Source: an uncultured Clostridia bacterium
GTDB taxonomy: Bacteria > Bacillota > Clostridia > TANB77 > CAG-508
DNA length: 64,000 nt
Assembly (NCBI GenBank): GCA_934121925.1
Contig: CAKOVK010000003.1
Location: 6,118-70,117, forward strand
Direction of reading: 5' to 3'
The stretch's first letter is position 1. Every line of letters begins with the position of its first letter. The notes below the pieces were generated by a model. That model was not told the origin of the DNA. It did no database searches and saw only the letters and a list, made by a program, of their open reading frames with translations. The position numbers and the translations under genes are program-made. This document shows, piece after piece, positions 1-64,000 of this stretch.

Positions 1-521
1 GTTCTTATATATGTACCTTTTGAGCATTCCACTTTAAATTCTATTCTGTTATTTTTATATTCTATTAATTCCATTTTATATATTTCTATTTCTCTAGGTT
101 CTACTTTTACTTTTTGTCCGCTTCTTGCATATTCATATAGTTTTTTGCCACTTAATTTTATTGCAGAATACATAGGTGGTATTTGCTTTTGTTTACCTAA
201 AAAACTTTGCAATACTTGTTTTATTATACTAATATCAAATTCTTTTATATTAGAGTCACTTTCTATGATATTCCCTTCTGAATCTCCTGTATCTCTTTTT
301 TCTCCTAGTTCTATTGTTGCAATGTATGTCTTTTTATGTTCAATTAGATATTTAGATATCTTTGTTGCTTGTCCTACAAGTATAGGTAAAACACCGGTAG
401 CATTAGGGTCTAGCGTACCGGTGTGTCCTACTTTTTTCATATTTAATTGTTTTCTTACAATATTTACAACATCATGTGAAGTATATCCTTTTGGCTTGTT
501 TATTATAATTACTCCATCCAT
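1..521 (-). CDS. truB: tRNA pseudouridine(55) synthase TruB (5' part; gene runs off the left edge)
   Basis: Minus-strand ORF from ATG at 521 reads MDGVIIINKPKGYTSHDVVNIVRKQLNMKKVGHTGTLDPNATGVLPILVGQATK, the TruB N-terminus with the HTGTLDP catalytic-Asp motif. It is absent from the ORF track because no stop lies in the window. The + ORF 145..594 is its antisense shadow. Confidence 0.9.
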   Translation of the reverse strand, partial: MDGVIIINKPKGYTSHDVVNIVRKQLNMKKVGHTGTLDPNATGVLPILVGQATKISKYLIEHKKTYIATIELGEKRDTGDSEGNIIESDSNIKEFDISIIKQVLQSFLGKQKQIPPMYSAIKLSGKKLYEYARSGQKVKVEPREIEIYKMELIEYKNNRIEFKVECSKGTYIR

Positions 522-529
522 TGTTTCCC

Positions 530-1498
530 TCATTTTAAATACTTTTTGCATTCATCTATTACTTTTTGTTTTGCTTGTTCAAATGGAAGATTAATGCTTC
601 CTCCTGCTGCTCTTATATGTCCTCCACCACTAAACATTAAACATATATCTGATACATTTACATATTCATTAGATCTAAGTGATATTTTATATCCATCTTC
701 TTTTTCTCTTAAAAATATTGAAATTTCTACACCTTCTATATCTCTTCCCATTTCTACTATTCCGTCATGGCTATTACTTCCTGCCATTGTTTCTTCTTCA
801 TCTTTTAGGGTTGTATATGTAAATGCTATTTTTCCTTCTTCTAGGAATTCTAATCTATTCATAGCTTTTCTTCTTAATTCAAAGCTTGGTTTTGACAATG
901 TTTGAAGAACTTTTTTATATATATTTGAAACATTAACACCTTTATTTAGCAGTTCTGCTGCAAATTCAAAAGTTTCACTTGTTACTCCTGAATACTTAAA
1001 TCCGCCTGTGTCTGTTATTATTCCGGTAAGTAAGCATGCTCCAATTTCCTTATCTATTTCTATTCCTAGTGCTTCTAAGACTGTAACTAATATTTGGCAA
1101 CATGCAGGTGCCATAGGATTAACAAAATTGTAATCTGCAAACATTGTATTTGCACTGTGATGGTCAATAGATATCCTTACATTTGCATCTTCAAAATATT
1201 TTGCAAATCCATCTAATCTTTTTATATCTCCACAGTCTAATGCTATTGCTAGATCATATTTTTCTGTCTTTCCTTCTTTTTTTACTTCTTTGCTGTTTTT
1301 TAAAAACTCAAAAGTTTGTGGAAATTCTGGTATTATTAAATCTGCATCTTTTCCAATTTGTTTTAGCCCATTGTATAAGGCTAGACTACTACCAATTGCA
1401 TCTCCATCTGGGTTTTCATGAGTAAGTATTACTATGCTTTCGGCATTATTTATTTCTTCTATAATATTATCTAAGGTCATATTTTGATATCTCCTCAT
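530..1498 (-). CDS. nrnA: DHH/DHHA1-family phosphoesterase (NrnA-type oligoribonuclease / pAp phosphatase)
   Basis: 322 aa with DHH-family motifs (HENPDGDAIGS, DHHSAN, C-terminal GGGH). It sits in the conserved infB-rbfA-DHH-truB order. Confidence 0.75.
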   Translation of the reverse strand: MRRYQNMTLDNIIEEINNAESIVILTHENPDGDAIGSSLALYNGLKQIGKDADLIIPEFPQTFEFLKNSKEVKKEGKTEKYDLAIALDCGDIKRLDGFAKYFEDANVRISIDHHSANTMFADYNFVNPMAPACCQILVTVLEALGIEIDKEIGACLLTGIITDTGGFKYSGVTSETFEFAAELLNKGVNVSNIYKKVLQTLSKPSFELRRKAMNRLEFLEEGKIAFTYTTLKDEEETMAGSNSHDGIVEMGRDIEGVEISIFLREKEDGYKISLRSNEYVNVSDICLMFSGGGHIRAAGGSINLPFEQAKQKVIDECKKYLK

Positions 1499-1500
1499 TT

Positions 1501-1878
1501 TTAATCTTCATCATTTGGTTTTATGTCTTTCATTATATCTTTTAAAATTGTATCAATCTTTTCTCCATATTGCATTGAGTCATCCAATTCAAAGACTAAT
1601 TCTGGAGTTACTCTCAAATTTATTTTTTCAGCAATTCTGCTTCTAATAAATCCAGAAGATGATTTTAGTCCTGCTAAAGTTTGTTTAACGTTTCTAGAAT
1701 TAAGGATACTAACATATACCTTAGCATACCTTAAATCTGGAGAAATTTTTACTTTTGTCACACTAACCAAACCAGTTACATTTGAATTAGTAACTTCATA
1801 GTTAATTATATTACTAATTTCTCTTTTTAATTCTTCATTTATTCTATTAAGTCTATTATTTCCTTTTTCTCTTTTCAT
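1501..1878 (-). CDS. rbfA: ribosome-binding factor A
   Basis: 125 aa, RbfA-like (RLNRINEELKREISNII, DLRYAKVYVS). Located downstream of infB. Confidence 0.85.
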   Translation of the reverse strand: MKREKGNNRLNRINEELKREISNIINYEVTNSNVTGLVSVTKVKISPDLRYAKVYVSILNSRNVKQTLAGLKSSSGFIRSRIAEKINLRVTPELVFELDDSMQYGEKIDTILKDIMKDIKPNDED

Positions 1879-2029
1879 TTTTTCTCCTTTTGAGGCAATT
1901 TAGTAAAACGAATTAAAATTAGTAGATTGCGCATTTTCTGAGGCAATAAAGCCGGAAACGCACGCTGTACGTTGGGGATTTTATCGCTAATAGAAAATGT
2001 TCAAGGTACTAATTTTCAATCATTTTTTC

Positions 2030-4954
2030 TTATTGTTTTACTTGTTCCATTATATACGCCTCAATAATATCTCCCTCTTTAATATCATTAAAGTCTTCTA
2101 TTTGAATTCCGCACTCAAATCCTTTTGTAACTTCTTTCGCATCATCTTTCATTCTCTTTAATGAAATTAATTTGCCATCATGTATTACAACATTATCTCT
2201 TAAGACTCTTACTCCTGCATTTCTTGCAACTTTTCCATCTGTTACATAGCATCCTGCAATTGTTCCAACATTAGATATTTTAAATATTTGTCTTACTTCT
2301 GCGTTTCCTATTATTGTTTCTTTAAATACTGGATCTAACATTCCCTTCATTGCAGCTTCCACATCCTCTATTGCATTATAGATTACTGAGTATGTTTTTA
2401 TTTCTACTTCTGATTTTTCTGCCATATCTTTTGCTAAAGCTTCTGGTCTTACATTAAATCCTATGATTATTGCATTTGATACACTTGCAAGTGTTACATC
2501 ACTTTCTGTAATTGCACCAACATTTGCGTGAATTACTTTAACTTCTACTTCATCATTAGACAATTTTTCTAGTGCTTGTTTTACTGCTTCTACAGAACCT
2601 TGAACATCTGCTTTTACTATTAAGTTTAATTGTTTTAAGTTTCCTTTTTCTATTTGGCTAAATAGGTCATCTAAAGTAACTTTTGTTGTTGCATTTAGAG
2701 CTTTATCTCTAGCTTGACGTTTTCTTCTTTCCATCAAGTGTTTTGCAGTTTTTTCATCTTTAACTTCGTAGAATGTGTCTCCTGCTTCTGGAACTGATGT
2801 TAAACCTGTTATTTCTACTGGTGTTGAAGGACCTGCTTTTTTAACTCTATGTCCCTTATCATCTGTCATTGTTCTTATTCTACCTATAACAGAACCTACT
2901 AAGATAGTATCTCCAACATCTAATGTACCACGTTGTACAAGCATTGTTGCAACTGGTCCTTTTGATTTATCTAGTTTTGCTTCTATTACAACACCTTTTG
3001 CTTGTTTATTTGGATTTGCTTTTAATTCTTTCATATCTGCAACTAGAAGTACCATTTCTAGTAAGTTATCTATATTTATTTTTTTCTTTGCAGAAATTGG
3101 AACAAAGATTGTATCTCCACCCCATTCTTCTGGTACTAATTCATATTCAGCAAGCTCTTGTTTTACTTTATCTGGGTTTGCACCTTCTACATCTATTTTA
3201 TTTATTGCAACAATAATTGGTATTCCAGCTGCTTTTGCATGGTTTATTGCTTCTACTGTTTGTGGCATAACACCATCATTTGCAGCAACAACTAGTATTG
3301 CTATATCTGTTATTTGAGCTCCTCTTGCTCTCATTGCTGTAAATGCTTCATGTCCTGGTGTGTCTAAGAATGTAATTTCTCTTCCATTTATTTCAACTTT
3401 ATAAGCACCTATTGCTTGTGTAATTCCTCCTGCTTCTCCTTCTATTACATTTGTAGATCTTACAGCATCTAATAAAGAAGTTTTACCATGGTCAACGTGT
3501 CCCATAACAACAATTACTGGTGGCCTTGGTTTTAATTCATCTTCTTTGTCTTCACTCTCATCAAATAAGATATCTTCATCTGTAACTACTTCTTTTTTAT
3601 GTGCAGTAACACCAAATTCTCCTGCTATCAAAAATGCTGTATCAAAATCCACTTCGTTGTTTATTGTAGCTAGAATTCCATATCCTAATAATTTCTTTAT
3701 TATTTCCCCACTTGTCTTTTTAAGTTCTGTACTTAAATCTTTTACGCTTATGCTCTCTGGAATTGTTATATCTGTTAGTTCAAATATTTTTTGTTTTACT
3801 CTATTTTCATCTTGATTGATTTTCTTTTTGCTTCTTCTTCCTCTTGTTGTTGTTAAATCGTAATAATCAAGCATTGATCCTTCATCAAACATATTTGATA
3901 ATCTATTTTCTTGTTTTAAGTCTTTTAATTTATGGCTACTTATTTCATCAAAGTTTCCTTTTCTTGCTTTAGAAGATTTTTTATTAGTTCTTTCCTCATA
4001 TCTATTATTTTTTTGTTTATCTATAGATTTATTTGCATATTCTCTTACATTTTCTTTTTCTACTACATCAGAAGCCATTATGTTTTTAATATTTTTTTCT
4101 ATACCTCTTTCATCAAGTGGTCTTCTTCCATAATTTCCTTGGTTTCTTTCTTGTCCTCTATTATTATTAAAAGGTCTGTTTCCATTTCCTTGATTGAAAG
4201 GTCTATTTCCATTATTACGATTATTATATGGCCTATTATTTTGCCCATTTTCTCTGTTAAATGGTCTATTTCCATTATTATTACGATTGTTGTTATTATA
4301 TGGTCTATTAAATCCATCTCTGTTAAATGGTCTATTATTATTGTTTTGATTATTATATGGTCTTGTTTGGGTAGTTACACTATTAACTCTTTTTACTGGT
4401 TCAGTTGTTTGTTGTGGTCTTTCAATTTTTTCTGGCTCTTTCTTTGTTTCAACTTCTGTAACAGTTTTTGGTTCTTCTACTTTTTGTTCTGGTTTTACTT
4501 CAGGTTCCTGCTTTGTTTCAGTTGCTTCTTTTTGCTTACTAGATGCTTTTGTACCAAACAATTCACTAACAGTAAGAGGTCTATTAGGTTTATTTCTATA
4601 CACTATATTATAGTCTTTTTTTCTTTCTCTTTCTATAAATCCTACATCTCTTGACTTTTTTCTTTCTTCCATTTTTGGCTCTGCTTTTTTGCTCTCATCA
4701 GTCACAATAACTTCTCTTCTTATTATTACAGGAGTTTCTTTTTTTTCTTTAACTTCTTTTTTTAACCCTGAAAATTTTGTTTCCAATTTTTTTGCTTCTT
4801 CTTCGCTTACACTGCTCATATGTGTTTTTACTTCCATTCCCAATTCTATTGCTTTTTCTAAAACCTCTTTGCTATTTACTCCTAATTTTTTTGCTATTTC
4901 GTGTATTTTTATTTTACCCAATAGCTTCACCCCCATTTTTTGTTTTTGTACCAA
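2030..4954 (-). CDS. infB: translation initiation factor IF-2
   Basis: G domain motifs [20 protein letters not shown] and NKID, with IF-2 C-terminal domains. An SD-like GGGGGTGA precedes an in-frame TTG at 4921 (then [13 protein letters not shown]), so the true start may be 4921 rather than 4954. Confidence 0.95.
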
Positions 4955-4962
4955 GCTTTTTT

Positions 4963-5232
4963 CTAGTTATTCTTATTATCAATAATTACACCCCTTAATT
5001 CGTTATATATATTTTCGTCTATTTTCATATCAAAACATTTTTCTAATCTTTTAGTTTTTATTGCTTTTTCTAAGCATTCTATACTATCACATATATATGC
5101 TCCTCGTCCTGCTAATTTTCCTGTTTTGTCTATTGCAATTTCTCCATTTTTATTTAAGACTACTCTGATTAATTCTCTTTTATCTTTTTTATTATTGCAT
5201 CCCATGCACATTCTTTGTACAATTTTTTTCAT
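4963..5232 (-). CDS. ylxR: YlxR/DUF448 family RNA-binding protein (RnpM-like)
   Basis: 89 aa with CMGC and GRGAYIC motifs. Canonical position between nusA and infB. Confidence 0.8.
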
Positions 5233-5282
5233 AAAATATCCCCCTTTTTGTTTTGTAAATCGCCGAGGATTGCGACCATTTA

Positions 5283-6377
5283 TTAGTTTTCTTCTGTTGT
5301 TTCTTCTGTTTCTTGTTTTGCTAGCAACTCTCTAAATTGGCTTTCACTCTTTATATCTATTTTCCAATTTGTAAGTTTTGCTGCCAAACGTGCATTTTGA
5401 CCAGATTTACCTATTGCTAATGATAATTGATCATCTGGTACAATTATTTGTGCAAATTTTTCTTCTTCTTTAATGTCCACTGCCATAACTTGTGCTGGCA
5501 ATAATGCTGCTGAGATAAATACAGCTGGATCTTCATCCCATTCTATAACATCTATTTTTTCGCCTTTTAACTCATTTATTATATTTTGTATTCTTATACC
5601 TTTTTGTCCCACACAAGAACCTACTGGATCTATATTTTCATTTGTAGAGTATACTGCAACTTTACTTCTTGAACCTGCATCTCTTGCTACACTTTTTATT
5701 TCTATTAATCCTTCATATATTTCTGGTATTTCAAATTCAAATAATTTTCTTACAAAATCCGGATGACTTCTAGAAACTAAAACTTGTGGAGCTCCTTTTA
5801 CTCCCTTTTCTACATTTACTACATAAGCTCTTATTTTATCATTTACTTTATATGTTTCAGTAGGTATTTGGTCTTTTACAAGCATAATTCCTTCTAGCTT
5901 ACCTAAATCTAATACTACAGTTCCTCCATCTGATTTTTGTACTATTCCAGAAACTATTTCACCTTTTCTGTCGTTATATTCTGTATAAACCATATTTCTT
6001 TCTGCTTCTCTAATTTTTTGAACGATTACTTGTTTTGCTGTTTGTGCTGCAATTCTTCCGAAGTTTCTAGGTATTATTTCTAATTCTATTGTATCTCCTA
6101 TGTTTGCATTTTTATCTTCTTTTCTTGCATCTTCTAGACTGATTTGTAGCATATCATCTTCAACTGCTTCTACTACTTCTTTTAAAGAAAATACTCTTAT
6201 ATCTCCTGTTTCTGCATCCATAGTAACTTTTACATTCTCTGCTGAATCAAAATTTCTTTTATATGCTGTTACTAATGCTGCTTCTAAAGATTCTAATAAA
6301 TATTCTTTGTTTATTCCTCTTTCTTTTTCTAATTCTTCAATTGCCATTATTAATTCTTTGCTTTCAATTGATTTCAT
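5283..6377 (-). CDS. nusA: transcription termination/antitermination factor NusA
   Basis: 364 aa. N-terminal NusA domain, S1 domain (GEIVSGIVQK) and two KH domains (GSCVGQKGIRIQ, AIGKSGQNARLA). Confidence 0.95.
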   Translation of the reverse strand: MKSIESKELIMAIEELEKERGINKEYLLESLEAALVTAYKRNFDSAENVKVTMDAETGDIRVFSLKEVVEAVEDDMLQISLEDARKEDKNANIGDTIELEIIPRNFGRIAAQTAKQVIVQKIREAERNMVYTEYNDRKGEIVSGIVQKSDGGTVVLDLGKLEGIMLVKDQIPTETYKVNDKIRAYVVNVEKGVKGAPQVLVSRSHPDFVRKLFEFEIPEIYEGLIEIKSVARDAGSRSKVAVYSTNENIDPVGSCVGQKGIRIQNIINELKGEKIDVIEWDEDPAVFISAALLPAQVMAVDIKEEEKFAQIIVPDDQLSLAIGKSGQNARLAAKLTNWKIDIKSESQFRELLAKQETEETTEEN

Positions 6378-6395
6378 TTTCTTATCATCCTTTCT

Positions 6396-6848
6396 TTACC
6401 AATTATATACTGTTTTTATTTGTGATATATTTTTTCTGTCTAGTTTTAATTCTTTGTCTGTCTGTAAAATTAAATAATTATTATCAAAGCTTTTTAGAAT
6501 TCCTTTATATTGTTTTTGCCCATCTATTGGCTTAAATAGCTTTATTTGCACTTCATTATTTATATTTTCTTCTAAGTGTCTTTCTTTTCTTAAATTTTTT
6601 TCCACTCCAGTAGATGACACTTCTAAAAAGTATTGTTCTTTAATTGGGTCCTCTTTATCTAATATCTCTGTAATTTCATTGCTGACTTTCTCACAATCAT
6701 TTAGATCTATTCCTTTTTCAGCTTGTATGTATATTCTTAAGAAATAGTCTTTTCCTTCTTTCACATATTCTACATCATATAAATTATACCCTAATTTTTC
6801 TATTGGTTCTAAAATTATGCTTTCAACTTTTTCTTCTATATTTGCCAA
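6396..6848 (-). CDS. rimP: ribosome maturation factor RimP
   Basis: 150 aa, TTG start preceded by AAAGGAGAG. RimP-like sequence (LGYNLYDVEYVKEGKDYFLRIYI) immediately upstream of nusA. Confidence 0.85.
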   Translation of the reverse strand: MANIEEKVESIILEPIEKLGYNLYDVEYVKEGKDYFLRIYIQAEKGIDLNDCEKVSNEITEILDKEDPIKEQYFLEVSSTGVEKNLRKERHLEENINNEVQIKLFKPIDGQKQYKGILKSFDNNYLILQTDKELKLDRKNISQIKTVYNW

Positions 6849-6872
6849 ACCAAACTCTCCTTTTCAAAAGTT

Positions 6873-6897
6873 AAGAGTGGGATTTTTTCCCACTCTT
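6873..6897 (-). promoter_or_regulatory. stem-loop in the rimP-nusA-infB leader (possible attenuator)
   Basis: AAGAGTGGGA / TCCCACTCTT 10-bp stem with a 5-nt loop. It lies 24 nt upstream of the rimP start and on the minus strand is followed by AACTTTTG. Confidence 0.4.
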
Positions 6898-7022
6898 ATG
6901 TCATTTTATATTTGCAATATTATTATATCCGGTTTTTATTAAAAAATCAAGCTTTTATTGATTTTTTAATAAAAAATTTGAAAATTGTATATATTTCTTC
7001 TATTTATATAAAATAATATATT

Positions 7023-7634
7023 ATGAATCAAATACTCTTTATTAAAAATAATTCTAAAAAATATAAAATTCAATTGGCAATTTCTTTAATTATATTAATT
7101 ACAGTTTTTTTATTTTGGCTCCGTTACTACCTTAGCACAAAGAGTGAAGATAAATTTTCAAATTCTTTGTTGAATAGCTTTAATATCGAACGTATTTATT
7201 CTAATAGTGAAGGCTATACAGTTGTAGAATTGGATGGTAATAGCACAACCGTAATAGGAATTATTGAAATTCCAAATATTAATATAAAATATCCTATACT
7301 ATCCAATATAAGCGATGAACTTTTAAAAGTTTCCCCTTGTAGATTCTATGGTCCACTTCCAAATGAAAATGGAAATCTTTGTATTGCAGCTCATAATTAT
7401 GATGATAATCGTTTTTTTGGAAACTTACACAAACTCAACATTGGTGATATGATAAATATTTATGATTCTAGTAATAATGTTACACATTACTACGTTTATG
7501 ATAAGTTTGAATCTTCTGAAAAAGATACTTCATGTATAAATCAAGATGTCCACGTATTAAAAGAATTAACTTTAATTACCTGTAATAATCTAAACAAAAA
7601 CAGATTAATCATTAAGTCAAAAACACAAAAATAG
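7023..7634 (+). CDS. sortase (TLxTC cysteine transpeptidase)
   Basis: 203 aa. N-terminal membrane anchor, active-site His context AAHNYD, catalytic Cys in LTLITCNN, conserved Arg in NRLIIKS. Confidence 0.85.
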   Translation: MNQILFIKNNSKKYKIQLAISLIILITVFLFWLRYYLSTKSEDKFSNSLLNSFNIERIYSNSEGYTVVELDGNSTTVIGIIEIPNINIKYPILSNISDELLKVSPCRFYGPLPNENGNLCIAAHNYDDNRFFGNLHKLNIGDMINIYDSSNNVTHYYVYDKFESSEKDTSCINQDVHVLKELTLITCNNLNKNRLIIKSKTQK

Positions 7635-7661
7635 AGATTACATAAATAATCTCTATTTTAT
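7632..7661. terminator. bidirectional rho-independent terminator between sortase and its convergent neighbour
   Basis: TAGAGATTA-cataaa-TAATCTCTA hairpin followed by TTTTAT. The stem overlaps the sortase stop codon. Confidence 0.6.
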
Positions 7662-7673
7662 ATATTTTACTAA

Positions 7674-8045
7674 TTAAAAGTTCTTATAATCACTTATTTT
7701 TTTATACGCATATATTGCAGATACACCACAAACTGCTACAATAAATAGTATTGAATAATCAACACCTGTATTTGGCATTGTTGTTGTATTTCTAGTTGCA
7801 TTGTTTACAGTATTATTCACCCTATTTGTACTATTGTTTGTAGTATTGTTTGTACTATTATTTGTATTAGTAAAATTGTTTGTTGTGTTATTACCTCTAC
7901 TTTCTATTTCTTGGACATTTCTGTTAGTACTTGTATTTAAACTGTCCATTATGTCTGAAGCAAATACATTTGTTACTATACTCAATACTAATACTATAAG
8001 TGTTATTATACATACTATTAATTCTTTTGTTTTTATCTTTGACAT
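7674..8045 (-). CDS. small secreted Asn/Thr-rich protein with a cell-wall sorting-signal-like C-terminus (MPNTG)
   Basis: 123 aa. Signal peptide ending VFA/SD, an N/T low-complexity spacer, then MPNTG plus a hydrophobic segment plus a basic tail (YKKISDYKNF). Confidence 0.65.
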   Translation of the reverse strand: MSKIKTKELIVCIITLIVLVLSIVTNVFASDIMDSLNTSTNRNVQEIESRGNNTTNNFTNTNNSTNNTTNNSTNRVNNTVNNATRNTTTMPNTGVDYSILFIVAVCGVSAIYAYKKISDYKNF

Positions 8046-8139
8046 TTTTCTCTCCTCTTCATATTATAATATTATTATAATTAATTCTTATATATTTATA
8101 CTACAAAATTTTAAATATTGCAATACTTTTTTACAAATT

Positions 8140-9231
8140 TTATACATTAAATTTAAATAATACTATATCTCCTTCTTGCATTATATATTCTTTTCCTTCA
8201 GATCTAATCAGTCCTTTTTCTCTTGCTGCATTCATTGAGCCTTCTTTTATTAAATCATCATAAGAAACTATTTCTGCTTTTATAAATCCTCTTTGTATGT
8301 CTGAATGTATTTTTCCTGCAGCAACTGGGGCTTTTGTTCCTTTCTTTATTGTCCAAGCTCTTACTTCTGGTTCTCCAGCTGTTAAGAATGACATTAAGCC
8401 CAAGACTGAATAACTTTCCCTTATGACTCTATCTAGTCCAGATTCTTTTAGTCCTAATGCTTCTAGCATTTCTTTTTTATCTGCTTCTTCTAGGCTTGTT
8501 AATTCTTCTTCAATTTTTGCACAAAGTGGAATTGCTATGCTGTTCTCATTTTTAACGTATTCCTTAACTTTTTTTACATTTTCATCATTTTCTGCATCTG
8601 ATAGTTGCTCTTCAGATACATTACATATGTATAAAATAGGTTTTGCTGTAAGAAGCATTGCATCCTTTAATATTAATTTTTCATCATCATTAAGGTCCAA
8701 TGTTCTTGCAGGCTTTTCTTCTTCTAAATGTTTTTTTATCTTTTCTAGGCAATCAATTTCTTCTTGATATTTTTTATCTGCTTTTAAATTTTTCTTTGCT
8801 TTTTCTAATCTTTTTTCTACTGTTTCTATATCTGCCAATATTAACTCTAAGTTGATTGTTTCTATGTCTCTAATTGGATTTATACTTCCATCTACATGTA
8901 CAATATTAGGATCTTCAAAGCATCTTACAACTTGTGCTATCGCATCTACTTCTCTAATATGTGCTAAGAATTTATTTCCTAAACCTTCCCCTTTACTTGC
9001 TCCTTTTACAAGTCCAGCAATATCAACAAATTCTACAATTGCATGAGTTATTTTTTGTGTGTTATACATTTTTCCTAAGACTTCAAGTCTTTCATCTGGA
9101 ACAGGTACAACACCTACATTTGGCTCTATTGTACAGAATGGATAGTTTGCGCACTCTGCTCCTGCATTTGTTATACTGTTAAACATTGTACTTTTACCTA
9201 CATTTGGTAGTCCTACTATTCCTATTTTCAT
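8140..9231 (-). CDS. ychF: redox-regulated ribosome-binding ATPase YchF
   Basis: 363 aa. MKIGIVGLPNVGKSTMFN P-loop, with the YchF coiled-coil insert and C-terminal TGS-like domain. Confidence 0.95.
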   Translation of the reverse strand: MKIGIVGLPNVGKSTMFNSITNAGAECANYPFCTIEPNVGVVPVPDERLEVLGKMYNTQKITHAIVEFVDIAGLVKGASKGEGLGNKFLAHIREVDAIAQVVRCFEDPNIVHVDGSINPIRDIETINLELILADIETVEKRLEKAKKNLKADKKYQEEIDCLEKIKKHLEEEKPARTLDLNDDEKLILKDAMLLTAKPILYICNVSEEQLSDAENDENVKKVKEYVKNENSIAIPLCAKIEEELTSLEEADKKEMLEALGLKESGLDRVIRESYSVLGLMSFLTAGEPEVRAWTIKKGTKAPVAAGKIHSDIQRGFIKAEIVSYDDLIKEGSMNAAREKGLIRSEGKEYIMQEGDIVLFKFNV

Positions 9232-9274
9232 TTTAATCCCTCTTCATATTTTGATTTTTGGAGTATAATTTTTT

Positions 9275-9350
9275 TGGAGCTTCCAACCAGAATCGAACTG
9301 GTGACCTCTTGCTTACCACGCAAGCGCTCTACCTACTGAGCTATAGAAGC
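9275..9350 (-). tRNA. tRNA-Thr (anticodon GGU), CCA encoded
   Basis: Minus strand GCTTCTATAGCTCAGTAGGTAGAGCGCTTGCGTGGTAAGCAAGAGGTCACCAGTTCGATTCTGGTTGGAAGCTCCA. It has a 7-bp acceptor stem and an anticodon stem CTTGC/GCAAG with loop GTGGTAA (U33 then GGT). The T loop contains GTTCGATTC. Confidence 0.9.
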
Positions 9351-9354
9351 ATAT
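9313..9354. repeat. attL core (42 bp; tRNA-Thr nt 1-38 plus 4 nt upstream)
   Basis: TTACCACGCAAGCGCTCTACCTACTGAGCTATAGAAGCATAT is repeated at 47566..47607 with one mismatch (9325 C versus 47578 T). Confidence 0.85.
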
Positions 9355-9487
9355 TTCCAGTTTTTATTGATATTTCAGTGGTTATAGGCTTTTTGTTTTT
9401 AAAATATTTTAGTCTATATTGTCTGTTTTGACTACGTTTTCTATCGTGTTCGTAGTCAAATCGTAGTCAAAACAGTATGCAAATAAA

Positions 9488-9625
9488 TCACAAGTTTTCA
9501 TTGTCTAGCAAACCTAAAATATAAACTTTAATAAGTATACTATAAATACCTTCTATTTGCAACAACTCTTCATCTGTAAAAATATTTTTGTTGTTTTTGA
9601 TTCTTTCTATTACTAATTTTTCCAT
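9488..9625 (-). CDS. hypothetical small protein (45 aa)
   Basis: ATG preceded by AGGAGAAAAAATAAA. Translates MEKLVIERIKNNKNIFTDEELLQIEGIYSILIKVYILGLLDNENL. Below the ORF-track length cut-off. Confidence 0.3.
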   Translation of the reverse strand: MEKLVIERIKNNKNIFTDEELLQIEGIYSILIKVYILGLLDNENL

Positions 9626-9687
9626 TTTATTTTTTCTCCTTATCAGAGAAACGCGTTTCTTAATCTAGTTAAATTATATTTACATTT

Positions 9688-9756
9688 TTCGACAAAGTCA
9701 AGAAAAAGCGTTCGACAAAATATTACTCTCACAAGGATTTTGAGAAATTCGACAAA
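9688..9756 (+). promoter_or_regulatory. three direct TTCGACAAA repeats upstream of the XRE-Spo0E-like gene (putative operators)
   Basis: TTCGACAAA at 9688, 9711 and 9748. Related ATTCGACA copies lie at 10291..10297 (inverted) and 11711..11717. Confidence 0.35.
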
Positions 9757-9873
9757 ATAAAATTGGCTTTTTGCAATGGTTACAGAAGTTCAATATGTCG
9801 CTACCAGCGACACGTAGAAATAAAAAAATAATTGTATTAAAATATGGACATAATAATTTTTAGAGGTAATTTT

Positions 9874-10197
9874 ATGTTTGTATTCGTAATTAAAAATATT
9901 AGATTAAAAAAATCTTTGACTATATATCAATTAAGTAAAATGACAAATATTGCTCGAACATATTTAGTTGAATTAGAGAACAATAAAAAATTTAATCCTT
10001 CTCTTAAAACTATGTATAAGATAGCAAATGCTCTTGAGGTTAAAGTTGATGATTTGTTTTACTCTGAATTAGATATAGAAAACTTAAAAGAAGAAATGTA
10101 TCGAAAGATAGATAAATACGGAAGAAATTCAAAAGAAGTTTTAGAAGTTTCACAAGTTATTGATTTATTAATTAATATTAAAATGAATAAAGACTAG
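9874..10197 (+). CDS. XRE-family HTH protein fused to a Spo0E-like C-terminal domain
   Basis: Start ATG 9874 follows AGAGG (the track ORF begins at 9844). HTH region LTIYQLSKMTNIARTYLVELENNKK. The C-terminus IENLKEEMYRKIDKYGRNSKEVLEVSQVIDLLI matches the Spo0E-family pattern (..SxEvLxxSQxlDxLI). Confidence 0.65.
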   Translation: MFVFVIKNIRLKKSLTIYQLSKMTNIARTYLVELENNKKFNPSLKTMYKIANALEVKVDDLFYSELDIENLKEEMYRKIDKYGRNSKEVLEVSQVIDLLINIKMNKD

Positions 10198-10214
10198 CCT
10201 CTCTCAGCTAGTCT
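10191..10214 (+). terminator. terminator after the XRE-Spo0E-like gene
   Basis: AGACTAGC-ctctctca-GCTAGTCT hairpin followed by TTGCTGTTTT. Confidence 0.5.
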
Positions 10215-10316
10215 TTGCTGTTTTCCTACAGCCCCCACAGTATTTATTTCTAAATACTTTATTATTATAGCATATCGATTTTGAAAAATGTGTCGAATTG
10301 TGACAAAAAACTAGCT

Positions 10317-10733
10317 TTAATTGCTAGTTTTTTCATTATCCTCTATTAGCTTATTTACATTTATAGCAGGTAAAATTAATGGCGGTACATTAGCGCTCGC
10401 AGTATATGTAGAAACAATTGCTCTTATATATGGAAATAGTATTGCTATTGCATTAGGTTCAAAATTAATATTTTTTTCATTATTTTCAACTGTAAAATAT
10501 CCTGTTAATACTACTTTCATTTCAAATGGATAATTATTTTTTTCTGCTTCTTTAAAAATTGTTGTCATTAGTTTTACTTCTATATTGTTCTCTGTTTTTT
10601 TTACATCTTTCTCTATATTAAATATTATTGACATCTTTTCATCTTTTTTTATAAAATTTTCATTATTTTTAAAACTAATCTCATCTACTACATATTGGTT
10701 AAATCTTAATATACTTACATATTCTTGCTCCAT
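10317..10733 (-). CDS. SecB-like chaperone
   Basis: 138 aa. LRFNQYVVDEISF, FEMKVVLTGYFTV and AILFPYIRAIVSTYTASANVPPLILPAINV align with E. coli SecB ([55 protein letters not shown]). Confidence 0.75.
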   Translation of the reverse strand: MEQEYVSILRFNQYVVDEISFKNNENFIKKDEKMSIIFNIEKDVKKTENNIEVKLMTTIFKEAEKNNYPFEMKVVLTGYFTVENNEKNINFEPNAIAILFPYIRAIVSTYTASANVPPLILPAINVNKLIEDNEKTSN

Positions 10734-10753
10734 TTTTTCCTCCTATGAATAGC

Positions 10754-10981
10754 TTATCCAACTTTTAAATATGTATCATCTGTAAATGTATTCATAACAT
10801 CCACAGAAAAATATTGATTGGTTAAAACATATTCCTTTTTTTCTTCTTTTTCTAAAAACAAGTTATAGTTTCTTTTAGTATATATCTTGTCATATTCTTT
10901 ACAATCCTTTTTAAATTCTTCACTTGTTATATTTTTAGCAATCTCTCTGATTTCTTTCAATAGATTTTCAAAATTATTCAT
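10754..10981 (-). CDS. small hypothetical protein (75 aa), candidate antitoxin of a TAC-like module
   Basis: Its SD AGGAGG lies inside the end of the upstream gene, with ATG 1 nt after that gene's TGA. The C-terminus is aromatic-rich (YVLTNQYFSVDVMNTFTDDTYLKVG). Confidence 0.5.
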   Translation of the reverse strand: MNNFENLLKEIREIAKNITSEEFKKDCKEYDKIYTKRNYNLFLEKEEKKEYVLTNQYFSVDVMNTFTDDTYLKVG

Positions 10982-10982
10982 C

Positions 10983-11654
10983 TCAAATCCTCCTTATAAT
11001 TCTTTCGCTATTTGTTCTGTTTATATGTATATGTTCAAAAAAATGCTTTATTCTACTTGTGTCATTGTAAACTTGATTGTGTATAATATTTTTTACTCTC
11101 TTGACACATATTTGAGTTTGAATATATTTTTCGAAGTTTTTATTAGATCTAATTTCATTCTTTTTTATTTCTTTTCTATAAGATGCAACTAATATATCAA
11201 AATTTTCAAAAAATCCTCTTTTTTGGATCATATAAATCCAAAATACATCATCTTTCTTTTGGGCTTCTTCAAGGTCTTCTTTGTTTAAATTTGACTTTAC
11301 TATTGTCTGAAACTCCTCAAACAATATTGTTCCTTCTGGAGAAGTTAAATCTAACATTTTGCTCTTTTCTATAAATATTTCGGCTTTAAAAATAGTTTTA
11401 TTTCTTATAATATTATTCCATATTGCTTTTTTTGAAAAAGAATGTATGTGTATATAATTCCATTCAACTGCATAATATAAGCTCTTCCAAAAGTAAACTC
11501 CTTTACCTAGCCATTGTTCTTCATCCTTGCATTTATTTAAATCATACCCAAACTTAATAATACTTTCTTCATTGCTTTTATTAGTAGCGTGATATCCTTC
11601 TATAATTTCTTGGTCCATTGCTGCTCCCATATTATATTTTTCTTTTTTACACAT
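10983..11654 (-). CDS. DUF3990-like protein (possible ADP-ribosyltransferase-like fold), candidate toxin
   Basis: 223 aa. GYHATN, LGKGVYFW, FDILVASY and TQICVKRV recall the DUF3990 pattern (YHGS, FGxGFY, YDiV.G, QiCF). The start may be the ATG at 11618, preceded by GGGAG. Confidence 0.45.
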   Translation of the reverse strand: MCKKEKYNMGAAMDQEIIEGYHATNKSNEESIIKFGYDLNKCKDEEQWLGKGVYFWKSLYYAVEWNYIHIHSFSKKAIWNNIIRNKTIFKAEIFIEKSKMLDLTSPEGTILFEEFQTIVKSNLNKEDLEEAQKKDDVFWIYMIQKRGFFENFDILVASYRKEIKKNEIRSNKNFEKYIQTQICVKRVKNIIHNQVYNDTSRIKHFFEHIHINRTNSERIIRRI

Positions 11655-11840
11655 TTTATACCAGGAATTTCAACAATACAAGAATTTTTCATCGCAGTTT
11701 TTTTACATTATTCGACATTATTATAATGTATTAATGTTACAGTCATATTGCTATTGTTTTACATTTATATATCATATATTATATCATTATTATCAATTTA
11801 TGTAAAGTTTTCAGATTTTATAGAATTAAATTAATTAAGA

Positions 11841-11872
11841 AGAATAAGGAATAGAAAATTATTCCTTATTCT
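11841..11872. terminator. terminator closing the late (lysis) operon
   Basis: AGAATAAGGAAT / ATTCCTTATTCT 12-bp perfect stem, located downstream of the endolysin stop. Confidence 0.65.
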
Positions 11873-11982
11873 AAAGATTCAAAAATTATTGAAATTAAGC
11901 CAAAAATAGACCTTTCAAAATCGCTTTTAAGCCTTTTTTATTTTCCAGGAATATACTTATATGCCTTGGTTTTTGGGTGTTT

Positions 11983-12861
11983 TTAATATTTTGAAACTAA
12001 TTTGCAATAATCTAAACACACCCATCCACTTGGAGTCTTTGCCCAATTATTTTTTATTTCATACGTATCAAATCTTGTTCCATTAATATATGTTTTTACA
12101 ATTTTATAATTGGTACTAGCTCCGCTTCTAACATTTAATCCTGATTTAGTATTTACTACATACTTTCCTAAAGCATATCTTGAAGAGTTTTGTACTTCAC
12201 TATTTTCTTTATTAGTATAGTCTAAACAAATCCATCCAGCACCAGATTTTAATTTTCCCCAGTTCCCTTGTGTTTCTATTATAGTATATGTTCCTTTATC
12301 TCTAATACAACCTACTATATTATAATTAGTACCTGCTCCTGCTCTTATATTTAAAGCATTTGCTGTCACTTTAACTAAATAACCTTCTGTTTTATTTTCG
12401 ATAGGTTTGTTTTCAGTAGATTTAACAGTAGCATTTGCAATTTCTTCAAAAGGATAGTTCTTTCCAGGACAAGCTGTTGCATTTACGTCTCTATGCCTTT
12501 GAACTTTAGTAATACCATATTTATTTTTTAAGTATGCAACTAATTCTTTTAACGCTTGTTTTTGTACATCTCCCATTGTTTCATTTTCAAAGTTGCCTTC
12601 AGCACAAATTCCAATACTATCTGTATTAGATCCATAAGCATGTGCTCCGACAGCCTCTTCTCTTCTTCCTCTATATATAGCCCCATCTTTTCTTACAAAG
12701 AAATGATATCCAATGCATGTCCAGCCTTTGTTTTTATGCCATCTATCTACATCATCTGCTGAGCAATTTGACACTGCAGCATGATGTAATATAATTCTAT
12801 TAGTTGTATTTCTATTACTTAATCCTCCATTCAATGAGTAAGTCCTTTCAATTATATTCAT
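11983..12861 (-). CDS. endolysin: N-acetylmuramoyl-L-alanine amidase (Amidase_2/PGRP) with two SH3-type wall-binding repeats
   Basis: HHAAV, GYHFFVRKDG, AHAYGSNTDSIGI and ATACPG amidase motifs. Two repeats follow, of the form LNIRAGAGTNYNIVG...W.KL..GAGWICLDY. Confidence 0.9.
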   Translation of the reverse strand: MNIIERTYSLNGGLSNRNTTNRIILHHAAVSNCSADDVDRWHKNKGWTCIGYHFFVRKDGAIYRGRREEAVGAHAYGSNTDSIGICAEGNFENETMGDVQKQALKELVAYLKNKYGITKVQRHRDVNATACPGKNYPFEEIANATVKSTENKPIENKTEGYLVKVTANALNIRAGAGTNYNIVGCIRDKGTYTIIETQGNWGKLKSGAGWICLDYTNKENSEVQNSSRYALGKYVVNTKSGLNVRSGASTNYKIVKTYINGTRFDTYEIKNNWAKTPSGWVCLDYCKLVSKY

Positions 12862-12862
12862 A

Positions 12863-13063
12863 CTATTTTTCCTCCTTTTCAGTTATGGCTTTTTGCCCTA
12901 ATAAGTATGTACCTATTACTCCTTGTACAACTGCTATAATTTGTACTATTTGTATTGCGTAAGGTATTGTTATTCCTTCTACTGCATTAATTCCTGCTAC
13001 TAATGCACTCACTATTGCTAATATGTTTGTCGCATATTTTGCTATTTTTTTAATTTTTTCCAT
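12863..13063 (-). CDS. holin
   Basis: About 66 aa with two hydrophobic helices and a charged tail (EKEEK). ATG 13063 follows AAGGAG. Sits between the XhlA-like gene and the endolysin. Confidence 0.7.
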   Translation of the reverse strand: MEKIKKIAKYATNILAIVSALVAGINAVEGITIPYAIQIVQIIAVVQGVIGTYLLGQKAITEKEEK

Positions 13064-13068
13064 AAAAA

Positions 13069-13311
13069 TCACTCCTTCATATTTTTTAAATCTCTAATAT
13101 CGTGTTCTGCTTCTGTCATTCTTCCTTCTAATTTAAAAGTTCTTTCTATTACTGTATTGTGTTTATTTACCTTTTCTTCTAATTGTTGCAATCTATAATT
13201 TGTCAATTTGCTTGTTACTAATATACCCCCTATTGTACCTACACAAGTTCCAAGAAAGCCTATTATTGCTACTAGTACTGTACTATCCAAATTCTCACCC
13301 CTTTTGCTCAT
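13069..13311 (-). CDS. XhlA-like membrane protein (lysis accessory)
   Basis: 80 aa. N-terminal TM (VLVAIIGFLGTCVGTIGGILV) followed by a coiled coil, as in XhlA-family proteins. Lies directly upstream of the holin. Confidence 0.6.
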   Translation of the reverse strand: MSKRGENLDSTVLVAIIGFLGTCVGTIGGILVTSKLTNYRLQQLEEKVNKHNTVIERTFKLEGRMTEAEHDIRDLKNMKE

Positions 13312-13333
13312 TTTCCAATTTTTCTATCGTTTT

Positions 13334-15154
13334 TTAATCTATAAAAAACGACGTACCATCAATACTTACCCATTGTCCTTTTGTATAAAAAGATAAGTCT
13401 AAGATTCCGTTTGGATTAACATATACATTTTTGAATGTATCACTGACACTAACAACTAGTATATTATTTACTTTGGGTCTATAACCATATGGTAATGTTC
13501 CTACATTTGTATCTGAGTTAGTATCGTTTCTTATAGTTCCTCGTAAAAATACTTGATTGTTTATTTTTCTATATTGAGCAGTATTATAATCTGTAGAGTG
13601 TCTTTTCCAGTTCGCATCTAAAGGTATGTCTTTCCATCCAGTATCGCTTAAGCTTAAAACTGCTAATCCTTCAACTTGCAATGGTCCTCCAACATTTTCA
13701 TCATAAAGCGCTCCAAACGATATTCCTTTTTTCCCATAGTGCATTAAAACATTACCTCTTCTAACGCGCCTTATATATTCAGATGGTGAAGATATATTCC
13801 AGCTGTCGTTTAAGCGAATATAAACTTCAAATTCCTCATCTTTAGTAAAACCATTTGCTCCTAAATTGCCTTCAATAGGAGCGTTGACCGTAAATTCTCC
13901 TGTTGTTTCATTTACTGTTATATATGAAGCATTTATTGTTTTTAATTCGCCAAGCTCTTCCCCTTGAGGAGCGTTGTATTTAACAGTTATTCCACTCATT
14001 GTTTTCCCTTTTGCAATTAATCTTGTAGTAGTGTCAATATTATTGTCTCTTTTTAATTCTAATTCTGTGAAATATGCTGGTATATATCTGCTTATAGTAA
14101 GTTCTTTTTTTGCTTGTGTCGTATTCCCTCTGCTATCTGTTATAGCGACTATTATTGAGCCGTTTCCATTTATGAGTTCATTGTCCTTAACTATTGCAAA
14201 TGGATCTATAAAATCTATTTGATATATTCCTGTTCCTACAATATCAGACACATCTAAAGTTTTTGTTGTCATTCCTGCTGTGATTTTTACTTTCTTTAAT
14301 TCAGCTGAATTAACTCCATTACTATTTAAGATTTTACTAACATTTACATATATATTGCTTTTATCATTATAAGGTCCATACCCTGATGTTAATTCTGTTA
14401 TTTCTGTTCCTTCATTACCTGTTACAGTAAATGTTAAAGCATTTGGATTGCTATTTTTTATATAACAGGTTCCTTCTTTTATCGTATATCCTAAAGCTGT
14501 ATTATTTATGTAAGTATTTAATCTTATTCTAATTTTAGATGTGTTTCTAGTTTTAATTTTGGAATATATCGTATTTATTACACTGCTTAAATCTAAAGTA
14601 AATTCTTTATTAGTCGTTGTTAAACTCTTTACATTTTTCCACGAATTACTATCATCCATTACGTCTAAATATAATAAATAATTGTAATTTTGATTTGTTT
14701 TGTCGTCTATTTTAATTTTTAAATTGTTTCCAACTATAAAATCTATACTATCTTTTATATTTGAGGCAACATATCCTGTAGGAGTAGTTAAAGTTTTATC
14801 TGCTCCAGAATCTATTTTTGCACTACCCCCATTAGTTGTTTTCACTATTACTCTACAATTTGTTATTTCATTACAAGCGTATCCTTTTTCAAACCATAAC
14901 CAGTCTCCGTTTTCTGGAAATATAGCTTCTCCACCACCCCTGTTTGGAGAATTAGCTTTTATTTGTCTACCATAATTGTTGCCTTCTGTCCAAACTTCAG
15001 CAACTAGATTATATCCATACCAATAGTTCTTATCTATATTCCATTTAATTTTCCAGCGTATGCCTAATCTAGGACCATCTCTTGTTGTTTCATACTCTGT
15101 TGTAAAGTAAATATGTTGCCAACCTGTTCCTCTTCCTTCATTGAATACTTGCAT
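13334..15154 (-). CDS. tail fibre / receptor-binding protein (putative)
   Basis: 606-aa ORF between the large tail/baseplate protein and the lysis cassette. SD TAAGGAGG. No specific motif recognised. Confidence 0.5.
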   Translation of the reverse strand: MQVFNEGRGTGWQHIYFTTEYETTRDGPRLGIRWKIKWNIDKNYWYGYNLVAEVWTEGNNYGRQIKANSPNRGGGEAIFPENGDWLWFEKGYACNEITNCRVIVKTTNGGSAKIDSGADKTLTTPTGYVASNIKDSIDFIVGNNLKIKIDDKTNQNYNYLLYLDVMDDSNSWKNVKSLTTTNKEFTLDLSSVINTIYSKIKTRNTSKIRIRLNTYINNTALGYTIKEGTCYIKNSNPNALTFTVTGNEGTEITELTSGYGPYNDKSNIYVNVSKILNSNGVNSAELKKVKITAGMTTKTLDVSDIVGTGIYQIDFIDPFAIVKDNELINGNGSIIVAITDSRGNTTQAKKELTISRYIPAYFTELELKRDNNIDTTTRLIAKGKTMSGITVKYNAPQGEELGELKTINASYITVNETTGEFTVNAPIEGNLGANGFTKDEEFEVYIRLNDSWNISSPSEYIRRVRRGNVLMHYGKKGISFGALYDENVGGPLQVEGLAVLSLSDTGWKDIPLDANWKRHSTDYNTAQYRKINNQVFLRGTIRNDTNSDTNVGTLPYGYRPKVNNILVVSVSDTFKNVYVNPNGILDLSFYTKGQWVSIDGTSFFID

Positions 15155-15163
15155 TTTTCCTCC

Positions 15164-18100
15164 TTAATCATCCATGGTCACCATTACTGTACCATCATCT
15201 CTTACTGTTTCTCTCACTTTTCCTTTAGTTAACTTTTCATTAATTCTTGTTGAGTTCATTTTTGTTTCATCTGGATTGAAACTCACTTCTGTTTTTCCAT
15301 TTAATGTATTGATAATCTTATCTTCGCTCGAAGTTATTACATGTTTCATATTATCATTTGTATTTGTAACAGTAATTCCATCTTCATTTATTGTTACATT
15401 GTCAGATTTAAACTCTCCATTATGTCTCTGCCAACCTAAAGGTGCATTTCCTTTGTTTAAAATTCTATCTGAAATATAGCAAAAATTATTATCACAAATT
15501 ATTTCAATTATTACTGAATTGTCAGAACTGTTTATGTTAGCAGAAAACTTTTGCCATGTTTCTGGTTCTGCTTCTATTTGGTATTCTTCTATTTTGTCAC
15601 TTACTATTTTTATAGTTACATTTGTTAATTCTGTTTTATATACTAAACAACTAAAAGTATAATCTTCTAAAGGTATTATATTTATTTCTTGTGTTATAAC
15701 AGTTCCATTTATAATTTTTATTGCACTTTTAGATATTGTTTTTTCTTTAACATCTATATTCTTCTCTATACTTACAGTTCCTGTAGTTGAATGATATAAA
15801 TCTAATCCGTTCTCTAAAGTTGAATTTTGAATTAAATTTATTCCTCCAGCATTTTCTGTTGTAAAACTAAAACTATCTATATTTTGCTTATATTCTGTTA
15901 GTTTTTCGTTTACAACAGCAACTTTTTGATTTATTTCGTCGGTTGTGATTTTCTGCTCTGCAAACTTTTCAACTGTTTTCGTATAGTTTTTACTTGCATT
16001 TTGTTTTGTTTCATACATATCTGATAAGCCATTATCTCTAACGTAAACTATATCTAATTCTGCGTCACTAAATATATTTGTTACGTTTTTATATGTATGT
16101 AATTGTTCTATCTTATTCCAAGCTTCTTGCTGTGCTGTGGTGTAAGGTACTATTTCTTCTTCTGCTAGTTCATATTCTACGATTACAGGGGTACCATTTG
16201 CATATTGAGTTGCTAACCAAGTTTTAAACTCATCAGTAGTTATATTTCCATTAACTCTAATATATATGTTTACGTTTCTAGTATTTCCGCATATTCCTAC
16301 CTGTGTTTGAGAATCATAATATACTGTTGTATCGCATTTAAAATGTGTACTTAAAACATTATCAAGCCCTATTTTTTTATCAGGTGTTAAACTTAAACTA
16401 AAACCAAATCTAGTAGTAGATGTATTAACATATACGTTAGTAATGCCTTCTGTTCCATTCAACACAATCTGTTTTCTCTTATGATGTATTCCATCACTTG
16501 CTAGATAAGAGCCTTCGTATAATTTTTGTCCTTCACTTAGTGGAAAATCTACTTTTTGTTCTTGGTATGGTTTGTATGGTGTTGCTGTTGTGCCTAGTTC
16601 TATTTGAATTGAATATATAATCAATTTATTAGCACTATAATTAGGGTAGTTTACATATCCTTTAAGATAAAAATTTCCCTCGCTATCAGTTATAAAAGTT
16701 TTTGTTAGGATAGACCTTGTCATTGAAGGGATTAATACTCCATAATATTGATTGTCATGTCCAGATGTATTTGCTAAATTAAAATAAGCATAATTAACAC
16801 CACTAATTTCTGTTTGACAATCTATTGATATTGTATATTTAGTATTAGGTTTTAAATTCCAGTTTTGAATACTTTTAAAATAACTGTTTTGATTTTCTGT
16901 TCCTTGAAAAGTTATAATACTATTATCAATAATTGCATTAACAGTACTAGGAATTTTTAAATTATCATACCAACTATTAATGTCAAATCTATTCTTCCTT
17001 TCAACTTTAACCTCTAATGAGTTGTATGGAACGTATGGGGTTGCTACTGTGCCTTCTTCTAGTTGAGTTTCTAAATTGTCTACGTCATCTATTGCTCCTG
17101 TTGTCCCTGCAGGTGTATTCTCATAAGTTGTTACTCTTAAATAAGCAATGTCCCCTGTTCCCTGTGCAGTTCCTAATGTGAAAAGTGAAGAATTTAAAGA
17201 AAAATAACTAACAAGAATTGCTCCTGTTCTTCCTAAAAATTCTTTATTTGAGTTGTATGCAGCCACGAAAGTTTGTAATGTGTTTGCTAAACCACTTAAG
17301 TAATAGTTTGGATTTTGATTAAAATCTACTGCTATATAATCAGAACTTGCTCTCGTTTCGTCAGCAAATTGATGTCCATCCGTAGAATTTATTCCAATTC
17401 CTTTTACCCAGCCACTGAATTTATTCTTTCCTTCTACATTCTCTATTTCACTAGGATAATCTGAACTTGGACTTGCTCCGTATTGTTCGTATGTGTCATC
17501 AGCTATTGTTGCTTTTCGTAACATTGGTTTGAATAATAATTTATTTATTGTTAAGCCTTTCTGAATAAATATAGCTATTTGAACTATTGTTGTAGTATCT
17601 ATTGTAAATTCTCCACTGCCATTGCCAATATCTATAGAACCTAAAACACTATAACTACCTGTCTCTTGGATAGCTAACCTATAAGTATTAATAGCACCCC
17701 CACTAGGACAGCCATTTAAAACATATGTTCCTGGGCTTAAATCATATCTATTGATAATCAAACTGCTGTTAGCAGTGGTATCATTTGTACCATCTGCTAA
17801 AACTGTTCCATCGCTATTCACAGTAAATGTTATTCCGTTTGATATTTTTGTAGTTGCAGTATTATCAAGTAAGTTCTTCCCACTTCTTGTAGCTTGAGTT
17901 GTTGAGCCTTTTACTTTTATACTTACTAATAAGTCATCGCTACTGTCTTCTAAGTGTATATTCTTTCCTGTAGCTTCTCCTTCTGTGTTTGTTATGTTTT
18001 CTACTGATTGCTCTACTGATGATACTTTTGTAGTTATACTGTCTTGTTGTAACTCAATTGCTGCTATTGAAGCACTTGTATCAGTTATAAAATTTGCCAA

Positions 18101-19396
18101 ACTTTCTATTCTATCAACAGCCATTGTTCCTGTCGTTATAAAATCAGCATTTATTTTTCCATCCATTGTTATTGCTGTTTCAAATGGCCCTTCATATCCC
18201 TTTGAACTGAATCCTATACCACCTAGTCCAAATCTCCATACATTTTTTGCTTTCTCTTTTGGCAATTGATCAAGTATTAAAATTTCATTATCATCTATAT
18301 AAACATATCCATTTTTATTTAGAGAATTAATCAGATTTGTTTGTTCTTTTATAGTTATCTCTTGTTTTGATACTGTTTGTTTAATTGTTTCAATAGTATT
18401 TTTTATATTGTTAAATTTTGTTTTGACATCTCTTGTGTAATTTCCAAAAGTCAATGACTTCACTTTTTCAGAAATCAAATCATATTCATACTCTAAAACC
18501 TCTGTAAAAATATTTACAAAAGGATGTAAAACTTTTATTGTGTCCCCTATCTCTAAATCATTATTTACATTTGAATTTACTGTATAACTAACTTTAGGAA
18601 CACAATTTTCTTCTAAATATTTGCTTGCATTGTTTCTTAACTCTACTAATAGATTAGTTTCTGTTTGTTCCTCTGTTTTTAAATCCGTTTGAAAATCTAC
18701 TATTTTTGTATATGGTATTTCGTATTGAGTTTCGCTTTCTAAATATTTTTCAGGCAATAAAAGTCCATCATATCCAACTGGTAAAATTTTTGTGCATACA
18801 TTAGACCAGTCCTCAAAGATCTCGAATCCCTGCATATTTTTACCGTAAACAATAGTTTCGCCATTATCTTTTCCTATGCTTTGTTTAAAACTAATATCCC
18901 AGTTGTCTGCTTCAAATACTCCTCCCCATCGTTCTTCAAACACTTGCCAAGATTCTAATAAAGTCTTTCTTATGAAATATGCTGTACTTACGTTCTCAAC
19001 ATTTGAGGTGATAGAAAAAGGACTGATTTTGTCAGTCCTTTCATTAACATATTTTAATCCATTCTGGCCATTTAGATTAGTTGGTCTTGCATCTAAAAGC
19101 ACATATCTTCTACTATCAAACATTACATGTTCAGCTGTGAATTTTATTTTTCTATTCGTATATGTTATGCTATCATTTATTCTAAATGCTTGTGGTTTTA
19201 ATTTAGATTTTGTTTTTACTACACATAGCTTATCGGCTTCTATATACTCTTTATATTTAATTGGAATTTCTACTTCAATATACCATCCATTTAAAGACTT
19301 TTTCTTAATCTCATGACAATGTAAAGGATTAATAATAATGTTTCCTGCTGTTTTAAAATCTGTATCAGTTGCATTAAATATTTTAATCATAGCCAT
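15164..19396 (-). CDS. phage minor structural / tail-associated (Tal-like) baseplate protein
   Basis: 1410 aa. The N-terminus MAMIKIFNATDTDFKTAGNIIINPLHCHE... resembles the phage minor structural protein N-terminal region. Position follows Dit. Confidence 0.7.
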   Translation of the reverse strand: MAMIKIFNATDTDFKTAGNIIINPLHCHEIKKKSLNGWYIEVEIPIKYKEYIEADKLCVVKTKSKLKPQAFRINDSITYTNRKIKFTAEHVMFDSRRYVLLDARPTNLNGQNGLKYVNERTDKISPFSITSNVENVSTAYFIRKTLLESWQVFEERWGGVFEADNWDISFKQSIGKDNGETIVYGKNMQGFEIFEDWSNVCTKILPVGYDGLLLPEKYLESETQYEIPYTKIVDFQTDLKTEEQTETNLLVELRNNASKYLEENCVPKVSYTVNSNVNNDLEIGDTIKVLHPFVNIFTEVLEYEYDLISEKVKSLTFGNYTRDVKTKFNNIKNTIETIKQTVSKQEITIKEQTNLINSLNKNGYVYIDDNEILILDQLPKEKAKNVWRFGLGGIGFSSKGYEGPFETAITMDGKINADFITTGTMAVDRIESLANFITDTSASIAAIELQQDSITTKVSSVEQSVENITNTEGEATGKNIHLEDSSDDLLVSIKVKGSTTQATRSGKNLLDNTATTKISNGITFTVNSDGTVLADGTNDTTANSSLIINRYDLSPGTYVLNGCPSGGAINTYRLAIQETGSYSVLGSIDIGNGSGEFTIDTTTIVQIAIFIQKGLTINKLLFKPMLRKATIADDTYEQYGASPSSDYPSEIENVEGKNKFSGWVKGIGINSTDGHQFADETRASSDYIAVDFNQNPNYYLSGLANTLQTFVAAYNSNKEFLGRTGAILVSYFSLNSSLFTLGTAQGTGDIAYLRVTTYENTPAGTTGAIDDVDNLETQLEEGTVATPYVPYNSLEVKVERKNRFDINSWYDNLKIPSTVNAIIDNSIITFQGTENQNSYFKSIQNWNLKPNTKYTISIDCQTEISGVNYAYFNLANTSGHDNQYYGVLIPSMTRSILTKTFITDSEGNFYLKGYVNYPNYSANKLIIYSIQIELGTTATPYKPYQEQKVDFPLSEGQKLYEGSYLASDGIHHKRKQIVLNGTEGITNVYVNTSTTRFGFSLSLTPDKKIGLDNVLSTHFKCDTTVYYDSQTQVGICGNTRNVNIYIRVNGNITTDEFKTWLATQYANGTPVIVEYELAEEEIVPYTTAQQEAWNKIEQLHTYKNVTNIFSDAELDIVYVRDNGLSDMYETKQNASKNYTKTVEKFAEQKITTDEINQKVAVVNEKLTEYKQNIDSFSFTTENAGGINLIQNSTLENGLDLYHSTTGTVSIEKNIDVKEKTISKSAIKIINGTVITQEINIIPLEDYTFSCLVYKTELTNVTIKIVSDKIEEYQIEAEPETWQKFSANINSSDNSVIIEIICDNNFCYISDRILNKGNAPLGWQRHNGEFKSDNVTINEDGITVTNTNDNMKHVITSSEDKIINTLNGKTEVSFNPDETKMNSTRINEKLTKGKVRETVRDDGTVMVTMDD

Positions 19397-20061
19397 CTGT
19401 CCTTTCTTTTTATTTTGACAGTAGCTGAGCCACTATGTATTACGATTGCATTGTTTCCTACTTCTAATTTTGGATATTTGTATCCTATTTCAAGATTTCT
19501 GCTTCTATTAAGGCCTTCATATACAACTGTTTTTTCTTCACAATCTATTTCTACATAAGTATCATTTTCGCTAAACGTATATTTAAACCTAACACCACCT
19601 AAAGTTAATTCAATACTATCACTTGAACCTTTTTCAATTCTTATTATAGGTCTACTTGTTTTATTTCCTTCGTTTTGAACATTATTTGTAACTACTATAT
19701 AATTATCATCAGCTTTCTCCCAAAATGGAGCTCTGATAAAATTAGTGTCAATAATTTTGATTCCTGCAGTCCTTTTTGGTTCTAATTCCGCATAAAATCT
19801 TGCTTTCGTTTTTCTTCCTTTATATTCTAACTCTCCCTCACCGTCTAACCACGCAAGGATATCATCAAGTTTGTCAGGATTCAAACATTGCACATAAATA
19901 GGTCTTTCAACATAAGAATAACCTAATTCATCAAAAATAGCACCATCTCTTCCTTCTATTTCTGTAACTTCATATTTCTGTGAAGCTTTAGCTAAGAAAT
20001 GTTCTTCTTCTTCAATTACAACTTGCATATCTGTATTTGATATTCCTTTAAATTTAAACAT
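19387..20061 (-). CDS. distal tail protein (Dit)
   Basis: 224 aa immediately after the tape measure gene, with overlapping stop/start on both sides. Confidence 0.65.
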   Translation of the reverse strand: MFKFKGISNTDMQVVIEEEEHFLAKASQKYEVTEIEGRDGAIFDELGYSYVERPIYVQCLNPDKLDDILAWLDGEGELEYKGRKTKARFYAELEPKRTAGIKIIDTNFIRAPFWEKADDNYIVVTNNVQNEGNKTSRPIIRIEKGSSDSIELTLGGVRFKYTFSENDTYVEIDCEEKTVVYEGLNRSRNLEIGYKYPKLEVGNNAIVIHSGSATVKIKRKDRWL

Positions 20062-23000
20062 TATAACACCTCGTATAATTCGTTTTTTACTATCCTTGCA
20101 AAGCCATCTTCATCTAACGTTAATTTACATTTATTTAGTGCACTTAGAAATGCACTTGCCATTTTTCCGTAATCTATTTCTTGATTTGTGATTGAGTTTT
20201 TTGATAAGTTTTTTCTTTTTCCATTCTCTTCCGCTTGAGTATAAGCCTCATTTTCCTCTTTTGTTAAAACTCTTTCTCCTTTATGTAATCTAGCCACATA
20301 ATTATCTTTTGGAACATAATCTAATCCTAATTTATGCCCTGGTAATTTAGATGTTGCTCCATTAACACGTGCTTTTACAGTGAGAAGCCCTGATAATTTT
20401 GATGCTATTCCCCTTGCAGTACTCCATAAGCTATCTTTCCAGCTTTTGTTATTTAATCCACTGTTTAAACCACTGAGAATATTTTTCCCTTGCTCTTCTG
20501 ATAAGTTTCCTTTTTTTATTCCTTCCATTACTTTGTCTACATCTTCAATCCCCGCTTGTTCTAGTAGCTCTTTTAATTCGCTATCAGACAAACCAGATAG
20601 AAAGCTGTTTAAATTTTTAATAGCTTCACTTTTAAATTCTGCATTTTGCTCTATTTCATCTAAGACTGAACTCATCATATTTTCGGTTTCTTTTACCAAT
20701 TCTGGTGTTCTCTCTGCAGTAACACCCGTCATTTCTTGAATTTTTTTACTTAGTTCTGGTGGCATTTTTGAAACCCTCTCGTAATACGTAGCATACGAAC
20801 TTGTTGCCAATTCTTTCCAAGCATTTATGACTTCTGGACTATTTTCATTAATAGTAGATGTTTGTGCAGTTAATTCGTCCAATAATGTTTGTAGTCTTTG
20901 ATTTGAGCTTTCGATGGCATTAGCATTAGCTTGCGCAGAGATTTCATTTTTATTGTTTAAGTCTTCTTGATATATTTTTTTTAATTCTTCTATATTATAA
21001 ATTTCTTGTTGAATACCTTCTTGTATTTGCGCTTCTCTTGACAATTTTTCTCTTCCATAATTGCTTATTCTTTCATCTGTCATTTTTTTTATTTTATCAG
21101 TATTATTGCTTTGCATTATCGCATAATCATTTTCATATTTAGCAATATCTGTTAAATAATCATTATATATGGTCTGATAACTTTCAAAAGTTTCTTTATA
21201 TCCATCTACCCACTTTGACATATAATCTTTTGCGTGTTCTGCAGATTTTTTTGCTGTATATCCTGCATCTATATATTTCTGTTGAAGATCATTAAAGTAC
21301 TGTTCATAAGTTTTCCCTTCTAATGCCTTATTATATTCATTTTGAGCATTTATCATGTCTTTATATGCACTGGTTTTATTTTGAATTGCCGTTGAGTACT
21401 TCGATTCTTCATTCTCTAAAATAATTTGAGCTTTCTTTTTTAATATTAATAAATCAATTTCTTCTTGTAATGTCTTATATTGATTTATAACATCTCCTGT
21501 TAAAGTATATTCTGTTCCTAACGCTTTGTTTAGTTCATTTAAAATTACCGATACTCTGTCCTTATATCCTTCTTTTACTTTTCCATTTTCATCTACTAAA
21601 TTACTTAGTTCATTTCTTAAATCTTCAGTATTTTTAATTTCAGCAAGGCTACTAGACGCTGTTTTATCCAATTCTTCTCTATATTCTTCATGCGTTTTTT
21701 TTACCTTTTCCATTTCTTCTATATTTCTTTGCAATTCTTCTGGTATCTTTTCAGCCTCACTTCTTAGCCATATATATGCACTTGCTAAAGCACCTATTGA
21801 CGTTATTGCAATTCCTATTGGGCTCGATAACCCTTGAATTATTTTTGCCAATCCATTAACTGCTGTATCTGTTGTTGTCACACTTCCTCGCATTACTCCT
21901 ATTGCTTGAGTAAAAGTTCCTATTCCTTTTACTGTTCCGCCTATTGCTGATGTTACTTTTCCAATTATCGCAACCAAAGGTCCTATTGCCGCAACAATAA
22001 GTCCTATTTTTACTATCATATCTACTTGCTTATCTGATAATTTGCTAAACTTATCAATCCATTTTCCAAGTCCTTCTATTACTTTTTCAATACTTGGCAT
22101 TAGTTTGTTTCCGAGAGTAATAGCCATATCTTTTAATTTATTAATTGCTATTTTTATTTTACTTTTTAGAGTATCATATCTTTTATTTGCTTCATTTGTT
22201 AATGCTGTATTATTCTTCCATGCTTGTGTTCCTGTATTTATTGCATCATTAAACAGGGTCCCAGCATTTGCTGCACGCAACAAAGAATCTCTTAATCTAA
22301 CTTCAGTTAGCCCCATTTCAGAAAGCATTGTAATTGCGCTTTCGCCTTTGTTTTCAGCATCTCCTAAGCCTTTAATGAACTCTGATAGTGCACCTGCAGC
22401 ATCTTCTTTCCATGCTTTTTTAAATTGCTCTGTTGTCATTCCTGAAACTTTTGCAAAGTCTTCAAGATTTGTTCCTGCTGTTATCAATTGTTTTAATTCT
22501 GTGCTTGTCATCCCAATACTTTGTGACAATTCTTTAAAGCCCTTCGAATCATTTGCAGACATCAATTCTAATTCTCTTAATGTCATTCCTGTCTTTTTTA
22601 GTACTGTATCTAACTTTTTGCCACCTTGTTCAACAGCATTTTGCATTTTTACCATTGCCTTAGAAATTGCTGAACCACCCATCTCTGCTTCTATTCCAAC
22701 TGAACTCAATGCTGTTGCCAACCCTAAAATTTCCGCTTCTGAGAAACCAACTTGTTTTCCTGCACCTGCTAACCTCATGGCCATACTTACAATATCCGCT
22801 TCTGTTGTTGCATATTTGTTACCCAAATCAACAATTGTTGATCCTAATTTGTCAAAGTCTTTTTGTGACATTTGAGTTATATTTGCGAATTTTGCAAGCT
22901 GTGAAGCAGCCTCATCAGCAGTAAGATTTGTGGAATTTCCTAGATCTATCATTGCTTTTGAAAAATCTAATATGTTTTCTGTCTTTATTCCTAACTGTCC

Positions 23001-23654
23001 TGCTGCTTCTGCTACTGCCGCTATCTCTGTTGTAGAAGAAGGCATTTCTTTTGCCATATCCCTAATGCCCTGTTTTAATTCTTCCATTTGTTCTTTCGTT
23101 CCATCAACTGTCTTTTCTACTCCTGCAAAAGCATCTTCAAAATCTATTGCGCTCTTAGCACTTAAAGTTAAGGCTGATATACTTGCAGCAGAAAATGCAG
23201 ACAACTTCTTGCCTGCGTTTTCTATTTTCTTTCCTGATTTTTCAACTTTTTCTCCCCATTCTTCAAGTTTTTTACCTGTATTTGTAAGTTGTGTTTGAAC
23301 ATCTTTTAATTTACTCTCATAATTTTTTAGTTTAATTTCTGCATTAGTTAATTCATTTTGTTTCTTTTTTATAGCTGTTGTATTTTTATTTTCTGCATTT
23401 TCTAAATCAGCTAATTGCATTTTTAAAACATTTACTTTATCTGACTGAATCTCATAAGCATTTGTTAAATATTCTTGTTGTGCTTTTAATTTCTCTGTTG
23501 ATTTAGTAGAATTATCCCATTGTGATTGTGTTAGCTTAAATTGATTATAATTCTTATTCATTTCTATATTTATATCTTGAAGAGTTTTCTTAAAATCTTT
23601 TGCTCCCTCTTCTGTAAATATAAGTCCTACTCTTTTTAAATCATTACTTCCCAC
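20061..23654 (-). CDS. tail tape measure protein
   Basis: 1197 aa, GTG start. Coiled-coil rich, with a TP901-type core (MAKEMPSSTTEIAAVAEAAGQLGI...ASQLAKFANI) and hydrophobic central segments. Confidence 0.9.
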   Translation of the reverse strand: MGSNDLKRVGLIFTEEGAKDFKKTLQDINIEMNKNYNQFKLTQSQWDNSTKSTEKLKAQQEYLTNAYEIQSDKVNVLKMQLADLENAENKNTTAIKKKQNELTNAEIKLKNYESKLKDVQTQLTNTGKKLEEWGEKVEKSGKKIENAGKKLSAFSAASISALTLSAKSAIDFEDAFAGVEKTVDGTKEQMEELKQGIRDMAKEMPSSTTEIAAVAEAAGQLGIKTENILDFSKAMIDLGNSTNLTADEAASQLAKFANITQMSQKDFDKLGSTIVDLGNKYATTEADIVSMAMRLAGAGKQVGFSEAEILGLATALSSVGIEAEMGGSAISKAMVKMQNAVEQGGKKLDTVLKKTGMTLRELELMSANDSKGFKELSQSIGMTSTELKQLITAGTNLEDFAKVSGMTTEQFKKAWKEDAAGALSEFIKGLGDAENKGESAITMLSEMGLTEVRLRDSLLRAANAGTLFNDAINTGTQAWKNNTALTNEANKRYDTLKSKIKIAINKLKDMAITLGNKLMPSIEKVIEGLGKWIDKFSKLSDKQVDMIVKIGLIVAAIGPLVAIIGKVTSAIGGTVKGIGTFTQAIGVMRGSVTTTDTAVNGLAKIIQGLSSPIGIAITSIGALASAYIWLRSEAEKIPEELQRNIEEMEKVKKTHEEYREELDKTASSSLAEIKNTEDLRNELSNLVDENGKVKEGYKDRVSVILNELNKALGTEYTLTGDVINQYKTLQEEIDLLILKKKAQIILENEESKYSTAIQNKTSAYKDMINAQNEYNKALEGKTYEQYFNDLQQKYIDAGYTAKKSAEHAKDYMSKWVDGYKETFESYQTIYNDYLTDIAKYENDYAIMQSNNTDKIKKMTDERISNYGREKLSREAQIQEGIQQEIYNIEELKKIYQEDLNNKNEISAQANANAIESSNQRLQTLLDELTAQTSTINENSPEVINAWKELATSSYATYYERVSKMPPELSKKIQEMTGVTAERTPELVKETENMMSSVLDEIEQNAEFKSEAIKNLNSFLSGLSDSELKELLEQAGIEDVDKVMEGIKKGNLSEEQGKNILSGLNSGLNNKSWKDSLWSTARGIASKLSGLLTVKARVNGATSKLPGHKLGLDYVPKDNYVARLHKGERVLTKEENEAYTQAEENGKRKNLSKNSITNQEIDYGKMASAFLSALNKCKLTLDEDGFARIVKNELYEVL

Positions 23655-23711
23655 TTTATTTCACCTCTTTTTTAGGCATAATAAAAGCACCAGAGTAAAT
23701 CTGATGCTAAA

Positions 23712-23738
23712 TAAAAAAACACCTGCATTTGCAAATGT
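23712..23738 (-). terminator. intrinsic terminator between moron genes and the tape measure gene
   Basis: Minus-strand ACATTTGCA-AA-TGCAGGTGT (two G-U pairs) followed by TTTTTTTA. The pairing is better on the minus-strand RNA than on the plus strand. Confidence 0.5.
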
Positions 23739-23744
23739 TTTTTA

Positions 23745-24104
23745 TTAATATATTTTATTATTTCCAATTTGTAGTGATATCAAATCATATTCTTCATATG
23801 TTTCATCTACAAATTCTATAATCATCCAGAACTTTTCGCCATTTACCTTTCCTTCTATTTTATATCTTAATCCTGTTTTTATAAATTCGTAATCTCCTTT
23901 ATAACTTGAATAGTCTGGTTTATATAAATTATCTTCTAAGACCATTTGAGCATAAGTCATTAATTCTATTTCGTCTGGTTCTTTACTTGTATTATTTTCT
24001 TTACTATTAGAGCCAAATATGCAAAAGTATAATACAATGCAAATTATAATAAATGCAATAAATCCTATTATCTTGTATTTAGATTCTATGTTATTATTAT
24101 TCAT
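23745..24104 (-). CDS. membrane-anchored hypothetical protein (moron inside the tail module)
   Basis: 119 aa. N-terminal TM (IIGFIAFIIICIVLYFCIF) and a soluble C-terminal domain. Confidence 0.55.
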   Translation of the reverse strand: MNNNNIESKYKIIGFIAFIIICIVLYFCIFGSNSKENNTSKEPDEIELMTYAQMVLEDNLYKPDYSSYKGDYEFIKTGLRYKIEGKVNGEKFWMIIEFVDETYEEYDLISLQIGNNKIY

Positions 24105-24199
24105 CCTTGTTCATCTCCTAGTGGCAAACTTTACAAGCTGTTCAACCTTCTGCAAAAGCTTACTTCATTATTGTTTGATACTCATTGTTTTTTAATATT

Positions 24200-24526
24200 C
24201 TACTTGTTGTCTAATTTACCATTTATACTATCTAGCAAATCGATTATATCTGAAAAGCCTTTTATAAATGCAAACAGTACAATTCCACTAAATAAAAATG
24301 TAAATCCTGCAATTATCTTTTCATTGCTCCAATTCACAAAAGCAATTATTATACAACAAATTAATTGAAAAGCATTTATAAATCTTAAAGCAACTGTTTT
24401 ATAGCCGCTTTCGTAATTCTCTTTTTTTATGTTTTTTTCTTTTTCATAAATTTCAAAATCTAATCCACAGTATGGACATTTTTCGTCTAGTTCACTTACT
24501 TTTTTATTACATTTTGGACATTCCAT
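24200..24526 (-). CDS. zinc-ribbon membrane protein (moron inside the tail module)
   Basis: The likely start is MECPKCNKK at 24526, after AAGGAAGGTG (the track ORF extends to 24592). CPKC...CPYC zinc ribbon followed by two TM segments. Confidence 0.55.
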   Translation of the reverse strand: MECPKCNKKVSELDEKCPYCGLDFEIYEKEKNIKKENYESGYKTVALRFINAFQLICCIIIAFVNWSNEKIIAGFTFLFSGIVLFAFIKGFSDIIDLLDSINGKLDNK

Positions 24527-24606
24527 AATATCACCTTCCTTATTACATTTTACCTTTTGCAGCAAAATATTACAAGAAAAATGTTTCGACATAATTTTGC
24601 ATTTTT

Positions 24607-24945
24607 CTACATTCTGTGTTTCGGCTTGTTTATATTTATAACATTGCCTTTCTTAATATCTGGAGTATTGTTTATTACAAAATTAATAATTGGGTCAATA
24701 TCTTCTAATTTCACAAGTCGCACCGCTTGCCTGTATGTTAAAGGCTCGTCATAGTTTGATGCTATTATTGCATATAAAATTTGATTTGTTGCATACATTG
24801 TTTTTGTATATCCGTTTTTATCTTTTTGCCCTTCTGCATCTTTTTTTAATTGTTCTAGTCCGCCTTCATAATCCTCAATATATTCTAAAAAAAGTGATGT
24901 CACCTCTAAAATTATCTTTTCTCCATTTTTTAATTCTATTTCCAT
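24607..24945 (-). CDS. tail assembly chaperone (gpG-like)
   Basis: 112-aa acidic protein directly after the major tail gene. Confidence 0.55.
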   Translation of the reverse strand: MEIELKNGEKIILEVTSLFLEYIEDYEGGLEQLKKDAEGQKDKNGYTKTMYATNQILYAIIASNYDEPLTYRQAVRLVKLEDIDPIINFVINNTPDIKKGNVININKPKHRM

Positions 24946-25018
24946 ATTATTACCTCATATCTTTGTATTATTTCCTTATAAAAAGGGCTCTAAATCAATT
25001 CTAGAGCCCAACTTTTTT

Positions 25019-25648
25019 CTAAGTTCCTGGTGTAATTGCTGCAGCTAGTCCTGCATCATCTAAAATTGGCTTTGCAAAGAATAGTTCTTCTGTTAATCCT
25101 TCTGGGAATTTTGACATTTCATTGTTTACATATGTTTTTTTATCTCCTAAGTCATTATATGCATAAGCTTTTATAGTTACTGTATCATTTTGCTCTGAAA
25201 AGCTCTCTTCTTTTGTTGCGATATCATCTGTATTTTCTACTAATTGGCATTTAGGGTACCAAGCTAATTCAAATTTTCCTTCTAGTTTTTTTACAACTTT
25301 TCCAAATGCAAAGAAAGGTCTTGTGGCTGTTCTTCCAGAACGGTTTAATCCTGCTGTACCTATAACATCTCCTCTCATTTTTGCTAAATCTTCTGGGTCA
25401 AAAGCAACTACTTCTACTGCCATCTCTATACTTTCATTTTGATTTACAGTTGTATAGTCTTGTCCTGAAGCTCTAACCACAGCTACCTCAGAGTTTTCTG
25501 TAGTTCCTATATTTTTTACTACATTGCTTTTTGTAACATTTTCTTCATATGTTGTTGTGAAATTGCCAGAAGCATCTGGTGTATTGAATGCATAGTATAA
25601 TGCACCTACTGTTTCTTTTACCATAGGTTTTTTTGTATTAATTGCCAT
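25019..25648 (-). CDS. major tail protein
   Basis: 209 aa. Position and sequence style match phi13-type major tail proteins (MAINTKKP..., GALYYA...). Confidence 0.7.
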   Translation of the reverse strand: MAINTKKPMVKETVGALYYAFNTPDASGNFTTTYEENVTKSNVVKNIGTTENSEVAVVRASGQDYTTVNQNESIEMAVEVVAFDPEDLAKMRGDVIGTAGLNRSGRTATRPFFAFGKVVKKLEGKFELAWYPKCQLVENTDDIATKEESFSEQNDTVTIKAYAYNDLGDKKTYVNNEMSKFPEGLTEELFFAKPILDDAGLAAAITPGT

Positions 25649-25674
25649 TTTAAAATCCTCCTTTTAATAAAAAA

Positions 25675-26046
25675 TTACCAAGTTTTTATTCCTAACTTGG
25701 TAAGCATTTTTTTATAATACTTTTCTTTATTTCTATCCCATACTGGGTATAGATGTTCTTGAGCATTCATTTTTACAGTTCCATGCTCAAGCATTGGGCC
25801 ATAATATTTGCCCCATCCTGCCTCTACTTCTTTGTTTTTCTTTTTATATGCAAAGCACTTAATTAAGTGTGTGTAGCCTGATTTTCTAATTTTTGAAATT
25901 GGTTTAGGAAGTTTTAACAAATCACCAACAAATTCTTTAGCACCTGTCTCTAATACATCTACTGCATTGTCTGCACCATCTATATATTTTTCCAAAATTT
26001 CAGACATTGCCTCAAATCCACTATATCCGTAAACTTCATTAGACAT
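25675..26046 (-). CDS. HK97 gp10-family tail completion / neck protein
   Basis: 123 aa, with KSGYTHLIKCF...GWGKYYGPMLEHGT typical of the gp10 family. Confidence 0.65.
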   Translation of the reverse strand: MSNEVYGYSGFEAMSEILEKYIDGADNAVDVLETGAKEFVGDLLKLPKPISKIRKSGYTHLIKCFAYKKKNKEVEAGWGKYYGPMLEHGTVKMNAQEHLYPVWDRNKEKYYKKMLTKLGIKTW

Positions 26047-26368
26047 TTTCTAATACCTCTAGTGAGAAAAATGAATGCCAACGCCTTGTTTCTGGATCAT
26101 ATTCGTGTTGTATCGCAGGAAATAGCTCTATATCATTCAATAAATGTTTTAGTTCCAAAAGTTTCGTATGTCTTGGTCTGTCAGCTATTATAGAAATCTG
26201 ATAAGTAACTACAGTGTTATAATCTTTTCCACTTGCCGTTTGGTCTTCCCAATAATAATCCCAAAAACAAACTCTAACTTCGTCTTCCATAATTTCATCA
26301 GTCGGCGTTCCTTCTTTTATAGGTATCTTTAACTTTTCTAGTAATTCAACTAATTCTTTTTTTGTCAT
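26039..26368 (-). CDS. head-tail joining protein (hypothetical)
   Basis: 109 aa. Overlapping start/stop with both neighbours in the neck module. Confidence 0.45.
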   Translation of the reverse strand: MTKKELVELLEKLKIPIKEGTPTDEIMEDEVRVCFWDYYWEDQTASGKDYNTVVTYQISIIADRPRHTKLLELKHLLNDIELFPAIQHEYDPETRRWHSFFSLEVLENV

Positions 26369-26796
26369 AAATCTTCCTCCAATTTTACTCTTGGATATTC
26401 CTCAAGAGTTAAATCTGTCTGCTTAAATCCATCATTATTAGTAAAGTGATAGGCATTAAATACTTTGTGATATTCATTGCCTATTTTTACAACATTTAAA
26501 GAGGTTATTTCTTTCATTTGAGGTATTCTAATTTTTAAAGAGAGCTTTCTTTTTCTTTCTTCGCTTTCAAAACGAAGTTTGTCTGATATTGATAATTCTT
26601 CAAACCATACTTCCTTTTTCATATTTTTTAAATATTCAACAGGATAAGTATTTTGGGTTTGTTTTATAGCAAAAAGCTTAAGTTTTCCATCATTATATGT
26701 CGGAAGGCTTGTAATATTTTGCTTGTAAGTCAGCATAATCTCCTGCGTATAACTGTTTAAATTCAGCAATTCTGCCAAATCTTCTATACATTGCAT
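26365..26796 (-). CDS. head closure / head-tail adaptor protein (start uncertain)
   Basis: The track ORF overlaps the upstream gene by 104 nt, so the real start is probably internal. Confidence 0.45.
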   Translation of the reverse strand: MQCIEDLAELLNLNSYTQEIMLTYKQNITSLPTYNDGKLKLFAIKQTQNTYPVEYLKNMKKEVWFEELSISDKLRFESEERKRKLSLKIRIPQMKEITSLNVVKIGNEYHKVFNAYHFTNNDGFKQTDLTLEEYPRVKLEEDL

Positions 26797-26980
26797 AATT
26801 CTTTAACAAGCCTCTTGCTGTTAAGTCTGCATCATAATCAATTTTAGCTCCAGATTTGCTATTAATATCAAATTCAGCTTCTTTTATTAGCTTTTCTATA
26901 ACCTCATCTTCTTCATTTGGCGAAACATGTTGCTCTGATCTAATTTCCTCAATTAATTTTTCAATTTGTGTATTGTTCAT
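26693..26980 (-). CDS. gp6-like head-tail connector protein
   Basis: 95 aa, with DADLTARGLLKNYAMYRRFGRIAEF typical of gp6-like connectors. Located downstream of the capsid gene. Confidence 0.6.
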   Translation of the reverse strand: MNNTQIEKLIEEIRSEQHVSPNEEDEVIEKLIKEAEFDINSKSGAKIDYDADLTARGLLKNYAMYRRFGRIAEFKQLYAGDYADLQAKYYKPSDI

Positions 26981-26991
26981 TATACACCTCT

Positions 26992-27198
26992 CTATTCTTC
27001 TATTTTTTTAGCAGATTCCTCTTCAATTTCTTCAATTAGAATTTTGCCTATTTTATTTTTCTTAGTTGTCAATTCTTTAATTCTTTTTTGAGGTATGTCT
27101 TCAAGTTTAATATCTTCTCTAGGATAAATGTCATTCACCTCATAAATATAGTCATTGTCTTTTAGATCTTTAAATTTCTCAATTACTTTGTAAGCCAT
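26992..27198 (-). CDS. hypothetical head-module protein
   Basis: 68-aa ORF between the capsid and connector genes. Confidence 0.4.
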   Translation of the reverse strand: MAYKVIEKFKDLKDNDYIYEVNDIYPREDIKLEDIPQKRIKELTTKKNKIGKILIEEIEEESAKKIEE

Positions 27199-27235
27199 TT
27201 TTTAATTCCTCCTATTTATATTCAGGAGCTTATAT

Positions 27236-28414
27236 CTAAGCTCCTGGTGTTTCAGTATTTGTTGTTACTGTCCCCTTTACACTTGTTTCTACAGTTCCAA
27301 TAACTTTTACAGGAGCAACATATTCCTCTAATTTTGTTACATCAAAAACGAAAGCTGTGTTATCATCTGTTGCCCTACCATTTGCATATCCTTTTCCTAT
27401 AACAACATCAGCATCATCTAGTGCTTTTACTTCTTCATAATTTTTTATTCCAAAATTTGATAATCCCATTGTATATTTTTTAGGAATTACTAAAGCTGCT
27501 TTTCCTTCTGGATTATTAGCAGAGCTTTTAACAACAAGGTTTTTGTATGAGCTTATCATTCTTCCTTCAGCATCATATATTGCAGGTGCAACATAATCTG
27601 CTTCATCATTTGGATGGCAAATTAAAACTAATTTATCAAATGTCCTTTTACCATTTCTTGATAAGTATTTTTTTGCAGCTGCTAGTCCCTTTGGAGTAAA
27701 GTTAGTTAATGTTGTATTAACTGTTTTATCTTTTTGTGTTTTATCTGAATTTGCTGCAGAAATTTGTTTATAAATTCCTATAGGTTGTTTAACCCCATTT
27801 CCTTGTAAATATCCATATTCTAATCCATCATTTAAAGCTTCTTTTAGTATAGCTGTAAAATATTTATCTACAAATGGCAACGATAAGTCGCTGATTCCTT
27901 TTGGTATTACTAAATAAACTGAAAGTTTATTTACATCCATATTTAATGTTTCAAACTCTGCACTTAATTCTCCAGTAATGCTGTCAGTTAATGCACCCCA
28001 TGCATAAGTACCACTTTTTTCTGCTACGATCCATTTTTTAACATCTGCTGGAGTAAAGTTTACGTCTGATAGTATTCCGCTATCTTTTTTAACGTCTTCC
28101 ATTGTCACATCAATAATTGAAGTTGGAAGTATATCAATTTGATTAGCTGTTATTGCTTGTTTTACATCTTTTAAAGCTGTATAAAAATCTTTTTCTTCTT
28201 TTGATAATTTTCTTAAGCCTAATGTTTTTGCATAATTAGCATCACTTTCTGCTTTGTTTGCTTGTTCTTGAATTTCTGATATTAAATCTTCATATTGAAC
28301 TGACACAATTTTGTCCATAGCTTCAATAACTGCTTGTGATTTGTCCTCTGTTTCTTGAAGAATTTTTAAAGCATCTTCTCTAGCTTGTTTCATTTTTGTT
28401 TCATTAATTTTCAT
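27236..28414 (-). CDS. major capsid protein, HK97 family
   Basis: 392 aa with an N-terminal delta-like coiled coil. Follows the ClpP-type prohead protease. Confidence 0.85.
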   Translation of the reverse strand: MKINETKMKQAREDALKILQETEDKSQAVIEAMDKIVSVQYEDLISEIQEQANKAESDANYAKTLGLRKLSKEEKDFYTALKDVKQAITANQIDILPTSIIDVTMEDVKKDSGILSDVNFTPADVKKWIVAEKSGTYAWGALTDSITGELSAEFETLNMDVNKLSVYLVIPKGISDLSLPFVDKYFTAILKEALNDGLEYGYLQGNGVKQPIGIYKQISAANSDKTQKDKTVNTTLTNFTPKGLAAAKKYLSRNGKRTFDKLVLICHPNDEADYVAPAIYDAEGRMISSYKNLVVKSSANNPEGKAALVIPKKYTMGLSNFGIKNYEEVKALDDADVVIGKGYANGRATDDNTAFVFDVTKLEEYVAPVKVIGTVETSVKGTVTTNTETPGA

Positions 28415-28434
28415 AATTTTTTACCTACCTTTTT

Positions 28435-29244
28435 TTAATTTTTTGTATTAAAAAAAGATGCCCATGCATCTTCTTTAATCGGTTTTTCTTGATGTGTATC
28501 TAATAGCTCTTTAGTTTTTTCGCCTTCTTTAGTTAGGCTTTGAACTATGCTATTAGCAACATTTTCTGATATTTCTTTTATTGTTTCTTCATTAAGTTCA
28601 ACTTTTTGTTTTTTATCTTGTTCCTTTATTTTATTAACAAGATTGAATATAGCTTTATTAGCATATTGATTAATGGTATTATCTTCTTCTGTTTCTATTA
28701 ATTCATCTGCAAATCCCTTATCTAAACATTCTTGGGCTGTCAAATAAGTTTCATCAGACAATAATTTTTCTAGTTCTTCTTCTGTAATTTTAATTTTAGA
28801 CAAATATGCTGCTTTATAAGCCTCTTTAACTTTGTCCATATCATCTGCAGTTTTTCTTAATTCCTCTGCATTTCCTAGAACACAAGTCCAGCAATTATGT
28901 ATCATCATTAATGATGTTTTTGGCATATATACTTTATTTCCAGCCATAGCAATAATAGATGCTGATGAAGCAGCAATTCCATCTATATATACATTAATTT
29001 GTGATTTTAAGCTCTTTAATAAATTATAAATTGCTAAAGCTTGAAATGTTTCCCCTCCACAAGAATTTATATGAACATTTAATTCTGAGATTTCTCCCAG
29101 TTCCTCAAGTTCTTTTTTAAAGCCCCAAGCCGAAACATCATTTTCAAACCATTCATAAGATGTTATATCTCCATAAATATAAACATTTGCACTATTCTCG
29201 CTTTCTTTTTCAAAACTGTAAAATTTATTCTTCACTTCCTGCAC
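28435..29244 (-). CDS. ClpP-like prohead (head maturation) protease
   Basis: INSCGGETFQALAIYNLL...IDGIAASSASIIAMAG...MMIHN, a ClpP serine-protease signature. Confidence 0.85.
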   Translation of the reverse strand: MQEVKNKFYSFEKESENSANVYIYGDITSYEWFENDVSAWGFKKELEELGEISELNVHINSCGGETFQALAIYNLLKSLKSQINVYIDGIAASSASIIAMAGNKVYMPKTSLMMIHNCWTCVLGNAEELRKTADDMDKVKEAYKAAYLSKIKITEEELEKLLSDETYLTAQECLDKGFADELIETEEDNTINQYANKAIFNLVNKIKEQDKKQKVELNEETIKEISENVANSIVQSLTKEGEKTKELLDTHQEKPIKEDAWASFFNTKN

Positions 29245-30400
29245 CTCCCTTCACATTTTCATAATTTTTTGTAAGGGCGTGTTCATTTGCCCAATCCTCA
29301 TCTATATAAGGTAATCTTAAAAACTTATTTATTTCATTTCTGCTAAATTTATTTGCTGTCAGTTTATCAATGCCAGTTCCGCAATCTAAAACATCTCTAT
29401 GAGAAATTGTGCTTCTGTTAAATTTTACATATTCACCTTTTAAATAACTTTGTTTTCCTACGAGAGATATGTTAAAACCATCTTCTATTAGTTCATAATA
29501 CAAATCCACTCCAAAAGTTATAAAATTATTCGTGCCATTTGATTTGTCTGTAAAATCGCCAAAAAAAACATCTAATGGAATTTTCCATTTTTGAGCTACT
29601 GTTTTGCTTATTCTCAAAAATGTATTTTCAAAATCCGTTAGATTTTTCTGGTTGTTTTCATTCAGATTTGTTAAATCGAACATTTCAGATAGCAATACCA
29701 CTGCATCATCTTCTTTAAATAATCCATCTGTTATTCTTTCTTTATAATCTTTCAAATCTAATTGTTGTCCAGTTTCTGCATCCATCAACATTGGTTGTCC
29801 ACCAGGCTTTTTCAGTTTCCATTTTCCTGTATTTGCTTTTATAAAGCTGCCTTGTGCTGCTTTCAGTATTTTTCCTGTATTTCGTTTAAAATCTTCACCT
29901 GCTGTTTTTAGCAAATTATTATTTAAGCAAAAATAAATAGTATTATCTGTTGTGTATTTCTTTGTAGCACTTATAGAATTTCCTTCTGCATCTGATATCA
30001 TTATGTCTGTAAATACTTTTTCTTTTAAAACTTTATCGCTAATGTTAAATTCATCTGCAACATATAAATACTCATTGTTAGAGCCATTTATTAAAACAAG
30101 TGCTGAACCATTAATTAACAATTTACAAACTAATTTATATAAAAAACTCGTTCCATTTTCATTAAAATTAGGCTGTATATTTAATGTCCAATACAAATTC
30201 CCTCTGTTTTCTTCAATTTTATTTTTTTTCATTTCAAAAGTTTGTATTTCTGTTTTAGCAATAGTGCTTGCTATTAAATCTATTGCATGAGCCTCTGCTA
30301 TTGTATATATATAATTTTCTAAATCGTTTTTTCCAAACAGTACTTCTAATATATTTACATATTCTCCTTTGTCATTCTTAAATATTTTATCTAGAAACAT
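29225..30400 (-). CDS. portal protein (HK97 family)
   Basis: 391 aa between TerL and the protease. Confidence 0.8.
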   Translation of the reverse strand: MFLDKIFKNDKGEYVNILEVLFGKNDLENYIYTIAEAHAIDLIASTIAKTEIQTFEMKKNKIEENRGNLYWTLNIQPNFNENGTSFLYKLVCKLLINGSALVLINGSNNEYLYVADEFNISDKVLKEKVFTDIMISDAEGNSISATKKYTTDNTIYFCLNNNLLKTAGEDFKRNTGKILKAAQGSFIKANTGKWKLKKPGGQPMLMDAETGQQLDLKDYKERITDGLFKEDDAVVLLSEMFDLTNLNENNQKNLTDFENTFLRISKTVAQKWKIPLDVFFGDFTDKSNGTNNFITFGVDLYYELIEDGFNISLVGKQSYLKGEYVKFNRSTISHRDVLDCGTGIDKLTANKFSRNEINKFLRLPYIDEDWANEHALTKNYENVKGGAGSEE

Positions 30401-30411
30401 TACTTCACCAC

Positions 30412-32133
30412 CTAAACATAAATAATTTCTTCATCTAAAAGTTCCTGAACACTCATTGCTGCTACAAAAGCCATAAAAGGATCATTCTTCCTTAATTTTG
30501 GCTCTATTTTTTCATATTTTTTGTTTCCATCTTTTCCTGTTTTTACACAAGTATTATTTATTGCCCATCTCATAATTGAGCTATTTCCTATATTTACTTT
30601 ACCTTCTGCAAATGCAACTTCAATGCGGGGAGCAACTATTGCTGCAATACTTGCAGGATATCTTATCATTCTTACCAATCCATAAGGATTATCTTTTGTT
30701 TCAACTGATACTCCCATTTCTTTAAAAATTTGTTCTAATAATTTATATCTATATGTATCTAATACAATTTTTTTAACATTATATTTACTCATTTCTGATA
30801 GAATCCACATTATCATTTCTCTTGCGTCTATACTTTCTTTGTTTGTTATTTCAAAATCATTAAATCCATCTTGTCCAATATTTTGAAAAGGAAATTTAAT
30901 ATCATTATAGAATTTATTTTTAGAACAAATCCAAGTTCTTTGCCTCCAAATATATTCTCCATCTCTTTTAAACAGAAAACCTGCACTTGCAAAGTCATTT
31001 AATGATGCAAAGTCAATTCCTACTATTGCTGTTCTTCCTTTTATTTCTCCTGTTGGTCTTTCAATTTCTTTTTCCTCATCAATATAAGATGCTTTCAAAA
31101 TTAGCTCCCACTCAACAACAGTTTCTTCATTATCTTGTTGTGGCAAATTCATCCTTTTCGCATAAAATTCTACTCTGTATGATTTTTGCTTTTGCATTTT
31201 CAAATAATCTTTAATAATTTCATTTTCTAAAATAGGCATAAATCTCAAACTAGGATTAGCCTGAACCCAAGCAGTTATATCTATGTCTTCTTTCTGTCCA
31301 GTTTCTAAAAATTTCTTCATTGGTTCATCAACTGTTTTTTTGTCCTGTATTTTATATATAATTGGTAATAATCCTAAAAAATTTTGTTCACCATTCAATA
31401 CATTGTTTGCTAAAGCTATTTTTTCATCAAGTGGGCCTTCCCTTACCTGTCCATTTGTTGTAATTGTAACGGTTCTTGCATGTTTAATTTTTCCTAATCC
31501 AGAGCTATATACATTAATTTGTTTATAATCTTCATACGCATGATATTCGTTAAATATAATCATTCCTGTTTGCTTACCATCTTTTGTTTTAGCATTTGCC
31601 GTGTTGTATCTTAATGTAGAATGAGTTGTTTTATTAATTATTTCTGTCTTATTCCAATAGAAGTATTTTCTCATTGTTTTTTTGTTGTCTTCTAACATGT
31701 TGTAAACAACATTAAATGAATTTAAAGCTTGTTCTTCTGATGTTGCAACAATATCAATGTGATAATTCTTAATTCCATAATAATGAGTCTGCAAAAAGTT
31801 TGCTAATGGCATTATCATTCCATCTTTTCCATTTCCTCTGGCCATTAATATTAAGATATCTGGAAAGATAACTATATCCAAATTGTTCTTGTCATACATA
31901 AAAAATAAAGCATAAGCAAATTTTTGATAAGGAAATAATTTGTAATACCATTTTTCACAATATAATATTGCTTTTTTGAAAGTTTCTTCGTCAAAAAAAA
32001 CATCATCTCTCGACAATGTTGGCTTTACAATATTTTTAATTAACAATTTAATTTCATCATCTGTTTCATTCGGATTATCTTCAACAAATTTTATATATTC
32101 ATTTATTTCATTACAGTAAATCATCTCCTCCAC
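30412..32133 (-). CDS. terminase large subunit
   Basis: 573 aa. ATPase N-terminal part (LILMARGNGKDG) and nuclease C-terminal part. Confidence 0.85.
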   Translation of the reverse strand: MEEMIYCNEINEYIKFVEDNPNETDDEIKLLIKNIVKPTLSRDDVFFDEETFKKAILYCEKWYYKLFPYQKFAYALFFMYDKNNLDIVIFPDILILMARGNGKDGMIMPLANFLQTHYYGIKNYHIDIVATSEEQALNSFNVVYNMLEDNKKTMRKYFYWNKTEIINKTTHSTLRYNTANAKTKDGKQTGMIIFNEYHAYEDYKQINVYSSGLGKIKHARTVTITTNGQVREGPLDEKIALANNVLNGEQNFLGLLPIIYKIQDKKTVDEPMKKFLETGQKEDIDITAWVQANPSLRFMPILENEIIKDYLKMQKQKSYRVEFYAKRMNLPQQDNEETVVEWELILKASYIDEEKEIERPTGEIKGRTAIVGIDFASLNDFASAGFLFKRDGEYIWRQRTWICSKNKFYNDIKFPFQNIGQDGFNDFEITNKESIDAREMIMWILSEMSKYNVKKIVLDTYRYKLLEQIFKEMGVSVETKDNPYGLVRMIRYPASIAAIVAPRIEVAFAEGKVNIGNSSIMRWAINNTCVKTGKDGNKKYEKIEPKLRKNDPFMAFVAAMSVQELLDEEIIYV

Positions 32134-32584
32134 CTTCTTCTTCAGGTGCTTTCAAATCTAATTCCTGCAAAATTTTTAGCATTTGTCCATTTACCTTTAA
32201 AAGATTTTGTACGCTCTCATTAGGCTTGTCCGTTGTATATCCATTTCCTGTCATAGAACTGTATCTTAAGCCTTTAATTTTAATGTCATATTGCAATTCT
32301 TCTTTTAAACTCACAAGAAAAATGTAATCTTCTATCATATCATCGAATTGCTCACCAAATTTGTTTTGATTTGTTAATTGTTCTTTTAGCGCTTCTCTTA
32401 TTGTGTCTGCTTTTTCATTTACTATTTTTTGTCTTTTCTGTTTTTCTATTTGCTGTTTTCTTTTATTTTTTTCATTCTCTGTTAAAGCTTTTACAACTTT
32501 TTCTACATTTTTTACTTGTTTTTCCATCTCTTTCTCTTTATTTTCAATAGTTTTGTTTGTTTTTTTCTTAGTTGGCACATTCAT
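32111..32584 (-). CDS. terminase small subunit (P27-like)
   Basis: 157 aa, basic N-terminus. Overlaps the TerL start. SD GGGGGG. Confidence 0.65.
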   Translation of the reverse strand: MNVPTKKKTNKTIENKEKEMEKQVKNVEKVVKALTENEKNKRKQQIEKQKRQKIVNEKADTIREALKEQLTNQNKFGEQFDDMIEDYIFLVSLKEELQYDIKIKGLRYSSMTGNGYTTDKPNESVQNLLKVNGQMLKILQELDLKAPEEEGGGDDLL

Positions 32585-32717
32585 ACCCCCCTTTCACGTG
32601 AAGAATCGATTTTTTTGAACAGTTTGCACCACACACCCGCTCTCCTTAAGCTTGTTTTAGTCCGAGATTTTGACGGGGGTGCTTTGTTTACATAAATTTA
32701 TTTTTCCGCTTCTATTT

Positions 32718-32912
32718 TCATAATAATTCTATATTCTCTTTAAAATCTTTTGCATATTTTTTATTCAATGTATTAGTACAGTACTCTTTATTACAATTAA
32801 CCTTAAGGCATTCTTTGTTATTATCTTTATCGCATTTATACAATACTTCTGTCTTTCCATTTTCATATTCAAATATAGTTGCTTTGTATATTGCTTTGAC
32901 TTTATCTTTCAT
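32718..32912 (-). CDS. hypothetical Cys-rich small protein
   Basis: 64-aa ORF in the late operon. Confidence 0.4.
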   Translation of the reverse strand: MKDKVKAIYKATIFEYENGKTEVLYKCDKDNNKECLKVNCNKEYCTNTLNKKYAKDFKENIELL

Positions 32913-33360
32913 TAGATTTTACTCCTTCATTTATACTTAAGCATAGTAATCCGCTTACTACTTCTATTCTATATTCATATTCTAAATGTTTTATTTGTTT
33001 ACCTTTCTGAAATGTATTGTCAAATAATCCTAAACTTTGTAATATCATATTACATTCTTTTTGAGGTATATTAGATAATAACATTATTGTATTTCGCATA
33101 ACTCTTATAACTTTAACTGCATGACTTATTTGCTCATCGACTTTAAAACTACTTGTTAAACAATTAAAGAACATTTTCATTGCCACTACTATTTCTTCAT
33201 TGTCTAGTAAATAACTTGCAGATATTCCATTGCCAAAACTAATTACCCCAGCTCTTTCTTTATTATTTAAACCTGTTGCTTCGTTTTCTTCTTTTAGTTC
33301 CGCTTCTATTCCATTAATCTTATATGCCTGCATTAAATGTTCTAGCTTCATAATTACCAC
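32902..33360 (-). CDS. hypothetical protein
   Basis: 152-aa ORF, overlapping starts and stops with neighbours. Confidence 0.45.
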   Translation of the reverse strand: MVIMKLEHLMQAYKINGIEAELKEENEATGLNNKERAGVISFGNGISASYLLDNEEIVVAMKMFFNCLTSSFKVDEQISHAVKVIRVMRNTIMLLSNIPQKECNMILQSLGLFDNTFQKGKQIKHLEYEYRIEVVSGLLCLSINEGVKSNER

Positions 33361-33722
33361 CTCTCCTGTGTAATCCTCTTTCTTTTTCTATATCTAAATC
33401 TATTTCGATCTTCTATAATCTCATGTGCTTCAAAACTTAAACTTACCATGTTGTTAATATCTAATGCTAAATCAGGTCTTTGTTTAATTGGTATAATATG
33501 ATGTACTATTTCTGCTTTTGTTATTTTGATTTTATTTGGAAAATGTTTGCCATCATTCCATTTGCCTAAAAAAAATTGACACGTATTTTTATCTCTTTTT
33601 AGCACTTGCTCTCTAACTATATCAAAATCTGTAGAGTTATAAAATTTATCAGTATTTCCTTTTGCTATTTCTAACTCCCAATTATAATATTTTCTCCTCT
33701 TCCTTCTCTTTTTCAAATCCAC
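33354..33722 (-). CDS. HNH endonuclease (packaging-associated)
   Basis: CQFF...HHIIPIKQRPDLALDINNMVSLSFEAHEIIE. Typical HNH gene upstream of a P27-type TerS in cos phages. Confidence 0.8.
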   Translation of the reverse strand: MDLKKRRKRRKYYNWELEIAKGNTDKFYNSTDFDIVREQVLKRDKNTCQFFLGKWNDGKHFPNKIKITKAEIVHHIIPIKQRPDLALDINNMVSLSFEAHEIIEDRNRFRYRKRKRITQERW

Positions 33723-33966
33723 TACACTTCTTATATATTCCCTTCTCTTTATCTATTACACTTTGTATTTTGTTTTTACATGAGTTTATACATTCACAAC
33801 ATGCATTGTTTTTGTTAAGTCTTAATTTGTTTCCACATTTTGTACATTTATATAGATTACTTGCTGTTTCTTTTTTTATTAATATGTAATTATGTTCGCA
33901 ACCGTAACATTTTACTTGTTCTGGACACTCTTTGCATTTGTATTTTAGACATAATTCACTTACCAT
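33682..33966 (-). CDS. Cys-rich zinc-finger-like protein, first gene of the late operon
   Basis: 94 aa with several CxxC pairs (CKEC, CYGC, CTKC, CCEC). Confidence 0.45.
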   Translation of the reverse strand: MVSELCLKYKCKECPEQVKCYGCEHNYILIKKETASNLYKCTKCGNKLRLNKNNACCECINSCKNKIQSVIDKEKGIYKKCSGFEKEKEEEKIL

Positions 33967-34213
33967 TTCCTTTTATTCCTTTGTTTTATTAATATAAACA
34001 CTACGTAACAATACATGTATCATAGCGAGTTAGTCTTATTTGCTCGCTTCAATGTCATTCCGACAACAAGACTAAATGATTTTTTATATTGCTACGTACT
34101 ATTTATACGAGTATAACTAGAATCACTCATAATAAATTTATTTTAGGAGAGCAATTTTAATTTATAAAAAGGAGAAACATCAACTATCTAGTATCATTGA
34201 TTATATGAAAGCA

Positions 34214-34239
34214 TGAAAAAAGAGCTATTTTCTAGCTCT
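34214..34239 (-). terminator. terminator upstream of the late-operon leader
   Basis: AGAGCTA-ttttc-TAGCTCT hairpin followed on the minus strand by TTTTTT. Confidence 0.55.
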
Positions 34240-34314
34240 TGAACTTATATTCACTTTTTCACAATACAATTATAACACGGTTTTTTTATAAAAAAAGGGC
34301 AAAAAAAGGGCAAT

Positions 34315-34485
34315 TTATTTTTTTAAATATTTTTTTGCATTATTAGTAATCCATTCTGCTATTGATATTCCTTCTTCTTTTAGTTTTGCTTTTAGTTCTG
34401 TTCCTAGTTCTTTATCGATATTTCCTCTTACTTCTTCATATTTATTCTTTTTCCATGCGTTTTCTTTTTTATAATCTCTTGACAT
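34315..34485 (-). CDS. small hypothetical protein (56 aa), possibly ribbon-helix-helix-like
   Basis: ATG after AAGGGAAGTG. Translates MSRDYKKENAWKKNKYEEVRGNIDKELGTELKAKLKEEGISIAEWITNNAKKYLKK. Confidence 0.4.
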   Translation of the reverse strand: MSRDYKKENAWKKNKYEEVRGNIDKELGTELKAKLKEEGISIAEWITNNAKKYLKK

Positions 34486-34547
34486 ATTATCACTTCCCTT
34501 TTATAATATTTGCAAAGAGGGAATTGCACTTCCCTCTCTACTATGGC

Positions 34548-34667
34548 TTACTTTTGTGCTTGTCGTTCTTGATTTAATTTGTATAAGTACATTTCAGTTT
34601 GCCATTTGTCGACTTTCTTTATGAAGGTCGGCTCTTTTTGTTTTTTTAATAATTTCTTTAGTATCAT
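34548..34667 (-). CDS. small hypothetical protein (39 aa)
   Basis: ATG after AGGGGTGAGAAA. Translates MILKKLLKKQKEPTFIKKVDKWQTEMYLYKLNQERQAQK. Confidence 0.3.
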   Translation of the reverse strand: MILKKLLKKQKEPTFIKKVDKWQTEMYLYKLNQERQAQK

Positions 34668-34750
34668 TTTCTCACCCCTTTCCTCTTGGTATGTATATAT
34701 TATACACTACTGTGCGTAGTATGTCAATGCTTTTTTAAACTTTTTTTAAA

Positions 34751-34779
34751 AAACTTACAGCCTTTACGGTTGTAAGTTT
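34751..34779. terminator. terminator after the RinA-like gene
   Basis: AAACTTACAGCC / GGTTGTAAGTTT stem flanked by A and T runs. Confidence 0.55.
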
Positions 34780-35193
34780 TCTTTTATTTTATTTAATTCT
34801 TTATGTACTGTATATATAAGTTTTCTTTTTCTTCTTTTATAAACATCTTCACTTATATTAAGCTTATCTATTATGTTCCATTTGTTTTCTTCGCCGCTTC
34901 TGATATTCCTCTTCAAATATATCGTTTGCTATTGAATCTACTAACAGCAGTGCTTGAATAACTGCTTTATATTCTCTAATTGATTTTTGTAATTCTTCAT
35001 TTTCTTCTAACTTTATTACTTTATTTAAAGTATTATCTCCAACCGAATATGGAGCTTTGGGTAATCCATCACATGGTGCTACACTTATATTTAATATATC
35101 TCTTTGAATATTTATTATATTAATACAATTATAATTATATCTTTTTAAGCAGCCTTTTGCTTCTCTATATTCTTCTTTACTTAATCTTCCCAT
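34764..35193 (-). CDS. late-gene transcriptional activator (RinA/ArpU-like), frame interrupted at in-frame CGG 34896
   Basis: The N-terminal part is track ORF 34864..35193. The HTH part (GEENKWNIIDKLNISEDVYKRRKRKLIYTVHKELNKIKENLQP) continues in the +1 frame to the stop at 34764. The joined protein is about 142 aa, like RinA. Conventional annotation would call it a pseudogene. Confidence 0.6.
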
Positions 35194-35208
35194 GTTTTCC
35201 TCCTTCGT

Positions 35209-35349
35209 TTATAAATGCAACCCTGCATTTATTTTTCTATCTCTTATTTGTTTAGTTGTAAATCCTAAATCCCAATATTGAAAACATTCTCTTCTTCCGT
35301 ATTCATCTTCATATAGTACATGATTAGGATATTCTTTTACTTTTTTCAT
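35209..35349 (-). CDS. small hypothetical protein (46 aa)
   Basis: ORF MKKVKEYPNHVLYEDEYGRRECFQYWDLGFTTKQIRDRKINAGLHL. The SD spacing is poor. Confidence 0.25.
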   Translation of the reverse strand: MKKVKEYPNHVLYEDEYGRRECFQYWDLGFTTKQIRDRKINAGLHL

Positions 35350-35353
35350 ACCT

Positions 35354-35674
35354 CTAAAATTCTCTGGTACTTCCATTATCTTTTGTCTCCTTTACTTTCT
35401 TATAAAAATATTCTTTTATGCAGTCTTCACATTCTCTGTCCACATCATCGTCACATACTTCATATAAGCAGTCATAATATCCTAACGAGTAAATATGTTT
35501 TGCCATTGAATCTACTATTTTACTTAATGTTTTATTTGATTTTGTAAGTTCTTTATTCGCTTTTTGCAGTTTTTCTATTAATTTTAATACTATTTTTGCT
35601 TCTTCTGCTGATAAAGTTCCATGAATTGTATAAGCAAATTCTTTTAAACTTTTAATGGCTTTTTTATTATTCAT
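35354..35674 (-). CDS. hypothetical early protein
   Basis: 106-aa ORF, SD GGAGG. Confidence 0.5.
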   Translation of the reverse strand: MNNKKAIKSLKEFAYTIHGTLSAEEAKIVLKLIEKLQKANKELTKSNKTLSKIVDSMAKHIYSLGYYDCLYEVCDDDVDRECEDCIKEYFYKKVKETKDNGSTREF

Positions 35675-35677
35675 AAA

Positions 35678-35830
35678 TTAAGCCTCCTTCTTTTTTCTTT
35701 TAAAACATATTAGTTTTACTGGTTCTATATAAATCTCAGACTTATAACAAGCAAACATATTATCAGTTCTAAATAAATGTTTACAGTCTTTGCAACGCTT
35801 CCTTTTTAATTTTTTAAATGGACCTTTCAT
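35678..35830 (-). CDS. small Cys-containing hypothetical protein (50 aa)
   Basis: ATG after AAGGAG. Translates MKGPFKKLKRKRCKDCKHLF... Tightly packed between neighbours. Confidence 0.4.
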   Translation of the reverse strand: MKGPFKKLKRKRCKDCKHLFRTDNMFACYKSEIYIEPVKLICFKRKKKEA

Positions 35831-35831
35831 T

Positions 35832-36206
35832 CTATTTCTCCTTTTCTAACATCTCTTCTAAAACTTTTATCTGTTCTAATAAATCACTGCCACCCCAATA
35901 GCCTTTCTCGTCTGTCAGCTCTTCTACTTTCTTTTTTAATTCTTTTATTTTATCTTTTATTTTTTGAATTGGAATACTATTATTTACATATTCATCTAAT
36001 TCATCTCTTATAATACATTTTTTACAGTTTTCTTTTATTTCTTCATTCTCCTTTAATACTCTTTTATAATCTAATAGAATATGTTGCTCACATCTATTTC
36101 TTTCTAACATACACTCTTCTTTCTCATATCTACCGCATATATTACATTTATTAGTAGAACATAATTCTAGTCTTTCTATGTCTTCTTTTATACTATTTTC
36201 TTTCAC
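35832..36206 (-). CDS. hypothetical early protein (Cys-rich N-terminus, coiled-coil C-terminus)
   Basis: 124 aa. GTG start in a GTGA overlap with the upstream stop. Confidence 0.5.
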   Translation of the reverse strand: MKENSIKEDIERLELCSTNKCNICGRYEKEECMLERNRCEQHILLDYKRVLKENEEIKENCKKCIIRDELDEYVNNSIPIQKIKDKIKELKKKVEELTDEKGYWGGSDLLEQIKVLEEMLEKEK

Positions 36207-36616
36207 TTAATCATCTCCCTAATTCTCTTATTTAATATTTTGCTTTCTCTTATTATGTCTTGTTCTATTTCACTTTCTATATATTTTTTAGTGTTCCAGT
36301 TATCTTCTTCTATTAATTGCATTCTTTCTAAACTATCTAATATATCAATTAACCATTCTTCTGTTACCGTTCTATCTTTCAGCTTTAATGCATACACTTG
36401 CCTTTGAATATTCCATAACATATATCTTTTTCCTATTACTTTTAATGCTTCATCTTTTTCAGTTATTTCATCTTGTAAATCCTTAATTTCCTCTTCTACT
36501 TCTGCTATTTCTTCTCTTATGTCTAAATCATCTGCTCCTACATCTAATCTAGCTTGTTGTGTTTGATATAGTTCTTCTAGTCTTTGTTTTAACTCTTCTA
36601 TACTATTCTCTTTCAC
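36203..36616 (-). CDS. hypothetical early protein (acidic coiled coil)
   Basis: 137 aa. GTG start, with the same MKENSIE N-terminus as the next gene. Confidence 0.5.
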   Translation of the reverse strand: MKENSIEELKQRLEELYQTQQARLDVGADDLDIREEIAEVEEEIKDLQDEITEKDEALKVIGKRYMLWNIQRQVYALKLKDRTVTEEWLIDILDSLERMQLIEEDNWNTKKYIESEIEQDIIRESKILNKRIREMIK

Positions 36617-36892
36617 TTAAAACACCTCGATTTCTTCTGCTTTTTCTATACTAACAGTTTCACAAACTTTTAAATTAAAGAATGTAAATTCTCCTGTTTG
36701 ATAATCTATTTTTAAATCTACTTCACACATTGTTTGTTTTAAACATTCAAATATCCATAAAGGTAATTTAATGTATTTAGGGTAATTATGATACTTTGAT
36801 ATATAATCATGTATTCTATTATTAACAATACATTGTAGTTCCAAATATTCAATACTATCTTTAGTTGTTCTTTTATTTATTTTTTTCTCCAC
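36617..36892 (-). CDS. hypothetical early protein
   Basis: 91-aa ORF. Confidence 0.45.
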   Translation of the reverse strand: MEKKINKRTTKDSIEYLELQCIVNNRIHDYISKYHNYPKYIKLPLWIFECLKQTMCEVDLKIDYQTGEFTFFNLKVCETVSIEKAEEIEVF

Positions 36893-37361
36893 TTAAAACG
36901 CCTCCAAACTCTTTTTCTAGTTTTCTTTTTTCTGTATAATGTACCTTAGTTCTTGTTATTTGATGAATCATGTCACATATTATTCCGTTACTGTATGGGA
37001 AAGACCATCTATCTTGACCAAAATATTCAATTCCTCTTTCAGCTTTTTCTTCCAATTCACCTATTTGTTCTTTATCTAGCTTACAATAAATTATATATTC
37101 TAATTCTCTATACATTTTTTCCACAACAACTTTGTACTCATCTAACCAATCCCATTTTATTTCTTCTATAAATTTAGGCTCTGCATATCTTATTATCTCT
37201 TTCCCGCAAAATGGACAGTATTTTATATTTTCTTCAAAATGAAATGGTTGAAACATATCTTCTTCAAAATATATTTCTTTTTTACAATTTGAGCATTCAT
37301 GATATTTATATACTTCGCCTTCATACATCGGTGTTAATATAACTTCATCTGCTGTTTTCAC
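36873..37361 (-). CDS. hypothetical early protein with zinc ribbon (CSNC...CPFC)
   Basis: 162-aa ORF. Confidence 0.5.
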   Translation of the reverse strand: MKTADEVILTPMYEGEVYKYHECSNCKKEIYFEEDMFQPFHFEENIKYCPFCGKEIIRYAEPKFIEEIKWDWLDEYKVVVEKMYRELEYIIYCKLDKEQIGELEEKAERGIEYFGQDRWSFPYSNGIICDMIHQITRTKVHYTEKRKLEKEFGGVLSGEKNK

Positions 37362-37367
37362 TATGTA

Positions 37368-37565
37368 TCACTCCTCTCTCTTACTATACGTTAAACAAGT
37401 ACACGTATTATCTTCAGACATAAATGTATCACTAGAACCATCAGCATAAAAACTAATAAGAGTATGCTTAGCTTTACATTTATAAGCTGGTTTGCCACTT
37501 ATCGTAAAGTTTTTACACTTTGTTTTACTTCTAAATTTGCAATTTTCTTTTTCACAGAACAACAT
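37368..37565 (-). CDS. small Cys-rich hypothetical protein
   Basis: 65-aa ORF. Confidence 0.4.
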   Translation of the reverse strand: MLFCEKENCKFRSKTKCKNFTISGKPAYKCKAKHTLISFYADGSSDTFMSEDNTCTCLTYSKREE

Positions 37566-37568
37566 ATC

Positions 37569-37853
37569 TTATTTACTCCTCTCAACTAAATATTCACATG
37601 TTACCATTCCATTTAATATTAATTCGCACATAAAATCTTGTGCTGTTCTTATATCACTATATCTACAATTAGCATTTTTGTGTATTCGTGGGTCTGTATC
37701 TTCCCATTTATTAATATCTATCATTACAGGACTTAAAAATATGTATTGTATTCCTCTTGAAAAGCATAGATAATAACAACTATCATAAGGCTTTTTACAT
37801 TTTTTAAATCCAATTTTTTCAAATTCTTTCATATCTACTATTGGTACTAACAT
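37569..37853 (-). CDS. hypothetical early protein
   Basis: 94-aa ORF. N-terminus MLVPIVDMKEFEKIGFKK. Confidence 0.45.
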   Translation of the reverse strand: MLVPIVDMKEFEKIGFKKCKKPYDSCYYLCFSRGIQYIFLSPVMIDINKWEDTDPRIHKNANCRYSDIRTAQDFMCELILNGMVTCEYLVERSK

Positions 37854-37860
37854 ATTTTAT

Positions 37861-38119
37861 TTACTCCTTTACTACCAAATTTGCTTTGATTAAATCTTGT
37901 GTATATTCTTTTATTTTTTCTTCTTCTCCGCTATACCCTATATAATCTCCCCAGTTGCTATTTTTTCTTTTTTTAAATACTAAAATTTTTCTATCAAAAA
38001 TGTTTATCTGAACTCGATAATCTTTTTCATATTTTCTGTAATAATTATCATATTCTAATAATTCGTATCCGATATTTTTCAAGTTCTTTTAAATCTACAT
38101 CATCTCTTATTTTTAACAT
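37861..38119 (-). CDS. hypothetical early protein, frame interrupted at in-frame CGG 38071
   Basis: A strong SD (AGGAGG) precedes ATG 38119, giving MLKIRDDVDLKELEKY and then an in-frame CGG. The +1 frame continues GYELLEYDNYY..., which is track ORF 37861..38082. That track ORF's own TTG start has no SD. Confidence 0.5.
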
Positions 38120-38121
38120 AT

Positions 38122-38445
38122 CTATTCTCCTCCTAATAACTCTGGATTATCGTATATGTTGCCTATTACTTTTAACTTAAAGTTATTTATTTCACATTGA
38201 TATAACATTAATAATGTATCTTTAGATTTAATAGCAAAGCAACCATTTATAAATTTGACTTTTCCTCTTTCTAGTATGCAAGGTCTTGTTATTTCAACTA
38301 TATCTCCCTCATATATTTCTTTTCCGTTTTTATCGTGTAGTCCAGTGTATTGTCCTATTGTTTCTGTATTAACTTGATAGCACAATGATTTTTCAAAATC
38401 TCCTATTTGATATATATCTTCGTTTGTAAAATGTTCCATTGTCAT
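38122..38445 (-). CDS. YopX-family protein
   Basis: GQYTGLHDKNGKEIYEGDIV...VIGNIYDNPELL, typical of YopX. Confidence 0.75.
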   Translation of the reverse strand: MTMEHFTNEDIYQIGDFEKSLCYQVNTETIGQYTGLHDKNGKEIYEGDIVEITRPCILERGKVKFINGCFAIKSKDTLLMLYQCEINNFKLKVIGNIYDNPELLGGE

Positions 38446-38498
38446 TAAATCACCATAATGCCATCCTCCGTTTTGATTTTCCTCTAAACTTTATCTCT

Positions 38499-39023
38499 CT
38501 ATTCATCTTTATTCACTTCCATTCTTTTAATTAAATTGCATACTTTATCTTTACTTATATTTCCTTTTGTATTTTTTATTAGGTCTATTATTGTTGCTTT
38601 AAAATTCATTATTGCAGAATCTATGTTATCTTGAATTAAATTATCTGTATTTTTTAATTGCTCATCTACTTGTAATTGTTTAATTTTATAAGTATTTACT
38701 AAATCATTAAGCTTATATATTTCTTCTTGTTTTTCATTTAGTTTTGTTTGTAATTCATTTATTTTGTTTTTATTCTCTTCTTCTCTGGTTTTAAATTCTT
38801 CTAATGTTACTAATGCTCCATCATATAATAATTTGTATTTGGATTTTTCTTCTAATTTTAATTGTAATTGTTCATTTTCTTGCTTAATTTCTCTTATTTC
38901 TTGATATCCATTTAACAAATATTGTTTTAAATCTGGAACTTTTATTTGTTGTACATCTGGTAATTTTTCTTCTATAATCATTTCAGCTTTTTGTTTATTT
39001 TTAAATAAATTAACTAATTTCAT
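38499..39023 (-). CDS. hypothetical coiled-coil protein
   Basis: 174-aa ORF. Confidence 0.5.
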   Translation of the reverse strand: MKLVNLFKNKQKAEMIIEEKLPDVQQIKVPDLKQYLLNGYQEIREIKQENEQLQLKLEEKSKYKLLYDGALVTLEEFKTREEENKNKINELQTKLNEKQEEIYKLNDLVNTYKIKQLQVDEQLKNTDNLIQDNIDSAIMNFKATIIDLIKNTKGNISKDKVCNLIKRMEVNKDE

Positions 39024-39315
39024 CTTCTCCTCCTACTATCTTTAATATTTCTAATACATAATATTCTTTACCTTTCTCAGCTCCCCATTCTTCTTTGCCT
39101 TGTCCTACTCTTAATTTACATCTGCACTTTATTTTTGGAGACATTTTAGAGTAACCATTTCTAAATATTATCTCTGCTGTTTTATCTTTGTAATTTAATC
39201 CAAATATCTTTTTAAATCTAGTATGGTAGTATTTTTTAAATTCTCTATACTCTTCTTTCTTCTCTCCGCTTGCAATCATGTCAAACCATTTCTTTTTAAT
39301 TGGTAATATTAACAT
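39010..39315 (-). CDS. ASCH-domain protein
   Basis: ILPIKKKWFDMIASGEKKEEYR...IIFRNGY, an ASCH-like pattern. Confidence 0.6.
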   Translation of the reverse strand: MLILPIKKKWFDMIASGEKKEEYREFKKYYHTRFKKIFGLNYKDKTAEIIFRNGYSKMSPKIKCRCKLRVGQGKEEWGAEKGKEYYVLEILKIVGGEDEIS

Positions 39316-39745
39316 TTGTTTCTCCTTTCAGCATTAATTGATTATTCTTAAATGCTTGATATAATGTTTGCCCGTTATTGTTTACCATATATGATAAAAA
39401 TATTTCTTCCATCTCCACCATTTCAGCTTCTAGTATTGCCATTTGTGCGTCTATCCAATCTTTTATTATTCTCCATGCTACTTTATTTGCTTGTTCAAAG
39501 GTATCTTTAATTTGATTATTATTTTTTCTTTGATTTTTTAAAACTTGTAATACTCTGTCTGTATTTGAAGGTAACCTAATACCCAATTCTCCCCTAGGAG
39601 TCATAATTTTAAAACATAACCCTATTACATTTCCATTGTTATATTCTGTCATAATCGCTGTAGCTCCATGTTTACTTAACAATCCTTGTATTTCTCCTAT
39701 TGTTTTATTTACATTTATTGTTGTTGTATAATTTTTTATTGCCAT
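39296..39745 (-). CDS. hypothetical early protein
   Basis: 149-aa ORF. Confidence 0.5.
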   Translation of the reverse strand: MAIKNYTTTINVNKTIGEIQGLLSKHGATAIMTEYNNGNVIGLCFKIMTPRGELGIRLPSNTDRVLQVLKNQRKNNNQIKDTFEQANKVAWRIIKDWIDAQMAILEAEMVEMEEIFLSYMVNNNGQTLYQAFKNNQLMLKGETNVNITN

Positions 39746-39774
39746 AATCTTTTCCTTTCTAGGCTAGACTTAAT

Positions 39775-40149
39775 CTAGCCTTTATTATTTCTTTCTCTTG
39801 TATATGGTTCATTATCTAAATCTCTACCTTTTACGTATTCAAATTCATCTCCTATATTTATATTGTTATATACATCTTTCGAAACATAATAATAATTAGT
39901 TTCCCATTTATTATTTATAAATTTCTTTATATAAACTATATATCTATCAGGATATGTATAAAGATAAGGTATCATTGTTACACTTGTTGTTTTTCCATTG
40001 TATCTTGTAATTGGTATCATTCTAACTTCTTTATGTGACTCTTTAAATTCTTTATTATAAACTTCTCCTGAAGTTAATTTATTTCCACATCCACATAGTA
40101 CTATTAATACTATTATTAAAATTACTACTAAACTAACTATTTTTTTCAT
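39775..40149 (-). CDS. prophage lipoprotein
   Basis: MKKIVSLVVILIIVLIVLCGCGNK, a signal peptide with a lipobox (L-C-G-C). Confidence 0.65.
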   Translation of the reverse strand: MKKIVSLVVILIIVLIVLCGCGNKLTSGEVYNKEFKESHKEVRMIPITRYNGKTTSVTMIPYLYTYPDRYIVYIKKFINNKWETNYYYVSKDVYNNINIGDEFEYVKGRDLDNEPYTRERNNKG

Positions 40150-40168
40150 TTTACTTTCTCCTTTCTAC

Positions 40169-40318
40169 TCAATTCTTATTTTCATACGTTTTTGTTGCAT
40201 AATATGATATTGTATTTACTTTCACACCTATGCATTTTGCTATCTCTTTTTTAGTGCCTTCGGTTATGAACTTATCTCCCTTGTATAGTGCATAAATACC
40301 TTCGTTTTTTCTTTTCAT
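40169..40318 (-). CDS. small HTH-like protein (49 aa)
   Basis: ATGA overlap with the upstream stop. Translates MKRKNEGIYALYKGDKFITEGTKKEIAKCIGVKVNTISYYATKTYENKN. Confidence 0.4.
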   Translation of the reverse strand: MKRKNEGIYALYKGDKFITEGTKKEIAKCIGVKVNTISYYATKTYENKN

Positions 40319-40828
40319 CTTTCCTCTCCCTTGAACTTATTCAACACTCTTTGATTTCTTTTCCTCTTATACTCCTCGAACGCTTTTTGTTCTTCTAGTG
40401 TTGTTTCATAGGCGGGTATTTCTATTACTTTCTCTGTTTTTGATTCTATTAATTCTACTTGTTTAACTCCTTTAGCTGTTAGTTCTGCTACTGCTATTTT
40501 GAATCCATAATCTAGCTGTCTTTTATGTTCTTGAAACATATCATTCATTTGTCTTTGTTTTTCTTTACTTTGTCTATTAAACCATTCGTGATTTTCTGCT
40601 GATAATAATGCTCCATTTTCAACTGTTGCTTTTCCGTCCTTTTGATTTCTCATGTATATGATGATAAGTTAGTTGTTTCATTCTGTGATATTGTGCTTTA
40701 CCAGTATATTTTCTTTCTGTATCAGTTCTTAAATGTAGTTTTTCTATAAAGCACTCTTTGCCATATAATCTTATCAATGCTTCTTTTGCTTTTTTATTAC
40801 TACTCATAGCCTTCTCCTCTTTCTTCAA
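40315..40828 (-). CDS. HNH endonuclease, frame interrupted at in-frame CGG 40636
   Basis: Track ORFs 40619..40828 (..LTYHHIHEKSKG then RKSNS*) and 40315..40653 (..GKATVENGALLSAENHEWFN) join into one HNH motif if the C at 40636 is skipped. The likely start is ATG 40807. Confidence 0.7.
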
Positions 40829-41159
40829 GTTTCATGCTTGAATAATATTCTCCGTAAAGTTGAATCCAGTCATCTAGTTTCATTGTAACTAGCCAGTTTT
40901 TTTTATTTTTTCTATGAAATACAGTTGGGAACTTATTGTCTTTCGTATCTCTTACTGCTTGTTCAATTGATTCATCTATGTTTAACCTTTCAACTCTTTT
41001 ACACTCAATATGTATATAATCAAGTCCTACTACATCATCAGCTTGTCCTGTATTTCCACAAAATTGTTGTGTTCTTCTGCAGTTATAACCATATTCTTTT
41101 AATTTATTTGCTAGCTCTCTTTCGCCTTTTGCACCTTTTCTTTTACTGTTAATACTCAT
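40800..41159 (-). CDS. PD-(D/E)XK nuclease, Holliday-junction-resolvase-like
   Basis: KRKGAKGERELANKLKEYGY...DVVGLDYIHIECK, a D..E.K arrangement. Confidence 0.5.
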   Translation of the reverse strand: MSINSKRKGAKGERELANKLKEYGYNCRRTQQFCGNTGQADDVVGLDYIHIECKRVERLNIDESIEQAVRDTKDNKFPTVFHRKNKKNWLVTMKLDDWIQLYGEYYSSMKLEERGEGYE

Positions 41160-41306
41160 ATCTTCATCTGTACTCCTTCTATTATTTTTTTACATATATC
41201 TAGCCCTGACTTTTCTCTATATTCACAGTTATCTGCGTTTATGTTTTGCTCTGCTAGTCCGACAGCCTAGACAAAGTCCTTTTTGTATTGATTCTTTACA
41301 GTCCAT
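41156..41306 (-). CDS. small Cys-rich protein, frame interrupted at in-frame CGG 41261
   Basis: MDCKESIQKGLCLGC then CGG. The +1 frame gives GLAEQNINADNCEYREKSGLDICKKIIEGVQMKI and ends in an ATGA overlap with the next gene. Confidence 0.4.
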
Positions 41307-41309
41307 AGG

Positions 41310-41486
41310 CTAGTCCTCGAATATTTTTTCAAAACAATCTTGGCATAAGTCTATTTGCCTTTGTTTTCTAAATCCTAAACTAAATCCATTTGCGTTTTTC
41401 TCTTTTTTCATAACATCCATTCTTATTTCATTTTCTGCATCTATTTCTTTTTGACATTTGTCACATATTATTTTATTTATTTTCAT
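41310..41486 (-). CDS. small zinc-ribbon-like protein (58 aa)
   Basis: SD GGAGG. Translates MKINKIICDKCQKEID...DLCQDCFEKIFED. Confidence 0.45.
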   Translation of the reverse strand: MKINKIICDKCQKEIDAENEIRMDVMKKEKNANGFSLGFRKQRQIDLCQDCFEKIFED

Positions 41487-41495
41487 AACTACCTC

Positions 41496-41750
41496 CTAAT
41501 CTATTCTTGTTACATGGTCCATATTTTCTGCTGTCATATCTACTAAATAATATCTCTTGTACTCTGTCTTTTCTCCAAATCTATTTCTATTGCTTTCCCA
41601 TTCTGTTTTAAACTCGTAGCCCTCTTTCTTTAGTTGGTCTATTCTTGCTCCTAGCTGTGTTATTCCTAAGTCTGCGTATGCTTCCCAGCTAGATATTGAC
41701 CCAAACTCTCGTATGTAATTTATAATCCTATCTTTTTGTGTTGTTTTCAT
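41496..41750 (-). CDS. winged-helix DNA-binding protein
   Basis: RIINYIREFGSISSWEAYADLGITQLGARIDQLKKEGYEF, a wHTH pattern common in phage early regions. Confidence 0.55.
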   Translation of the reverse strand: MKTTQKDRIINYIREFGSISSWEAYADLGITQLGARIDQLKKEGYEFKTEWESNRNRFGEKTEYKRYYLVDMTAENMDHVTRID

Positions 41751-42301
41751 ACCTTTACTCCCCTTCTAAAGTTTCCTCTTATGATATTTTTTATATCTTC
41801 GCTTATTATTGGGCTATTTTGAAGCATTTTCATACTTCTAACTATTTCATCGTTTGTTGGTTTGTTTTCTTGTATATTTAGCCCTGTTTCTGCTATTGTT
41901 GGTATATAATATTTGCTTTTATTTTTAGGGTCTGCACATTTTGTTCCGTCATATCTTTCACACCTTCCACAATCGCATACAGCTGAATATTTATACTTTT
42001 TGTTGTTTATCTCTTTTGTGTAAAATATGTAACCTGTTCCGTTGCATTTTTTACAACTACTTTTTATTTCTCTTTCTTCTTTTTTTGCTGTGTAAGGTAT
42101 TTGTTTATGTACTTGTAAAATATCTGCTAGTCTAGGCATAAATTTGTTTGTTTTGTAGATGTCTGATAATACATAATTAAATCTTTCTACACTCATAAAC
42201 TTTAGATTTTCATACCAAATATCTCTTTCAACTTCGTTTAATGTTTGTCCGTAAAAATTTTCTATTTGGTCTATATAGCACTTAAATTCTTTCCTATCCA
42301 T
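41747..42301 (-). CDS. putative helicase loader (G39P-like N-terminus) with zinc ribbon
   Basis: 184 aa following the replisome organiser gene. CKKCNGTGY...CDCGRC. Confidence 0.4.
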   Translation of the reverse strand: MDRKEFKCYIDQIENFYGQTLNEVERDIWYENLKFMSVERFNYVLSDIYKTNKFMPRLADILQVHKQIPYTAKKEEREIKSSCKKCNGTGYIFYTKEINNKKYKYSAVCDCGRCERYDGTKCADPKNKSKYYIPTIAETGLNIQENKPTNDEIVRSMKMLQNSPIISEDIKNIIRGNFRRGVKV

Positions 42302-43016
42302 CTTTTTTTACCCATTCATCCCAATCCATTTCTTGTTTTTTAGGCTGATTTCTTTTTACTGCGTCTACTACCCATTTTTTTATACAAAGATAATGAGATT
42401 TGGCTTTGTATCCTTTCATTTCAATGTACTCGTCTAAATATTTGATAAGTTCCTCCCAGTTTTGGTAATTTTCTTTCAGTGTCTGCAATTCTTCATCTTT
42501 CAACAGCACATTTTTATACTCTCCGTATTTATGTTTTCTGTTGGCTTTTGCAGTATCAGCTGGAGAAGCTTCTTCGGAAGCTGGTAAATTATCTATACTA
42601 TCCTTACCTAACCTATCCTTACCTAACCTATCCTGTGTCGACGGTTCGTCGACGGTTCGTTGACTGATATTATTAATCAATTTATAACTCTTATTTTCAT
42701 CTAATGTTAACATAGCTTTTTGTTCTTTATATTGTGTTTCATTATAAGTATCTTTTCTTATGTAATTATGTATTAACCAATGCTTTATTACGACTATTCC
42801 ATTTTCAAAAGGAATAACAAATTTCTTCGCAATAAGGACTTTCAAATCGTCATCCGACGCTCCTGTCATTCTTATTATTTTTTTAGGACTATTTATGAAT
42901 CCGTCATCATCTGCTCTCATAGATAAATCATAATAAAGCAATCTTGCGGATGTAGGCATGTCCAGAAAAGCGTCACTATCTATTATTGTTTTAGCAAACA
43001 TCCTTCGTTCTGCCAT
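42294..43016 (-). CDS. phage replisome organiser (DnaD-like)
   Basis: MAERRMFAKTIIDSDAFLDMPTSARLLYYDLSMRADDDGFINSPKKI matches the replisome-organiser N-terminal region. Confidence 0.8.
   Translation of the reverse strand: MAERRMFAKTIIDSDAFLDMPTSARLLYYDLSMRADDDGFINSPKKIIRMTGASDDDLKVLIAKKFVIPFENGIVVIKHWLIHNYIRKDTYNETQYKEQKAMLTLDENKSYKLINNISQRTVDEPSTQDRLGKDRLGKDSIDNLPASEEASPADTAKANRKHKYGEYKNVLLKDEELQTLKENYQNWEELIKYLDEYIEMKGYKAKSHYLCIKKWVVDAVKRNQPKKQEMDWDEWVKKDG
42598..42664. repeat. tandem direct repeats inside the replisome organiser gene (putative phage origin iterons)
   Basis: CTATCCTTACCTAAC x2 plus a partial copy (42598..42634), then GTCGACGGTTC x2 plus a partial copy (42637..42664). Confidence 0.55.
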
Positions 43017-43056
43017 TTCTTTCTCCTTTCGTAAAAATCAGAGGTTAAGTTTGTGC

Positions 43057-43312
43057 CTAACCTCTGTTGCTATTTTTAATTTTTATTTCTCCAGTATGTA
43101 TTTTTGTATGGCATATTCTACATACTTCTATTAAATTTTCTTTTGTGTCATTTCCTCCAGAGCCTTTTGTTTTTATGTGGTGTTTTTCTGTTCGTCCTTT
43201 TTTACCACATATTTCACATATTCCGTTTTTTATCTTGCAAAAGTTTTTTATTTTTTATTCTTTTTTCTTTAGGTACTGGATTAAATGAATTATTTAGATT
43301 TGTTACTATCAT
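43057..43312 (-). CDS. small HNH endonuclease, frame interrupted at in-frame CGG 43225
   Basis: ATG 43312 (SD GAGGT) gives MIVTNLNNSFNPVPKEKRIKNKKLLQDKK then CGG. The +1 frame gives GICEICGKKGRTEKHHIKTKGSGGNDTKENLIEVCRICHTKIH. Neither part is in the ORF track. Confidence 0.6.
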
Positions 43313-43751
43313 TTTCTATATACCTCAACTTTTCTATTTCACTTGGGGTCAATGTAGGTATTCCTAGTTGCTGTGCTTCTTGTATTACCCCATCCAAAAG
43401 TACTCTAAATTCGTTTTTGTCCATTTGAGAACTGCCTTCATATACTTTATATATTTTGAAATTTACTCCGCTTATTTTGGCTTCTCGTTCGAAATTATAG
43501 TATTTGAAAAACTTTGATACATCTATATCAGCTCTTATTGTTACTAACATTGATTGAGAATAGTCTTTTATCATTTTTAAATACGTATCATCTTTTGATA
43601 ATCTCATTTTGTTTGCAATTTCATTAATTAAACTCCACAAATACGCATTTTGTGTAAGAGTTCTTTTTTCTTTATGTTCTTTTATCTCAAATAGCTTTTC
43701 TCTTTTTTGATTAAACAACCATTTTACTAACGTTTCTGCTGTCCCTATCAT
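43290..43751 (-). CDS. NinB/Orf-like recombination mediator
   Basis: RTLTQNAYLWSLINEIA resembles the NinB RSxxQNxxxW motif. Confidence 0.5.
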   Translation of the reverse strand: MIGTAETLVKWLFNQKREKLFEIKEHKEKRTLTQNAYLWSLINEIANKMRLSKDDTYLKMIKDYSQSMLVTIRADIDVSKFFKYYNFEREAKISGVNFKIYKVYEGSSQMDKNEFRVLLDGVIQEAQQLGIPTLTPSEIEKLRYIENDSNKSK

Positions 43752-43760
43752 AATTACCTC

Positions 43761-44060
43761 CTAAAAAGGCAATTGGCTATTATTAATTTCTTCCTGCTCT
43801 TCTTTTTCAAATTTCATTACTACTATTTTTGGCATTGCTAATCCATCTTTATTTTTGTAAAAACTCATAAAGCTTTCTATTATTGTTATATCTGTTTTGT
43901 TTTCTATTGTTGTGCCTTTTGGAAATTGTACTGCAATATACATTTTGTCGTATGTTCCATCAATGTTTTTACTACTGATACTTGTACTATAAACTGTTTT
44001 CCCGTTAAGCTCTTTTGCAAATATTCTTGTTGTCCCTACTAATTGTAAATTCTGTTTCAT
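43761..44060 (-). CDS. single-stranded DNA-binding protein (short OB-fold type)
   Basis: 99 aa with an acidic tail ending in LPF (EEQEEINNSQLPF), as in SSB C-termini. Confidence 0.5.
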   Translation of the reverse strand: MKQNLQLVGTTRIFAKELNGKTVYSTSISSKNIDGTYDKMYIAVQFPKGTTIENKTDITIIESFMSFYKNKDGLAMPKIVVMKFEKEEQEEINNSQLPF

Positions 44061-44639
44061 TTAATCCTCTTTTCTTGGAAATGTTCCCTTTTTCAAACAT
44101 TCCATTAATATTTTTAAATTAGGTAAATACTCGTTGTTTATAAAATCTTCATCATATTCTACTTTGTGAAATTTAACTCTATCTAAATCAATTTCATTAA
44201 AATAGTTTTTATAATCACTTTCCTGCAATGCGTATGAAACTATATATATGTTTCTAGTATTGTACGCATACATTTCTACTTGTGCTTGCCTCCAATATTG
44301 TTTTGACACTTTAAATTCTTTGTTTATATTGTGTGTTTTCACTTCATAAATGCAATCCCTTGTGTTTCCGTCTAAATTTACTCTTAATCTGTCTATTATT
44401 ATCTGTTTATCAAATTCTAGCTCTGGAATATTTAGTGCTGATAAAATTTTATGTTCATAATTGTTTCCTGCTTTTGTTGCCTCATTGCTAAAACTATTTT
44501 TGTTTAATGCTAATTTTTCAAGCCACCAATTTTCAAAAGATTTTGTTCCCCAATTTCCAACTACAAAGCTAGTATCACTTGCACCTATAAAGCCACTCCT
44601 ATCTTGACTTTGTATCAATGTTTGATAAATCCTTTTCAA
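44061..44639 (-). CDS. YqaJ-like PD-(D/E)XK exonuclease
   Basis: 192 aa. GFIGASDTSFVVG and a D..E.K core (NLDGNTRDCIYEVKT). Confidence 0.55.
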   Translation of the reverse strand: MKRIYQTLIQSQDRSGFIGASDTSFVVGNWGTKSFENWWLEKLALNKNSFSNEATKAGNNYEHKILSALNIPELEFDKQIIIDRLRVNLDGNTRDCIYEVKTHNINKEFKVSKQYWRQAQVEMYAYNTRNIYIVSYALQESDYKNYFNEIDLDRVKFHKVEYDEDFINNEYLPNLKILMECLKKGTFPRKED

Positions 44640-44820
44640 AATTGCTTAAAGTATCAAAATAACTAAATATTGCTTTTACCTCATCTTCAGTTTTGTGTAA
44701 TTTTTCTGCAATTTCTATAATTTGTTCAATTTCTTGTAGTTTTCTAAAATGACATACTGCCCTTTGTTCTGCATTATTTGCTTTTTCTTTTAAAGCTCTT
44801 TTTGTTTCCATATTTCTCAT
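44599..44820 (-). CDS. hypothetical early protein
   Basis: 73-aa ORF. Confidence 0.4.
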   Translation of the reverse strand: MRNMETKRALKEKANNAEQRAVCHFRKLQEIEQIIEIAEKLHKTEDEVKAIFSYFDTLSNFEKDLSNIDTKSR

Positions 44821-44829
44821 CTCCTTTCT

Positions 44830-44946
44830 TTACTTTAATAAATAAGCTATAAACATCGCATCATATATAAGTGCTATTCCTGCTATAAGTTCTAACTTTA
44901 ATATGTTTACTGCAAATTTTGCTTTGTTCCATTTATACTTTTTCAT
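44830..44946 (-). CDS. small membrane peptide (38 aa)
   Basis: MKKYKWNKAKFAVNILKLELIAGIALIYDAMFIAYLLK, after AAGGAAG. Confidence 0.3.
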   Translation of the reverse strand: MKKYKWNKAKFAVNILKLELIAGIALIYDAMFIAYLLK

Positions 44947-44966
44947 TTGTATTCACTTCCTTTTCT

Positions 44967-45164
44967 TTAATTAAACCTTTTCTCCATAAACTCATCAGTT
45001 TTACTCATATCTACTCTTATAGTTTTTTCTGCTACATATTTTTTAGGAAACCCTTCCATTGCTACTATCTTGTATGCTAAAGCTTTACTTAAATCGTAGT
45101 AATCTTGAAAATATTTAACTGGTTTCCATATTGCTCTTTTTGTTGAACATATATTAGTTGCCAT
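44967..45164 (-). CDS. small DNA-binding protein (excisionase-like HTH, putative)
   Basis: The likely start is ATG 45164 after AGGAGG (the track ORF extends to 45179). Second gene of the lytic early transcript. Confidence 0.35.
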   Translation of the reverse strand: MATNICSTKRAIWKPVKYFQDYYDLSKALAYKIVAMEGFPKKYVAEKTIRVDMSKTDEFMEKRFN

Positions 45165-45180
45165 TTTTACCTCCTTCATT

Positions 45181-45408
45181 TTAATTTACTTCTTTCGCTA
45201 TCGTTTCACAATTAGTGAAAGTAAAAGGTATAAAAATATCAAGTATTTCACATTCTAAAACTTTTGCTATTGCTTCTGCTTTATTTTTAGGAATTTTTCT
45301 TTGATTATTTTCATACATATTATAGCATCCAGTTGAAACATCTATACTATCTGCCATAAATTGTTGAGTATAACCTTTTTCTAATCTTTTTTTTTCCATT
45401 TCTGTCAT
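45181..45408 (-). CDS. Cro-like XRE-family repressor
   Basis: 75 aa, HTH YTQQFMADSIDVSTGCYNMYENNQRK. Divergent from the CI-like gene. Confidence 0.7.
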   Translation of the reverse strand: MTEMEKKRLEKGYTQQFMADSIDVSTGCYNMYENNQRKIPKNKAEAIAKVLECEILDIFIPFTFTNCETIAKEVN

Positions 45409-45437
45409 TAAATTTCGCCTCCTTGTTTTTACTACTT

Positions 45438-45560
45438 GTGAAATCTGTGACTATATTATAACAAGTAGTGAAATTTGTCAACACTTTTTTAACATTTTGT
45501 GAAATTATTTTACAATAAGTGAAAAAAATGTTATAATATCAATAGGTTTCACAATCTGTA
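45438..45560. promoter_or_regulatory. lysis-lysogeny switch region with repeated GTGAAAT operator-like sites
   Basis: GTGAAATCTGTGA (45438), GTGAAATTTGTCA (45468), GTGAAATTATTT (45499), GTGAAAAAAATGT (45519) and inverted TTTCACAATCTGTA (45547). TATAAT at 45533. Confidence 0.55.
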
Positions 45561-45574
45561 AAACACAAAAAAGG

Positions 45575-45964
45575 ATGAATATTATGGATAATATATTAGG
45601 AAAAAGAATTGAATTAGAAAGAACTCGTTTAGGATTAAATCAAATGGAACTGGCAAAAAAAATGAATCTCTCTTCTAGTGCTTCTATTTCGCAATATGAA
45701 AGTGGTGATAGAGTTCCAAGCGATGATATAAAATTAAAAATGTGTGAGCTTTTTAATTGTAGTTTAGATTATCTTATGGGAAAATCAGATACACGCAATC
45801 CAGAATTAAATAGCGAAGATATATTAGATTTAGCAAAAGTAGGATTTACAAAGGAGAATTATAATCCTCCTACTGAAAAACAAAAAGAGCAAATTAGAAC
45901 TATTATTGAAACTATTTTACAAGATAATAAAAAGGATAATAAAAAAGATGATTCAAACAAGTAA
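45575..45964 (+). CDS. CI-like XRE-family repressor
   Basis: HTH LGLNQMELAKKMNLSSSASISQYESGDRVP. The start is possibly ATG 45584, after AAGGA. Confidence 0.75.
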   Translation: MNIMDNILGKRIELERTRLGLNQMELAKKMNLSSSASISQYESGDRVPSDDIKLKMCELFNCSLDYLMGKSDTRNPELNSEDILDLAKVGFTKENYNPPTEKQKEQIRTIIETILQDNKKDNKKDDSNK

Positions 45965-46364
45965 ATTATATGAGTTAGCTGAAAAAGAAAATATTAAAGT
46001 TTATAACTATGACATATCAGATGTTTCTGGTATGTTTGTTAATATTGAGAATATTAACGCCATAACTTTGAATAAAAATTTAACATTCTATCAAGAAAAA
46101 TCTACTTTAGCTGAAGAACTAGGTCATTATTATTACGATGCTACATACCCTGTTTGTTGTTCAGATTTACAATTAATATCTAAACAAGAATATCGTGCTA
46201 GAAAATGGGCATATAATGTTCTAATTCCTGTCGAGGATTTAGTTTCTGCTATAAAAAAAGGTTTGGATAATACAGATGTCCTTTCAGATTATTTTGAAGT
46301 TCCTAGTCGATTTATGAGAGAATGTATCAATTATTACATAGAAAGAGGTGTTCTTTGTGCCTAA
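45948..46364 (+). CDS. ImmA/IrrE-like metallopeptidase-domain protein (variant motif EELGH)
   Basis: STLAEELGHYYYD...EYRARKWAYNVLIP resembles the ImmA pattern (HExxH...E..AN.FA..LLmP), but the first His is Glu. The likely start is ATG 45948. Confidence 0.6.
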   Translation: MIQTSKLYELAEKENIKVYNYDISDVSGMFVNIENINAITLNKNLTFYQEKSTLAEELGHYYYDATYPVCCSDLQLISKQEYRARKWAYNVLIPVEDLVSAIKKGLDNTDVLSDYFEVPSRFMRECINYYIERGVLCA

Positions 46365-47472
46365 ACAGAAATATACAAAAAGAAAAGATGGCAGATATGC
46401 AACTACCTTTCATGGTAAGCCTGTCTATGGAAAAACCTCTAAAGAATTAGAAGATAAAATAAATGAATTGAATTATTTCTACAATACGGGGAAGCCTATT
46501 GGGAATGATAAGCTTTCCTTTAAAGAGTGGGCTGAAAAATGGTACGATTTAAATATGAAAACTAAAGAAAAGAATACTCAAAATCTGAATCGTACTCTTT
46601 TAGATTGTCATATTTACCCTAAAATAGGACTTATTAGCATTAAAAACTTAAAAAAATATAATGTAGAAAATCTAATAAAGAATATGGAACTTGAAGGGAT
46701 TAAAGTTACTGCTAACAAATCTTTAGCATTAATAAAAAGAATATTACAAGATGCAGTTGATAATGATATTGTTTCCAAAAATGTTGCAAGTAATATTAAA
46801 TGTATTAAAATTGAAAAAGAACCTAAAAAACCTTTATCTGTTTATGAAGATAAAATATTTTTACAAGTTGCTCAAGAGCATAAAGATGGTTGTTTTATGA
46901 TGTTGTTAAGATATTGCGGACTTCGTAGAGAGGAAGCTGTACCTTTAGTTGTAAATGATATTGATTTAGATAATAAGAAATTATATATTAACAAGGCTGT
47001 TTATTTTGGCAATAATCAATCAGAAATTAAATCTACAAAGAATAAAAAGTCAAGGGTAGTAACTATACCAGATATACTTGTTCCTTTCTTAAAATCAAAA
47101 ATAGAAGGTCGTAAAGGTACTGATTTAATATTTACTAAAAAAACCAGTAATGGCATGTTATCTTTATCATCTTTAAGACGTTCTTTAGAAAGTTTTTTAT
47201 ATCATTGTAACCTATTACATGAAAAAATGCAGAAAGAATTAGATAAAGAGTTCGTATTAACTGATGACAATAAAATAAGTTTTACATTTCATCAATTAAG
47301 GCATTCATATTGTACTATGCTTTATTACGCAGATGTTAAAATAAAAAAAGCACAAGAGCTAATGGGTCATTCTAGTGCTGATATGGTATATGATATTTAT
47401 ACTCATCTTGATGAAGAAAGAGAAAACGCAGAAGATTTGATTAATACATATATATCTAATAAATATGTTTAA
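46357..47472 (+). CDS. int: tyrosine recombinase (phage integrase)
   Basis: LRYCGLRREE, HQLRHSYCT and GHSSADMVYDIYTHL form the R-H-R-Y catalytic set. The GTG at 46357 after GAGGTG is the likely start (the track ORF starts at 46348). Confidence 0.9.
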   Translation: MPKQKYTKRKDGRYATTFHGKPVYGKTSKELEDKINELNYFYNTGKPIGNDKLSFKEWAEKWYDLNMKTKEKNTQNLNRTLLDCHIYPKIGLISIKNLKKYNVENLIKNMELEGIKVTANKSLALIKRILQDAVDNDIVSKNVASNIKCIKIEKEPKKPLSVYEDKIFLQVAQEHKDGCFMMLLRYCGLRREEAVPLVVNDIDLDNKKLYINKAVYFGNNQSEIKSTKNKKSRVVTIPDILVPFLKSKIEGRKGTDLIFTKKTSNGMLSLSSLRRSLESFLYHCNLLHEKMQKELDKEFVLTDDNKISFTFHQLRHSYCTMLYYADVKIKKAQELMGHSSADMVYDIYTHLDEERENAEDLINTYISNKYV

Positions 47473-47565
47473 TTAATAAATCGTAGTCAAAAAATAGTCA
47501 AACACAAAATTCAAAAAGTCGCACTCCTTTGTTATAGGTTAATTACAAGGATTACGACTTTTTCA

Positions 47566-47607
47566 TTACCACGCAAGTGCTCTACCTACTGAGCTATAGA
47601 AGCATAT
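47566..47607. repeat. attR core (partial 5' tRNA-Thr copy)
   Basis: TTACCACGCAAGTGCTCTACCTACTGAGCTATAGAAGCATAT. It covers only tRNA nt 1-38 and abuts the sigH stop region. Confidence 0.85.
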
Positions 47608-47616
47608 AAGTGAGGT

Positions 47617-48261
47617 TTATTGTTCCTCACCAATTATATTTTTATTTGCTTTTTTTCTTATTCTTTGTATTGCATTATCAATAGCTTTTACCGGTGCATC
47701 TAATTTTTCTGCAATTTTCACATAACTATCTCCGGCTGCAAATCTTGTTAGTACTTGTTTTTCAAAATCACTTAAGCTTTCATCTATTTTGTTACCAACA
47801 AATTTATAATATTCTTTTTTTGTTACAGTGTCTAGTGGGTCTTCCGTTGTTTTTGAATTAAAAAATTCCATTAAAGACACATCATCTTCGTTTTCATATA
47901 CAGCTGTATTTAAAGACAATGAAGAATTTAAAGGTATGTGTTTTTGCCTATTTGATGTTTTTATCGCTGTAATAAGTTGTCTTTCTATACATAAACTAGC
48001 AAATGATTTGAAAGAATTTTGTTTATCTAGTTCGAAATTTTTAATAGCTTTATACAAACCTATCATTCCTTCTTGAACTATATCTTCTCTTTCAGCTCCA
48101 ATAATAAAATATTTACTAACTTTTATGTTTACAAGTTCTTTATATTTGTCTAGTAGGCATTCTAATGCCTCATTATCTCCATTTTTTGCATATTCCACTA
48201 ATTCAGCATCAGTTTTAGTTTGTAAATCATTTTTAAATGAATAAGCTGTATTATTTGCCAT
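47617..48261 (-). CDS. sigH: RNA polymerase sporulation sigma factor SigH
   Basis: 214 aa. REDIVQEGMIGLYKAIKNF...FASLCIERQLITAIKTSNRQKHIPLNS, characteristic of SigH. Confidence 0.85.
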   Translation of the reverse strand: MANNTAYSFKNDLQTKTDAELVEYAKNGDNEALECLLDKYKELVNIKVSKYFIIGAEREDIVQEGMIGLYKAIKNFELDKQNSFKSFASLCIERQLITAIKTSNRQKHIPLNSSLSLNTAVYENEDDVSLMEFFNSKTTEDPLDTVTKKEYYKFVGNKIDESLSDFEKQVLTRFAAGDSYVKIAEKLDAPVKAIDNAIQRIRKKANKNIIGEEQ

Positions 48262-48347
48262 ATTATTTATGCCTCCGCTTTAATCTGATTTTGATTGTAT
48301 TATATTAATTAAATCCTACAAAGTCAATAGTTTCCTAGTATTTTGTC

Positions 48348-48785
48348 CTATTTTTCTAGAACTATAGTAACTGGTCCATCATTTAATAAACTCACCTTCA
48401 TATGTGCCCCAAAAACGCCTTTTTCAACCTTTCTTACCTTCTCTTTGCATTTTTCTACAAAATATTCGTATATTTCATTAGCTTTTTTAGGTTCCATTGC
48501 CTCTACAAAGCTTGGTCTATTACCTTTTTCGCAGTTTGCATAAAGCGTAAACTGTGAAACTATTAAAAGCTCACCATCAATATCATTTATAGATAAATTC
48601 ATTTTTTCATTCTCATCTTCAAATATTCTTAATTTGCATAGTTTATCTGCTAACGCATCCGCTTGTTCTATTGTATCTCCCTCTTTTACTCCAAATAAAA
48701 CTAAATATCCTTTGTTTATTTTTCCCACTATTTTTTCATCTACTTCTACTTGTGCATTTGCTACTCTTTGTATAACTAATTTCAT
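48348..48785 (-). CDS. dtd: D-aminoacyl-tRNA deacylase
   Basis: MKLVIQRV...GYLVLFGV...[12 protein letters not shown]...GNRPSF. Confidence 0.9.
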
Positions 48786-48815
48786 AATCTTTCTCCTTAT
48801 TTTGTCTTATATATT

Positions 48816-49058
48816 TTAATTTGTTCCTATTTTATATTCAATGTCTTCCATAAATGGATGAATTTCCATAACACTTTTTAACGTTATTATTTGTGTTTTT
48901 GGATGTGGTCCTTTGCCTGTAAATTTAACTATTTCTCTAGAATAGCAATTTTTATTAAGCTTACTAAGCAAATACCTTGTTCCCATATATGTATAATATA
49001 TTTGATATCCATTATTTAAATCTTTCCATAATTGTTCAAAACTATAATCTTTATTCAT
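48816..49058 (-). CDS. hypothetical protein
   Basis: 80-aa ORF. Confidence 0.45.
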   Translation of the reverse strand: MNKDYSFEQLWKDLNNGYQIYYTYMGTRYLLSKLNKNCYSREIVKFTGKGPHPKTQIITLKSVMEIHPFMEDIEYKIGTN

Positions 49059-49196
49059 TTCTTCTCCTTTATAAATTGGAATTTTGCGAAGTGGGAAGTG
49101 AGAAATGTGAAGTGTGAAGAATAAGGAAAGGTCTACGAAGTCTTGCCTCTACAAATCACACCTCCCACATCACACCTCTCACCTCAATAAAACAAT

Positions 49197-51179
<1,983 letters not shown>

Positions 51180-51222
51180 TTAGTCTTCCTCCTTTGTTAA
51201 AAGTATACCCTAAAATTTTCAG

Positions 51223-51252
51223 GGAAAAAGGGGTCTGTCCCCTTTTTCCCTC
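51223..51252. terminator. palindromic terminator, copy 1 of an identical 30-bp element
   Basis: GGAAAAAGGGG-tctgt-CCCCTTTTTCC. The same 30 nt occur at 59321..59350. Confidence 0.7.
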
Positions 51253-51256
51253 TTCC

Positions 51257-51859
51257 TTAATCCTTTAATAGTTCTTTGCCATTTTTTACATAGTCCCATC
51301 CTGAAAAAATTGTTGCTAGTACAGAAATCATCATGAACACTGTTGCTAGTATATTTATTATTAGTTCTGCTCCCGTTAAATTTCCTTTTATAAATAAACC
51401 AAATATATTTGTGTTGTTTATGTTTATAAACATTAATATTATTGCAATCATTTGTGTTACTGTTTTTAGTTTACCCCAAATACTTGCTGCTATTACTTTT
51501 CCACCTTTTTCTACAGCTATTAATCTATATCCTGATACTACAAATTCTCTAAACAATACTATTATTGGTATCCAAGCTGGCAAGCTTTTTGCTTCCACAA
51601 ATATAAGCATTGCTGCTAATACTAATATTTTGTCTGCTAATGGATCTGCAAATTTTCCAAATGTAGTTATCTGATTATTTTTTCTTGCTAATTTTCCATC
51701 TAAATGGTCTGTGTATGATGCAATTATAAATATTAATCCCATTATCCAATATGCAATTGATATATTCAAAAACGTTCCACCAATATTTAAATATGGAATT
51801 ATTACCATTATTGGTACTAGTAAAATTCTAAATATTGTTAATTTATTTGGTAAATTCAT
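51257..51859 (-). CDS. pgsA: CDP-diacylglycerol--glycerol-3-phosphate 3-phosphatidyltransferase
   Basis: DHLDGKLARKNNQITTFGKFADPLADK, the CDP-alcohol phosphatidyltransferase motif. Multi-TM protein. Confidence 0.85.
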   Translation of the reverse strand: MNLPNKLTIFRILLVPIMVIIPYLNIGGTFLNISIAYWIMGLIFIIASYTDHLDGKLARKNNQITTFGKFADPLADKILVLAAMLIFVEAKSLPAWIPIIVLFREFVVSGYRLIAVEKGGKVIAASIWGKLKTVTQMIAIILMFININNTNIFGLFIKGNLTGAELIINILATVFMMISVLATIFSGWDYVKNGKELLKD

Positions 51860-51888
51860 AAATTATTCACTCCAATTATTTTTGTTTA

Positions 51889-53814
51889 CTAATTATTTAA
51901 ATTGTTTAGCCAAATATTACAACTTGCATCACTTGGCATTCTTAAATCTCCTCTTGGAGACAAGCTTACCGACCCTACCTTTGGTCCATCTGGCATACAG
52001 TTTCTCTTAAATTGCTGTGTAAAAAATCTTTTTATAAAAACTTGTAGCCAATGTTTTATTTGTTCTTCTTTAAAATCTTCTTTAAATGTTTTGCATGCTA
52101 ATATGTATATTTTTTTAGGTTCTGCTCCATATCTTAAAAAGTGATATAAAAAGAAATCGTGCAATATATATGGTCCAACCTGTTCTTCCGTTTTTTGTTC
52201 TATATTACCTTTTTCATCTGGTGGTAATAACTCTGGTGATATTGGCGTATCTAATATATCATTAATTATATTTTTGCATTCTTCTTTGCTATTATCTGCG
52301 ACCCATTTTATTATATATTTTACCAATGTTTTTGGAATACTTGCATTTACAGCATACATACTCATATGATCTCCATTATATGTGCACCATCCAAGAGCAA
52401 GTTCTGATAAATCGCCTGTTCCTACAACTAATCCATTCTCTTTGTTTGCAATATCCATCAGTATTTTTGTTCTTTCCCTTGCTTGAGCATTCTCGTATGT
52501 TACATCTTTTATATTCTTGTCATGTCCTATATCTTCAAAATGTTGTAAAGAACTTTTAGTTATATTTATTTCTCTAAATGTTGCTCCATATTCATTTATA
52601 AGTTTCATCGAATTATTATGTGTTCTAAAAGTTGTTCCAAATCCGGGCATTGTTATTGCAATTATATTTTCTTTTGGAATGTTTAATATCTCGTATGCTT
52701 TAATTATTACTAAAAAAGCAAGTGTTGAATCTAATCCTCCTGATATTCCAATTACTGTTTTATTAATATTTGTATGCAACAATCTTTTAGCCAGCCCATA
52801 GCTTTGTATATTTAAAATTTCTTCACAAATTTCACTTATTTTTTTTTTATCCTCCGGAACAAATGGAGTTTTGCTATATTTTCTTGTTAAATCTTCTATA
52901 TTATCTGGTATATTTATTTCTATTTCTCTATATTCTAAATCTACAGGATTTCCCATAAAACTAATATTTTTTCTTCTATCGTTTGCAAGTTTTTTTGTAT
53001 CTATTTCTGTAAAAATCATATTACTTTGAAAATCAAATCTTTCGTTATTTGCTAGGCAAGAACCGTTTTCAAAAATCATACTTTCTCCAGAAAATACTAT
53101 ATCTGAAGTTGATTCATTTACTCCACTAGAGCAGTATACATATCCTGATATCGTTTTTGCAGATTGCATTTTTACTAACTCTCTTCTATATTCTTTTTTA
53201 CCTATAACTTCATTGCTTGCAGATAAATTAAATATAATATTGGCTCCAAGTAGTGCTAATTTGTTGCTTGGTGGCTCTACTGCCCATATGTCTTCACATA
53301 TTTCTATTCCAAAGCAAATCTCATTATTTTCTTTATCTTTAAATAATAAATCTATTCCAAAAGGAACTTTTTGTCCTAATATTTCTATTTCCTTTTTATT
53401 TGCATTTTTACTAGATGCAAACCATCTTTTCTCGTAAAACTCACCATAATTTGGAATAAAAGTTTTTGGAATTACTCCAAGTATTTCTCCTTTTTGAATT
53501 ACAACTGCTGTATTAAATAATTGATTTTCCTGTTTTATTGGCATACCAATTATACAAATAATATCTAAGTTATTTGTATAATCTAAAATTTTACTTAGTG
53601 ATTTTTCTGCTTCTTCTAGCAAAGTATCTTGCTCAAATAAATCTTGGCAAGTATATCCTGTAATACATAGTTCTGGAAATATTGCTATTTGAATTTTATT
53701 ATTACTTGCTATTTCTATCTGTTCTATTATTTCATTACAATTAAACTCTGTATCTGCTACTTTTAATTTTGGAACTATAGCCCCTACTCTTACAAATCCT
53801 TGCTTTTTTAACAT
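51889..53814 (-). CDS. nadE: glutamine-dependent NAD+ synthetase
   Basis: 641 aa. N-terminal CN-hydrolase domain (FPEL, EICED) and a C-terminal NAD synthase domain (GISGGLDST). Confidence 0.9.
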   Translation of the reverse strand: MLKKQGFVRVGAIVPKLKVADTEFNCNEIIEQIEIASNNKIQIAIFPELCITGYTCQDLFEQDTLLEEAEKSLSKILDYTNNLDIICIIGMPIKQENQLFNTAVVIQKGEILGVIPKTFIPNYGEFYEKRWFASSKNANKKEIEILGQKVPFGIDLLFKDKENNEICFGIEICEDIWAVEPPSNKLALLGANIIFNLSASNEVIGKKEYRRELVKMQSAKTISGYVYCSSGVNESTSDIVFSGESMIFENGSCLANNERFDFQSNMIFTEIDTKKLANDRRKNISFMGNPVDLEYREIEINIPDNIEDLTRKYSKTPFVPEDKKKISEICEEILNIQSYGLAKRLLHTNINKTVIGISGGLDSTLAFLVIIKAYEILNIPKENIIAITMPGFGTTFRTHNNSMKLINEYGATFREINITKSSLQHFEDIGHDKNIKDVTYENAQARERTKILMDIANKENGLVVGTGDLSELALGWCTYNGDHMSMYAVNASIPKTLVKYIIKWVADNSKEECKNIINDILDTPISPELLPPDEKGNIEQKTEEQVGPYILHDFFLYHFLRYGAEPKKIYILACKTFKEDFKEEQIKHWLQVFIKRFFTQQFKRNCMPDGPKVGSVSLSPRGDLRMPSDASCNIWLNNLNN

Positions 53815-53832
53815 ATTAGTTTCCTTTCATTT

Positions 53833-54654
53833 CTATATTATACTAATATATTCTTTTACTATTTCTTTAAATTTAATCTTTACTTTTTCAGCTGTTTGTT
53901 TTACATCATCATATGATAATTTCTCATCTAATACTCCAGCTGCCATATTTGTTATGCAAGATACTCCTACGCATTTTATTCCACAATGATGTGCTATTAT
54001 AGCTTCTGGCACAGTTGACATTCCCACTGCATCTGCTCCTAAAATTCTTAATGCTCTTATTTCTGCTGGTGTTTCAAATGTAGGTCCTTTCATATATGCA
54101 TAAACACCTTCTTGTGCCCTACCCGTATGTTTATTTATTACCTCTTTAAGTTTTTTACTTAAATCTTTATCAAAAGTTTCACTCATATCTGGAAATCTAT
54201 CTCCAAATTCTTCTAAGTTTTTTCCTCTTAATACTGATTCTGCAAAAAAACTTAAATAATCATTTATTACCATAAAGTCTCCAGCAACATATTCTTTATT
54301 TACTCCTCCTGCAGCATTAGTTATTATTAGCTTTTCTATTCCTAATAGTTTAAAAACTCTTTCTGGAAAAGTAGTCTCTTTTAAATCATATCCTTCATAA
54401 TAATGAAATCTTCCATTCATTGCTATTATTGCTTTTCCATTAAGTTTTCCAATTATTAGTTCCCCAGCATGCCCTTCTACTGTAGATACAGGAAAATTTG
54501 GTATTTCGTTATATTTTATTACTATCTTTTCTTCAAATTCATCTTTTAATACTCCTAATCCAGACCCTAATATAATTGCTATCTTAGGATTTAAATTTCC
54601 TATTTTCTCCTTTATATAATTTGCACTTTCTTGATATTCTTCATAACTAAACAT
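53833..54654 (-). CDS. punA: purine nucleoside phosphorylase (trimeric PNP-I type)
   Basis: 273 aa. GSGLG, GRFHYYEGY, GPTFETPAE and VGMSTVPE. Confidence 0.85.
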   Translation of the reverse strand: MFSYEEYQESANYIKEKIGNLNPKIAIILGSGLGVLKDEFEEKIVIKYNEIPNFPVSTVEGHAGELIIGKLNGKAIIAMNGRFHYYEGYDLKETTFPERVFKLLGIEKLIITNAAGGVNKEYVAGDFMVINDYLSFFAESVLRGKNLEEFGDRFPDMSETFDKDLSKKLKEVINKHTGRAQEGVYAYMKGPTFETPAEIRALRILGADAVGMSTVPEAIIAHHCGIKCVGVSCITNMAAGVLDEKLSYDDVKQTAEKVKIKFKEIVKEYISII

Positions 54655-54677
54655 ATTTTTCTCCTCTCTTATATTTT

Positions 54678-56142
54678 TTATCTTTCACCTGGTCCAACAT
54701 CTTCTTTTTCATAACTATCATTTTCTTCATTATAATGGTATATTGTTTCATTATTATTGGTTCTTATTACAAATTCGTCACTTGAATTAATATATAAATA
54801 TTTATTTTCTCCATTTGGATAAGGTATTGATATGCTTGTAACAGGCTCATCTGTTGTTTTTATACTATCTGCCAATTCTTTTACTGCCTTTGCTCGTTCT
54901 TCTCCTGCTAAGTTTTTATCTATTAACTCAGCTCTTTCATTTAATAATTTACTTCCTAACGGATGGAAAACTAAAGGTAATGCATTTCCTCTATCACATA
55001 AATTCAACATAAGATCTGATGGTTTTTCGCTTTTAGAAAGATTAGCATATGTTTTTAATTCCTGTATTTGTTCATCGTTTATTTTTATATACTCCTTTGG
55101 CTTTGTTGAAAATATGTATGCTTTATCATTAAGTGTTAACATGCAAAATCTATTTTTGTCTTTATTATCTGGATTCTCAGAGTCTAATACATCTTTTATT
55201 ATGCTATTTTCTGGAATATCTCTATTTTTTACAAAGCAATCATATCTAGTTATTCTCCTGTATTCTTCTTCTGTTAGTACTTCTTTTAATAAAAGTCTAC
55301 TATAATACATAACAAAATCCGCATGACCATTTATATTGTCCCTATGATTAAAATAGTTAAAAATCCAATCCATTTTGGCTTCTAACTCTTCAGCACTTGT
55401 CATATTTCTATATTTTTCATATATTTCAGCTTTTGCTTTCTCTTCTACTTCTTTTGTAGCATTTCCGCTGTTCCAATTTTAGTTTTGCAGTTGCCCATTC
55501 ATTTTCTGCCATAATTTCTCTAAAATTTAAAAATTCGCTTTTAATTTGTTCGATTACAGTATTCATATACATATTTTGTTGTTTATATCCTAAATTAGTA
55601 TCTATTTTATCTAATGTTTTTTCATCTAAAAAGCTAATGTTTTCAAGGTTTTTTCCATCTGTTGTAAGACCTTCTTCAAATTTTTTGTATCTTCTTTCAT
55701 AATAGGCTTCAGATGCAAAATCTGGTGTTTTCATTCCTGTTTGAATGTTTTCCATATCTTCCAAGTAATTTATAATATATTGTTTCCCACTCTTAGTTGT
55801 GATTAATACATCTGTATGTCTAAACATATCTGTGTCACAAGATACTGTTTCCGCACTAATTCCATTTTCTTGTAGAATTTCTACTGCCATTTTACAAAGT
55901 GGCTTACATACTGTTGCTATGCTCCCTTTTTTATTAGCTAAGGCTTGTTCAGCTTCCTCTTTACTTGTTGGCTTTCTATATGCTGCTGCTTTACCTTTAA
56001 GGTCTCCTCCTGCGTAAAAGAAATTCATATTTCTTCTTAATATTGGCAAAATTAAAATTTCTAGCTTTCTTGCTTTTGCAATTTCTATTTCTTCTTCAGT
56101 TAGATTTCTTTTTTCTTTTTCATTTAAATCTAATTTAATCAT
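54678..56142 (-). CDS. hypothetical protein (~487 aa), frame interrupted at in-frame CGG 55467
   Basis: Track ORF 55426..56142 runs ..AKLKLEQ then CGG. The +1 frame reads GNATKEVEEKAKAEIYEKYRN and runs without a stop into track ORF 54678..55403. Confidence 0.6.
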
Positions 56143-56261
56143 GGCTACTCCTTTGCCTTGTATTTTATCATAAATCTTTTTCTACTTCAATAATTTATTG
56201 AAAATGTGCATAGATAATGTTATAATGCTTTTAAATTCAATTTTATGAGGGTGATTTTATT

Positions 56262-56840
56262 ATGAAGACAGCATTTATATTACATGGTTTTAATGGAGAT
56301 ACAACATATACTTTTGGTCCAGCTTTAAAAGATTTTTTAGAGAAAAAAAATTATTCTGTGATTATGCCGAATTTTCCTATCCGTTCTGAAGCTTCTTTTA
56401 AAAAATGGTCTAAAATATTAGATGAATATAAAGATAAATTTAATTCAGAAACAATTGTTGTTGCTCATTCTATAGGTAATCCCTTCTTTTTAAAATACAT
56501 CTATGAAAATAAACTAAAACCTAATTTATATATTAGTGTTGCTGGTTTTTGTGATTTATTTAAAGTTGAGGGAAGAGATGATTTAAATTCAGCATTTATC
56601 GATTTTGCCATTGGAAATAGTGAAATAGATTATCTAAAAAAATCAGTTCCACATAGATTTTCTTTATACAGTGATAATGATCATGTTATTCCATTTAATA
56701 TATTAGAAAGCTTTATTTCTAAAATAGATAGCACTCCAGTTTTTATAAAAGGAGTTGGTCATATGGGCAATAGAGATAATATTTCCAGATTACCACAGAT
56801 TGAAGAAATTATAAACAGTATTTGTTCTCGCCCAATTTGA
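56262..56840 (+). CDS. alpha/beta-fold serine hydrolase (YdeN/RBBP9-like)
   Basis: 192 aa. FILHGFNG and nucleophile elbow VAHSIGN. Confidence 0.6.
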   Translation: MKTAFILHGFNGDTTYTFGPALKDFLEKKNYSVIMPNFPIRSEASFKKWSKILDEYKDKFNSETIVVAHSIGNPFFLKYIYENKLKPNLYISVAGFCDLFKVEGRDDLNSAFIDFAIGNSEIDYLKKSVPHRFSLYSDNDHVIPFNILESFISKIDSTPVFIKGVGHMGNRDNISRLPQIEEIINSICSRPI

Positions 56841-56886
56841 GTTTTCGACTAAACGGAGAAAATCTCAAAGTACTAGCCATTATATA

Positions 56887-56920
56887 AATATAAAGGGACT
56901 GTAAAAAGTCCCTTTATATT
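56887..56920. terminator. bidirectional terminator between the hydrolase gene and spoIVA
   Basis: AATATAAAGGGACT-gtaaaa-AGTCCCTTTATATT, a 14-bp stem. Confidence 0.65.

Positions 56921-64000: not shown

What the first reader, a model, noticed from the sequence alone, without database searches (positions are those of the whole stretch)
10317..11654. Prophage-borne three-gene module: DUF3990-like protein, small protein and SecB-like chaperone (candidate new TAC-type toxin-antitoxin-chaperone or defence system)
Three co-directional genes form their own unit between the late-operon terminator (11841..11872) and attL, the classic moron/cargo position. Gene 1 (223 aa) carries GYHATN...LGKGVYFW...FDILVASY...TQICV. 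From memory this resembles DUF3990 and an H-Y-type NAD-binding (ART-like) arrangement; that is inference. Its stop overlaps the SD of gene 2 (75 aa, aromatic-rich C-terminus). Twenty nt later comes gene 3, a clear SecB homologue. Firmicutes lack housekeeping SecB. Stand-alone SecB-like genes are best known from TAC systems (HigBA, MqsRA and HicAB types). In those systems the chaperone stabilises an antitoxin through a C-terminal chaperone-addiction tail, and the HigBA type has the order toxin-antitoxin-chaperone, as here. A DUF3990-like partner would be a new toxin class for TAC. Its location in a prophage suggests abortive infection, superinfection exclusion or prophage addiction.
Basis: partly seen in the sequence, partly recalled or inferred. 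Interest (0 to 1): 0.78.

Follow-up and report, generated by a model that had tools for sequence, protein, structure and literature searches.

The report
Prophage CmdTAC-type toxin–antitoxin–chaperone module
The three genes are real and form a toxin–antitoxin–chaperone cassette at the end of a Clostridia prophage, but it is a divergent member of the already characterised CmdTAC (PD-T4-9) anti-phage system, not a new kind of system.

Summary
The three co-directional minus-strand genes exist as described. They have their own promoter-like site and sit between the endolysin terminator and the att/tRNA-Thr end of a ~38-kb prophage. Gene 1's true start is M13, giving 211 aa (10983..11618).

- **Gene 1** matches PADLOC PD-T4-9_A (CmdT). 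It folds as an ADP-ribosyltransferase with an invariant H…G-x-G-x-Y-F…Q-x-C-V. It aligns collinearly with E. coli CmdT, and its invariant Tyr falls on the experimentally essential Y41.
- **Gene 3** matches PD-T4-9_C (4.7e-21), and its family HMM matches E. coli CmdC (6e-18).
- **Gene 2** has no detectable sequence homology to CmdA. It has the same size (75 vs 77 aa), position and predicted architecture: two helices plus a disordered aromatic tail. It is under purifying selection.

The triplet is conserved in every testable close relative, often just after prophage lysis genes.

"New toxin class" and "DUF3990-like" are not: ART-toxin TACs were described in 2022–2024, including prophage-borne ones and Gram-positive homologues. 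The real differences are strong divergence, no Pfam/NCBIfam coverage, and an antitoxin ending in Val-Gly instead of the ClpXP Ala-Ala degron. Verdict: new member of a known kind, modest interest.

The parts
11778..11806 (-). Promoter-like site of the module (TTTACA - 17 nt - TG-TATAAT), about 160 nt upstream of the gene 1 start
   Evidence: Best sigma-70-type match in 9300..12100 (11/12, extended -10), located between the endolysin terminator and gene 1. This is a consensus match only and is not shown to be functional.
10983..11618 (-). cmdT-like toxin gene, 211 aa (the ORF is open back to 11654). Predicted ADP-ribosyltransferase with H10, G38-x-G40-x-Y42-F43 and Q169-I-C171-V, in M13 numbering (= H22, Y54, Q181 in 223-aa numbering)
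   Evidence: PADLOC PD-T4-9_A 1.3e-6. AF2 pLDDT 87, with Foldseek top hits diphtheria toxin, NatT, PARP13/1, tankyrase, ParT and ART-PolyVal. 17 of 22 close homologues hit Pfam PARP weakly. H, GxG and Y are invariant in 124/124 representatives. hhalign to E. coli CmdT gives prob 91%, E 9e-7; the family HMM vs E. coli CmdT gives E 7e-10, collinear over residues 16-170. Start at M13.
10754..10981 (-). cmdA-like antitoxin candidate, 75 aa: two N-terminal helices plus a disordered, aromatic-rich C-terminal tail (Y51, Y57, F58, F66, Y71) ending ...DTYLKVG
   Evidence: Translationally coupled to gene 1. A small ORF (68-90 aa) is found between T and C in most relatives of the clade. dN/dS 0.17-0.40. 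AF2 gives helices 2-17 and 21-47 (pLDDT ~72) and a tail 48-75 with pLDDT <50. No hit to PD-T4-9_B and no significant similarity to E. coli CmdA.
10317..10733 (-). cmdC-like SecB-type TAC chaperone, 138 aa
   Evidence: Pfam SecB 4.4e-11, above the gathering score. PADLOC PD-T4-9_C 4.7e-21. Far below all NCBIfam housekeeping-SecB cut-offs. The HMM of its family matches E. coli CmdC at 6e-18 over residues 5-119 of 129.
11841..11872 (-). Intrinsic-terminator-like hairpin ending the upstream lysis/late operon; it insulates the module
   Evidence: 13-bp stem followed by a T-rich tail.
10305..10333 (.). A6-CTAGC / GCTAG-T6 inverted repeat straddling the gene 3 stop codon; candidate bidirectional terminator
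   Evidence: Read directly from the sequence. The scan tool did not call it.
10188..10217 (.). Bidirectional hairpin about 100 nt downstream of gene 3, shared with the convergent HTH gene; tool-called terminator on both strands
   Evidence: 11-bp stem, called on both strands.
9326..9354 (.). Prophage attachment-site repeat next to the module, within tRNA-Thr 9275..9350 (context: it defines the cargo position)
   Evidence: 29-bp exact repeat, with its partner copy at 47579..47607 beside the integrase gene 46348..47472.

Best explanation
The locus is a divergent, prophage-borne member of the CmdTAC (PD-T4-9) family of toxin-antitoxin-chaperone anti-phage systems.

It is transcribed from its own promoter as one translationally coupled operon. 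Gene 1 encodes a CmdT-type, diphtheria-toxin/PARP-like ADP-ribosyltransferase. Gene 2 encodes a small labile antitoxin whose two N-terminal helices hold and neutralise the toxin, and whose disordered aromatic tail makes it dependent on the chaperone. Gene 3 encodes a SecB-like chaperone, probably a tetramer, that binds that tail and keeps the antitoxin stable.

By analogy with E. coli CmdTAC: when a superinfecting phage makes large amounts of a newly synthesised structural protein, the chaperone is titrated away and the antitoxin is lost by proteolysis or aggregation. The freed toxin then uses NAD+ to ADP-ribosylate single-stranded RNA (mRNA), stopping translation and aborting the infection. 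This protects the lysogen population and the resident prophage.

- **Shown here:** gene structure, homology of T and C to the characterised proteins, ART fold and catalytic motif, conserved synteny, purifying selection, prophage cargo position.
- **Inferred:** complex formation, trigger, RNA target, abortive-infection phenotype.
For: 1. PADLOC: gene 1 = PD-T4-9_A (1.3e-6) and gene 3 = PD-T4-9_C (4.7e-21).
2. The locus meets the discoverers' published homologue rules. One is a CmdT homologue + any second downstream ORF + a SecB-like third gene (PMC9519451 methods). The other is CmdT and CmdC HMM hits within two genes, with CmdA excluded because it is too variable (PMC11618068 methods).
3. Direct comparison used an E. 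coli cmdTAC recovered through the authors' primer. CmdT vs the window's family gave hhalign prob 91%, E 9e-7 and HMM E 7e-10 over residues 16-170, including WLxxGxYFW, lDL and QxCV. The experimentally essential Y41 aligns with the invariant Tyr. CmdC vs the gene 3 family HMM gave 6e-18.
4. The model is confident (pLDDT 87). Structural neighbours are ARTs: diphtheria toxin, NatT, PARPs, ParT, ART-PolyVal, as the paper reports for CmdT.
5. H/Y/GxG are invariant in 124/124 representatives and the Gln of QxCV is present in 111/124.
6. Gene 2 is 75 aa vs 77 aa for E. coli CmdA, with two N-terminal helices and a disordered tail, as described for CmdA.
7. T - small ORF - SecB-like is present in every close relative with enough downstream DNA.
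8. dN/dS is 0.11-0.40 for all three genes.
9. The same cassette position, after the lysis genes at a prophage end, is seen in L004-L006, L082-L084 and Latilactobacillus phage TMW 1.1386 P1. E. coli CmdTACs are also prophage-encoded.
Against: - Similarity of gene 1 to the CmdT models is modest: 26 bits to PADLOC, and hhalign covers only the N-terminal half.
- Foldseek PDB E-values are weak (best ART hit 7e-3, TM ~0.35-0.45).
- Gene 2 has no detectable sequence homology to CmdA: PD-T4-9_B gives no hit, hhalign prob 0.4%, shuffle z 0.3-1.3.
- Gene 2 and its closest orthologues end in [V/A]-Gly. They lack the Ala-Ala ClpXP degron that is functionally required in E. coli CmdA.
- The gene 2 model rests on only 5 sequences.
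- No complex prediction could be run.
- Target, trigger and phenotype are extrapolated from E. coli across a very large phylogenetic distance.
Confidence: 0.78

Rival explanations
1. It has the same family and architecture, but its main biological role is prophage addiction or stabilisation (post-segregational killing of cells that lose the prophage), not defence against other phages.
For: Labile-antitoxin TA logic inherently gives addiction. The module sits at the very end of the prophage next to att. No phage-challenge data exist for this clade.
Against: The same cassette occurs outside obvious prophages: L081 lies between pgi and yceG-like genes, and L001 lies after rho. It also occurs behind unrelated lysis cassettes (amidase_2, CHAP, amidase_3, M15), which is typical of mobile defence cargo. 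Both characterised CmdTACs act as Abi defence.
Confidence: 0.08
2. It is a CmdT-like TAC whose toxin has a different substrate from E. coli CmdT (for example tRNA/rRNA, DNA or a protein), and/or whose antitoxin is released without ClpXP. That would make it a mechanistic variant rather than a plain orthologue.
For: - Only ~20-29% identity to E. coli CmdT over the alignable part.
- ART relatives span DNA (DarT), tRNA (Tpt1-like), protein (PARP, DT, ParT) and NAD-targeting (NatT, RES) enzymes among the structural hits.
- The antitoxin C-terminus is [V/A]-Gly in the whole subclade, not Ala-Ala.
- E. coli NT1F31 HigA is a precedent for a ClpXP-independent TAC antitoxin.
Against: The catalytic core and the aromatic-rich surface motifs (WLGxGxYFW, YYAxxW) are shared with CmdT family members. 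Nothing in the sequence positively indicates another substrate.
Confidence: 0.12
3. One reading: a categorically new TAC/defence system built on a DUF3990-family toxin.
For: Pfam and NCBIfam give no family for genes 1 and 2. 5 of 124 distant relatives hit DUF3990 weakly.
Against: Gene 1 gives no DUF3990 hit at E<=1. The family matches PD-T4-9_A in 74 of 124 representatives and aligns with E. coli CmdT. ART-toxin TACs are published.
Confidence: 0.02

Closest known systems
CmdTAC / PD-T4-9 of E. coli ECOR22 (Vassallo et al. 2022, PMC9519451; Vassallo, Doering & Laub 2024, PMC11618068) and of E. coli O112ab:H26 (Mets et al. 2024, bioRxiv 10.1101/2024.02.24.581848)
   Same: - Gene order T-A-C with tight coupling.
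- Toxin is an H-Y-[E/D/Q] ART of ~190-210 aa, homologous by HMM and profile comparison, with the catalytic Tyr aligned.
- Small middle protein (75 vs 77 aa in the ECOR22 type) with two N-terminal helices and a disordered tail.
- SecB-like third gene, homologous at 6e-18.
- Carried as cargo in a prophage variable region.
   Different: - Host is a low-GC (28.8%) Clostridia bacterium rather than E. coli, and the carrier is a tRNA-Thr-integrated prophage rather than a P2-like one.
- The toxin is ~20 aa longer, with a C-terminal helix and basic tail, and only ~20-29% identical.
- The antitoxin has no detectable sequence similarity and ends Val-Gly instead of Leu-Ala-Ala.
- Nothing has been tested experimentally.
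Classical TAC systems (M. tuberculosis HigBA1-SecB-TA Rv1955-57; MqsRAC; HicAB-type; E. coli NT1F31 HigBAC)
   Same: A SecB-like chaperone dedicated to an antitoxin through a disordered, aromatic-containing C-terminal ChAD tail. HigBAC has the same T-A-C order. An anti-phage role has been shown for MqsRAC and HigBAC.
   Different: Their toxins are RNases (HigB, MqsR, HicA), and their antitoxins are recognisable HTH/Xre-type proteins carrying an appended ChAD. Here the toxin is an ART, and the antitoxin is a minimal two-helix protein.
Pfam DUF3990 (PF13151) and other ART toxin families (PARP PF00644, DarT, ART-PolyVal, Tox-ART-HYD1, Exotoxin A)
   Same: Same ART superfamily fold, with the N-terminal 'Y-H-G/A-T' and 'G-x-Y-F' NAD-binding motifs.
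   Different: Gene 1 does not hit DUF3990 at all. It gives only sub-threshold PARP similarity (17 bits against a cut-off of 26.7). None of these families is defined by a SecB-like partner.
Housekeeping SecB of Proteobacteria
   Same: Same Pfam domain (PF02556). The conserved C-terminal NAxAIxFPYxR...LP motif is shared.
   Different: Scores of 25-38 bits fall far below the NCBIfam equivalog cut-offs of 103-277 bits. The gene is encoded in a prophage operon. According to the TAC literature, housekeeping SecB is a Pseudomonadota chaperone.

Membership tests
CmdTAC (PD-T4-9) | First gene is a CmdT homologue by HMM | tested here: met
   PADLOC PDLC04069 1.3e-6 and PDLC04068 9.8e-4. 74 of 124 family representatives hit PD-T4-9_A. 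hhalign of E. coli CmdT vs A1 gives prob 91.4%, E 9e-7. The A2 HMM vs E. coli CmdT gives E 7e-10 over residues 16-170.
CmdTAC (PD-T4-9) | H-Y-[E/D/Q] diphtheria-toxin-type catalytic motif, including the Tyr equivalent to the essential Y41 | tested here: met
   H10 and Y42 (M13 numbering) are invariant in 124/124 and Q169 is present in 111/124. E. coli 'GYYFW' aligns with 'GVYFW'. Y41 numbering was fixed using the authors' GTG-CAG primer. All three residues lie on predicted beta-strands.
CmdTAC (PD-T4-9) | Toxin has an ADP-ribosyltransferase fold | tested here: met
   AF2 pLDDT 87 / pTM 0.82. Foldseek hits are diphtheria toxin 1dtp, NatT, PARP13, PARP1, tankyrase, ParT and Tpt1, plus viral ART-PolyVal, DarT and PARP-like proteins with E down to 1.7e-5. 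PDB E-values are weak (>=1e-3).
CmdTAC (PD-T4-9) | A second small ORF lies directly downstream of T (the discoverers' rule; sequence similarity is not required) | tested here: met
   75-aa ORF with overlapping SD/stop coupling. It is conserved in synteny and has dN/dS of 0.17-0.40.
CmdTAC (PD-T4-9) | Middle protein is homologous in sequence to CmdA | tested here: not met
   No PD-T4-9_B hit at E<=1 for gene 2 or for 10 other middle ORFs. hhalign gives prob 0.4% and shuffle z is 0.3-1.3. The authors state that CmdA is too variable to use for calling, so this is not a defining feature.
CmdTAC (PD-T4-9) | Antitoxin architecture: a pair of N-terminal helices plus an unstructured C-terminal (ChAD-like) tail with aromatic residues | tested here: met
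   AF2 gives H2-17 and H21-47 (pLDDT ~72), with residues 48-75 at pLDDT <50. Y51, Y57, F58, F66 and Y71 are invariant among the 5 closest sequences. The alignment is shallow, so confidence is moderate.
CmdTAC (PD-T4-9) | Antitoxin ends in an Ala-Ala (ssrA-like) ClpXP degron | tested here: not met
   Gene 2 and its closest orthologues (three shown, four) end in [V/A]-G. More distant middle ORFs end in AA, VA or IA. E. coli CmdA ends LDLAA, and an AA->DD change abolishes its function.
CmdTAC (PD-T4-9) | [quoted passage not shown] | tested here: met
   PD-T4-9_C 4.7e-21. Pfam SecB scores 43 bits against a cut-off of 26. The family HMM vs E. coli CmdC gives 6e-18.
CmdTAC (PD-T4-9) | T:A:C complex forms in a 1:1:4 ratio, and the chaperone stabilises the antitoxin | not testable with these tools
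No multimer tool is available.
CmdTAC (PD-T4-9) | T+A is toxic and rescued by C; GA sites in ssRNA are ADP-ribosylated on N6-adenine; Abi defence is triggered by a phage capsid protein | not testable with these tools
   These are experimental properties and nothing here addresses them.
Pfam DUF3990 (PF13151) | Significant match to the PF13151 HMM | tested here: not met
   No hit at E<=1 for gene 1. 0 of 22 close homologues hit it. 5 of 124 distant representatives do, with a best E of 2.6e-4.
Housekeeping SecB (NCBIfam TIGR00809 / PRK05751) | Score above the equivalog cut-off | tested here: not met
   37.9 bits against 143, and 37.2 bits against 102.8.
HigBAC / MqsRAC / HicAB-type TAC | Toxin and antitoxin homologous to HigB/HigA, MqsR/MqsA or HicA/HicB | tested here: not met
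   No such Pfam, PADLOC or NCBIfam hits for genes 1 and 2. Only the chaperone principle is shared.

The most novel reading that the evidence does not exclude
This gut-Clostridia subclade may be a mechanistic variant of CmdTAC. Its minimal antitoxin has replaced the ClpXP Ala-Ala degron with a conserved C-terminal [V/A]-Gly. Toxin release after chaperone titration would then work through a different protease or through aggregation alone. The highly diverged ART might also have a substrate or sequence specificity different from GA sites in mRNA. In addition, the slot between the endolysin and a conserved HTH-Spo0E-like gene would be a cassette-exchange hotspot in sporeformer prophages.
Probability: 0.2. 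Interest if true: 0.45.

Novelty: new member of a known kind. Interest (0 to 1): 0.3.

Why it matters
It extends the experimentally defined CmdTAC system to prophages of uncultured gut Clostridia. There it is invisible to Pfam and NCBIfam: T and A get no family, and the E. coli counterparts are themselves annotated 'hypothetical' and 'protein-export chaperone SecB'.

For annotation, the locus should be labelled a CmdTAC-type anti-phage TAC, with the gene 1 start moved to M13.

For biology, the clade offers a compact natural variant: a 75-aa antitoxin with a Val-Gly terminus. It could be used to ask which features of TAC antitoxins are really required for chaperone addiction and release, and whether RNA ADP-ribosylation as an antiviral effector holds in Firmicutes. 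It does not open a new class of system.

Tried and rejected
1. **PDB sequence search with gene 1:** only a spurious glucose-6-phosphate isomerase hit at E 0.54.
2. **DNA and protein searches of gene 1 against sequenced phages:** no match.
I fell back to gene 2 with 4 database homologues.
4. **Route to E. coli CmdTAC through the 'Enterobacteriaceae' MAG hit L021:** dead end. The contig is high-GC, has no SecB-like gene and has no E. coli match. I solved it instead with the authors' primer `pBAD-cmdTA-F`.
5. **Apparent collinearity between gene 2 and E. coli CmdA:** rejected after shuffle tests (z 0.3-1.3) and hhalign (prob 0.4%). Only the short C-terminal motif F-[S/T]-D-D-T-x-L is shared, and that can be chance.
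6. **PD-T4-9_B HMM on 10 further middle ORFs:** no hits.
7. **Rfam scan of 9200..12000:** only the tRNA.
8. **DUF3990 membership:** rejected.
9. **Host species:** could not be named. The closest genomes are uncultured Clostridia MAGs.
Full report
**1. Observation**

The three ORFs are present on the minus strand: 10983..11654 (223 aa), 10754..10981 (75 aa) and 10317..10733 (138 aa).

The junctions are as described. The last codons of gene 1 (…ATA AGG AGG ATT TGA) supply the Shine-Dalgarno for gene 2, whose ATG lies 1 nt after the stop. Gene 3 follows a 20-nt spacer containing AGGAGGA.

One correction concerns the start of gene 1. All 21 homologues aligned with it begin at the residue equivalent to M13 (MDQEII…), which is preceded by GGGAG-N5. 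The CDS is therefore most likely 10983..11618 (211 aa).

A terminator-like hairpin ends the upstream lysis genes at 11872..11841. The best promoter-like site of the region (TTTACA-17-TG-TATAAT) lies at 11806..11778, between that terminator and gene 1. Hairpins follow gene 3 at 10305..10333 (read from the sequence) and at 10216..10189.

The prophage context is confirmed:
- A 29-bp exact repeat at 9326..9354 / 47579..47607 overlaps tRNA-Thr (9275..9350).
- A tyrosine integrase lies at 46348..47472, with an HTH repressor and an ImmA/IrrE peptidase beside it.
- An amidase_2-SH3 endolysin lies at 11983..12861, immediately upstream of the module.

All three genes show purifying selection against four orthologous loci (dN/dS 0.11–0.40).

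**2. What the genes are**

*Family scans.* Pfam gives nothing for genes 1 and 2, and SecB (PF02556, 43 bits against a cut-off of 26) for gene 3. PADLOC is decisive: gene 1 matches PD-T4-9_A (1.3e-6) and gene 3 matches PD-T4-9_C (4.7e-21). PD-T4-9 is the three-gene system that Vassallo et al. isolated from E. coli ECOR22 and renamed CmdTAC (PMC9519451).

*The characterised system.* Its mechanism was worked out in 2024 (PMC11618068):
- CmdT is a diphtheria-toxin-family ADP-ribosyltransferase with an H-Y-[E/D/Q] triad, and Y41 is essential.
- It modifies N6 of adenine in GA dinucleotides of single-stranded RNA and blocks translation.
- CmdA is a small antitoxin with two N-terminal helices and an unstructured tail ending LAA, degraded by ClpP.
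- An independent study described a prophage-encoded CmdTAC and the role of aromatic ChAD residues (bioRxiv 10.1101/2024.02.24.581848).

*Gene 1.*
- The word-indexed search found only 24 unnamed relatives of 187–219 aa.
- An exhaustive profile search found 1,627 clusters at E ≤ 1e-3, but only 18 at ≤ 1e-30. The window therefore belongs to a small subfamily of a large family.
- Of 124 representatives, 74 match PD-T4-9_A, 43 match Pfam PARP, and only 5 weakly match DUF3990.
- H, G-x-G and Y are invariant in all 124, and the Gln and Cys of Q-x-C-V are present in 111 and 122.
- The AlphaFold model is confident (pLDDT 87, pTM 0.82).
- Its structural neighbours are almost exclusively ARTs: diphtheria toxin, NatT, PARP13/1/10/12, tankyrase, ParT and Tpt1 in the PDB, and ART-PolyVal, DarT and PARP-like proteins among viral models. 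The PDB E-values are weak.

*Direct comparison with E. coli.*
- I recovered a genuine E. coli cmdTAC by searching with the authors' primer `pBAD-cmdTA-F`, which spans the native T–A junction.
- It lies in a P2-like prophage of strain N2250, with T of 192 aa, A of 77 aa and C of 129 aa. RefSeq annotates these as hypothetical, hypothetical and 'protein-export chaperone SecB'.
- E. coli CmdT aligns to the window's family by hhalign (prob 91%, E 9e-7).
- It also aligns collinearly over residues 16–170 to the family HMM (E 7e-10), including WLxxGxYFW, lDL and QxCV.
- In the authors' numbering (start GTG-CAG), Y41 is the second Y of GYYFW. It aligns with the invariant Tyr of GVYFW here.
- E. coli CmdC matches the HMM of the gene 3 family at 6e-18 over almost its full length.

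*Gene 2.* This is the weak point.
- There is no PD-T4-9_B hit, hhalign to E. coli CmdA gives prob 0.4%, and alignment scores are no better than shuffles.
- The discoverers report exactly this variability. They define homologues as CmdT + any second ORF + SecB-like, or by CmdT and CmdC hits alone.
- What gene 2 does share is size (75 vs 77 aa), position, translational coupling and predicted architecture. It has helices 2–17 and 21–47, then a low-confidence tail 48–75 carrying five invariant aromatic residues.
- There is one clear difference. The window's gene 2 and its closest orthologues end in [V/A]-Gly, whereas more distant middle ORFs and E. coli CmdA end in Ala-Ala, Val-Ala or Ile-Ala.

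**3. Co-occurrence**

In every relative of the window's clade with enough downstream DNA, a SecB-like gene follows T after a gap of 117–274 nt. In all but L013, where only a 17-aa ORF fits the 117-nt gap, that gap holds a 68–90-aa ORF.

The cassette sits behind four unrelated endolysin types, and also in non-prophage contexts (L001, L081), as expected for mobile cargo.

The inducible Latilactobacillus phage TMW 1.1386 P1 carries an even more divergent ART-like gene (hhalign prob 95%), a 118-aa ORF and a PD-T4-9_C-type gene between its amidase and integrase. All three are annotated as hypothetical.

Across the wider family only 26 of 79 loci have a SecB-like partner. Many of the others have a small ORF right after T.

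**4. Mechanism**

The best-supported model is the CmdTAC mechanism, transferred to this locus:
1. T, A and C4 form a complex.
2. A superinfecting phage's nascent structural protein titrates the chaperone.
3. The antitoxin is lost.
4. The ART ADP-ribosylates mRNA, translation stops and the infection aborts.

Shown here: homology of T and C, the catalytic motif, the fold, synteny, selection, operon structure and cargo position. Inferred: complex formation, trigger, substrate and phenotype. The Val-Gly terminus suggests that release may not use ClpXP. A ClpXP-independent TAC antitoxin has a precedent in E. coli NT1F31 HigA.

**5. Novelty**

ART-toxin TACs, prophage carriage and Gram-positive homologues are all published. 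The DUF3990 label is not supported.

I rate it a new, divergent member of a known kind. It has modest interest for annotation, and as a compact natural variant for dissecting chaperone addiction.

Noticed in passing
window 9844..10197 (+), probable true start 9874; L004 7360..7683; L082 6566..6909: An HTH_3 + Spo0E-like fusion gene lies convergent to the module. It is 75% identical to its counterpart beside the cassette in L004, although the adjacent T proteins are only ~33% identical. This suggests a conserved prophage-end flank next to a cassette-exchange slot. A prophage-borne Spo0E-like domain could also bear on host sporulation control.
   Followed up: partly
window 9326..9354 and 47579..47607; tRNA-Thr 9275..9350: The ~38-kb prophage is bounded by a 29-bp exact repeat within tRNA-Thr. 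An integrase, an HTH repressor and an ImmA/IrrE-type peptidase sit at the far end (45575..47472).
   Followed up: partly
L087 (E. coli N2250, NZ_CP189474.1) 2947..4160: In RefSeq the experimentally characterised type of cmdTAC is annotated 'hypothetical, hypothetical, protein-export chaperone SecB'. NCBIfam has no CmdT or CmdA model, so these systems are systematically mis- or un-annotated.
   Followed up: partly
L085 (Latilactobacillus phage TMW 1.1386 P1, OP455936.1) 1948..3390: An isolated, inducible temperate phage carries an unannotated ART-like / 118-aa / SecB-like (PD-T4-9_C 2.5e-13) cassette between its amidase and integrase. Its ART has a ~25-residue insertion between the H and G-x-Y motifs, and PADLOC does not recognise it.
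   Followed up: partly
L086 (Streptococcus satellite phage Javan245, MK448382.1) 2019..2743: A phage satellite encodes a 96-aa ORF overlapping a PD-T4-9_C-type SecB-like gene (6.6e-14), with no recognisable toxin gene beside them.
   Followed up: no
loci L015-L080 (for example L016, L039, L049, L054, L078): 53 of 79 CmdT-like ART genes, mostly from Cyanobacteria, Verrucomicrobia, Planctomycetes and Proteobacteria, have no SecB-like neighbour. Many are instead followed by a recurrent ~55-75-aa ORF, which suggests chaperone-less two-gene CmdT-type TA pairs.
   Followed up: partly
window 10754..10981 C-terminus; L087 3535..3768 C-terminus: Gene 2 and E. coli CmdA share a short motif, F-[S/T]-D-D-T-x-L, at the same distance from the C-terminus (NTFTDDTYLKVG vs DFFSDDTELDLAA). 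It is not statistically significant, but it is a candidate chaperone-binding SLiM.
   Followed up: partly
window 10317..11654: Module GC is 24.6%, against 28.8% for both the prophage and the chromosomal flanks. This fits horizontally exchanged cargo.
   Followed up: no
model of gene 1 vs PDB 9k3a_B: The top Foldseek PDB hit is a 1071-aa chain of the cyanophage A4 pre-ejectosome. Together with the viral ART-PolyVal hits, this hints that the ejected protein contains an ART-like domain.
   Followed up: no
L001 10860..11585: In the non-prophage context of the closest MAG relative, an Anti-Pycsar Apyc1-like metallo-beta-lactamase gene and an integrase lie a few kb from the cassette. This suggests a mobile island that mixes defence and counter-defence genes.
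   Followed up: no
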